A stretch of DNA of 41,781 bases, taken from positions 1 to 41,781 of the forward strand of contig JALOTQ010000003.1 of the NCBI GenBank assembly GCA_025457815.1, in the 5' to 3' direction. This DNA is from Thermoplasmata archaeon. Its GTDB lineage: Archaea; Thermoplasmatota; Thermoplasmata; UBA10834. Of this stretch, positions 1 through 41,781 are shown in pieces; position 1 is the stretch's first letter, and each line of letters begins with the position of its first letter. The position numbers and the translations under genes were made by a program. Below the pieces are notes generated by a model. The model ran no database searches. It was not told where the DNA came from and was given only the letters and a program-made list of their open reading frames with translations.

Positions 1-19
1 TCGAGCGGCCTTGAGTCGT

Positions 20-910
20 ATGATGACCTACGAGCACAGGATCTTCGGGTGCCCTGTCTGTGGCTACAGGATTTCCCAGAAGGATGCAGCCTGTCCCAGG
101 TGCGGAAACGCGTTCTCGGGTACGACGAAGGTCGAGTGCCCGTTCTGCGGAGACTTGGTGGAGCAGGGGGCGGGGGCATGCCCTTCGTGCCACGTGGACT
201 ATGCGGAGTTCAGGGCGAGCACTGAGGCGAGGGGCGGCGACGACAGCATCGACGCGCTCCTCAACGAGATCATCAAGCTCGAAGCCTCGTCCGTCAAGGT
301 CGAGGGAAAGATTGTAAGCTGCCCCAAATGCAACTGGCTCCTGAAGGGCGACGAGACCGAATGCCCGAAGTGCGGCATGGAGTTCAGCGAGGACGTCAGC
401 TTCCAGTGCCCCATCTGCGGCTCGCCGGTCGCATCCGACGCCACGAAGTGCAGCGAGTGCGGCGTGGAGTTCGGAGGCGAGGAGGGCGCCGCCGAGACTG
501 AACCGAGCGAGGGGCAAGAGAAGGTCTCGGGAAAGCTGGACGAGATCGCCAGCGCGCTGGGCCTGGGGCCTGTGGAGGAACCAGCGCCTCGGGTGGCACC
601 TCCGCCGAAGGCTTGGAGCGAGCCCGCCCCGCGTGAACCGGAGCCCGAACCGGAACCTGCGCCTGAACCGGCCCCTGAGCCAGTTCCTGAACCCGCGCCT
701 GAGCCTGTCGCCGAGGAACCACAGCCGCGGGCCGAGCCTGAGCCGGTGGCTGAGGAACCTGCGCCGGAGCCTGCGACTGAGGTTTTCGACGAGAGCTCCT
801 TCCAGGAGCTTGAGAGCGCCCTGAAGGAAGTGGAGCAGGCTACTCCGAAGAAGAAGTCGAAGCAGAGGAAGCTGAAGGCCAAATCCCCGGGCGCAAAGAA
901 GCCGAAGTGA
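20..910 (+). CDS. Multi-zinc-ribbon protein (four CxxC...CxxC ribbons) with Pro/Glu-rich linker and Lys-rich tail
   Basis: CPVC/CPRC, CPFC/CPSC, CPKC/CPKC and CPIC/CSEC pairs; PEPA-type repeats; KKKSKQRKLK tail. ATG at 20 preferred over TTG at 11. Confidence 0.75.
   Translation: MMTYEHRIFGCPVCGYRISQKDAACPRCGNAFSGTTKVECPFCGDLVEQGAGACPSCHVDYAEFRASTEARGGDDSIDALLNEIIKLEASSVKVEGKIVSCPKCNWLLKGDETECPKCGMEFSEDVSFQCPICGSPVASDATKCSECGVEFGGEEGAAETEPSEGQEKVSGKLDEIASALGLGPVEEPAPRVAPPPKAWSEPAPREPEPEPEPAPEPAPEPVPEPAPEPVAEEPQPRAEPEPVAEEPAPEPATEVFDESSFQELESALKEVEQATPKKKSKQRKLKAKSPGAKKPK
634..775 (+). repeat. Degenerate 6/12-nt coding tandem repeat (EP / PEPA)
   Basis: gaaccggagcccgaaccggaacctgcgcctgaaccggcccctgagcca... 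encodes EPEPEPEPAPEPAPEPVPEPAPEP. Confidence 0.7.
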
Positions 911-963
911 GGGCTCAGACCGAGAAGGTTATTTCTTCAGCCGCGCTTCGAGTCATCGATCTG

Positions 964-1692
964 ATGATATTCATAGACGCCAGGGAAGGAGCTTCCGGAG
1001 ACATGCTACTCGCGGCCATGCTCGGGCTGCTGGACAGTCCCGACAAGGCTCTGGTCGTCAAGCTGCTCGATGCGGCGGCGTCCAGGCACGGGCTTGGGCT
1101 GCGCGTGCTGGACATCGACGAGGACGGCGTCGCAGGGAAGGCGGTCAACTACGCGGTGGAGCGCCCGGCGAACGAGTCGACATCGAGGGACGAGTGCCTC
1201 CGCATCTTCGCCGAGATCGAGAGAGACCTCGGCTCGGAATCGGATGTCGGCGGCCGCATCCTCGGAGAGATATTCAGGGCGGAGGCTGAGGCGCACGGAA
1301 TTCCGGAGCGCGATGTGCATCTTCACGAGATCGGGAGGCCGCAGGCACTGCTCAACATCGCGGCCATCGGCCTCGTCGCGGGAATGCTCGGGAGAGCGCA
1401 CGCTGGCGAGTTCATGTGCTCGACCATAACCACAGGCATGGGGGTCATCGCCGTCAGCCACGGCGCCATCAGGGTGCCCGCACCCGCGAGCGCCATACTT
1501 CTCAGGGGCATGAAACACCTCAAGGGCGACTCTCCAGGGGAGAGGGCTACCCCCTCGGGGATCGCTGCGCTCAAGGTCCTGTCGAGCTCGCAGGGCGATG
1601 AACTGTCTGGCGAACCGAAACGTACGAGCACGGGCTTCGGCAGCAAGCGGTTCGGGGGCAGGCTCGGCCGGATGACGCTCACCTGGCGCTGA
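964..1692 (+). CDS. larC: LarC/DUF111-family nickel-insertion protein, N-terminal (LarC1) half only
   Basis: IDAREGASGDMLLAAM, AEAEAHG..DVHLHEIG, SHGAIRVPAPA, GERATPSG and GFGSK match LarC motifs. Ends at about 240 aa with no C-terminal LarC2 domain. Confidence 0.75.
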   Translation: MIFIDAREGASGDMLLAAMLGLLDSPDKALVVKLLDAAASRHGLGLRVLDIDEDGVAGKAVNYAVERPANESTSRDECLRIFAEIERDLGSESDVGGRILGEIFRAEAEAHGIPERDVHLHEIGRPQALLNIAAIGLVAGMLGRAHAGEFMCSTITTGMGVIAVSHGAIRVPAPASAILLRGMKHLKGDSPGERATPSGIAALKVLSSSQGDELSGEPKRTSTGFGSKRFGGRLGRMTLTWR

Positions 1693-1755
1693 GAGACCGG
1701 ATTGCCTCAGACCTTACTCGGAAGGCACAATGATTATCAATGCTACGAGCCTTCC

Positions 1756-1768
1756 ATAACATCGTTAA
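1756..1768. promoter_or_regulatory. Palindromic operator candidate ATAAC-atc-GTTAA overlapping the tusA promoter
   Basis: TAAC-N3-GTTA palindrome abutting a TTAAATA TATA-like element; the same core occurs upstream of the DoxX gene (38887-38901). Confidence 0.4.
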
Positions 1769-1814
1769 ATATCAATACGGTCGTCTGCTGGGACGGCTCT
1801 GGGAGAGATTTAAC

Positions 1815-2069
1815 TTGGAAGAAAGTGGCGACCCTATCCCCCAACCCGCCAAGACCCTAGACTGCATCGGCTTGTACTGTCCAGAGCCGGTGTTCAGAAC
1901 CCGTGAGGAGATTTCCTCGATTCCCCTTGGACAGGTCCTAGAGGTCCTGGCAGACGACCCAGCTTCTGAATCCGATATCAGGAGCTGGGCGAAGCACGCC
2001 GGTCAGAAGCTGCTGTCGATCGAGAGGGTGAAAGGCGGTTTCCGGTTTCTGATCAAGCGTGAGACATAG
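1815..2069 (+). CDS. tusA: TusA/SirA-family sulfur carrier protein
   Basis: LDCIGLYCPEP motif, LEVLADDPAS, FRFLIKR. TTG start after GGAGAG is inferred. Confidence 0.88.
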   Translation: MEESGDPIPQPAKTLDCIGLYCPEPVFRTREEISSIPLGQVLEVLADDPASESDIRSWAKHAGQKLLSIERVKGGFRFLIKRET

Positions 2070-2082
2070 GAGGGAGAGACTC

Positions 2083-2451
2083 ATGGCGAAGAAGATACTG
2101 TATGTTCAGACCTCGGGCACGGACACGCCCGAGAGGCTGTACGCGCCGTTCATACTGGCGACGACCGCGAGGGCGATGGGTGTCGAGGCGACCGTGTACT
2201 TCCTGGGCAAGGGCGTGACGGCCGTCATGAAGGGGAACGCAGAGAAGGTCAAGCTCGGGTCGTTCCCGACGGTGAAGGAGGTCATGGACCAGGCGGCCAA
2301 GGAAGGCGTCCGGATGCTCATCTGCGGCCAGAGCTGCCAGATGCTGGGCCTCAAGGGCGACCCCGAGGAGTTCGAGGACCCGGCCAAGGTGGTCGGCGCG
2401 GCCACGCTGAACGACCTGTTGCTCGAGTCGGACGCGGTGCTAAGCTTTTAG
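2083..2451 (+). CDS. DsrE/DsrF-like sulfur relay protein
   Basis: PERLYAPFILATTARAMGVEATVYFLGKGV, ICGQSC, VVGAATL; RBS GGAGG. Confidence 0.82.
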   Translation: MAKKILYVQTSGTDTPERLYAPFILATTARAMGVEATVYFLGKGVTAVMKGNAEKVKLGSFPTVKEVMDQAAKEGVRMLICGQSCQMLGLKGDPEEFEDPAKVVGAATLNDLLLESDAVLSF

Positions 2452-2489
2452 GCCGTCCGAGGGTTACTCTTCCTAAGGAGGAAGACCGA

Positions 2490-3743
2490 ATGTTGTTCCA
2501 GGCGAGCGGAGCCAAGAAGAGAGTGTACATGGACTACGCGGCGGCGTCCCCCGTCGACGAGAGGGTGGTCGCTGCCATGATGCCGTACTTCTCGGACAAG
2601 TTCGGCAACCCGTCCTCGCTGCACAACGCCGGCAGGGAACCGAAGAAGGCCATCGAGGACGCAAGGGCCAAGGTGGCGGCGCTGTTCAACGCCAAGAGGA
2701 AAGAGGAGATAGTCTTCACCTCCGGTGGGACCGAGGCCAGCAACATCGGGATCAAGGGGGTCGCGATGAGGCTCAGGCCCGAAGGGAACCACATAGTCAC
2801 TTCCGCCATCGAGCACATCTCCGTGCTCAACATCATGAAGTCGCTCGAGAAGGGCGGGTTCGAAGTGTCCTACATCCCCCCGACGAACGACGGGTTCGTC
2901 GACGTCTCCAAGCTGCAGCAGGCCCTGAGGAAGGACACCATCCTGGTGTCCATCATGCATGCCAACAACGAGATCGGCACGCTCCAGCCCATCGACGAGA
3001 TAGGCGCGCTGCTTGAGGAGCGGGACATCACGTTCCACGTGGACGCGGTCGCGTCCGCCGGTAAGGTCCCGACAGACGTCCAGAGGTCCAAGGCGGACCT
3101 CATGTCCGTATCCTCGAACGACATGTACGGCCCCAAAGGGGCCGGGGCGCTCTATGTCCGCGACGGCACCCGCATCGAGGCAATCTACCAGGGAGGTGGC
3201 CAGGAGCGCGGGCTAAGGTCGGGCTCCGAGAATGTCCCTGCCATAGTGGGCTTCGGGGCCGCCGCTGAAATCGCGAGGAACGAGATGGACTCCGAGGGCA
3301 GGAGGCTCGCCGCGCTCAGGGACAGGCTGGTCAAGGGAATCACGGAGAAGATCGAGGACTCGTTCCTCAACGGCCATCCGACGAGGCGCCTCCCGAACAA
3401 CGCGAACTTCAGGTTCAGATACGTCGAGGGGGAGTCGATGCTCCTCAACCTCGACATGATGGGCGTCTCGGTATCCTCGAGCTCGCCTTGCACCTCAAAG
3501 AGCCTTCTGCCGTCGCACGTGCTGCTCGCGTGCGAGATACCAACGGAGGAGGCCCAGAGCGCGGTCCAGTTCACCCTGGGCAGGTCGAACAACGAGGAGG
3601 AGATCGACTACGTCGTCGGGATCCTCCCGGGCATAATCAAGAAGCTGAGGGCGATGTCGCCGTTCAGCCCCGAGAACCTGGCAGAGATGCGCTCGACCGC
3701 GGGGCACAGGGAAGAGGAAGACCACCATCACATAGAGGAGTGA
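2490..3743 (+). CDS. iscS: IscS/NifS-type cysteine desulfurase homologue with SSND instead of SxHK (PLP lysine absent)
   Basis: YMDYAA, FGNPSSLH, FTSGGTEASN, MHANNEIGT, HVDAVA, YGPKG, GLRSGSEN and the SSSPCTS catalytic-Cys loop; codons aac gac (N-D) at 3117-3122. Confidence 0.9.
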   Translation: MLFQASGAKKRVYMDYAAASPVDERVVAAMMPYFSDKFGNPSSLHNAGREPKKAIEDARAKVAALFNAKRKEEIVFTSGGTEASNIGIKGVAMRLRPEGNHIVTSAIEHISVLNIMKSLEKGGFEVSYIPPTNDGFVDVSKLQQALRKDTILVSIMHANNEIGTLQPIDEIGALLEERDITFHVDAVASAGKVPTDVQRSKADLMSVSSNDMYGPKGAGALYVRDGTRIEAIYQGGGQERGLRSGSENVPAIVGFGAAAEIARNEMDSEGRRLAALRDRLVKGITEKIEDSFLNGHPTRRLPNNANFRFRYVEGESMLLNLDMMGVSVSSSSPCTSKSLLPSHVLLACEIPTEEAQSAVQFTLGRSNNEEEIDYVVGILPGIIKKLRAMSPFSPENLAEMRSTAGHREEEDHHHIEE

Positions 3744-3846
3744 ATCTCTCACAGGCGCGCGCGTGACGGGCGGTTCTGCAGGGTCCGCGCGAATCGCAGG
3801 CTGTGTATATAGTTTGCTGAGCAATGACGTATGCCAGCGAAAAATA

Positions 3847-3866
3847 CGCAAAAAGTTATATATATA
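3847..3866 (+). promoter_or_regulatory. Strong BRE-TATA promoter of the surface protein gene
   Basis: CGCAAAAAG followed by TTATATATATA, about 35 nt upstream of ATG 3900. Confidence 0.7.
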
Positions 3867-3899
3867 CTACCCCGTTCTTGTTTCCGGATGGGATAGCCT

Positions 3900-6305
3900 A
3901 TGAAAAATAGGATTCTAAGTATAGCGCTGGCGCTAAGCCTGCTCGCTGTGGTATATGCCGCGGTCCCTACGCATGCGGACGTGTACTATACGGGCAGTGT
4001 AGAAACGACAGACGATACGGGAGCCGCGAAGGATACCTATGTTCAGGGGCAGCTTGTCTATGTCTCGGCGATGGTCGAGTACATGGGAGCGCTCTCTGAC
4101 CAGGATATTCGCGTTAGGCTCGAGACCCTAGGCGGTGCATCTGTAAGTCAGTTCACCGCGGTGGCCAACTTGCCCGATATCGGCTGGTACAACAGCACTG
4201 AGGTCGGGGGCATTGCCCTCGGGACCGGCGGTGCGCCGATAACCGGTGACAGGGGCTCGTTCTACGTGGTCCTCTACGAGAGATGGAGCATGACCGAGAT
4301 CGCGAGGGCCTCGATAACGATCCTGAAGGTCGGATTGACGCTCGAACCCCCGGCGGGGATAATGGGCGCCTACTACCCGGGACAGACGCTGACGGCGAAG
4401 CTCGTGACGATGTACACGACTGACATGTTCTATGTCCACGTGACGAACGACACGGGCGCGGACGTCGCGGGCCTTAACTGGACCGCGCAGATCGCACCGG
4501 ACGGCTACTGGGAGAAGACCTTCGCAATAAGTGACTCAATGCCTGACGGAGAGTACATGATGAAGGTCAGGGACTCGACGACGCACGCCTTGAGATACTA
4601 TCTCTACTTCGACGTGCAGATGTACTACTTCGAGGTCAGCGCGGACAGGAGCTACTACCTGCCCGAGATGACCGCGGTGATTGACATCATGACCATCGAC
4701 CTCGCCTCGTTCGAGGTCGCTGAGTCGGTCACGGTAAGGTACTGGGCGCACTGGTACAACTACTCCGCCGACGGCACGGCAGTCTTCGAGAGCTGGGAGA
4801 ACGGCACTCTGGACTCCGCCTTCGGATACATGGAGTGGACGATACCGGCTGACGTGGTCCTGTACGATGACATCGAGATAATGTTCTGGGCCAACGAATC
4901 GGACATAAGGAGTGCCGAGGACTGGGTCTGGCTCTACATGGGCGTGCTCGACGCTGACATATACGTCGACGGCACCTGGTACATGCCAGGCGAGACCGTC
5001 GTCGTGGATGTCTGGGCGGGCGTATACTGGGACTCGCTTGAGGGCGCCGATGTGGACATCACGGTGTTCTACAACGGGACCGCGGTTGACGCCTATGGCG
5101 CCGCTGACCTCGCGACGGACTCTGACGGATGGGTGACCCACACGTTCGCGCTGCTAAGCTCCGCGGGCATGGGCACGTACATCGTGAGGGCCGAAGTGAG
5201 CGAGGCTGGCCAGACGGTTGTCCGGGACGACGTCTTCGAAGTCGAATGGGACGGCTGGATCGGCCTGACCTTCGACAAGGAGTGGTACTACGGCGGAGAC
5301 ACCGCGGTGGTGACGATCGATGCGGTCTGGAACGGAGCTCCTGCCGACCTTGGCGAGTTCGCGTTCTACTTCTCGACTGACGCCGGCATCCAGGTCTGGG
5401 GCAACGGAACGGGCGACTCGGTCAGCTACGACATACCTGACGAGTACTACGGTGGCCTGTCGGTCGGAGTGATCGCGACCCTCAACGGCTACACGATGCA
5501 GGGCTGGAACTGGGCGGATGTCCGGTTCGCGGACGTGCTGCTGAGCACGAACACCCAGAACTACAGGCCCGGCGATGTGGTCGTCTGGAACTGGCAGATC
5601 CTGGGCGGCGCTGAGGTCGCGCACATGGAGTACGTCATCTGGGACAGCGACGGCGTGAAGGTCGCCGGGGAGGAGCTGACATTCGCTCCGACTGGATCCT
5701 TCGAGTACGCCGTGCCGGCACTGAACCCGTCTAACGAGTACGGTGCCTGGATATGGATGACCTCCACTGCTGGCGGATACGCCGACTACGAGGTATGGGT
5801 GGATCTCGTCGCGATGTACGAGCTCATGATATGGCCATCGGACTCCGGATACACGTCCGGGGACTATGCGCCTGGTGACGCGGTGACTGTGCACTACTCC
5901 ATAGGTGCGTATGTGTACGACCACCTGCCTGTCTACGAGCTGTACATCTGGACGAGCTACAACCCGCTCGGCATGAGGCTGCTGGTCTCTGACCCGGAGG
6001 GAACGTTCGAGGTCGAGGTGCCTGAGGACGCGCCGACTGCGCAGTTCAGCATCAGCGCAGACCTGTACGACCCGGTCAACGACGACTGGCTGTCGTGGGA
6101 CAGCACCGCCGTGACGGTCAACAACGAGCTCAGCGGCTGGGACAAGAGCGTCGGAGGCATGAGCGCGATCGACTTCACGATGCTGATCTTGATCGTGATC
6201 ATGATCGTGCTGCTCATCGTGGTGCCCTTCATGAAGGGCAGGATGGGCGCGCCGAAGAGCTCCGAGCCGAAGAGCGAGCCGCCACAGCAGGCTCCCCCAC
6301 CGTAG
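3900..6305 (+). CDS. Secreted, C-terminally membrane-anchored acidic glycoprotein with repeated MG2/Ig-like domains (candidate S-layer/major surface protein)
   Basis: Signal peptide MKNRILSIALALSLLAVVYAAVPTHA; seven YxPGxxV-type motifs about 100 aa apart; 8 N-x-S/T sequons; TM helix followed by a Pro-rich tail. Confidence 0.75.
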   Translation: MKNRILSIALALSLLAVVYAAVPTHADVYYTGSVETTDDTGAAKDTYVQGQLVYVSAMVEYMGALSDQDIRVRLETLGGASVSQFTAVANLPDIGWYNSTEVGGIALGTGGAPITGDRGSFYVVLYERWSMTEIARASITILKVGLTLEPPAGIMGAYYPGQTLTAKLVTMYTTDMFYVHVTNDTGADVAGLNWTAQIAPDGYWEKTFAISDSMPDGEYMMKVRDSTTHALRYYLYFDVQMYYFEVSADRSYYLPEMTAVIDIMTIDLASFEVAESVTVRYWAHWYNYSADGTAVFESWENGTLDSAFGYMEWTIPADVVLYDDIEIMFWANESDIRSAEDWVWLYMGVLDADIYVDGTWYMPGETVVVDVWAGVYWDSLEGADVDITVFYNGTAVDAYGAADLATDSDGWVTHTFALLSSAGMGTYIVRAEVSEAGQTVVRDDVFEVEWDGWIGLTFDKEWYYGGDTAVVTIDAVWNGAPADLGEFAFYFSTDAGIQVWGNGTGDSVSYDIPDEYYGGLSVGVIATLNGYTMQGWNWADVRFADVLLSTNTQNYRPGDVVVWNWQILGGAEVAHMEYVIWDSDGVKVAGEELTFAPTGSFEYAVPALNPSNEYGAWIWMTSTAGGYADYEVWVDLVAMYELMIWPSDSGYTSGDYAPGDAVTVHYSIGAYVYDHLPVYELYIWTSYNPLGMRLLVSDPEGTFEVEVPEDAPTAQFSISADLYDPVNDDWLSWDSTAVTVNNELSGWDKSVGGMSAIDFTMLILIVIMIVLLIVVPFMKGRMGAPKSSEPKSEPPQQAPPP

Positions 6306-6309
6306 GAAC

Positions 6310-6369
6310 GTAGGGCCTACCAGGGAAGCACAAACCCTTTTCCCCAATCTCTTTCCTTTTCATTGTTTT
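6310..6369 (+). terminator. Pyrimidine/T-rich terminator with AAACCCTTTTCC motif
   Basis: gtagggcctac mini-hairpin, then aaacccttttccccaatctctttccttttcattgtttt. Confidence 0.6.
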
Positions 6370-6416
6370 GAGCCCCACTGCAAAGTCTTATACGGATTCC
6401 GTGGCATCGGCCTCCG

Positions 6417-7721
6417 ATGGCCCAGGAGAAGGTCGCCGTCGTAGGCCTCGGATATGTCGGCATACCGCTCGCAGCTCTCCTAGCGAGCAAGGGCTACGAA
6501 GTGATGGGCGTCGACGTCTCCGAGGAAAGGGCTAGTAGCGTCGGTGAGGGTAGGCTCCCTCTGAAGGGGGACGAGCCGGGCCTTACGGAGCTACTCGCCA
6601 AAGGCGTCAGGAAGGGCGCGCTGAAGGCCTCTTCGTCGGCTGGGATGCTCGGAGGCAGGAAGGTCATCTTCGTCTGCGTGGACACGCCCATAGACGCCGA
6701 CCGAAGGCCGGATCATTCGAGCCTGAGGAAGGCCCTGGAGTCCGTCGCCAAGAACATGTCCCGCGGGACGCTCGTCATCGTCGAATCGACATTGGCCCCT
6801 GGGACGATGGTCGGGGTCGTGAGGCCCGCGCTCGAGCGCGGCAGCGGCCTCAAGGCGGGGAAGGACTTCGGGCTGGCGCACTGCCCCGAGAGGGTCATGC
6901 CCGGCAGACTGCTGAAGAACATCACCACTTATGACAGGGTCATCGGCGGGCTCGACCTGCGCTCACAGCAGCGCGCGTGCGCGATATACTCGAAGCTCAC
7001 GAAGGGCAAGCTTCACACGACGGACCTGACGACCGCGGAGATAGTGAAGACGGCCGAGAACGCCTACAGGGACGTGCAGATCGCGTTCGCGAACGAGGTC
7101 GCCCTGATAAGCGAGAAGCTCGGGGCGGATGCGTTCGAGGTCCGGAGGCTCGTGAACACGTGCCCGTTCAGGGACATGCACCTACCAGGCGCGGGCGTCG
7201 GGGGGCACTGCCTACCGAAGGACCCGTGGCTGCTCGCGACTGCCGGAAAGGCCGCGAACCCGAAGCTGATACCGATCGCGAGGGCCGTGAACGACTCGAT
7301 GCCGTTCCATGTGCTGGACCTCGCGGACTCGCTCCTGGGCGCATCTGGACTCAAGGTGGAGGACGCGGTTGTGACCGTCCTTGGGGCCTCGTTCCTACAG
7401 GATTCTGGAGATGCCAGGAACTCGCCGTCGCTGCCCGTGGTGGAGTCGCTGAAGCGCGCCAAGGAGCTGCGGGTGCACGACCCGTTCCTGGGAGATTTCG
7501 CCGGCCTGAAGGTCCAGAAGGACCTCAAGAAGGCGCTCGCGGGCGCCGACCTCGCGATATTCATGGTCTCCCACAAGGAGTACCTCAAGCTGGCCCCCGG
7601 CGCGCTGAAGAAGATGATGAAGACCCCGGCGGTCGTGGACGGACGGAACATTTTCGAGGCCAGGAAGATGGCCAAGGCCGGGATCGACTACAGGGGAGTC
7701 GGAAAGGGCTCACTTCAGTAA
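6417..7721 (+). CDS. UDP-N-acetylhexosamine dehydrogenase (WecC/WbpA family nucleotide-sugar dehydrogenase)
   Basis: GLGYVG, ICVDTP, VESTLAPG, HCPERVMPG, AEIVKTAENAYRDVQIAFANE, GVGGHCLPKDP. Confidence 0.9.
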   Translation: MAQEKVAVVGLGYVGIPLAALLASKGYEVMGVDVSEERASSVGEGRLPLKGDEPGLTELLAKGVRKGALKASSSAGMLGGRKVIFVCVDTPIDADRRPDHSSLRKALESVAKNMSRGTLVIVESTLAPGTMVGVVRPALERGSGLKAGKDFGLAHCPERVMPGRLLKNITTYDRVIGGLDLRSQQRACAIYSKLTKGKLHTTDLTTAEIVKTAENAYRDVQIAFANEVALISEKLGADAFEVRRLVNTCPFRDMHLPGAGVGGHCLPKDPWLLATAGKAANPKLIPIARAVNDSMPFHVLDLADSLLGASGLKVEDAVVTVLGASFLQDSGDARNSPSLPVVESLKRAKELRVHDPFLGDFAGLKVQKDLKKALAGADLAIFMVSHKEYLKLAPGALKKMMKTPAVVDGRNIFEARKMAKAGIDYRGVGKGSLQ

Positions 7722-8609
7722 TTCCGCCAGGCCCTGGTCGAGGTCGATGGTGGGCTTGAACCCCAGCATCTGTTTCGCCTTCGCGCAATTCGCGAGGCTC
7801 TCACGAATGTCCCCCACCCTGGGGGAAGTGAACTCGGGCTTGACCTTGAGCCCTGAGAGCATGATGGCGCTGATCGCAAGGTCCAGGATGCTGGTCGAGT
7901 GGCCGCTGCCGCAGTTGAAGACCTGGCCGTCCAGGCCTTTCTTGTCCAGCATCAGGGAGATCATCTCGACGACATCGAGCGCGTGTATGAAGTCCCTGGT
8001 CTGGAGCCCGTCGCCCTCGATCACCGGCGGCTTGCCGGACTTGAGCCGATTGACGAACTTGGTGATGACTCCCGAATAAGGGCTCGAAGGGTCGGCTCGG
8101 GGCGAGTAGAAGTTGAACGGCCGTACCGAGGTGACCTCCATCGGGCTGTTCCGGGCGAACGCCAGCGCATACTTCTCCCCGGACAGCTTGGCCACGCCGT
8201 AGTTGCTTATCGGCTCGGTCGGATGGGCCTCGTCGATCGGCGTGTACTTGGGCTGGCCGAAGATGGCGGCGCTGCTGACGTACACGAATCTCTCGACCTG
8301 GGCCTCGGAGCTGAGCTGGAGCATGTTGACGGTGCCGAGGATGTTCACGTTGGCGTCGAAGACCGGGTCCTTCGTCGACTTCTCGACGCTCACCTGGGCG
8401 GCGCAGTGGACCACCCACCGGACACCTCTGAGGGCGTTCGACACGTCCGCGCGGCTCGTGATGTCGCCGACAACGCAGGATTTCTTGAGCGGCTCGAACG
8501 GCTGCGGCCTCGTGTCGAGGCCGACGACCTCGTGGTCCCTCGATAGGCGCTCGCAGACGTACGACCCGAGCTGTCCAGAGCTGCCGGTGACCAGGATCTT
8601 CGTCTTCAC
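7710..8609 (-). CDS. NAD-dependent nucleotide-sugar epimerase/dehydratase (GalE-like extended SDR)
   Basis: ILVTGSSGQLG, HCAAQVSVEKS, SSAAIFG, YGVAK, GDGLQTRDFIH. GTG start overlaps the upstream TGA (GTGA). Confidence 0.88.
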   Translation of the reverse strand: MKTKILVTGSSGQLGSYVCERLSRDHEVVGLDTRPQPFEPLKKSCVVGDITSRADVSNALRGVRWVVHCAAQVSVEKSTKDPVFDANVNILGTVNMLQLSSEAQVERFVYVSSAAIFGQPKYTPIDEAHPTEPISNYGVAKLSGEKYALAFARNSPMEVTSVRPFNFYSPRADPSSPYSGVITKFVNRLKSGKPPVIEGDGLQTRDFIHALDVVEMISLMLDKKGLDGQVFNCGSGHSTSILDLAISAIMLSGLKVKPEFTSPRVGDIRESLANCAKAKQMLGFKPTIDLDQGLAELLK

Positions 8610-9586
8610 TTTTCCACCGGGACCTTCTTTCCGGACCTGATCGACTCCATCGCGGCCTCTGCGATCTTGAGCGTCTGGAGGGCGTTCTCGCCGGAGACGA
8701 GCGGTTCCTTCCCGGACTTGACGGAGGACATGAAGTCGTCCAGCTCGCGTCTGAGCGGCTCCTCCTTCTTCAGAGCTATCCGCCTCATGTCGAACTCGAT
8801 AGGCACGTTGTAGAGGTTCCCGCCCTCGACGGGCTTGAAGGATGACGAGCAGACCAGCGCCGCCTGGTCCATGTAGTCCATCTCCACGAAGTTCCTGCTG
8901 CATGTGAGCGCCAGCTTGCGGACCTTCATGGGGGTCAGCCAGTTGACTTCGACGAAGCCTGTCATGCCCCCTTCGAAATCGATGAGGATGTTCGCGTGGT
9001 CCTCGTGCTTCATGCCCTTGCCCTGGCCCCCGAGGGCGTACACAGAGATCGCACGCCGGCCCACGATATACTGGACCACGTCGATGTCGTGCACACCTAG
9101 GTCCATGACGACGCCGATGTCCCTTACCCTGGAAGGCATCGACGACACTCGCCTCGTCGCTGCAGTGATGATCTCGCCGAACTCCCCCGCCTGAAGGCTC
9201 TGCTTCGCGAACGCGACGACCGGGTTGTACCTCTCCGTGAAGCCGCCTGCAAGTACGACCTTGTTCTTCTTGGCCAGCTCGATCAGTCCCTTGAGGGTTC
9301 TCGAGCTGCCCGTCATAGGCTTCTCCAGCAGGACGTGCTTCCCGGCGGAGATGGCCTCGGAGGCGATGCGCTCGTGGGTGTTCGTGGGCGTGACCACGAC
9401 AACTGCGTCCACGCCGCTCCGAATCAGCTCGCCGTGGTCGAGGTAGTGCTTCACGCCGTACTTCTGCGCGACCTTCCCGGCGGCATCCGGCGACACGTCG
9501 GCCACGCACGCGAGGACTCCCTTCTCGGCCAGGATGCGCGCATGGTTCTGGCCCATGGAGCCGACGCCGATAACACCGACCCGCAT
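8606..9586 (-). CDS. Gfo/Idh/MocA oxidoreductase (UDP-GlcNAc/GlcNAcA 3-dehydrogenase-like)
   Basis: VGVIGVGSMGQNH, KHVLLEKP, ERYNP, DLGVHDID; sugar-gene context. Confidence 0.85.
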   Translation of the reverse strand: MRVGVIGVGSMGQNHARILAEKGVLACVADVSPDAAGKVAQKYGVKHYLDHGELIRSGVDAVVVVTPTNTHERIASEAISAGKHVLLEKPMTGSSRTLKGLIELAKKNKVVLAGGFTERYNPVVAFAKQSLQAGEFGEIITAATRRVSSMPSRVRDIGVVMDLGVHDIDVVQYIVGRRAISVYALGGQGKGMKHEDHANILIDFEGGMTGFVEVNWLTPMKVRKLALTCSRNFVEMDYMDQAALVCSSSFKPVEGGNLYNVPIEFDMRRIALKKEEPLRRELDDFMSSVKSGKEPLVSGENALQTLKIAEAAMESIRSGKKVPVEK

Positions 9587-9685
9587 GCGTGCGCAATGAA
9601 CGTTAGCGGTATTAATCCTTGGCTCCTCGTGCCCCGCATGAAAGGCTTATTATCGGCCTGGGCCATGCGCTCCGATGGTGGCGAC

Positions 9686-9865
9686 ATGAAGAGAAAGCTC
9701 ATGGACATCCTAGCATGCCCCGTGTGCAAGTTCCATCCCCTCGAGCTGAACGTGAAGAAGGAGGACGAGAAGGAGGTCCTTGAGGGGACCATCAGGTGTC
9801 CCAAGTGCAGCGTGGACTACCCCATCGAGGACGGCATACCGAACATGCTGCCGCCAGAGAAGTGA
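9686..9865 (+). CDS. trm112: Trm112-family methyltransferase activator
   Basis: MKRKLMDILACPVCK...CPKC..YPIEDGIPNMLP; RBS GGTGG. Confidence 0.85.
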   Translation: MKRKLMDILACPVCKFHPLELNVKKEDEKEVLEGTIRCPKCSVDYPIEDGIPNMLPPEK

Positions 9866-10012
9866 GCCTCCAGAGCCGGCCACTAGGACGAATTCTGTAC
9901 AGTGCACATAGCACAAAGAAGTACGTTGCCGACGGTCCCGTGCAACACATTGATATCTAGGATGCCCCGTTCAAGTTGAGCCGGCCATACGGTCCGGACC
10001 AGGGTGAGCCAG

Positions 10013-11581
10013 ATGAAGGTGCTCGTCGCGGACGACATATCGAAGAACGGCGTGGAGCTGCTCAAGGCCCAGGGGTACCAGGTGGATGTCAGGACGGGCC
10101 TCAGGGAGGACGAGCTAGCCAAGGCCATCAAGGACTACGACGTTCTGCTCGTCAGGAGCGCCACGAAGGCCACCCGGAAGGTCATCGAGGCCTCGAAGCT
10201 CAAGGTCATAGGAAGGGCCGGGATCGGCGTGGACAACATCGACGTCGAGGCCGCCACCGAGCGGGGCGTGCTCGTCATGAACGCGCCCTCGGGGAACGTC
10301 ATCTCGACAGCTGAGCTCACCATCGGCATGATATTCGCTCTTGCGCGGAGGATCCCGCAGGCGGACGCCTCCATGAAGAAGGGCGAGTGGAAGCGGAAGG
10401 AGATGAAGGGCGCGCAGGTCCAGGGCAAGACCCTGGGCATAATCGGCCTGGGCAGGGTGGGCGCCGAGGTCGCGAAGAGGGCGCAGGCGCTTGGCATGTT
10501 GGTGATCGCCTATGACCCGCTGGTCTCGCCCGAGGTGGGCGCGAGGCTGCACGTGAGACTGATGTCCCTGGACAAGCTCCTCGAAGTGTCGGACTTCATC
10601 ACGCTCCACACGCCCCTGAGCGCGCAGACGAAGGACCTGCTGGGCAAGAACCAGCTGGCGTCCATGAAGAAGTCCGCGATGCTGATCAACTGCGCCCGAG
10701 GAGGGGTCGTGAACGAGGACGCCCTCTACGAGGCGCTGTCCCAGAACAAGATCGCCGGGGCCGCGGTGGACGTGTTCGTGAACGAGCCACCGGCAGGTTC
10801 GAAGCTCCTCACGCTCCCGACCATCGTGCTCACGCCTCACCTGGGCGCGACCACGGCGGAGGCCCAGGAGGAGGTCGGCTCGGAGATAGCGGAGCAGGTC
10901 ATCGCCTACCTCAGGGACAACGTCATCAAGAACGCGGTCAACATGCCCGCGAAGCTCGACCCCGAGCTGGTGCCGTACATGCCCCTGGCAGAGAAGCTCG
11001 GCACGTTCACCTCCCAGCTGGGCAAGACCAGCGCGGGCAGGATAGAGATACAGTGCCTCGGGGAGCTCTCGAAGAAGGACACGAGCATCATCACCGCGAG
11101 CGTCATCACGGGCCTCCTGAAGCCGCTCTCGGAGGAGTTCAACGTCAACTACATCAACGCCTTCGCGATGGCCAAGGCCAGAGGCATCGAGATAGTCTCG
11201 TCCACGTCCGACGAGTCGGGCAGGTTCTCGAACCTCATACGGGTCTCCCTGCAGACGAACGGCGACAAGGTCTCGACCGCGGGCACGCTGATGCCCGACA
11301 GGGGCGCGAGGATCGTGGAAATAGACGGCAACCCCGTGGACATCGTCCCCGAGGGGCACTTCCTGCTCATCGCGCACATGGACAAGCCGGGCATGATCGG
11401 CAAGGTCGGGACGATCCTGGGGGACAGCGACATCAACGTCGCGAGCATGGAGGTCGCGAGGGCAAGGGCGAGAGGGCCCGCGATGATGATTCTCGAGATA
11501 GACGACGACCTGCCAATCGAGGTCCTCCGCAAGGTCCGGCAGATAAAGGACCTGACGTCCGCCATCGCGATAAAACTGTGA
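10013..11581 (+). CDS. serA: D-3-phosphoglycerate dehydrogenase (long form with C-terminal ACT)
   Basis: GRAGIGVDNID, GLGRVG, INCARGG, TPHLGATTAEAQ, HMDKPGMIGKVG; RBS GGTGA before ATG 10013. Confidence 0.92.
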   Translation: MKVLVADDISKNGVELLKAQGYQVDVRTGLREDELAKAIKDYDVLLVRSATKATRKVIEASKLKVIGRAGIGVDNIDVEAATERGVLVMNAPSGNVISTAELTIGMIFALARRIPQADASMKKGEWKRKEMKGAQVQGKTLGIIGLGRVGAEVAKRAQALGMLVIAYDPLVSPEVGARLHVRLMSLDKLLEVSDFITLHTPLSAQTKDLLGKNQLASMKKSAMLINCARGGVVNEDALYEALSQNKIAGAAVDVFVNEPPAGSKLLTLPTIVLTPHLGATTAEAQEEVGSEIAEQVIAYLRDNVIKNAVNMPAKLDPELVPYMPLAEKLGTFTSQLGKTSAGRIEIQCLGELSKKDTSIITASVITGLLKPLSEEFNVNYINAFAMAKARGIEIVSSTSDESGRFSNLIRVSLQTNGDKVSTAGTLMPDRGARIVEIDGNPVDIVPEGHFLLIAHMDKPGMIGKVGTILGDSDINVASMEVARARARGPAMMILEIDDDLPIEVLRKVRQIKDLTSAIAIKL

Positions 11582-11639
11582 GGAGCAAGATTAATCTCTT
11601 CCGAGTATATCGCACAGGACGAAGGGGCTTGACTCGACA

Positions 11640-12188
11640 GTGGCCATCAGGATAGAGATCAGGGATGCAACCGCGAAGGACCTCCCGGCGGTCGCGGACC
11701 TCTGGGAGATGCTCGCGAAGCATCACGAGAAGCTCTCCCCGCACTTCTCGCTCGCGTGGGACGGCAAGCGCAAGTGGGCCAAATACCTCAAGAAGAAGTT
11801 CTCCGAGATCAGCACGAAGCTGATCGTCGCCGAGGAGGACGGCAGGCTCGTCGGGTTCATGCTCTGCATGCTCTCGCCGAACGCCCCCGTGTACAAGGAG
11901 CGGAAGATCGGCGTGGTCTCGGACGTCTACGTGCTCGAGGAGCGGCGCATGAAGGGCGTGGGCAGGGAGATGCTCAACTTCGCCGTCAAGTGGTTCAAGA
12001 AGAACAGGGTGAAGACCGTCCAGCTGTTCGTGGCCCACGACAACATGGCCGCCAGGGCCGTCTGGCGCCAGCTGGGGTTCGAGCCGTTCATGATCTACAA
12101 GAGGCTGGACCTCGACAGGCTCGAGGAGAAGGCGTCTCCGCTGAGGAAGAGGACCATAATCAGGAGAAAGAAGAAGGTCCGGAACTGA
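11640..12188 (+). CDS. GNAT-family N-acetyltransferase
   Basis: IRDAT..DL, VYVLEERRMKGVG (motif A), NMAARAVWRQLGF. Confidence 0.8.
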   Translation: MAIRIEIRDATAKDLPAVADLWEMLAKHHEKLSPHFSLAWDGKRKWAKYLKKKFSEISTKLIVAEEDGRLVGFMLCMLSPNAPVYKERKIGVVSDVYVLEERRMKGVGREMLNFAVKWFKKNRVKTVQLFVAHDNMAARAVWRQLGFEPFMIYKRLDLDRLEEKASPLRKRTIIRRKKKVRN

Positions 12189-12215
12189 AGGCGGTCCGAA
12201 CGCCCCTGATCACGC

Positions 12216-13367
12216 CTATTCGAGGACCTTCCTGATCCGCTCCAGACCATCCTCGATGTTCTTCTTGCCCGTGGCGTATGAGATCCTCAGGTGCTTCTCG
12301 CCCGCCTTTCCGAACGAGGCGCCTCCGGTCAGCGCGACCTCGGCCTTGTCCATGAGGTACAGGGCCATCTCCTCGGAGTTCATCTTGCCCTCGTACTTCG
12401 GGAAAACGTAGAACGCGCCCTTCGGGGTGTCGCAGCTGAACGACGGAATGTCCTTCATGAGCTTCATGACGAGGTTCCTGCGCTCCTCGAACTCCTTGAC
12501 CATCATCTGCACGGGCTCCTGTGGCCCCGTGAGGGCTGCGAGCGCTCCGTACTGCGCGAACGAGACAGCGTGCGTGATCGAGTGCTGCTGTATCTTGTTG
12601 ATGCCCTTGAATATCGGCTTCGGGGCGATCAGCCAGCCCATCCTCCAACCCGTCATGGCGTAGGTCTTCGAGAAGCCGCTTATGGTGATCGTCCGGTCCA
12701 TCATCCCGGGCTCGGCCGCGATCGAGTAGTGCTTCAGGCCGTCGAATATGATCTTCTCGTAGACCTCGTCCGAGAGCACGAGCAGGTTGTGGTCCTTGGC
12801 GAGGTCCGCCAGCCCCTTGATGTCCTCCTTCGTCTCGACCGCGCCGCACGGGTTGGACGGCGAGTTGAACAGGATCATCCTCGTCTTGGGAGTTATCTTC
12901 TCGGCCACCTTCTCCGGGAGGAATCTGAACTGGTCCTCGTCAGAGGCGGTGACGGGCACGGCCTTCCCTCCGGCCAGCTGCACGCACGGCTCGTATGTGA
13001 CCCACGCGGGGTCGGGCATGATCACCTCGTCGCCCTCGTTGACCGTGGCCATGATCGTCTCGAATATGGCCTGCTTTGTGGGCGTGATGAGCACGTTCGA
13101 CGGCTCGCACGGTATGCCATTGTCATCCTTCGCCCTCTTCGCGATGGCCTCCCTGAGCGGCATCAGCCCGGGAGCGTCGAGATACCTCGTCTTGCCCTCG
13201 TCGAGCGCCTTCTTGGCGGCCTCTACGATGTGCTTCGGGGTGTCGAAGTCGGGCTCACCGACCGTGAAGGAGATGATCTTCTTCCCCTCGGCCTTCTTCT
13301 GCCCGGCCAGTTCTTTCATCTTCATCGTGCCAGATTCCTGGACCCTCTTGACTCTCTCCGCTATCAT
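12216..13367 (-). CDS. Class I/II PLP-dependent (aspartate-type) aminotransferase
   Basis: GEPDFDTP, NSPSNPCG, SDEVYE, SGFSKTYAMTGWRMG, HLRISYA; ATG at 13367. Confidence 0.9.
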   Translation of the reverse strand: MIAERVKRVQESGTMKMKELAGQKKAEGKKIISFTVGEPDFDTPKHIVEAAKKALDEGKTRYLDAPGLMPLREAIAKRAKDDNGIPCEPSNVLITPTKQAIFETIMATVNEGDEVIMPDPAWVTYEPCVQLAGGKAVPVTASDEDQFRFLPEKVAEKITPKTRMILFNSPSNPCGAVETKEDIKGLADLAKDHNLLVLSDEVYEKIIFDGLKHYSIAAEPGMMDRTITISGFSKTYAMTGWRMGWLIAPKPIFKGINKIQQHSITHAVSFAQYGALAALTGPQEPVQMMVKEFEERRNLVMKLMKDIPSFSCDTPKGAFYVFPKYEGKMNSEEMALYLMDKAEVALTGGASFGKAGEKHLRISYATGKKNIEDGLERIRKVLE

Positions 13368-13481
13368 CTGAACCGCCAGGCCGGTGAAGCGCATGACCAA
13401 TATAAAGCATTGGTGTCCAACTTTTGTCATAGTGTCGGGCTTGAACAAACACTATTAGGGTCGGAATCAGTTCGACGCAGC

Positions 13482-14483
13482 ATGGCCCTGAAGAGCGGCA
13501 AACTGCCCCCTGAGCTTCTCAAGAAGCTCATCAAGAAGTATCCGGGAGGCCGGGACCGCCGCGTCCTGCTCGGCCCGTCGCTTGGGGAGGACGCCGCCGT
13601 CGTCAAGCTGGGGCGGCACCTCCTGGTCCTCAAGACGGACCCCGTCACCTACGCGTCCGACCTGATAGGCTGGTACGCCGTCAATGTCAACGCGAACGAC
13701 GTCGTCACCAGGGGAGCGACTCCGGCCTGGTTCCAGGCCGCGGTGCTTCTGCCCGTTGGCTCGGACGAGAGCCTTGCGGAGGACATCTTCAAGCAGATCT
13801 CCAAGGCCGCGCAGGAGCTTGACGTGGCGGTAACGGGCGGACACACTGAGGTCACGCCTGGCATCGACCGGCCCATCGTGGTCGGCGACATGCACGGAGT
13901 CGTTGAGGAGGACCTTGTGCGCACATCCGGCGCGAAGCCGGGGAACGCGCTCGTCATGACCAAGTGCGCCGGCATCGAGGGCACCGCTGCGATCGCACGC
14001 GAGAGGCGGAAGGAGCTCCTCGAGGTCTACGACGAGGCCTTCGTCAACCGCGCGGCGAGATACCTGTTCAAGCCCGGCCTGTCCGTCGTGCGCGAGGCGA
14101 GGATCGCGCTGAGCTTCTGCGTCACGAGCATGCACGACCCGACCGAGGGAGGCGTCGCCATGGGCGTCCAGGAGATGGCAGAGGCCTCGGGCAGCTCGGT
14201 CGAGCTTCTAACCGACGAGGTGATCGTGCGGAAGGAGACAAGGGCGATATGCGCGAAGTACGGTCTGAACCCGCTCGGCCTCCTGGGCTCCGGGGCCTTG
14301 CTGGCGGCCTTCAAGCCTGAAGACGCGGAGAGATACGTGTCCGTCGTGCACAGGGTCGGGATAGACGCCGCGATCGTGGGCAGGATCGTCGCGGGAAAGA
14401 ACAGGTCGAAGGCGGTGTCCCGCGGAGGGACTACTCCGCTTTCTTTTTCGGAGCGCGACGAGGTTTTGAAGGTTTTGCAGTAG
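13482..14483 (+). CDS. AIR-synthase-related (PurM/HypE-like) protein
   Basis: GEDAAV, KTDP, AVNVNAND, GGHTEVT, SMHDPTEGG, PLGLLGSG. Confidence 0.8.
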   Translation: MALKSGKLPPELLKKLIKKYPGGRDRRVLLGPSLGEDAAVVKLGRHLLVLKTDPVTYASDLIGWYAVNVNANDVVTRGATPAWFQAAVLLPVGSDESLAEDIFKQISKAAQELDVAVTGGHTEVTPGIDRPIVVGDMHGVVEEDLVRTSGAKPGNALVMTKCAGIEGTAAIARERRKELLEVYDEAFVNRAARYLFKPGLSVVREARIALSFCVTSMHDPTEGGVAMGVQEMAEASGSSVELLTDEVIVRKETRAICAKYGLNPLGLLGSGALLAAFKPEDAERYVSVVHRVGIDAAIVGRIVAGKNRSKAVSRGGTTPLSFSERDEVLKVLQ

Positions 14484-15174
14484 CCTTGGGCGCAGGCTGC
14501 TTCGCGGCGTACTCGATGGCGGACAGCACCTTCGAGGTCACCGTCCACACCTTCATCTGCCTCGGCCCGAGCGACAGCTTGTCGTGCTTGAACTTGCTCA
14601 TGTCGGACTTGAAATCCCCTTTGGGGAACCCGCCGATGATGACGACCACCCGCTCCGCCTTGCTGGGGGCGAACTTCTCGACGATGTCCGCCTGCTCCCC
14701 GCCCGGGGTCAGGACGACGACCTCGTCCGGCTTGAGGGCGTTCACGAGCACGTCAAGCGGCACTCCCTGCCTGAGCTCCAGCAGGGCGTTCTCCCGGCTG
14801 GGCACGACATGCTGCTCGTACAGGGACTCTATGAGGCCAACGAATCTCAGGTAGTGCGGCGGGAGCCTCGTCTCGGGCTTGACCGCGATGACATCGTTGT
14901 TCCTGGTGTGGACGAACACCCTGAGCTTGCCCTCGGCCGAGAGGTCCGAGTCCATGCACAGCATCAGGAAGTAATGCGTCAGGTCCGGGCGTCCCCTGCG
15001 CTCCGACTCCGGCAGCTTGTTGAACGCCGGGTGGTGGTGGGAGGCGTCCAGGAGTATCTTCTCCGGGGCCTTGCCTCTCGCGCGCGCGTTGTTGGTCACA
15101 CATCTCTCCTTGACGATCTCCGGGGGCACGAGCTCCAGCTCTGAATCGCCTAGTATGAAGAAATACTGCGTCAC
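14431..15174 (-). CDS. nep1: 16S rRNA pseudouridine N1-methyltransferase (Nep1/Emg1, SPOUT)
   Basis: DSELELVP, LLDASHH, RRGRPDLTH, VFVHTRN, PETRLP..YLRFVGL, IGGFPKGDF. GTG start overlaps the purP stop. Confidence 0.87.
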   Translation of the reverse strand: MTQYFFILGDSELELVPPEIVKERCVTNNARARGKAPEKILLDASHHHPAFNKLPESERRGRPDLTHYFLMLCMDSDLSAEGKLRVFVHTRNNDVIAVKPETRLPPHYLRFVGLIESLYEQHVVPSRENALLELRQGVPLDVLVNALKPDEVVVLTPGGEQADIVEKFAPSKAERVVVIIGGFPKGDFKSDMSKFKHDKLSLGPRQMKVWTVTSKVLSAIEYAAKQPAPKATAKPSKPRRAPKKKAE

Positions 15175-16241
15175 GTGAGTACCTCTGTGAGCTTGTTGTT
15201 GTCCTTCGCGTACTTGATCTCCTGTGCGATGCGCCTGCCCGTGGACACGCCGGGCTCTATCAGGTCCGAGTACGGGGAGCCCGATATGAACGGGTTCGTG
15301 CCTGCGACGATCCTCGATGATATCTCGAACACCTTCACGTTCAGGTTGTCGGTGACGATGCACTCCAGGCAGAACGGGCCTATCATGCCTCCGAACAATT
15401 CGAGGGATTTCTCGACGGCCCTCTCGCCCATCTCCAGGAACTTCGGCAGGAGGGATTCCCTCACGACCACGGGCACATTGCCCGTGACCACGAACGTCGG
15501 GTAGTGGCCGAGCTTCTTCAGCTCCTCGAGCGCCCCCAGCTTGTATATCTCGTCGATGTTGGACTCGTCTCTCCTGTCCACGCTGAGCATCTCGAGCACG
15601 CCCTTGCTGAGCCTGTACCCTTCGGTCCTGATCGGCGAGTAGAAGTAGTGAATGTAGTACCTGGTGCCCAGGATGTACTCCTGGATGGAGAACTTCTGCG
15701 AATGGTCTATCCCGAGCTTGAAGTCCGGGTAGTCCTTCGCGATGAAGAACCCGCGGCCGCCCTTTGCGCCGTCGTACTTGACGAGCACGGGCCTGTCTAT
15801 CAGTTTCGGGTCGTCTATCTTGTGCGGCATCTCGAGCCCGGCGCCGCTGAGCCAGACCCGCTCCTTCTCCCTGTCGCTCTCCCAGTCGAGGACATGCCTG
15901 TTGCCGAAGGTAGGCACCGCGATCTCCACGAAGTTCTTCGGGGTCATGTACTCGACGAACGATCCGTGCGGTATCAGGATGACATTCTTCTCGATGAGCT
16001 CGTCGGCCCTGTCGAGCAGATGCGAGTACGAGTCCACATAGAAGAACTCGTCCGGCTTCCCCCTCGGGAAGGCGTCGTAGAACTTGGTCTTCTGTCCGAT
16101 GGCGATGCCGAGTGTCTTGAACCCCTCCTTGCGGGCACCGTCGAAGATCTGGAGCGAGGTGTGGGAACACGCGGTCGCTATGACGAGGTTCTTCTTGTCA
16201 TAGCCCTGGATGATCTTGTTGATAGATTCCTGGGAGACCAT
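15171..16241 (-). CDS. purP: FAICAR synthetase (formate-dependent ATP-grasp)
   Basis: ATACSHTSLQI, IPHGSFVEY, WESDR, GAKGGRG, RESLLP, FEISSRIVAGTN. Confidence 0.9.
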   Translation of the reverse strand: MVSQESINKIIQGYDKKNLVIATACSHTSLQIFDGARKEGFKTLGIAIGQKTKFYDAFPRGKPDEFFYVDSYSHLLDRADELIEKNVILIPHGSFVEYMTPKNFVEIAVPTFGNRHVLDWESDREKERVWLSGAGLEMPHKIDDPKLIDRPVLVKYDGAKGGRGFFIAKDYPDFKLGIDHSQKFSIQEYILGTRYYIHYFYSPIRTEGYRLSKGVLEMLSVDRRDESNIDEIYKLGALEELKKLGHYPTFVVTGNVPVVVRESLLPKFLEMGERAVEKSLELFGGMIGPFCLECIVTDNLNVKVFEISSRIVAGTNPFISGSPYSDLIEPGVSTGRRIAQEIKYAKDNNKLTEVLT

Positions 16242-16332
16242 TGCTGGCAATATTCGATTGTCTGATTTAAACATTCCCCCCAGAGTTGCCGGAGGTGTAA
16301 GCGGCCCGCCGGCCTCAGCTGGCACCCCTGGA

Positions 16333-17091
16333 CTACCGCTTCGCGGGCCTGACAAGCAGCTGGTTCCGACGCCGCTCAGGGCTGGTGTACGGGCACACCT
16401 TCTGGCAGACCGTGCACATGACGTGGGCGTTCGGGGTGAGCTGAACCTCGACCTTGCGCCTGATCCTCTCGAGCTCCCTCGGGGGGTTGTCCCGCTCGCT
16501 CACATCGATCAGGCACCTCTCGGGCGTCAGCACGTGGGGCTTGATGGCCTTCGTCGGGCACGCCCGGACGCATCTCGTGCACCTTCCACAGAGATCCTTG
16601 GAGAACGGCTTGTCTATAGGCATCTCAGCGTCCGTGACGACCGCTTCGAGCCTAAGCCATAGCCCGTGCTTCGGGGACAGCACCATGGAGTTCTTCGCGT
16701 AGGCGCCGATCCCCGCGAGTATCGCGAGGCGTTTCAGCGGGACGAGCCAGTGAGCCGGGGCGGCCCTGTAGCCGCTCTCCCGGAGTATCTTGATGACCTC
16801 TCTCCGCATCCCCAGGAGCGGGTTGTACCCCGGATAGTCCCAGGACTTCTCCCCGCGCCGGATGGCGATCTCGTCCGCATCGTCGACGGACTTGATCGCG
16901 AATACCACGACGGTCTTCGCCTCCGGCATCGACTCGCGTATCTTCACGGACCACCTGTTCACTATCGAGCCGACCTTGATCGTCTCGAGCGCGTCGGCCT
17001 CGTCCACGGACGCTATCCCGAAGGCGGCCGCACCGCGCCTGGTACAGGCATCATTCAAGAGAGCTCTGAGATCCGGTTTCCGCCTGGCCAT
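16333..17091 (-). CDS. QueG/reductive-dehalogenase-like 2x[4Fe-4S] protein
   Basis: PEAKTVVV, LKRLAILAGIGAYAKNSMVLSPKHGLWLRL, CGRCTRCVRACP, C...CTVCQKVCP. Confidence 0.75.
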   Translation of the reverse strand: MARRKPDLRALLNDACTRRGAAAFGIASVDEADALETIKVGSIVNRWSVKIRESMPEAKTVVVFAIKSVDDADEIAIRRGEKSWDYPGYNPLLGMRREVIKILRESGYRAAPAHWLVPLKRLAILAGIGAYAKNSMVLSPKHGLWLRLEAVVTDAEMPIDKPFSKDLCGRCTRCVRACPTKAIKPHVLTPERCLIDVSERDNPPRELERIRRKVEVQLTPNAHVMCTVCQKVCPYTSPERRRNQLLVRPAKR

Positions 17092-17234
17092 CCTTTCCTC
17101 TCCTGTCCGAGGATAGTGAATCCATGATATTGAATGCTACCATCGCCCGAACGAACGTCTTCGCGCAAGGGCCCCCTGCAACCATTAAATCAATGCAGTC
17201 CCTCCCCGGTCCCAAGAAAGGGACCGGACGAGCC

Positions 17235-18497
17235 ATGGCATCTGCTGACCAGGGGTCGGGGAAGAAGAAGGCGATTCTGACCGGCATCACGACCAACGTG
17301 CTGGTGCTCGGGATCGTGAGCCTTCTCACGGATGTGAGCAGCGAGATGATCTACCCGATCCTGCCGATGTTCCTGGGCGCGATCGGCGCGTCAGCGCTGG
17401 TGATTGGGTTCATAGAAGGCGCCGCCGAGACGACCGCATCGCTGCTCAAGGTTGTCTCTGGCTGGTACTCTGACAGGTTCAAGAAGAGGAAGCCGTTCAT
17501 CACCGCGGGGTACGGTACGAGCACGCTGGTCAAACCCCTGCTCGCGCTCGCGGCCTCCCCATGGCAAGTGCTCGGGCTGAGGATAGTCGAGCGCGTCGGG
17601 AAGGGCGTCAGGAGCGCCCCCAGGGACGCGCTCATAGCCGATTCCGTGGACAAGGAGCACAGGGGGATCGCCTTCGGGTTCCACAAGTCGATGGATTCCA
17701 CGGGCGCCGTGATAGGGCCCATCCTGGTTCTGCCAATCCTGCTGTCTGCTGCGGCCGTGACGGAGGACACCTACAGGACCGTCTTCCTGCTGTCGACCAT
17801 ACCCGCGCTCCTCGCGGTCCTGGTCATCATCTTCTTCGTGAGGGACAAGGAGGCGAGCGGCGAGGGACAGATCGGCAAGTTCTCGAGGGAGCTCAGGCAG
17901 CTGGGGAGACCGTTCTACCTGCTGCTTGTCATCGTCATCGTGTTCTACCTCGGAGAAGTAAGCTACGTGTTCTTCATACTGAGAGCGTACGACGCCGGGC
18001 TGACCCTCGGCAGCCTGGACAAGGAGGTCTCCGCGGTGGTGCTGTACATCCTGTACAACGTCATCTTCGTCATCGTCGCCATGCCCGCCGGGAAGCTCTC
18101 CGACATGCTGGGCAGGAAGCCGGTCATCGCGCTGTCGTTCTCGATATTCGCGATCACGTGCCTCACGATGGCCTTCGCTGAAACGCTCATGCTCGCAGCG
18201 CTGGGCTTCGCCCTGTTCGGAGTGTACAAGGGATCCTCTGAGGGCGTGCTCAAAGCATACGTGGTCGACGTGGCGCCGGGCAACCTCAGGGGCACGGCCC
18301 TCGGAGGGTTCCACACGGCCATGGGCCTGGTGATGCTTCCCGGAGGGATCATCGCCGGCCTTCTGTACGACACATACGGGCCGCCGACGGCCTTCGCGTT
18401 CGGCGCTGTCATGGCCGGACTGGCGTTGTTCCTGCTCCTCGTGATCGGTCCTGGGAGGAAGCCCAAGGTTCTTGACAGGGTCGCCGATATCCCCTAG
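17235..18497 (+). CDS. MFS transporter
   Basis: SLLTDVSSEMIYP, GWYSDRFKKRK, RVGKGVRSAPRDALIA, GKLSDMLGRK; about 12 hydrophobic segments. Confidence 0.88.
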   Translation: MASADQGSGKKKAILTGITTNVLVLGIVSLLTDVSSEMIYPILPMFLGAIGASALVIGFIEGAAETTASLLKVVSGWYSDRFKKRKPFITAGYGTSTLVKPLLALAASPWQVLGLRIVERVGKGVRSAPRDALIADSVDKEHRGIAFGFHKSMDSTGAVIGPILVLPILLSAAAVTEDTYRTVFLLSTIPALLAVLVIIFFVRDKEASGEGQIGKFSRELRQLGRPFYLLLVIVIVFYLGEVSYVFFILRAYDAGLTLGSLDKEVSAVVLYILYNVIFVIVAMPAGKLSDMLGRKPVIALSFSIFAITCLTMAFAETLMLAALGFALFGVYKGSSEGVLKAYVVDVAPGNLRGTALGGFHTAMGLVMLPGGIIAGLLYDTYGPPTAFAFGAVMAGLALFLLLVIGPGRKPKVLDRVADIP

Positions 18498-18516
18498 AGC
18501 TCAAGAGGGTTGGACT

Positions 18517-19473
18517 TTGAGAGTGTCGAAGAACGTGGCCTATGGACTGATGGCCCTGGCCGCTGTACTGTGGGCGACGAACGGCATATTCTCGATGCTC
18601 ACCTACGACGAGGGCGCGAGCGTCATGCAGGTCACGGTCATCGCGACGACGCTGAGCGCCATCGTCCTCGTCATCCTGATCGGGTCACTGGACATGAAAT
18701 CCCTGAGGATCAAGAAGAAGGACCTCGGGCCGTTCATCGTGTTCAGCCTCATCACGGGCACATTCTTCGCGCTCGCGTGGTACGCCTGCCTCGAGAGGAC
18801 GGGCGTGGCGACGGCCGTCATCCTCCTCTACCTGTACCCCAGCATGGTCACCATCGCCTCGGTGTTCCTCCTGGGCGAGAAGCTCAACGCGCCAAAGGCC
18901 GTCGCGCTGCCGCTGACATTCATCGGGTGCGTGCTCGTGGCCGGCGCGCAGGAGTTCGAGGAGGGCCTGTCGTTCGACACCATCGGGATAATGCTCGGGA
19001 TCTTCACGGCACTCGCAGGGGCCGTCTACTACCTCTGGGGCAAGAAGTTCCTGGAAGTCTATTCCGCGAACACCGTGATCCTCTACATGACCGTCCTGTC
19101 CCTGCCTGGCCTGTTCGTCATCGGGGCCGCGGCCGACGCGCTAAGCACAAGCCCGAACGCCGACCTCTTCGACCTCGAGATCTCGTCCAACGGATGGATG
19201 TACTTGCTCTTCATCGCCATCTTCCCCGGGACCATCGCTTTCGTCGCGTCCATGGTCGCGCTGAACCACCTGGAAGCCAGCAAGGCCAGCATCATCGCGA
19301 GCATCGAGCCCGTCGCCGCCGTCATCATCGCGTGGCTGGTCCTGACGGAGACCATCAACGGGCTGCAGACCGTCGGGGTCGTGCTCGTGTTCGTCGGGGT
19401 CGTGCTCCTCAGACTGACCACCGAGAAGAAGGCCGCGGAGGAGCCGCCCGCGGCCGTCGTGCTCGAGAGGTGA
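18517..19473 (+). CDS. EamA/DMT-family transporter
   Basis: Two EamA halves: ILLYLYP..FLLGEKL and ASKASIIASIEPV..L.E. Confidence 0.85.
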   Translation: MRVSKNVAYGLMALAAVLWATNGIFSMLTYDEGASVMQVTVIATTLSAIVLVILIGSLDMKSLRIKKKDLGPFIVFSLITGTFFALAWYACLERTGVATAVILLYLYPSMVTIASVFLLGEKLNAPKAVALPLTFIGCVLVAGAQEFEEGLSFDTIGIMLGIFTALAGAVYYLWGKKFLEVYSANTVILYMTVLSLPGLFVIGAAADALSTSPNADLFDLEISSNGWMYLLFIAIFPGTIAFVASMVALNHLEASKASIIASIEPVAAVIIAWLVLTETINGLQTVGVVLVFVGVVLLRLTTEKKAAEEPPAAVVLER

Positions 19474-19530
19474 CGCTCGGGGGGCGCTCAGGAAAGAGCA
19501 TATACTCTCCTGGGTCATCTCGGAAAGCAG

Positions 19531-20283
19531 ATGCTAGTCCCCCGAGCACCCAGCGGCATTCCTGGCCTTGACGCCATCATTCAGGGGGGCTTTCCCACGA
19601 ATTCTACGATTGCTTTGAGGGCGGAGCCCTCGAACCACACAGAGTACTTCGAGCAGCAGTTCGTCATGGAGGGGCTGAAGCAGGGCAAGTCGGCGGTGTA
19701 CTGCTGCCTCTCGAGGCCCGCCGCGAGCGTCATCAGGAGCATGAGGCACCAGGGATTCGATGTCCTGGAGCACATCGCCAACGACCAGCTGGTGTTCCTT
19801 GACTGCTACTCCATGCACAAGGAGATGGCGGTCCTCGGCGTCGACCAGGCCGTCCAGAAGAAGATCATAAGCGTCACGCAGATAGACGACGAGAGGCTGC
19901 TCCAGGACGGGCTCGCGACGGCGGTCGAGCGCATACACGAGCTGAAGGGTATGAGGGCGGTGTGCGAGAGCGTCCCGGGAACGCTCACGGGCGGCACCGC
20001 GGTCGAGATAATGCGCTGGGGCAGGAAGGCCTTCGGCGAGCTGAGGGCGTACGAGATCCTGGCACTGCACACTTTCCCGATAGGGGTCCGCGAGGAGCTA
20101 TTCAACGTGATGGCCCACGACTTCGACGCGATCCTCGAGATCAGGGCCGACAGGGGGCAGGAGAGGGTCCGATACCACCTGAGCATCCAGAAGATGCGCC
20201 TGACGGACTTCCCGCCAAAGATGCACGAGCTCGACACGGATGGGATGATGCTGACCCTAAAGACGGTCCAGAAGATAGGTTAG
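19531..20283 (+). CDS. KaiC/RAD55-like RecA-fold protein with degenerate Walker A and B
   Basis: SGIPGLDAIIQGGFP, QFVMEGLKQG, FLDCYS and IQKMR are typical. Walker A reads AEPSNHTE and Walker B reads VCES. Confidence 0.8.
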   Translation: MLVPRAPSGIPGLDAIIQGGFPTNSTIALRAEPSNHTEYFEQQFVMEGLKQGKSAVYCCLSRPAASVIRSMRHQGFDVLEHIANDQLVFLDCYSMHKEMAVLGVDQAVQKKIISVTQIDDERLLQDGLATAVERIHELKGMRAVCESVPGTLTGGTAVEIMRWGRKAFGELRAYEILALHTFPIGVREELFNVMAHDFDAILEIRADRGQERVRYHLSIQKMRLTDFPPKMHELDTDGMMLTLKTVQKIG

Positions 20284-20285
20284 GC

Positions 20286-20813
20286 CTACATCGGGTAGCC
20301 GAGCACGTAGATGATTATGCCGATTATCGTGCCCCTGGTGAACCCTGCCAGGAGGTTGGTGAGCGCGAACCCCCGCAGGGACAGCAGCTTGCCCTCCTTG
20401 TTCAGGAGCGAGAAGATGTAGAGCGGGATCGTGTCTATCATGAACGGTATGGACATTATCACGAACAGGGCGTAGTAGCCGTACCTGCGCACGAACTTCT
20501 CGCTCTTCTGCAACAGCCACCTGAACCAGCCCCAGCGCTGGAAGCTGGAGATGGTCTCCTCGATCTTCTCCCCGATGAAGAACACCGCGACCGCGCCCGT
20601 GGCCTTCCCGAATGCGAGGACCAGCACCTTCAGCGGGAAGTAGATGCCGGGGTCGCCTATGAGCGCGACCTCGATCGGGATGGGCAGTATGATCGCCGCC
20701 AGGACGCAGAATATGAAGAAGACGAACAGGTATGTGGCGGGGTCAGCCTGGTTCTGCGAGAGCCAATCCATGAGCCCCGAGAAGAAGCTGGAGATGTCCG
20801 CCCACACGCTCAT
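20286..20813 (-). CDS. DedA/VTT-like membrane protein
   Basis: ILPIPIE, GKATGAVAVFFIG, RRYGYYALF..IPF.....Y..S, RG motif near the C-terminus. Confidence 0.7.
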   Translation of the reverse strand: MSVWADISSFFSGLMDWLSQNQADPATYLFVFFIFCVLAAIILPIPIEVALIGDPGIYFPLKVLVLAFGKATGAVAVFFIGEKIEETISSFQRWGWFRWLLQKSEKFVRRYGYYALFVIMSIPFMIDTIPLYIFSLLNKEGKLLSLRGFALTNLLAGFTRGTIIGIIIYVLGYPM

Positions 20814-20986
20814 TTCGGACTCGTCAGAAGCCTTTGGTTACTTCTAGATTCCCATGGCCTGCCGCCACGGCGCGCGCACGCGCGGGAAGCCCAAAATCAG
20901 GGCGAGCCAGAAAATTAGAAGGCGGTCAGAATAAATACCAAAGGCTTATATTCGTGGAACATCATTGCCCATAACTGGGATGTACT

Positions 20987-21601
20987 ATGGCTAAGCCCGA
21001 AGGGAAGGAAGAGGGAGACTGGTTTGCCCAGCTGGACGAAGAGCTGGAGAAGAAGACTTCGCAGATAACGGACAACTTCGTAGAGCAGACCACTCAGAAG
21101 GACTCCATAAACAAGGCGCTCCTGGGCGACTTCTTCCGCATTTGGATCAGGTTCAACAAGATCAACGTGCACCTCGCGATGTCCCCCGACCCGCAGGCAT
21201 CCACGTTCGCCACGTTCACCGTCTACCCGGAGCAGTGGAGCTTCCGGCCGGACTACGACTTCGCGGGCCTGGACAACGTATCGCTCATGGACAGGACCCA
21301 GGGCAGGGTCGGAGACTCCATCAAGGTCTGGTACTACAACGTGGACAGCCAGACGCATCTCAGGGCGGTGTTCGAGTTCTGCGAGGGAGAGCACTACTAC
21401 AAGTACGCGGGCTGGAAGAGGATCTTCTCGCAGTACGTGCTCCTCGACGTGCCGATCGGGAAGTTCGAGGAGAAGAAGTACCACGACATGCTCGCGGACG
21501 TGATCAAGCTCTGGTACGAGTCCCACCTGAAGAGGGACCGAGAGATCGTCCTGAAGCACATCAGGGAGAAGTACGAGAAGGGCGAGACCTTCACGCAGTG
21601 A
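20987..21601 (+). CDS. Hypothetical soluble protein
   Basis: 204-aa ORF with host-like codon usage and its own AAAGGCTTATATT promoter (about 20940-20953); no motif recognised. Confidence 0.75.
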   Translation: MAKPEGKEEGDWFAQLDEELEKKTSQITDNFVEQTTQKDSINKALLGDFFRIWIRFNKINVHLAMSPDPQASTFATFTVYPEQWSFRPDYDFAGLDNVSLMDRTQGRVGDSIKVWYYNVDSQTHLRAVFEFCEGEHYYKYAGWKRIFSQYVLLDVPIGKFEEKKYHDMLADVIKLWYESHLKRDREIVLKHIREKYEKGETFTQ

Positions 21602-21610
21602 CCGAACGCT

Positions 21611-22885
21611 TCATAGCTGGTTCGGTCGGTTCTGCAGCCCCTCCATCGCGAAGTAGTACTCCATCAGGCACTGGTACCAGCGTGAGTCGTCGACCAGGTC
21701 GAGCCCTATGTCGTGGTACACGAACTGCCTCGACCAATCCCAGGCCATGCCGTTGTAAAGCGCGAGGCAGGGCGGGAACCATATGTTCAGGCCAGTGATG
21801 ACGTCCTTGAACTTCGCGCTGCTCCCCTCGTTCAGGAGGGCGGCGTTGAACGCGTCCGCGAAGGACGCGATGGCGTCGTCGAGGTCCCCGTCGATCCCCC
21901 TCAACCCCTGCAGCAGAGTGTAGGCATCAGGCACGTACTCGTAGCCTCCCATGCTCTGCCTGTTGCATATGAAGGCGTAGTTCAGGGCAGCCTTGACGGC
22001 ATCCGCATTCTCGGCCACCAGAGGCTCCAGCGCCTCGGCCACGTCCATGAACGCGGCGCCCAGCTCGTCCACGAGCGACATGTCGAACGCGGACAACGTC
22101 GCGTAGTTCTGATCTCCCGGGTCGGTGTGCTCGTAGAGCGTCTTGGAGCCGTAGTACGCCATGTACATGTCGACGAGGTCGTACGCGAATTCGCGCGGAG
22201 CGACCTCCGGGTCGGCCACGAGCGCGGTCAGGATCTGCTGATATGGTAGGCCCTCGTCCGGCATGAACAGCTCAGATGCGACGAACCAGTCGACAGCGCC
22301 CCTGAGCTCGTACACGAACTCCACGGTCGCCGCGTCGCACACGTCCATGGCGAGCACGTCCACACGGACGCCGTTCGAGGCAGACGCCTCCCTGATGGTC
22401 CGGGCCATGTCGTCCACGACCATGATGCCGTTGCCGTTCGTCTCGTCCCTGCACACGCCCCGCCACGCGTATCCGTGGTCTTGGAGCACGAGCATGGTCT
22501 TCTCGGCCGGGTAGTTCTGGAAGCCGTAGTCCAGGAACCGCTCGAGCGTGGCCGAGTCCGAGGAGTTGAGCTCCTCCCAGGTCTCCACCGTGTGGCACTC
22601 GCCGTCGTGTATGTCGTAGATCCACGTGCCGCTGACCGACAGGATGTCCATGTAAACGATGAAGTTGATCTCCGAGTTGTCCGTCAGCGCGGACTTCCAT
22701 GTATCGATAGCGAAGTCGAGGTAGGCCTCGAGGTCGTTGTCCGAGTCCCAGTAGATGAGGAGCGTCCACTCCTTTCCGTCATCGGTCTCCTCCGCTTCCG
22801 GAGATGCGGCGGACGCGCTCGGGAGCGCGAAAGCGATCACAATCAACAGACATAACGGAAGTCTAACGTGTTTGAGGCTAGCCAC
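21611..22885 (-). CDS. Secreted clostripain-family (C11) cysteine peptidase, paralogue A
   Basis: Signal peptide; EWTLLIYWDSDNDLE, QDHGYAW (His), MDVC (Cys), VASE, GLPY. Confidence 0.85.
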   Translation of the reverse strand: MASLKHVRLPLCLLIVIAFALPSASAASPEAEETDDGKEWTLLIYWDSDNDLEAYLDFAIDTWKSALTDNSEINFIVYMDILSVSGTWIYDIHDGECHTVETWEELNSSDSATLERFLDYGFQNYPAEKTMLVLQDHGYAWRGVCRDETNGNGIMVVDDMARTIREASASNGVRVDVLAMDVCDAATVEFVYELRGAVDWFVASELFMPDEGLPYQQILTALVADPEVAPREFAYDLVDMYMAYYGSKTLYEHTDPGDQNYATLSAFDMSLVDELGAAFMDVAEALEPLVAENADAVKAALNYAFICNRQSMGGYEYVPDAYTLLQGLRGIDGDLDDAIASFADAFNAALLNEGSSAKFKDVITGLNIWFPPCLALYNGMAWDWSRQFVYHDIGLDLVDDSRWYQCLMEYYFAMEGLQNRPNQL

Positions 22886-23000
22886 CCTGTCCCCCCTGGC
22901 TTATGTGCCTCCCGCATGGCTCCGCCTGACCATAAACACTCACGTCGGATGAGGCAGTCAGTATCCGAAATTCAGCCTTCGGCGACCGCACTCGAATCGG

Positions 23001-23405
23001 CTAGTCTATGGAGCACTCCGCGACCCTCATGCACACGCTCCTCGCCTTCTCGTAGTCGCTCACGACGAAGACGAAGCTCATGGAGTCGTCCTTCTGCCCG
23101 AGCAGGTATGACGCGTTTATCTCGATGCCGCTCTCCACGAGCGACCTCGCCACCCTGAGCCATTGGCCCGGCTTGTTGAACACCCTGACGACCATGACCT
23201 GCCGGTCTCTGTATTGCAGGCCGGCCTTCATCAGCATCCTCCGGACCTCCTCCTCTGATCCCGTCAGGAACTTCACGACGTACCTTCCATCCACCTTGGC
23301 CGTCGCGACGGTGTTCAGGTTGATGTTGTGCTCTGCGAGTATCGATATCGCGTCGAGCAGTTCCTTCGTCGAGCCCTTGAATTCCAGTTCGAACTCGGTC
23401 GCCAT
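23001..23405 (-). CDS. Tandem ACT-domain protein
   Basis: LAEHNINL and NKPGQW..VARSLVESGIEI; ATG 23405 after GGAGGG. Confidence 0.75.
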   Translation of the reverse strand: MATEFELEFKGSTKELLDAISILAEHNINLNTVATAKVDGRYVVKFLTGSEEEVRRMLMKAGLQYRDRQVMVVRVFNKPGQWLRVARSLVESGIEINASYLLGQKDDSMSFVFVVSDYEKARSVCMRVAECSID

Positions 23406-23537
23406 ATGTTCCCTCCTAAGCTCCGGGACGGAATAGGGAGGCGAGTCATATTTATCCTGAACGATGCCCGACTTCGGCAATGGCCGAAAGAAACCAGAAG
23501 GGAAGGTCCGGGGCCGTCCGGCCCCGGTGTTTTGCGC

Positions 23538-24785
23538 TCACTCGAGCGAGTTCGCGTAGTAGGCCATCAGGCAGTCGTACCACATCGACTCGGCCACTAT
23601 GTCTAGCCCGATCTCGTGGTACACGAACTGCTGCCCCCAGACCCAGCTCCGGGACTCGTAGTTCGACAACGAGGGCGGGAAGTTGACCGTCAGCCCGTGG
23701 GCCGTGTCGTGGTACTTCCTGCTGTGGTCCTCCGCGAGCAGCGCGGCGTCGTAGGCCGACATGAAGTCCATGATGGCCGATGCCAGGGCGGGCTGGTCGG
23801 TTATCGACTCCTGCAGGCACTCCATGTACTCTATCATGTCGATCCCCCACTCGATGCTCGCGATGTTCGCCCATGGGCCGATCAGCGCTGAGCCCCTTGC
23901 GCCCTCGATCTGCCTCATGTAGTGCTCGAAGAGCGGTTCCAGGGTCTCGGTGAATGTGGAGAACGACCTGCCGAGCCCGTCAACCTTGCTCATATCGAAC
24001 GCGGAGCAGGTCGCGAAGTCCTGACTGTACTTCATGATGTGCTCGTAGTCCTTCTTCGAGCTGTAGTAGAGCACGTACTCGTGCACGATGTTGATTGCCA
24101 GCTCCTCGGGCGTCAGGTCGGGATCCTCCACGAGGTCCGTTATGAACATCTTGTACGGAAGGCCGTCGTACGGCACCATCGACTCGGACCCGACGACGTA
24201 CGACACGGCGTCCTTGAGCTCGTAGATCGCCTCGATGGTCATCATGTTGCACGCGTCGAACGCGAGCAGGTCGACGCCCGCGCCCCGGGCCTTGACGTTC
24301 TCCAGGGCCGTCGCGAGCATGTCCAGGCTCATGAGCGTGTCACCGTTCGTCTCGTCCTGGCAGAGGCCGCGCCATCCGTATCCGTGGTCCTGCATCACAA
24401 GCATCGTGTTCTCGGCAGGGAACTCGTCGACGCAGTAGTCCAGGAACCGCTCCAGGGTGGCCGGGTCTGAGGAGTTCAGCTCCTCCCATGTCTGGACGAG
24501 GTGTCTCTTCCCGTCGACAATGTCATAGACCCATGCGCCGTCCTCGGATAGGATGTCGATGAACGCGACGATGTTTATCTCGGAGTCGTCCGAGAGCGCC
24601 TTCTCCCAGGTGCTCATCGCGAACTCCGTGCAGAACTCCAGGTTGTTGTCCGCATCCCAGTACATCATCAGGGTCCATTTCTTTCCAGACGATTCTGTGA
24701 CCTGCCCCGCCATCGCGCTCACAGGCAGGGCGACGGCGACTGCGGTCAGCAGGCACAATAGAACATGCGTTCTCCCAAGCTTCGT
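23538..24785 (-). CDS. Secreted clostripain-family (C11) cysteine peptidase, paralogue B (start codon uncertain, ACG at 24785 proposed)
   Basis: KWTLMMYWDADNNLE, QDHGYGW, AFDACNM, VGSE, GLPY; signal peptide KLGRTHVLLCLLTAVAVALPVSAMA. Confidence 0.85.
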   Translation of the reverse strand, partial: TKLGRTHVLLCLLTAVAVALPVSAMAGQVTESSGKKWTLMMYWDADNNLEFCTEFAMSTWEKALSDDSEINIVAFIDILSEDGAWVYDIVDGKRHLVQTWEELNSSDPATLERFLDYCVDEFPAENTMLVMQDHGYGWRGLCQDETNGDTLMSLDMLATALENVKARGAGVDLLAFDACNMMTIEAIYELKDAVSYVVGSESMVPYDGLPYKMFITDLVEDPDLTPEELAINIVHEYVLYYSSKKDYEHIMKYSQDFATCSAFDMSKVDGLGRSFSTFTETLEPLFEHYMRQIEGARGSALIGPWANIASIEWGIDMIEYMECLQESITDQPALASAIMDFMSAYDAALLAEDHSRKYHDTAHGLTVNFPPSLSNYESRSWVWGQQFVYHEIGLDIVAESMWYDCLMAYYANSLE

Positions 24786-24911
24786 ACCAGACTCCCCCCA
24801 AATGCTACTGACTCCCGTATCCGAGGCATGTCTGATAAGGATTTCCCACTCCGACCAGCAGCGCAACTGAATTATCGGGCCGAGGGCATCAGGGCGCGGG
24901 ACGGTAAGTCA

Positions 24912-25676
24912 TTGGGCCTCTCGTTTGACAGGATCGCGGACAGGTACGACACGACGAGGTGGTATCCAGACCAGGTCATGGAGGACATCCTGGCCGTGCT
25001 CGAGAAGAACATCGACCCAGAAAGACCGATACTGGACGCAGGGGTGGGCACCGGGAGGTTCGCGAAACCGCTCCAGGACGCGGGCTTCACGGTGGTCGGC
25101 GTGGACATATCGGCGCGCATGCTGGAGAAGGCGAGGCAGAAGAGCGTGCAAGACCTCCTCCGGGCGGACATAACCGCCCTTCCGTTCAAGGACGAGGTGT
25201 TCGGCTCCGCCATGAGCGTCCATGTCCTGCACCTCATCTCCAACTGGAAGCTGGCCCTGAGGGAGATATCCAGGGTCACGACCGGACATCTGGTGTCCGT
25301 GGCCTTCAACAAGATGGAATCGCCCGCAGAGGAGCTGAGGAGGTTCTACGACCAGACCTGTGCGGACCTCGGGCACGTCGTGCACCATCCGGGCATGCGG
25401 GAGCGCGAGATGCCGGAGGTGTTCGAGCCCGACGAGGAGATCACGATAACCATGCACGAGCACCCCATCGACGTCCGGAACATCATCTCGGACTACTCGA
25501 ACAGGACCTACTCCAACCAGTGGATGATCCCCGAGGAGATCCACCAGCAGGCCATCGAGGCGCTCCAGGAGCGCTACGACGGCGTGGACCAGATCATAGG
25601 CCGTGAGAGGATATCGCTCCTCAAGTGGAGCGCCGACCGGATCTGGGAGTTCGCGGGCGATTTGGCCGCCAAGTGA
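24912..25676 (+). CDS. Class I SAM-dependent methyltransferase
   Basis: SFDRIADRYD, ILDAGVGTGRF, GVDISARML, ADITALPFKDEVF, HVLHLI. Confidence 0.85.
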   Translation: MGLSFDRIADRYDTTRWYPDQVMEDILAVLEKNIDPERPILDAGVGTGRFAKPLQDAGFTVVGVDISARMLEKARQKSVQDLLRADITALPFKDEVFGSAMSVHVLHLISNWKLALREISRVTTGHLVSVAFNKMESPAEELRRFYDQTCADLGHVVHHPGMREREMPEVFEPDEEITITMHEHPIDVRNIISDYSNRTYSNQWMIPEEIHQQAIEALQERYDGVDQIIGRERISLLKWSADRIWEFAGDLAAK

Positions 25677-25779
25677 GCGCACACTTTCGGCTGCCCGTAG
25701 TGAATCCCTTTATATGCACGACCCTGGTTGTGTAGACAGCAGCGAAGGAAAAACAACGGCTGCTAAGAGGGGAGTTATT

Positions 25780-27096
25780 GTGGAGATAGAGAAGCTAGCG
25801 CCCCACGTTCAAGAGATTTCCAGGGCGCTCGGGGACAAGTTGTCAGAGGAACAGATAGCAGAGGAACTTCAGAAGTGCGTCGACGTCTACAGGCTCAGCA
25901 TACCGATGGCCAAGAGGAGCATCGTGAAGAAGTACGGAGGCGACGTCTCCGGCTTCTCGCTCACGTCGCAGAGGAAGCTCGCGGAGCTGAGGCCGAACGA
26001 GCCCGTCGTGGATTTCGTGGCCAAGGTCCTGTCTTCCAACATGAAGGAGATCAGCGTCAAGGGCGAGAAGAAGACCATTATGTTCGGCTTCCTGGGGGAC
26101 GAGACCACATCGCTTCCCTACACCGCGTGGGAGACCGAAGGCCTGGACATCAAGAAGGGCGATGTCATCACAGTCAAGGGCGCCTACACGAGGGAGTACC
26201 AGGGCAGGATCCAGATCAACTTCGGGAACAGGATCTCGATCCGCAAGGAGGACCCGTCCGTCATAGGGGACATACAGGTCGCCCAGGGACCTCCCAAGGT
26301 CGTGACCATAGGCGGCCTCAGGGAATCCATGGGATATGTCGAGGTGAAGGGACGGATACTCTCGGTCGAGCCGCGAGAGGTCACCGTCCAGGGAGAGCCG
26401 AAGAAGGTCTTCTCGGGGATCGTCGCGGACGAGACGGGCAAGGTCCAGTTCACCGCGTGGTCGGATTTCAGGCTCAAGCAGGGAGAGGTCGTCAGGATCT
26501 CGAAGGCCACCGTGAAGGCCTGGCGCGGGGTGCCCCAGCTGAGCTTCGACGAGCGCGGCGACGTCACCAAGGTGAAGGAGAAGTTCCCCTCGGCCGAGGA
26601 GCTCGCGAAGGGGCCTGTCCGGATGATATCAGAGGTCTCCGCGATGGGCGGCGGGATGGACGTGACGGTCCGCGGAACCCTGCTCGAGATCAGGGAGGGC
26701 TCCGGGCTCATCATGCGCTGCCCGGAGTGCAAGCGCGCCCTCCAGAAGGGCGTGTGCAAGCTCCACGGGCGCGTCGAGGGCGTCCCTGACCTGCGCATCA
26801 AGGCGATCCTGGACGACGGGAGCGGCGCGGTCAGCGTCGTGCTCAACCGCGATCTCACGGAGAAGCTCACGGGCGTCACGCTCGAAGAGGCCATGCAGAC
26901 GGCCAAGGACAAGATGGACCTGGAGGTGGTCGGGAACATGATGGCCGACACGCTCGCGCTCAAGGTCGCGACCGTGACGGGCTCCCTCAGGTCCGACCCC
27001 TACGGGCTATCGATGATAGCGAACGACGTCGAACTCAAGGCCGAGGACGCGAAGCCCGAGGCCGAGAAGCTCCTGGCCGACCTGGGGGGAGCCTGA
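25780..27096 (+). CDS. rpa: Replication protein A (multi-OB-fold ssDNA-binding protein with zinc finger)
   Basis: GDETTSLPYTAW, ADETGKVQFTAW, GSGLIMRCPECKR...CKLHG, DLRIKAILDDGSG. Confidence 0.88.
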   Translation: MEIEKLAPHVQEISRALGDKLSEEQIAEELQKCVDVYRLSIPMAKRSIVKKYGGDVSGFSLTSQRKLAELRPNEPVVDFVAKVLSSNMKEISVKGEKKTIMFGFLGDETTSLPYTAWETEGLDIKKGDVITVKGAYTREYQGRIQINFGNRISIRKEDPSVIGDIQVAQGPPKVVTIGGLRESMGYVEVKGRILSVEPREVTVQGEPKKVFSGIVADETGKVQFTAWSDFRLKQGEVVRISKATVKAWRGVPQLSFDERGDVTKVKEKFPSAEELAKGPVRMISEVSAMGGGMDVTVRGTLLEIREGSGLIMRCPECKRALQKGVCKLHGRVEGVPDLRIKAILDDGSGAVSVVLNRDLTEKLTGVTLEEAMQTAKDKMDLEVVGNMMADTLALKVATVTGSLRSDPYGLSMIANDVELKAEDAKPEAEKLLADLGGA

Positions 27097-28016
27097 TGAA
27101 CGCCCGCGAGGTCGCTTGGCGCGTGTTCGCAGAGGAGTACAACTCATCGGTGCTAGAACACAAAGGAGAGGGCGAGAAGCCCGTGTCGTACTTGGTCACG
27201 CCTCTCGGTGCCCGGGTCAACCGCATGCTCGTCGTGGGCGTCGTGACGGACGTCGAGGACGTGGGCGAGCAGGGCAAGCCGATGTACCGGGCGAGGATAA
27301 CGGACCCGACGGGCACCTTCTACGTGTCCGCCGGCCAGTACCAGCCCGAGGCGGCAGCTTCGCTTTCCAAGATCTCCCCGCCCGCGTTCGCAGCGGTGGT
27401 GGGGAAGAGCAGGGCGTACTCGCCCGAGGAGGGCGTGAAGTACCTGAGCGTCCGCCCCGAGACGATCCGCGAGGTGGACGCCGCGGCCAGGGACTACTGG
27501 GTCGTCGAGGCAGCCAAGAGCACCCTGCTCAGGATAGACGCCGTCGAGGACGGGCTCAAGATGGCCCAGCCGTCGGTCGCGGAGCTGGTCAAGCTGGGAT
27601 ACCCGCAGAACCTGGCGGAGGGCGTGGTCCAGGCCATCGAGTACTACAAGGACATCGACCTGGACAGGTTCAGGAACTCCGTCCGGGAGGCGCTCAGGTC
27701 CATCCTCCCCGAGGCCGGCGAGCATCGGATGGCGACGACCGCCAAGCCCGCGAAGAAGGAGGTGCCGCGCCCGAAGGCCGAGGAGCCTGAGAAGTCCGAG
27801 CACAAGGATGGCAAGGTCTCGGCGGATGAGGAGGAGGCCGTGCTCGAGATGATCTCCGGCCTGGATCAGGGAGGCAGAGGGGCCCCGTGGGACAAGCTGG
27901 TCGAGGTCGCCAAGGCCAAGAAGGTCGACAAGGTCAGGCTCGAGGAGATCGTGGGGAGCCTGCTGGACAAGGGCGAGATCTACGAGCCCGAACTTGGCAT
28001 GATGAAGCGCATCTGA
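27096..28016 (+). CDS. RPA-associated OB-fold protein (RPA32-like, C-terminal winged helix)
   Basis: REVAWRVFAEEY, TPLGARVNR, DPTGTFYVSAGQYQPEA, LLDKGEIYEP; translationally coupled to rpa. Confidence 0.85.
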   Translation: MNAREVAWRVFAEEYNSSVLEHKGEGEKPVSYLVTPLGARVNRMLVVGVVTDVEDVGEQGKPMYRARITDPTGTFYVSAGQYQPEAAASLSKISPPAFAAVVGKSRAYSPEEGVKYLSVRPETIREVDAAARDYWVVEAAKSTLLRIDAVEDGLKMAQPSVAELVKLGYPQNLAEGVVQAIEYYKDIDLDRFRNSVREALRSILPEAGEHRMATTAKPAKKEVPRPKAEEPEKSEHKDGKVSADEEEAVLEMISGLDQGGRGAPWDKLVEVAKAKKVDKVRLEEIVGSLLDKGEIYEPELGMMKRI

Positions 28017-28022
28017 GCGCGC

Positions 28023-28502
28023 TCACAGCTCGTCGAACTCGTCCTTCGAGCCGACCAACAGGATCGTGGCCAGAAGCCCTAGCGCGATCAGCGTGCCCGT
28101 CCCGTAGGCCGTGGTCAGAATGGCGATGGAGGATGTGAGGACCCCTCCGACCAGCGCCCATGCGAACCTTGTCCTTCGGAGGGCGTAGTATCCTCCGGCC
28201 ACAGCCAATGGCCCGACCATCATCATGGACACCGCTGAGATGATTATGACCGCGTCCTCTTCCTGAAGGGACGGCACTTCGCTCCCGTAGACTACCAGGA
28301 GCTCCAACGCGACTATGAGCTGTGAGAGTCCGGACACCATTATCAGACCGCCGGCCAGAAGCGGCATCGGCGTCCTCCTGACCCTGGGCCGAGACTCGGC
28401 CAAAGGCCTGAAGTCGTGGCCGCACACGGGGCAGAAGCTCGCGTCCTCAGGCATCATGTTGTTGCAGGCGGTGCACTTCCTCGAGGTGGGCGTCATGCTC
28501 AC
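28023..28502 (-). CDS. Zinc-ribbon membrane protein ZR1 (membrane module type A)
   Basis: CTAC..DASFCPVCGHDFR; TPMPLLAGG, GGYYALRR..F, SKDEF. Confidence 0.75.
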   Translation of the reverse strand: MSMTPTSRKCTACNNMMPEDASFCPVCGHDFRPLAESRPRVRRTPMPLLAGGLIMVSGLSQLIVALELLVVYGSEVPSLQEEDAVIIISAVSMMMVGPLAVAGGYYALRRTRFAWALVGGVLTSSIAILTTAYGTGTLIALGLLATILLVGSKDEFDEL

Positions 28503-29029
28503 AACCTCCGGCCGTATCTGGCGTAGTGGTCCTCGACATGAATCATCTCAGGCCCGGATGCCGGTCCCTGCATGAACCCCCGCGACTCGAACTCGTCGGA
28601 TGACACGACGATGAAGAGCAGGCCCGCGAGTCCCACCCCGATCCCCAAGCCCATCGCCCCGCAGAGCCCTCCGACGAAAGCCAGCCCGAAGTGCTGCCTG
28701 GTGATTGCGCTCAGGCCCCCTATCAGGCCGATGACAGCGAGGAAGCTGTGGAAAAGCAGCAACGAGAATGGGAGGTCCACGAAGTTGAGGAGAAAGTAGT
28801 ACCCCCAGTAGTATTCGTCCGTGTTGAGGCCAATCGAGACTCCCCAGAGATTCAGCAGTGCTGAGGCTATGAGAAGGACGCCCCCTATGACGGGCATAGG
28901 TGTGGGCAACTTATTCTGGGCCCGTTCTCTCCGCAGCAACACGCCGCCGCAGTACTGACAATACCGTGCCGCTGGATCGTTCAGTCTCCCGCACTTGCCG
29001 CAATTCACACCTGGAAACGTCCCCGCCAT
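28499..29029 (-). CDS. Zinc-ribbon membrane protein ZR2 (module type A)
   Basis: CGKCGR..ARYCQYCG; TPMPVIGG, GGLSAITRQHFGLA, SSDEF. Confidence 0.75.
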   Translation of the reverse strand: MAGTFPGVNCGKCGRLNDPAARYCQYCGGVLLRRERAQNKLPTPMPVIGGVLLIASALLNLWGVSIGLNTDEYYWGYYFLLNFVDLPFSLLLFHSFLAVIGLIGGLSAITRQHFGLAFVGGLCGAMGLGIGVGLAGLLFIVVSSDEFESRGFMQGPASGPEMIHVEDHYARYGRRL

Positions 29030-29106
29030 CACGAACCACGCTCCCTCTGACACTGAATGCAGAGACGAGATATATCTGGCTTCCTGGGCAATCCAGCATC
29101 CGCAGG

Positions 29107-29141
29107 ATGGAAACATGAAAAACTGGAGATGGAAAGGGTTT
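29107..29141 (-). terminator. AAACCCTTTCC motif plus T-rich tract after ZR3
   Basis: Minus strand reads aaaccctttccatctccagtttttcatgtttcc. Confidence 0.5.
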
Positions 29142-29164
29142 AGGTGTCTCTCAGAACCGAGCGC

Positions 29165-29614
29165 CTACTCGAACTCTTCCCTCGAGATCGCGATGAGTAT
29201 CAGGCCGATGAGGGCTACGATGAAGTATCCGCCCAGGCCCAATATGCCGCCGAGGACAGCCAGGCCGAAGTGCTGCCTCTTGATCGCGAAGAAGCCGCCT
29301 AGCAGCGCCACGAGCCCGACGATCGCCCATATCACGCCGCAGATCACCAGGATGTCGCTGAGGCCGAGGAAGTCGCCGAAATCAATCAACGCGCTCCCAC
29401 CTGCGATCAACGAGACACCCGTTATCAGCTCAAGGATGCCTGCGATGATTATCAGTATGCCGCCCACCATGGGCAGCGCAGTCTTCTTCTTGGCCGGCGC
29501 CGACCCGGGCGCCCCGGCACGATAGTCGTGCCCACAATACTGACACACGTTGGCGTCGAACGCTATTGCGCGCCCGCAAGACACACACTGTCTGGTTCCA
29601 GATCCACTCGTCAT
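29165..29614 (-). CDS. Zinc-ribbon membrane protein ZR3 (module type A)
   Basis: CVSCGRAIAFDANVCQYCGHDYR; TALPMVGG, GGFFAIKRQHFGLA, SREEF; own promoter AAAGGTTTATAT at about 29697-29708. Confidence 0.8.
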   Translation of the reverse strand: MTSGSGTRQCVSCGRAIAFDANVCQYCGHDYRAGAPGSAPAKKKTALPMVGGILIIIAGILELITGVSLIAGGSALIDFGDFLGLSDILVICGVIWAIVGLVALLGGFFAIKRQHFGLAVLGGILGLGGYFIVALIGLILIAISREEFE

Positions 29615-29754
29615 ATTCTCTCTCCGTTGAATCAGGAAAGAGACCCATCCCTACCGGTCTCACTTCCGACTAATCACCAGTTAGCGATATTTGGAAATAT
29701 AAACCTTTGCTGATAATTTCCAGTATTGCTAGACGCAATACTGGCCTCGCGAGT

Positions 29755-30420
29755 CTATGAGGCTGGGAACAGGCTGTCGTGAAGCAGGGCCAGTATCAGG
29801 AGGAGCGATATGCCGATTGCCGTTCCCAGGGCGATCTTCTGAAGGGCTGTAAATGGTCGCTTCTCGAGCAGGATGGACGTCTGCGCCGAGATGGCCAGCG
29901 AGTAGAAGACGAACATGCCTGCGATTCCGGTCAAGGAGACCCCCCAGAACAGGGGTCCATAGTCGCTCGACAGGAGGATCGCGCCCGCGCCCATGACGTA
30001 TAGGCCCGCGAGCCACATGAATCCAGCGGGCCTGTCCAGCACGGGTTTCGTATTCAGCCCAGGATAGAGGACATAGTTCAGAAGAGGGACAAGCAGGAAC
30101 GGGAGCGGCACGCCTAGCGCGAGCCCGCTGAGGGTCCTCCTGAGGTTGTCCGACTCGCTCAGGCCGGAATACGAAAGAATGGAGTCGCCCAGGAAGACTG
30201 ACATGACGGCCCCGAGCACGGCCAGCTGCCAGACGCGAGGAAGGGCGGAGGAGAACCTTCTGGGCCCCGTCGACAGGTAAATCACCGAGAGCACGAACCC
30301 GAGATGGATGCCGATGCAACGAGCGCAGAGCGGCATCTGCACCTCGCCCAGGAAGTAGGACCTCTCGGGGAGCTGATGGCACAGCCCGGACCCAAGGAAC
30401 ATCAGCAGATCCTCGATCAT
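29755..30420 (-). CDS. DUF2085-family membrane protein (long form)
   Basis: CHQLPERSYF..QMPLCARCIGI, SDNLRRTLSG. Confidence 0.8.
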   Translation of the reverse strand: MIEDLLMFLGSGLCHQLPERSYFLGEVQMPLCARCIGIHLGFVLSVIYLSTGPRRFSSALPRVWQLAVLGAVMSVFLGDSILSYSGLSESDNLRRTLSGLALGVPLPFLLVPLLNYVLYPGLNTKPVLDRPAGFMWLAGLYVMGAGAILLSSDYGPLFWGVSLTGIAGMFVFYSLAISAQTSILLEKRPFTALQKIALGTAIGISLLLILALLHDSLFPAS

Positions 30421-30473
30421 TCGGCTCCCGCTCCAGGATGCCGTGGCCGGGCATTAATGATTGCCTGGATTGT

Positions 30474-30528
30474 GGAGAAACGCGAAAAGAAGAATATGGG
30501 AAACGGTTTGCCGCCTCCGCAGAGGCGG
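30474..30528 (-). terminator. Hairpin plus AAACCGTTTCCC plus T-rich tract after ZR4
   Basis: CCGCCTC-N4-GAGGCGG stem (30511-30528), followed on the minus strand by aaaccgtttcccatattcttcttttc. Confidence 0.55.
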
Positions 30529-30559
30529 GCCTTGGTCGGCGGCTGCAACCCTGCCGTTC

Positions 30560-30886
30560 TCAGATCAAGAACGCGAAGTTGCACACGAGCCCGATCAGGA
30601 ACCCGACGATGCCCAGTATCAGGCACATCTTCCCGAATTCCTTGCTCTCGTTGTCCGGCTTCGTGTAGTAGATGATGCCGACGATTATTCCGATGATGGG
30701 TATGAAGAACGACAGGAGATAGAGTATGATCTTCATCCCCTCGCTCATCCCGAGCCCCCCTTGGGCTGGCGCCATCATCTGCATCCTGTAGTCATGCCCG
30801 CAGTACGGGCAGACGTTGGCGTCCCATGAAATCGCGCGGCCGCACCCGGTACAGTTCCTAGTCCCTTGCGAACCTGAGGCTTCCAT
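30560..30886 (-). CDS. Zinc-ribbon membrane protein ZR4 (module type B, 2 TM)
   Basis: CTGCGRAISWDANVCPYCGHDYR; LYLLSFFIPIIGIIVG...GKMCLILG. Confidence 0.8.
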   Translation of the reverse strand: MEASGSQGTRNCTGCGRAISWDANVCPYCGHDYRMQMMAPAQGGLGMSEGMKIILYLLSFFIPIIGIIVGIIYYTKPDNESKEFGKMCLILGIVGFLIGLVCNFAFLI

Positions 30887-31006
30887 GTGTCACCCTCCAA
30901 ATTCCGAAGCAAGGGGGAACTCCCCCGAGCTTCCTGCGCCTGGATTGGCCAGATTCCTATTAAACTGTTGCCAGGGGAACCCAGACTTCGCGTGGAGTCC
31001 TCACCA

Positions 31007-31384
31007 TCATAGGAACGAGAAGACCAGGAGCCCGGCGGCTAGCCAACAGACCAACACGATGATGATCGGGAGGAGTGCGATCAGTATGCACATCTTGCCC
31101 ACGTGTTTGCTGTCCTCGTCCTTGGCCGTCACGATGAGGACCAGGCCGATGATTATCCCCGCCAAGGGGATGAAGAACGACAGGATGTAGAGGACATACC
31201 GAATGCCACCCATGCCCGAACCTTGAGACTGCTGCGAGGGATACGCCCCCATGCGGTAGTCGCGCCCGCAGTACGGGCAGACATTGGCGTCCCATGAGAT
31301 CGAGCGGCCACAGGTCACACAGTTCCGCGTGTTTGACGACACTAGCACCATCGCCCGTGCGGCCTTCGAGGCCGCACTTCCCAT
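31007..31384 (-). CDS. Zinc-ribbon membrane protein ZR5 (module type B)
   Basis: CVTCGRSISWDANVCPYCGRDYR; LYILSFFIPLAGIIIG...GKMCILIA; alternative start at 31351. Confidence 0.8.
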   Translation of the reverse strand: MGSAASKAARAMVLVSSNTRNCVTCGRSISWDANVCPYCGRDYRMGAYPSQQSQGSGMGGIRYVLYILSFFIPLAGIIIGLVLIVTAKDEDSKHVGKMCILIALLPIIIVLVCWLAAGLLVFSFL

Positions 31385-31404
31385 GAATCGTCCCCAGACC
31401 TATT

Positions 31405-31959
31405 TCACTCTTGTCCGGGCTTTCCCTCGCCCGCGCTCCTCTTCTTCCTCGAGTCCTCCTGAAGTACCAGCATGAAGTGCGCGATCAGGAGGGACAGCGC
31501 CAGGCCCGCGATGAGACCCGTGACGACCCTGAGGATGTTGTTGGACTCGTATGAGGTGACCGCCTGGAGGCCACCGTCGATCGCGATCGGGACGAGGCCC
31601 GCGAGCGCTATCAGGGGGTGTATCTTGTACCTGATGAAGCTGGCCACGCCGAAGCCCACAGCGACGCCAACGAAGATGCCCACATCGCGCGCGCAGAACG
31701 GCATCTGATTGCCGTTCAAGAAGAAGCTCCGATTGGCCAGCTGGTGGCATTCAGCGTCCCCCAGCCAGTACACCGCATGAGGGATGGCGGACAGGTCGTC
31801 GAACTGATCCTCGTTCTCATGGCCGCCGACCACCCCCGAGAGGTCCACGAGGGTGTCCGATGGGACCATCAGAGGAGCGGCCACAGTGAGGACTGCCCAG
31901 ACCGTGCAGAAGATGAACACCGCGAACAATGGCAGCGACGTGACGGAGGGCGTCTTCAT
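31405..31959 (-). CDS. DUF2085-family membrane protein
   Basis: CHQLANRSFFLNGNQMPFCARDVGI, PIAIDGGLQ, YESNNILRVVTG. Confidence 0.82.
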   Translation of the reverse strand: MKTPSVTSLPLFAVFIFCTVWAVLTVAAPLMVPSDTLVDLSGVVGGHENEDQFDDLSAIPHAVYWLGDAECHQLANRSFFLNGNQMPFCARDVGIFVGVAVGFGVASFIRYKIHPLIALAGLVPIAIDGGLQAVTSYESNNILRVVTGLIAGLALSLLIAHFMLVLQEDSRKKRSAGEGKPGQE

Positions 31960-31982
31960 CGCACCCGCTAGGCCGCCACACC

Positions 31983-32825
31983 TTAATCTTGTTTTTCTAT
32001 GACGACCGAGGCGTAGCCAACCACATCCCTCATCGGCTGGACGTCGCCGGACGTCGCGTACTTCAGCACGCTCGCCTTTCCGCCCGCGCACGCGGTCATC
32101 GTCGCTATCACTGGACCGTAGCCGCACATCGAGATGTTCTCGTCCTGGACGACCTCATAGAGGCCCTTAGAATCCATGTTCTTGACTGCGTCCAGGGCAA
32201 GAGCGTCTTTCCGCTTGGCGGTCTCCCTGGACACGTAATGGGACATGTCCGTGGAGGCTATGACTATGACGTCCTTCCCCTTGATGGCGTCTCGGATTGT
32301 CGTCCCGACGGAGGTCGCGGAGTCGAAGTCCTGGAAGGCCATGCATATGGGCACGAACTTGACTTCCGGGGACAGATACTGAAGGAACGGCAGCTGGACC
32401 TCGATCGAGTGTTCCGCGTGATGAGCTTCGTTGTCCTCGTCGACAAGATCCTTCCGGAGCGCCTTCGCGAGCTCCTTGTCGATCCTGGCGACGCCCAGCG
32501 GGGTCTGGAAGTCCTCCGAGGCGACCGCGAGTCCCGAGCCTCGGCCCGTGTGGTTCGGGCCCAGTATTACGAACGACTTCGGGAGGCCGTCCTCGGCGAT
32601 CCTCGAGTACAGGTGCGCCGCGACCATGCCCGAGTAGATGTAGCCCGCGTGAGGCGCCACGCCCCCCAGTATCCTGCGGGCCTTGGCACCTGGCTTCGGG
32701 AGCTTCCCCGGGCCGAGAGGCCCCAGGAAGCACGCTTCTATCTGGTTCCGGAGCCCTCTCTGGTCACCCTCGTAGAACATTCCCGCGACCGATGGATGCC
32801 TTATGTTCCCACCAAGCGAATCCAA
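31983..32825 (-). CDS. MEMO1-family protein (AmmeMemoRadiSam protein B); true start possibly ATA at 32804
   Basis: RHPSVAGMFY, APHAGYIYSG, GPNHTG, EHSIEVQLPFLQ, ASTDMSHY, SMCGYGP, YATSGD, VVGYAS. Confidence 0.88.
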   Translation of the reverse strand: MDSLGGNIRHPSVAGMFYEGDQRGLRNQIEACFLGPLGPGKLPKPGAKARRILGGVAPHAGYIYSGMVAAHLYSRIAEDGLPKSFVILGPNHTGRGSGLAVASEDFQTPLGVARIDKELAKALRKDLVDEDNEAHHAEHSIEVQLPFLQYLSPEVKFVPICMAFQDFDSATSVGTTIRDAIKGKDVIVIASTDMSHYVSRETAKRKDALALDAVKNMDSKGLYEVVQDENISMCGYGPVIATMTACAGGKASVLKYATSGDVQPMRDVVGYASVVIEKQD

Positions 32826-32874
32826 AGCGCTTCGCTAGCCCAATACATTTTCGCATGATAATCTGAGAAAGGGC

Positions 32875-33510
32875 TCAGAGGGACGCTTCGAACTCATCGA
32901 CGGTCATCTTGAAGTCGTCGTCGTTCGCGAGCTGCCCCCGGGCCTTCATGACCTCCCTTGTGAGGAGCCAGTAGACCGTCGCGAGCGCGCGCCTGCCCTT
33001 GTTGTTGGATGGGATCACGAGGTCGACGTACTTCGTCTCGTTGTTGGCGTCGCAGATCCCTATGACCGGTATGCCGACGTTGAGTGCCTCGTTTAGCGCC
33101 TGCTCGTCTGCGGCAGGGTCGGTGACGAAGAGCATCTCGGGCTCGATGAAGTTCGGCAGGATCGGGTTGGTGAGCGAGCCCGGGACGAACCTGCCCGCGA
33201 TGACCTTTGCGCCCACTGCCTTGCCGAACACCTTGGCCGGCTTCTGGCCGTACTGCCTCGCGGAGACGATGAGTATCCTCTCGGGAGGGAAACGCGCCAT
33301 GAACCTGGCGGCGACCCTTATCCGCTCATCGGTCTTCTTCACGTCGAGTACGTAGAGCCCGTCCGACCTGACCTTGAAGATGAATTCCTTCATGTCGGCG
33401 CTCTTCTGCTGGGTGCCGATGTGAACGCCGGACGTGAGATAGACGTCCTCGGGAATCAGAAGGCTCGTTCCAGTGTCGGTCTGTGGCTGCGTGTCTGATA
33501 CCTCGTCCAT
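32875..33510 (-). CDS. rps2: 30S ribosomal protein S2 (uS2)
   Basis: [48 protein letters not shown]. Confidence 0.96.
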
Positions 33511-33519
33511 CCCTATTCC

Positions 33520-33690
33520 TCACTCTCTCTTAACGGTCATTGGAATTACGTGCTTGTCGTACTCCATGATAGAAATCTCGATGGGATCGATGGTCTCATC
33601 GGGGACATCCACGAGTATCGGAGCGCCGAGGCTTATCTGGAGCGCCCTCGCCCCTATTATCCTGGCCCTCTCGAACCTCGTGTATTTCAA
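33520..33690 (-). CDS. rpoK: DNA-directed RNA polymerase subunit K (Rpo6); 56 aa, absent from the ORF track
   Basis: Hand translation from TTG 33690: [56 protein letters not shown]. Confidence 0.94.
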
Positions 33691-33724
33691 GTCTCAAACC
33701 TCGCTGAGGAGGTATCCCCTAAAA

Positions 33725-33752
33725 TGTGGGTCCTTTATATACGTTGTGGGTC
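33725..33752 (-). promoter_or_regulatory. rpoK-rps2 TATA box flanked by an 8-nt direct repeat
   Basis: Minus strand GACCCACA-acgTATATAAAg-GACCCACA; repeat period 20 nt. Confidence 0.55.
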
Positions 33753-34000
33753 ACCCCGAGGCTCGGCGTCGAACATGACCCTCGGCCTCGGTTCGGCTGA
33801 CGCACCGCGCACCCTCACATTGATGATTAATTATATTAAATAATGTATGCAAGTTCGCGACGCCTAGGCTCCCGTCGAAATCCGCTCCGTTTATCGTATC
33901 TCCGCGTTCGAAACCGGTGTTTTTCGGCCCGGCGAATAGAGGTATTTCCACAACCGATTTATCGAGCAGTTGCTTACCGTGAGCCAACAGGGGAATCACA

Positions 34001-35344
34001 ATGCCGAAGGTTCCGAACATTAAAGTCGAGCCTCCGGGCCCGGAGGCCAAGAAGGTTGTCGCCAAGGATGTCGAGTACATCGTGAAGGCGACGAAGACTG
34101 CCCCGCTAGTGTTCAAGAAAGCGGAAGGTGCCGTGATCGAGGACGTCGATGGGAACACATACATCGACTTCTACGCCGGAGTCGGCGTGCTCAACGTCGG
34201 CGCGAGGCACCCGAAGGTCGTCGCTGCGATCAAGGACCAGGTGGAGAAGTACACCCACGTCGCAGGCACTGACTTCTATTGCGGCCTACAGTCAAGGTTG
34301 GCTGAGAGGCTCGCGAAGACAGCGCCTGGAAAGAACAAGAAGATGGTGTTCTTCTCCAACACGGGAGCTGAATCCGTCGAAGCTGCCATCAAGATCGCCA
34401 AGAGGGGCACGGGCAAGCAATGCTTCCTGGACTTCCTTGGAGCGTTCCACGGCAGGACGACCGGAGCGATGACGCTCACGGCGAGCAAGTGGGTTCAGAG
34501 GGAAGGATACACCGCAACGCTCATGCCTGGCGTGTTCCACGTTCCGTATGCGTACTGCTACAGGTGCGCTTACAAAATGAAGTATCCAGAGTGCGACATG
34601 TGGTGCGCGAAGATCATCGAGGAGGTCTACTTCGAGAACCAGATACCTCCGAACGACCTCGCGGCCATCAGCATGGAGGTCGTGCAGGGCGAGGGCGGAT
34701 ACGTCGTCCCGCCGAAGGAGTTCGTCAAGATGGTCTACGACCTCACGAGGAAGTACAAGTGCCTGTTCATCGACGACGAGGTCCAGTCCGGCATGGGCAG
34801 AACCGGCAAGATGTGGGCGGTGGAGCACTTCGACGTCGTGCCCGACATCATCTGCAGCGCCAAGTCCCTAGGGGGCGGCCTGCCGATCGCGGCCACGATA
34901 GTCGATGCTAAGCTCGACTTCGACAGGTACGGAAGGCACTCCAACACATTCGGAGGAGCTTCCCTGGCTCACGCGTCTGCCCTGGCGACGCTCGACGTGA
35001 TCGAGGAGGAGAAACTCCTGGACCGCGCGGCCAAGGTCGGAAAGGAGACGAAGAAGCGCCTCGAGGAGATGCAGCAGAAGTACGAGATCATCGGCGACAC
35101 GCGCGGTGTCGGCATGATGCTCGCGCACGAGTTCGTCCAGGACAGGAAGTCCAAGAAGAACGCTGCGAAGAGCAGGGACAAGATCTCGGACATGGCCTTC
35201 AAGAAGGGCCTGATGCTCCTTCCGTGCGGCAAGTCCAACATCAGGTACATCCCGCCACTGAACATCCCGCAGGACCAGCTCGACGCGGGCCTAGAGGTCC
35301 TCGAGGATTGCATAAAGTACGTCAACAAGAACAGGGCGGACTGA
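34001..35344 (+). CDS. Class III PLP aminotransferase (4-aminobutyrate/ornithine type)
   Basis: DVDGNTYIDF, NTGAESVEAA, FHGRT, QGEGGY, DDEVQSGMGRTG, SAKSLGGG, HSNTFGG. Confidence 0.9.
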   Translation: MPKVPNIKVEPPGPEAKKVVAKDVEYIVKATKTAPLVFKKAEGAVIEDVDGNTYIDFYAGVGVLNVGARHPKVVAAIKDQVEKYTHVAGTDFYCGLQSRLAERLAKTAPGKNKKMVFFSNTGAESVEAAIKIAKRGTGKQCFLDFLGAFHGRTTGAMTLTASKWVQREGYTATLMPGVFHVPYAYCYRCAYKMKYPECDMWCAKIIEEVYFENQIPPNDLAAISMEVVQGEGGYVVPPKEFVKMVYDLTRKYKCLFIDDEVQSGMGRTGKMWAVEHFDVVPDIICSAKSLGGGLPIAATIVDAKLDFDRYGRHSNTFGGASLAHASALATLDVIEEEKLLDRAAKVGKETKKRLEEMQQKYEIIGDTRGVGMMLAHEFVQDRKSKKNAAKSRDKISDMAFKKGLMLLPCGKSNIRYIPPLNIPQDQLDAGLEVLEDCIKYVNKNRAD

Positions 35345-35358
35345 AGGGACTGACCCTC

Positions 35359-35396
35359 AAACCCCTTTCCCGAACTCCGGGGTTCCCCGGAGTTCG
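35359..35396 (+). terminator. AAACCCCTTTCC motif followed by a perfect 12-bp inverted repeat
   Basis: CGAACTCCGGGG-TT-CCCCGGAGTTCG at 35371-35396. Confidence 0.6.
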
Positions 35397-35447
35397 ATGG
35401 TCTCATTTATCTCTACTGCGTTTTGTGATTCAGCCGGCTGTGACATC

Positions 35448-35702
35448 ATGAGCGACGACCGTGGGCAGAGAGGGTACGAGAAGGACTACGCGATCGCGAC
35501 CATGTACAGGCTCGACCCCGAGAGGATCGCGGCGGTGCGCCGCGCGGTCTCGGGCAAGACGAGATGCCCTGAATGCGACGAGGTGAATCCGGCCGACCAA
35601 CCCCGGTGCTACAAGTGCGGCGCGAAACTCTATCCCGAGGTCCCCGACAACGAGGAGGAGAGGCTCCTCAAGCTACAGGCGAGGAAGAGGAAGAACCGCT
35701 AA
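35448..35702 (+). CDS. Small soluble zinc-ribbon protein
   Basis: CPECDEVN..QPRCYKCGAKL; basic C-terminus. Confidence 0.6.
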   Translation: MSDDRGQRGYEKDYAIATMYRLDPERIAAVRRAVSGKTRCPECDEVNPADQPRCYKCGAKLYPEVPDNEEERLLKLQARKRKNR

Positions 35703-35806
35703 CCCCCCCTGCATCTCTCCCCTGCGCTCGCCTAATATGGAAGTATGTGCCAGTTATCACTCTTCGGAATCTGACGGTCTAGTATTTGAAGGAGCGAGGG
35801 ACTCGA

Positions 35807-37273
35807 ATGAACGATCGAATGCTCACAGTTCTCAGCAAGAATGACATCGAGGCGATCCACGGGGCGACCATGGAGGTCCTCGACAGAACCGGTGTGAAGA
35901 TGGACTCCCCTGAGGCTCTGAAGCTGCTTCAGGAGCATGGTTGCGAAGTGGACGAGAAGACCAAGACCGTACGCATGAACGAGGCGATCGTCATGGACGC
36001 GGTCAAGAGTTGCCACGGGAACTTCAGGTGGCACGGGCGCTCAGAGAAGGATTCGTTCGACGTCGTCAATGGCAAGACGAAGTTCGGTCCCGGGGCCCAA
36101 TGCCTATACTACATCGACCCGGACACGGGTGAGTTCAGGCATTCAACGCTCCAGGACGGGATACGGATCTGCAGGCTGCTCGACGCACTGGACACATGCA
36201 GCCTCGGATATGTTCCTGTCTACCCCACTGACGTGCCTGATGGTGCCATGAGCCCGATCATGTGGGTCGCGGGATTGGTGAACACGTCCAAGCCCACGTA
36301 CGGCGGCTGGGGGGATGATGCCGAGTTCGAATTGATGCTGCGCGTTGCCGAGGCGCTGCTTGGCGACAGGGAGCTCGTGAGGAAGAAGACGCTGTTCCCG
36401 GCGTACATCGATCCGGTGAGCCCGCTCGGGCACGACCAGTACATGACCCAGACGCTTCTTAGGTACGCGCAGTGGGACATCCCGGTGTTCGTGATGGTGA
36501 TGGCCCTCGCGGGCGGGACCGCTCCTGCTTCTCTCGCAGGCCTGCTGGTCCAGCAGAACGCGGAGATTCTCAGCGCCGTGGTCACTGCCAAGTGCGTCAC
36601 TAAGCGCCCGAAGATCATCTACGGCTCCGTCTCGTGCCCGCTCGACATGAGGTCCGGCATCGCGGCGACAGGCTCCCCGGAATTCTCGCTCCTGGGCGTG
36701 GGGGCAGTGCAGATGGCCAAATCGTACGGCCTCCCGAGCGACATGGGCATCCAGAGCGACTCCAAGACCGTCGATGCGCAGACGACCTACGAGAAGACCC
36801 AGGCTGCCCTCATGGCAGTCATGTCCGGAGCTGACTTCGCGGAACTCTTCATGGGCTCCACCGAGGCGTTCAACGCGTTCTCGCCCCTGCAGCTGATGAT
36901 CGACGACGAAATTGCATCGAACGTTCAGCGCATCGCGCGCGGCATCGAGGTGAACGATGAGACGTTATCCGTCGGAGTCATAGGTAAGACCGGCCCGCTG
37001 GGCAACTTCCTGAAGCAGAAGGAGACTCTGACGCAGTTCAAGAAACAGCATATGATTCCGAAGCTCTCCGACAGGGCCACGCGGCAGCAGTGGACGTCGT
37101 CGGGCTCCAAGGATTCTCTCCAGAGGGCCAAAGAGCGCATGAGAGAACTGTTGAGGACCCACGAGCCCGAACCTTTGGACCCGGATGTGGCGAGGTCTCT
37201 CGAGGCCCTCGTGAAGGAATACACCAAGGAATATGACCTCGGGTCGCTGGCCAGAACCGGTCCGGTACGATAG
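35807..37273 (+). CDS. Trimethylamine methyltransferase (MttB/MtgB) superfamily protein, non-pyrrolysine
   Basis: IHGATMEVL..TGV, PVSPL, AGGTAPASLAG.LVQQNAEIL, DMRSG..ATGSPE, SDSKTVDAQ..YEK, QLMIDDEI; no in-frame TAG. Confidence 0.88.
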   Translation: MNDRMLTVLSKNDIEAIHGATMEVLDRTGVKMDSPEALKLLQEHGCEVDEKTKTVRMNEAIVMDAVKSCHGNFRWHGRSEKDSFDVVNGKTKFGPGAQCLYYIDPDTGEFRHSTLQDGIRICRLLDALDTCSLGYVPVYPTDVPDGAMSPIMWVAGLVNTSKPTYGGWGDDAEFELMLRVAEALLGDRELVRKKTLFPAYIDPVSPLGHDQYMTQTLLRYAQWDIPVFVMVMALAGGTAPASLAGLLVQQNAEILSAVVTAKCVTKRPKIIYGSVSCPLDMRSGIAATGSPEFSLLGVGAVQMAKSYGLPSDMGIQSDSKTVDAQTTYEKTQAALMAVMSGADFAELFMGSTEAFNAFSPLQLMIDDEIASNVQRIARGIEVNDETLSVGVIGKTGPLGNFLKQKETLTQFKKQHMIPKLSDRATRQQWTSSGSKDSLQRAKERMRELLRTHEPEPLDPDVARSLEALVKEYTKEYDLGSLARTGPVR

Positions 37274-37332
37274 GGAATCGGTGCCCGCTAGGAGCAAAAG
37301 GTACATTAGGAGCCTTACTCTCGGGCCATCCG

Positions 37333-38301
37333 ATGCCGAACCTGAACGTGGCCGTCATCGGCTCTCCGGATTACGCCAAGGGCATCGGCAAGAAATCCAC
37401 CACATCCGATGTCACGTTCTACGATCTCAAGAGAGGGGATGTGACTGTCTCCCTTGTTGAACCCACCAAGTATCCTGAGAAGCTCGCATCTCTGTTCTTC
37501 TCGGTCTCCCTCGCCGACGTTGCCGTCGTGGTCGTCGAGCATATCGGCCCGGTCTTCGGCGAATGCGTCGTCATGCTCGACTGCGCGGGAATCAAGAAGG
37601 GCTACATCGTGACCAAGGGCTACACGGCCCCGGAGCAGATCGCGCCTCTTACCAAAGGCACTGTCCTCGAGGGATATCACGTTGTCGCGGATGATCCGGT
37701 CAAGCTGCGCGAGATGCTCCTGGCAGAAGCGGAGAAGGTGGCGACAGACGAGAAAGTGGAAGGCGCTTCGAGAGGATCCGTTCCGGTCGACCACTACTTC
37801 GATGTGAAGGGAGTGGGCACAGTCGTCCTTGGATGTGTCTCGGCGGGGACAATCAGGAGACATGATGCCGTCATGGCCTATCCTGGCGCAAAGGAGGCGG
37901 AGATTAGGTCGATCCAGAAGCACGACGATGATTTCGATTCCGCGGCCAAAGGCGACAGGGTCGGCCTTGCCTTGAAAGGGATCTCCGTGAGCGACCTTGA
38001 CAGAGGGACAGTCCTCTCGAACGACGACACGCTGGTCAAGAGCCGCGAGATCGTCGCCCGAGCGCACCTCGTCAAGTATTGGCTCAACCCGTTGCGAGAG
38101 GGCATGATGCTCCACATCGGCCACTGGATGCAGTTCGAACCCGCAAGGGTGTTGTCCTTAGGGTCCGATGCTGACTGGCGCAACCCAGAGGTCAAGCTGG
38201 AGCTGCAGAAGGATTTCGTCTACCCTCCAGGGTCAAGGGCCGTGATGACTCACCTGGAGGGCGGCAAGCTCAGGGTCGTCGGTACACTCGACCTCGTCTA
38301 G
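37333..38301 (+). CDS. SelB-like/EF-Tu-domain protein with degenerate G domain (aSelBL type)
   Basis: GKKSTTSDVT, P.KYPEKL, VDHYFDVKGVGTVVLG, IRSIQKHD, GDRVGLALKG, DLDRG; no GHxDxGKT/NKxD motifs. Confidence 0.8.
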   Translation: MPNLNVAVIGSPDYAKGIGKKSTTSDVTFYDLKRGDVTVSLVEPTKYPEKLASLFFSVSLADVAVVVVEHIGPVFGECVVMLDCAGIKKGYIVTKGYTAPEQIAPLTKGTVLEGYHVVADDPVKLREMLLAEAEKVATDEKVEGASRGSVPVDHYFDVKGVGTVVLGCVSAGTIRRHDAVMAYPGAKEAEIRSIQKHDDDFDSAAKGDRVGLALKGISVSDLDRGTVLSNDDTLVKSREIVARAHLVKYWLNPLREGMMLHIGHWMQFEPARVLSLGSDADWRNPEVKLELQKDFVYPPGSRAVMTHLEGGKLRVVGTLDLV

Positions 38302-38365
38302 TCCAAACGAGACAGAAAAATGAGAAATCTCGAAAGGGTTTGAACCCGAGCTATTCCCGCAGGAA

Positions 38366-38866
38366 TCACTCGAGGAAGGGGGACTTCTTGACTATGGACG
38401 TGTTCGCCCACCAGTTGCCCAGACCCCACCATCTTCCCGGCTTCACGATCATCGTGCCGATGAAGAGAATGGCGTAGACGATATGGTCGTCCAAGAACGG
38501 GTTGTTTTCGGGCGGCAATCTCGTAGACCACAACAGTATCATGAGCGCAGCACCTGAGATGCCCGCGATCTTCTGACCGACGCCAAGTATCATAGCGACG
38601 CCGACCGCGAGAAGCGCCAGCATGAAGAGCGCATCAACGACGGAGTTCCCGGAGAGACCGCTCCAGAAGTCCGCGAGGAGTCCGTCCGCAGCGTACTGAA
38701 GGTAGCCCGCGGTCGGGGAACCTCCGTTCAGCCATGAGTTGCTTGATTCTGTCGCATATCCCAATCCGAATGTCTTGTCGAGGAACGCCCACAACAAGGT
38801 CCAGCCAAGGGCGAGTCTTACGCCCACCCAGATGTACTGCTCTTTCTCGAGCTTCTTGAGCTCCAT
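38366..38866 (-). CDS. DoxX/DoxD-like (thiosulfate:quinone oxidoreductase-related) membrane protein
   Basis: RLALGWTLLWAFLDKTFGLG, WLNGGSPT.GYL, NNPFLDDHIVY, GRWWGLG. Confidence 0.82.
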   Translation of the reverse strand: MELKKLEKEQYIWVGVRLALGWTLLWAFLDKTFGLGYATESSNSWLNGGSPTAGYLQYAADGLLADFWSGLSGNSVVDALFMLALLAVGVAMILGVGQKIAGISGAALMILLWSTRLPPENNPFLDDHIVYAILFIGTMIVKPGRWWGLGNWWANTSIVKKSPFLE

Positions 38867-38886
38867 TGGTACACTCTCCCGTTGCC

Positions 38887-38901
38887 TATAACGGCGTTAT
38901 A
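38887..38901. promoter_or_regulatory. Perfect palindrome TATAACG-G-CGTTATA upstream of the DoxX gene (operator candidate)
   Basis: 7-bp arms with 1-nt spacer, 21-35 nt upstream of the ATG. Confidence 0.5.
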
Positions 38902-39038
38902 TCGAGAGAGTCGGCCCTTATGAATCTATCACCGAAATCGGGCTCCGGGAGGGATGCCCGAGCTAATGATCCAGAATGACCCTGGATCCGCTGCCAGAGG
39001 CCGGGACGCACGGGCAGCGTCGCCACCGAAGAATGATT

Positions 39039-39500
39039 TCATCTGCACGGTGGTTTGTTGGTGACACTCTCGTAGACTTCGCGGACCTCGTTTGCTTCTG
39101 ACTCTCCCAATCGATAGTGGCCGTAGAGCACGGAGGAATAGCTGGCCGCTCTCGGATGTCTGCGAAGGGCAAATAGAATCGCAACGGCCGATGCGACTAA
39201 TGCAATACCTGTGAGCGTCAAGAAGACATCAAGAGCGAACAAGCCGAGAATCGACGCCGATACTCCGACAATCACCAGGGCGGCGAACATGAACACTCCG
39301 ATCTGCCACATCCAGAGCTCGTCCGACCAGTACACGTGCCCGAACTTGTCGATGTCCTTGGACTCGATCAGCGCCTCTGACTCCTGCTCGTCACCGAGCT
39401 TCGGCCGAGAGTCGAATCCGGCGCTGGTGAGATTCCTCCCGCACGCGCTGCAGTATCTTGCCTGCTCGCCGTTGTCCGCACCACATGCAAGACATTTCAT
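39039..39500 (-). CDS. Zinc-ribbon membrane protein (third membrane module)
   Basis: CLACGADN..ARYCSACGR followed by two hydrophobic segments. Confidence 0.65.
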   Translation of the reverse strand: MKCLACGADNGEQARYCSACGRNLTSAGFDSRPKLGDEQESEALIESKDIDKFGHVYWSDELWMWQIGVFMFAALVIVGVSASILGLFALDVFLTLTGIALVASAVAILFALRRHPRAASYSSVLYGHYRLGESEANEVREVYESVTNKPPCR

Positions 39501-39752
39501 CGAACCACCGTATTGATGAGAAGAACGGCGGAGGGGCATTTAACAATTCTTCTGGGGTTCCCTAGGATGGGCACCATCTCTTCTTGGAGAACGGAAGAAG
39601 GAACCGTGACGGCTGAGCACGTTGCACGCGGAAAGCCAAACCGTACAGGCCCTACTCCAATTGGGGGAGGAATGGTTTGGAAGGACGCCGCAGTTCGCCA
39701 TTGCTCATCTCGTGATTCTCAGAGGAGACTCTGGGAGATTTGTTAGCAGGAG

Positions 39753-39826
39753 CGGGCCCGGTGGGATTTGAACCCACGTCGTCGGCTCCGAAGGCCAAAA
39801 GGATATCCGGACTACCCCACGGGCCC
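39753..39826 (-). tRNA. tRNA-Arg (anticodon TCG), CCA not encoded
   Basis: GGGCCCG/CGGGCCC acceptor stem; anticodon arm TTGGC-CT TCG GA-GCCGA; T arm GTGGG-TTCAAAT-CCCAC. Confidence 0.93.
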
Positions 39827-39846
39827 GATGCAGTGATTGTGCTGGC

Positions 39847-39862
39847 ATATAATAGGTTTTGG
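39847..39862 (-). promoter_or_regulatory. BRE-TATA promoter of the tRNA
   Basis: Minus strand CCAAAACC-TATTATAT about 21 nt upstream of the tRNA 5' end. Confidence 0.6.
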
Positions 39863-40019
39863 CGGAGCGCTAATGTCGGTGAGAGAGGAGCCGCAGAAGC
39901 ACGTACAATAGAACGAACAGCGCGATGCCAATCCCGACGATTCCCAGCGTGTCGACGATCAACACCTGTGCCATTGCAGACTGACAGAACGAGACTCCAG
40001 CCATATAGTTGTCGCACAA

Positions 40020-40517
40020 TCATCGCTTCTTGAGGCCGGCCTTCACGAACGGCACGAGGCCTCCCGCATCGAGTATCTCCCTGAGATGTGGTGGCATCGG
40101 CTCGATCGCAGCGACCCTCAGCCCGTCGTATGAGACGAACCTGTTGGCGGACATGTCCAGCTCGGCAGCCTCCCCTTCCTCGAACACAGCGAACGCCTCT
40201 GGAGAGACTACGACGGGGAGTGCGAGGTTCACTGCGTTCCTGTAGAATATCCGCGCGAACGATTTGGCGACTACTGCGCTGACGCCCGCGTGCTTGAGCG
40301 CAATCACCGCCTGTTCCCGGCTCGATCCGCACCCGAAGTTCCTGCCCGCGACGACGAAGTCCCCCCTGCGGACCCTGCCCGCGAACTGCCTGCTCGCACC
40401 CTCCATCACGTGAGCTGCGAGGTGTGCGGGATCGTAGTTGTCGAGGTATCTGCCGGGAATGATGAGATCAGTGTTCACATCGTCGCCGAACTTCCATACG
40501 CGGCCCCTGAAGGCCAT
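40020..40517 (-). CDS. leuD: 3-isopropylmalate dehydratase/homoaconitase small subunit
   Basis: KFGDDVNTDLIIPGRYL, AGRNFGCGSSREQA, SFARIFYRNAVN, ILDAGGLV. Confidence 0.85.
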   Translation of the reverse strand: MAFRGRVWKFGDDVNTDLIIPGRYLDNYDPAHLAAHVMEGASRQFAGRVRRGDFVVAGRNFGCGSSREQAVIALKHAGVSAVVAKSFARIFYRNAVNLALPVVVSPEAFAVFEEGEAAELDMSANRFVSYDGLRVAAIEPMPPHLREILDAGGLVPFVKAGLKKR

Positions 40518-40816
40518 CGGTACCCACCTCTCTCCTGTGTCGTTAGTTGCGTTTTGTGATGTTATTCAACGCTTTATCTCTTGTCCCACGGGCGAGGTGC
40601 GATGCACTGATGTCGCGCACCCGCAGAAGAGCATACGAAACGGCCCGAGCATCAGTATCAAAATTGGTAATGAAAACCTCGCCTGGCTAGTACAATCTTC
40701 GAAGACGCCACATATGTGCAGAAACATACATTATCAACGACCAACCTAAGTTCCGTTCGCTCTAAGCCTGCGTCAGTACACGCAAGAGAGAGCTATCGTA
40801 GGGGGAGGAGGAGCAC

Positions 40817-41752
40817 ACGAGTAGACGTTGTGGGCTCGTAGTCTTAGCATTTGTGGTAGTGGCAGCGATGACGATCGCGCCGTCGGGGCTGGCATACACG
40901 GGCGGCGTTGTGGATTCCGATCTTGCTTATGACTGTGGCGGCTCGTGCCACTCTGCGCCGAGCACGTCGGTTATCGAGATGTATGCTTCCTCCGTGAATC
41001 CCACACCAGGACAGACGGTCACCGTCACCGTGAACGTCACGGGCGGCGAGTGCGTCGGCCGCATGATAGGTGTGATGCTCGTTGCCTCTTTGCATGTGGA
41101 GAACAGCCTGCCCTCGGATGAGAACTGGACCATCCTGTCCGATCCGAGCGGTTTCACTGCGTACAACTACTTCCAGGTCGAGACTTTCACCGGTGAGGCC
41201 TCTTTGACCTGGACGCTCAAGGCGCCTTCGACCAGCGGCGTCCGGACGCTGTACGCGCGCGAGATGCACGGAAACGGGGGCATGTACGGGAACGACTGCC
41301 TGACCGGCGTCATCTTCACAATCGGTGAGTCGGAAATGGCCGTGTGCGCACCGAGCATATACGTATCCACTCCGTCAGAGGGGGAGAAGGTTTACGGGGA
41401 AGTCACTGTGTGCGCGAACGTGCAGAGCACGAAGCAGCACTGCTACTGCGTGCTCAGAGTCGACGGAGAGACGCTTCAGAACGTCACGAGCGGCCCGTAC
41501 GCGTGGAAGATCGACACGACGATGTTCGACGATGGCACCCACGTCATAAACATCACTGCCGTCGACGCTGACGGCCACGTCGGTTCGTTCGAGTTCGTGA
41601 TAGAGGTCAACAACGAGGGTGAGCGCGCCCTCTACCTCGCCTGGCTCGCCACCATGGCGTCAGGGAGCTTGCTGATAGTCGCGATCTCGGGGCTGGCCAT
41701 CACCGGGGCGCTGTTCTACAGGTCCAAGGGATGCTGCAGGAAGGTGAAATGA
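40817..41752 (+). CDS. Secreted membrane-anchored protein: CX3CH motif, Reeler-like domain, Ig-like domain, C-terminal TM (ACG start at 40817 proposed; first GTG at 40853)
   Basis: DCGGSCH; PTPGQTVTVTV..WTLKAPST; PSEGEKVYG..IDTT..DGTHVINITAVD; hydrophobic C-terminal helix. Confidence 0.7.
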   Translation, partial: TSRRCGLVVLAFVVVAAMTIAPSGLAYTGGVVDSDLAYDCGGSCHSAPSTSVIEMYASSVNPTPGQTVTVTVNVTGGECVGRMIGVMLVASLHVENSLPSDENWTILSDPSGFTAYNYFQVETFTGEASLTWTLKAPSTSGVRTLYAREMHGNGGMYGNDCLTGVIFTIGESEMAVCAPSIYVSTPSEGEKVYGEVTVCANVQSTKQHCYCVLRVDGETLQNVTSGPYAWKIDTTMFDDGTHVINITAVDADGHVGSFEFVIEVNNEGERALYLAWLATMASGSLLIVAISGLAITGALFYRSKGCCRKVK

Positions 41753-41781
41753 TGGTGAGCATGTCCGCGCTTCACTCCCTG
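41749..41781 (+). CDS. Start of next gene, truncated by the window edge
   Basis: ATGA overlap with the preceding stop; frame stays open to the end of the window. Confidence 0.35.
   Translation, partial: MMVSMSALHSL

Follow-up and report, generated by a model that had tools for sequence, protein, structure and literature searches.

DUF2085 beside small zinc-ribbon membrane proteins: a seven-gene array in a Thermoplasmata archaeon and a pairing that recurs in distant lineages

Why should two DUF2085 proteins be encoded together with five small membrane proteins that each begin with a four-cysteine ribbon? The window, a stretch of 41,781 nucleotides from an uncultured Thermoplasmata archaeon (contig JALOTQ010000003.1), contains seven co-oriented minus-strand open reading frames at positions 28023-31959, in the order D2-ZR5-ZR4-D1-ZR3-ZR2-ZR1: D1 and D2 are the DUF2085 proteins, and ZR1 to ZR5 the membrane proteins with an N-terminal Cys4 ribbon. 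A first-pass annotation had described seven small co-oriented membrane genes here, and the list of open reading frames gives identical outer coordinates. The array and the housekeeping genes upstream of it are as follows.

31983-33690, minus strand: RNA polymerase subunit K, ribosomal protein S2 and a Memo-like protein; upstream housekeeping genes, identified with Pfam
31405-31959, minus strand: D2, DUF2085, 184 aa, extra N-terminal transmembrane helix, motif C-H...C-A-R-D; Pfam PF09858, 4.7e-27
31007-31384, minus strand: ZR5, canonical Cys4 ribbon and 2-helix module B, 125 aa
30560-30886, minus strand: ZR4, canonical Cys4 ribbon and 2-helix module B, 108 aa
29755-30420, minus strand: D1, DUF2085 paralogue, 221 aa, motif C-H...C-A-R-C; Pfam PF09858, 2.1e-19
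29165-29614, minus strand: ZR3, canonical ribbon and 4-helix module A, 149 aa
28499-29029, minus strand: ZR2, diverged ribbon and module A, 176 aa from the likely Met start
28023-28502, minus strand: ZR1, diverged ribbon and module A, 159 aa

The open reading frame of D2 spans 31405-32127, and its probable start at 31959 is taken from the alignment, in which the relatives begin there; that of ZR2 (28499-29116) could start as far up as 29116, the Met at 29029 being likelier. Between the Memo stop and the D2 start lie 23 bases, and the end of ZR2 and the beginning of ZR1 share 4 bases. Third-position G+C lies between 0.77 and 0.85 in all seven genes, like that of the recognisable genes of the window. 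As had been proposed, a DUF2085 gene heads each block, D2 leading the module-B genes and D1 the module-A genes, and the gene order, RpoK-S2-Memo and then the array, is constant across all close relatives.

Genes for small ribbon-anchored membrane proteins belong to the most frequent unannotated genes in archaea and Firmicutes. Ribbons are common in this genome too, with 99 motifs in about 65 open reading frames, and three of its other contigs carry more ribbon-A and ribbon-B genes. The whole assembly (88% complete) contains only two DUF2085 genes, both in this array.

The two DUF2085 proteins score 70.1 bits (D1) and 94.7 bits (D2) against PF09858, whose gathering score is 25 bits, and share 35% identity across 112 residues; D1 lacks the N-terminal transmembrane helix and has additional C-terminal helices. 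DUF2085 is a compact helical membrane protein (the AF2 model of D2 has a pLDDT of 94.9) with a conserved cluster at one membrane face, formed by the invariant residues C-H...R-S...Q...C-x-R-(C/D)...D...S-x-N-x-x-R. D1 has every residue of the cluster C-H...R-S...C-x-R-C...D...N-x-x-R that is common to Bacillota and archaeal members; in D2, and in most Thermoplasmatota forms with the extra transmembrane helix, the last Cys is replaced by Asp. Counts of Lys and Arg predict that the cluster of D1 and D2 lies at the outer face and the ribbons inside, and direct contact between DUF2085 and ribbon is therefore doubtful here; the same count places the cluster inside in four of four Bacillota proteins, opposite to D1 and D2. 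The family is widespread, being present in 37 of 41 genomes of this archaeal class and occurring in Bacillota as well. It had been described as having no known function, and our literature search likewise gave no functional work; fold and sequence searches found no solved structural relative.

On the ribbon side, all five ZR proteins contain CxxC-x10-CxxC. The ribbons of ZR3 (CVSCGRAIAFDANVCQYCGHDYR), ZR4 (CTGCGRAISWDANVCPYCGHDYR) and ZR5 (CVTCGRSISWDANVCPYCGRDYR) are 74-83% identical among themselves, and those of ZR1 and ZR2 are 26-52% identical to the rest, in agreement with the near-invariant and diverged ribbons reported at first pass. Pfam assigns them to generic zinc-ribbon families (PF13240, PF13248, PF10571, PF12773) with scores near the cut-offs: ZR1 (PF13240, 25.0 vs 25) and ZR4 (PF10571/UPF0547, 30.4 vs 29 bits) attain theirs, and ZR3 (26.6 vs 27), ZR5 (24 vs 27) and ZR2 (21.7 vs 28) fall just below. 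Mean pairwise ribbon identity is 0.74 among module-A proteins (n=70), 0.88 among module-B proteins (n=19) and 0.80 between the two, against 0.38 (A) and 0.54 (B) for the membrane modules. Judged by these alignments, the ribbon is far more tightly constrained than the membrane modules.

The consensus strings proposed for the two membrane modules both match the alignments, and the modules are unrelated to each other, as had been claimed (hhalign probability of A vs B, 0.7%). The AF2 model of ZR3 has four helices (pLDDT 89.9). In the tree, ZR3 sits on a short branch within a well-supported orthologue group (18 rows, support 99/98), and ZR2 and ZR1 sit on long branches of 1.78 and 2.93. By sequence, then, the diverged copies are ZR1 and ZR2, whose ribbon and module have both changed, so that ZR3 can be explained without domain shuffling. 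The shuffling that its ribbon had seemed to suggest is not supported: the canonical ribbon is the rule among neighbours with module A and among those with module B. Against DUF4064 (cut-off 32.1 bits), 14 of 35 module-A sequences give matches at E <= 1, the best at 0.0029 and all below the cut-off; among 50 wider relatives one exceeds it, with 41.2 bits over positions 2-42 only. For module B, the suggested comparison with DUF4190, CD225 and TM2 gave no Pfam match for ZR4 or ZR5 at E <= 0.1, and the nearest Atlas structure, a DUF4190/zinc-ribbon cluster at TM 0.48-0.50, is a lead only. Besides the 4-helix A and the 2-helix B, the membrane modules joined to a ribbon near DUF2085 include one of three helices with a C-terminal ribbon and a single transmembrane helix with an outer domain; with several different modules carrying the ribbon there, calling the subunits interchangeable was fair.

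The association of DUF2085 with ribbon-plus-transmembrane genes is real and extends past this genome: the search for such genes beside DUF2085 elsewhere, proposed as a check, found them in Thermoplasmatota, metagenomes and Bacillota plasmids alike. Of the 24 genomes of the same family that have DUF2085, 22 carry one or more module-A genes no further than 3.5 kb from it. Among the matches listed (the best 150 of 161), 46 of 126 module-A copies in the family lie within this distance, a span of less than 1% of the genome, and 80 lie away from DUF2085. All close relatives share one syntenic block, and thus count as a single event; outside this family, the class sample shows module A near DUF2085 in only 1 of 13 genomes that carry DUF2085.

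Across Thermoplasmatota, a module-A, module-B or ribbon-plus-transmembrane open reading frame lies at most 300 bp from DUF2085 at 50 of 80 loci. The 30 others, the majority labelled Methanomassiliicoccales, have no such neighbour: the partnership is not obligatory. The paired loci fall in three unrelated genomic contexts. In RpoK-S2-Memo...RPA, module A is downstream of DUF2085; it is upstream both in GluRS-BacA...Wzx-like-glycosyltransferase (6 loci) and in SpoU-ProRS (4 loci, with M50 in three and PEPCK in one). A fifth locus, L151, has the module-A/DUF2085 pair of this last context, but none of the flank queries matched there.

Among Bacillota plasmids, nine records from five species match DUF2085. 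In all six regions inspected, the gene directly upstream encodes a small Cys-rich protein, a membrane protein in five; in five regions this gene and DUF2085 overlap by up to 8 bases or are up to 25 bases apart, the sixth having no listed DUF2085 gene. These partners are of three types: a ribbon with two transmembrane helices (Bacillus mycoides), a multi-ribbon protein (Monoglobus), and two transmembrane helices with a Cys/Asp-rich tail (the other three species). With ribbons removed, hhalign relates module B to the bacterial-type two-helix module at 80.7% (E 1.3e-5), against 2.4% for a module-A control; on this profile comparison the two are related. In metagenomes, an adjacent ribbon-plus-transmembrane gene is found at 37 of 80 DUF2085 loci, compared with 9 of 253 non-adjacent open reading frames. 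Counting ribbon-less matches to module A or B raises the number to 48; the remaining 32 loci have no such neighbour, some being cut by contig ends.

DUF2085 is thus observed beside small membrane proteins with a predicted cytoplasmic Cys4 ribbon in distant lineages and unrelated contexts, and, with its recurrence from archaea to Bacillus, the pairing is probably the sign of a membrane machine not described before. Our main reading, to which we give a probability of about 0.45, is that a conserved membrane module of two parts has been expanded here into seven genes. It is likely that DUF2085 and the ribbon proteins work together; that they form a hetero-oligomeric membrane complex in doing so is a prediction that falls a little short of even odds. 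Such a complex would be built on a constant DUF2085 core, with ribbon proteins of the 4-helix (A) and 2-helix (B) types as exchangeable subunits, and both sides would have been duplicated in this lineage.

Considerably more doubtful is the conjecture that this complex performs cysteine-based chemistry across the membrane, be it metal binding and hand-over or a thiol/disulfide relay. Six clusters of proteins of about 325 aa have an N-terminal glutaredoxin-like CxxC domain fused to a D2-type DUF2085. These fusions hint at thiol or metal chemistry, in which the ribbon might take the role of the glutaredoxin-like domain fused to some DUF2085 proteins. In its widest form, DUF2085 with a tethered Cys4 ribbon, or a fused glutaredoxin-like domain, would be a widespread unrecognised two-part device by which reducing power, or else a metal ion, travels between the cytoplasm and the outer face of the membrane, diversified here into several subunit combinations; we consider this rather improbable.

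Alternatively, the adjacency may be only historical, without a shared function: in these archaea, a large, fast-duplicating class of ribbon-anchored membrane proteins may have produced an array that happens to lie beside DUF2085, in a block that the whole family inherited. The single syntenic block of the close relatives, the majority of module-A copies located elsewhere, the high frequency of ribbons in this genome and the 30 of 80 Thermoplasmatota loci where DUF2085 stands alone are all in its favour. However, the pairing occurs in three unrelated contexts with differing gene order, occurs again in Bacillota plasmids, and reaches about 10 times the background rate in metagenomes, and we regard pure adjacency as unlikely. 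A comparably low probability goes to a scaffold, in which the ribbon proteins are tetraspanin-type adaptors, like the AuxB protein described below, whose transmembrane helices bind DUF2085 and whose ribbon recruits a cytoplasmic protein, with no cysteine chemistry between the partners. Module A repeatedly matches DUF4064, tetraspanin and claudin at sub-threshold scores. It is modelled as a 4-helix bundle, and among membrane proteins tetraspanins match this model best, at Z 7.4-7.7, but Z values below 13 are generic for helical bundles, and the DUF4064 cut-off is passed by just one relative in 50, over part of the profile. An adaptor would suit the predicted topology, with the R-K-x-F loop, the S-x-x-E-F end and the ribbon, which are the conserved parts of the module-A proteins, on the cytoplasmic side and the D1/D2 cluster outside; the Cys/Asp-rich tails of Bacillota and the glutaredoxin fusions would be left unexplained.

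Very unlikely, in our opinion, is an enzyme with its substrates, DUF2085 maturing, modifying or degrading the adjoining ribbon proteins. The invariant polar cluster (C, H, R, S, Q, D, N, R) does resemble an active site, and several alike small genes adjoin one enzyme-like gene, but neither sequence nor fold gave any similarity of DUF2085 to proteases or transferases, and the ribbon proteins form conserved families of their own, their ends intact. An island for defence or stress, with an anti-viral or metalloid-stress function, has the least to recommend it: a TerD, a TelA-like gene or a MerR regulator lies near the pair in four of six Bacillota plasmid regions, but in the window the array sits in a stable block of housekeeping genes, after those for ribosomal protein S2 and Memo, and none of the seven proteins matches PADLOC defence models (E <= 0.01), which leaves the anti-viral complex of the first-pass annotation unsupported.

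Under the two-part module, the reproducible pairing is a first functional handle on both families, DUF2085 and the ribbon-anchored proteins; were the cysteine chemistry true, the known trans-membrane redox and metal devices would be joined by one of a new kind. AuxB of Staphylococcus aureus, a four-helix DUF4064 protein of the Pfam tetraspanin clan with a cytoplasmic extension, binds its partners through its transmembrane part and tail, according to the portions of PMC12505970 that describe it; neither a ribbon nor a DUF2085 neighbour is reported for it. Of the 50 module-A relatives scanned, 49 are below the DUF4064 cut-off; module A is a candidate, not an established, member of that family. 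Module B, like its ribbon-less relatives of 77 aa, weakly matches conjugative pilins of the VirB2/TrbC type (PF18895; NCBIfam Mbov_0395 pilin-like), likewise two-helix hairpins with a short charged loop; all scores are under the cut-offs (best 24.5 vs 26.6 bits) and conjugation genes are absent nearby, and this is probably a likeness of shape only.

Relays such as DsbD/CcdA and VKOR-thioredoxin fusions combine a polytopic membrane protein that has conserved cysteines with a CxxC domain of the thioredoxin fold, either as a working partner or fused to it. The glutaredoxin-like fusions of DUF2085 recall these relays in logic only: no DsbD/CcdA, DsbB or VKOR chain appears among the fold or sequence matches listed, and in D2 the last Cys of the cluster is replaced by Asp. 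The plasmids of Bacillus mycoides (NZ_CP036115.1 and relatives) carry a pair that RefSeq names 'zinc ribbon domain-containing protein' and 'DUF2085 domain-containing protein'. The DUF2085 of this pair is minimal, with 116 aa, three helices and, unlike D2, no N-terminal transmembrane helix; its conserved cluster is predicted in the opposite orientation to that of D1 and D2, and it has a single partner where the archaeal array has five. Like the array, the pair joins DUF2085 to a ribbon with two transmembrane helices, whose gene lies directly upstream on the plasmid, its stop abutting the DUF2085 start; its product matches the module-B proteins at 94% by profile, ribbon included, and the invariant residues of DUF2085 are common to both. 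These two genes, on small plasmids, offer a tractable test system.

On the minus strand, positions 28023-31959 hold seven ORFs in the order D2, ZR5, ZR4, D1, ZR3, ZR2, ZR1. The two DUF2085 proteins (PF09858), D1 and D2, are assigned by Pfam at 70 and 95 bits for a cut-off of 25, and are 35% identical over 112 residues; D2 has an extra N-terminal transmembrane (TM) helix. The five ZR proteins are small membrane proteins with an N-terminal Cys4 ribbon, and Pfam assigns them generic zinc-ribbon families alone, with scores near the cut-offs. Their membrane parts have no Pfam family at or above threshold, and an NCBIfam search of the cluster proteins gave sub-threshold matches only, for example the TsaT toxin at 19 bits against 80. 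The third-position G+C of the seven ORFs, 0.77-0.85, is that of the recognisable genes in the window. The ORFs and the Pfam matches confirm the array described in the first-pass annotation, and the ribbon strings that it quoted are present in the ZR proteins. Over 23 residues, the ribbons of ZR3, ZR4 and ZR5 are 74-83% identical, those of ZR1 and ZR2 just 26-52%. The two membrane modules are also as described, four-helix module A in ZR1-3 and two-helix module B in ZR4-5; profile comparison shows no kinship between them (hhalign probability 0.7%). Upstream on the same strand are a Memo-like gene and the genes for RNA polymerase subunit K and ribosomal protein S2; on the other side, two RPA-like genes are convergent with the cluster. 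A promoter search 5' of the seven genes found only two weak TATA-like sites, at -77 and -89.

DUF2085 is detected in 37 of the 41 sampled genomes of the class. From every match, about 6 kb in both directions was taken, and the ORFs in it were marked with profiles built from the window's proteins. Within the window's family, where 24 genomes have DUF2085, the window's own included, same-strand ribbon genes come after DUF2085: after a D2 type come one or two module-B genes, which in some genomes are preceded by a module-A gene; after a D1 type or a sole DUF2085 come one to four module-A genes. A reverse search with the module-A profile, for which 150 of 161 matches were listed, allows the comparison to be made from the other side. 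Among the matches listed, 46 of the 126 in the family fall within 3.5 kb of DUF2085, and 22 of the 24 family genomes have at least one module-A gene at that distance; of the two that lack one, one is cut by its contig end at the gene and the other has D2-B-D1 only. In the other families of the class sample, 1 of the 24 matches listed lies that close, and 1 of 13 genomes has one. All close loci have identical flanks, with aminotransferase, RpoK, S2 and Memo at one end and RPA at the opposite end; they thus represent one inherited arrangement rather than many independent observations. Two relatives have ORFs that seem to fuse DUF2085 to module A, but the parts are in different frames, and we take these ORFs to be over-extended, the DNA being G+C-rich.

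When species-level genomes were scanned with a DUF2085 alignment, 398 relatives came up; the best 80 loci were kept, all of them from Thermoplasmatota MAGs. In 50 of these best 80, a module-A, module-B or ribbon-plus-TM ORF lies within 300 bp of DUF2085; the 30 loci without such a neighbour are in their majority labelled Methanomassiliicoccales. Outside the window's clade, the positive loci form two more groups, each with its own flanks. The first consists of six loci (L124, L125, L130, L137, L145 and L147) of marine group II/III type, with labels such as Poseidoniia and marine group III. Upstream are GluRS and BacA, of the undecaprenyl-diphosphatase family; downstream are a Wzx-like flippase in four to five of the six and a glycosyltransferase in three to five. 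Directly 5' of DUF2085, these loci encode a protein of about 400 aa. Its ribbon is of another kind, and it has a single TM helix, an outer loop that contains a CarboxypepD_reg domain and, from module A, the last three helices. At or just beyond the DUF2085 end, five of the six have a TM-plus-ribbon gene of 53-57 aa on the opposite strand.

The second group consists of five loci labelled Thermoplasmatales or Methanobacteriota, in which a ribbon plus module-A gene overlaps the start of DUF2085. SpoU and ProRS are upstream in four of them, M50 also in three, and PEPCK is downstream in one; the fifth locus, L151, had no match to the queries for these four flanking genes. Three loci (L139, L153 and L154) have two or three membrane proteins next in line; all eight bear a ribbon like those of the window, C-terminal in five. 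A ribbon-less module-A gene stands on the opposite strand in four of the five loci of the group. Since the three groups have distinct flanks, three unrelated contexts show the adjacency to DUF2085, and both gene orders occur.

The association extends to metagenomes and to bacteria. Metagenomes scanned with a DUF2085 alignment of five sequences yielded 223 relatives, and 80 loci were kept: an adjoining ribbon-plus-TM gene of at most 450 aa is present in 37 of the 80, compared with 9 of 253 non-adjacent ORFs at the same loci, and 11 further loci of the 80 have ribbon-less module-A or module-B neighbours. At low-G+C loci with a minimal DUF2085 (111-132 aa), the upstream gene encodes a ribbon and a two-helix module with the motif GWxLLGCCIPxVGLILYLVWKDxKP. 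With ribbons removed, this two-helix module gives a match to archaeal module B (hhalign 80.7%, E 1.3e-5, 48 columns); as a control, its comparison with module A gives 2.4%. In the Atlas, the nearest entries to ZR5 are ribbon proteins of Bacillota, about 100 aa long (score 0.91), which we take as a lead only.

Plasmids were searched by tblastn with D2 and a Bacillus DUF2085, yielding 9 records from 5 Bacillota species. In all six of the plasmid regions inspected, a gene for a small Cys-rich protein is directly 5' of DUF2085 on the same strand. In B. mycoides, it encodes a 93-aa protein, a ribbon plus two helices, and its stop directly adjoins the start of DUF2085; in Monoglobus, a multi-ribbon protein with an 8-base overlap; in P. 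polymyxa, B. thuringiensis and Jeotgalibacillus, a protein with two helices and, after them, a Cys/Asp-rich tail. On p210, a large B. mycoides plasmid (L158, NZ_CP035955.1), tblastn located at 3001-3225 a DUF2085 frame that is absent from the gene table and 92% identical to the small-plasmid version. TerD, TelA-like or MerR genes are nearby in four of the six regions.

The co-localisation check proposed with the first reading thus finds ribbon-plus-TM genes beside DUF2085 in Thermoplasmatota, in metagenomes and on Bacillota plasmids. As a genomic association, the pairing of DUF2085 with ribbon-bearing membrane proteins is real and wide, and it is facultative. Literature searches for DUF2085, by family name and identifiers, returned incidental mentions or unrelated work, and a search on zinc-ribbon membrane proteins in Thermoplasmatota found none; as far as these searches reach, the partnership is not in print. 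We rate the cluster as an undescribed module.

Nearly all module-A and module-B proteins beside DUF2085 in the family carry the ribbon CV(S/T)CGRxIxWDANVC(P/Q)YCGHD(Y/F)R, and their mean pairwise identities are as follows.

Mean pairwise identity of ribbons and membrane modules
Ribbon: module-A proteins (n=70), 0.74; module-B proteins (n=19), 0.88; A versus B, 0.80
Membrane module: module-A proteins (n=70), 0.38; module-B proteins (n=19), 0.54

Because the ribbons are nearly identical, comparing a ribbon tree with a module tree is uninformative, and the identities were used together with a maximum-likelihood tree of module A (48 sequences). In this tree, whose bootstrap is not fully settled, ZR3 has a short branch (0.35) within an 18-row orthologue group with support 99/98, and the end branches of ZR1 and ZR2 measure 2.93 and 1.78, neither being securely placed. 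By the identities and the module tree taken together, the canonical ribbon is ancestral, strongly constrained and common to both module types. The ribbon of ZR3, closer to those of the type-B proteins than to those of its type-A neighbours, had been explained either by domain shuffling or by selection on a shared ribbon partner. With an ancestral canonical ribbon and the short branch of ZR3, shuffling is not needed; it is ZR1 and ZR2 that have drifted, in ribbon and module together. Selection by a putative shared partner, on the other hand, fits the constraint on the ribbon.

The window's assembly is 88% complete, and its relatives are MAGs labelled Thermoplasmata archaeon. Its only two DUF2085 genes are those of the cluster. 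Ribbons are common: the pattern CxxC...CxxCG occurs 99 times in about 65 ORFs. Module A is found in two tandem multi-ribbon genes on contig C77 and, as a weak match, in one gene on C44. Two other proteins share a C-terminal outer domain of about 130 aa without assigned family:

C81:3590-4393, plus strand: a first ribbon, then a canonical ribbon, then module B
C91:14279-15025, minus strand: a first ribbon, then a canonical ribbon, then a single TM helix

From these arrangements, ribbon, module and outer domain are joined in several ways, not all of them beside DUF2085. Other genes of the window are these:

11-910, plus strand: ribbon protein
21611-24866, minus strand: two paralogous clostripain-family (C11) peptidase genes
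23001-23480: small unassigned gene between the two peptidase genes
24872-25312: small unassigned gene upstream of the pair
35786-37273, plus strand: MttB-family methyltransferase gene, followed by a gene with EF-Tu domain 2
39039-39539, minus strand: ribbon protein

One of the two ribbon proteins combines three ribbons with a long Pro/Glu-rich tail; in the other, a single ribbon goes with two TM helices that are neither module A nor module B. The methyltransferase gene, an unbroken frame of 495 codons, is apparently of the kind without an in-frame amber codon.

What the partners might do together can be approached from longer relatives of D2. A search for these yielded six clusters of about 325 aa (P0240-P0245), present on many contigs, in which a glutaredoxin-like CxxC domain (PF05768) stands N-terminal to a TM helix and a D2-type DUF2085 whose core reads C...H...C-(E/Q)-R-D. 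By analogy, the fused cytoplasmic thiol domain would stand where the window has a cytoplasmic Cys4 ribbon encoded by a neighbour. These fusions and the Cys/Asp-rich tails in Bacillota point to a metal or thiol relay, to which the nearness of TerD, TelA-like and MerR genes adds more weakly; we give this reading low odds. A likeness of DUF2085 to DsbD/CcdA or VKOR-thioredoxin is one of logic, with no match behind it. The anti-viral role once suggested for the cluster is unsupported, PADLOC having given no match.

Orientation bears on the same question. Lys+Arg counts of the loops were used as a stand-in for the positive-inside rule, for the DUF2085 proteins encoded at loci L035-L242 and L157-L161. 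Where these have the extra N-terminal helix, the C-H motif is on the Lys/Arg-poor, outer side in 94 of 118, on the rich side in 14, with 10 ties; D2 (2 on the C-H side versus 7 on the other) and D1 (3 versus 8) are both predicted outward. In all four minimal Bacillota forms, the motif is on the Lys/Arg-rich, inner side, by 5:1 to 12:0. The ZR ribbons are preceded by Lys/Arg and are therefore predicted to be inside. Should the heuristic hold, the ribbon and the conserved cluster would lie on opposite faces of the membrane in this archaeon and on the same face in Bacillus: either the DUF2085 family has two orientations, or the Lys+Arg heuristic fails here.

The D2 model, of high confidence (pLDDT 94.9), begins with one N-terminal helix and a short one; a beta hairpin with the C-H and C-x-R-D motifs at its flanks comes next, before three more helices. 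The residues invariant across Bacillota and archaeal DUF2085 are C, H, R, C, R, C, D, Q, R, T, G and G. Foldseek against the PDB returned nothing at E <= 0.001 for this model; the best result of a wide VIA search, pieces of MFS transporters at Z 5.7 (rmsd 3.9, 111 aligned), is in the noise range, and profile searches of PDB sequences with two alignments (A2 and A4) gave nothing below E 0.4 and no D2 relative. No convincing solved relative of D2 was found by structure or by sequence profile. The ZR3 model (pLDDT 89.9), a small ribbon and a four-helix bundle with the last two helices short, had no match by Foldseek; by VIA, its best matches are soluble four-helix bundles (Z 9.1) and, among membrane entries, tetraspanins and claudin (Z 6.7-7.7), both generic.

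The module-A profile matches 2669 of 1.84 billion cluster representatives at E <= 0.001, of which 827 at E <= 1e-10. The relatives scanned, 50 from the best 150 matches, carry ribbons at one end or the other and CarboxypepD_reg domains within the first outer loop; sub-threshold DUF4064 matches are recurrent, and one, covering part of the profile only, is above threshold. DUF4064 is assigned to the tetraspanin clan; AuxB, the member of the family that has been studied, is described as a four-helix scaffold for PknB and GpsB, which it binds (PMC12505970). On these mostly sub-threshold DUF4064 matches, the closest studied protein to module A is AuxB.
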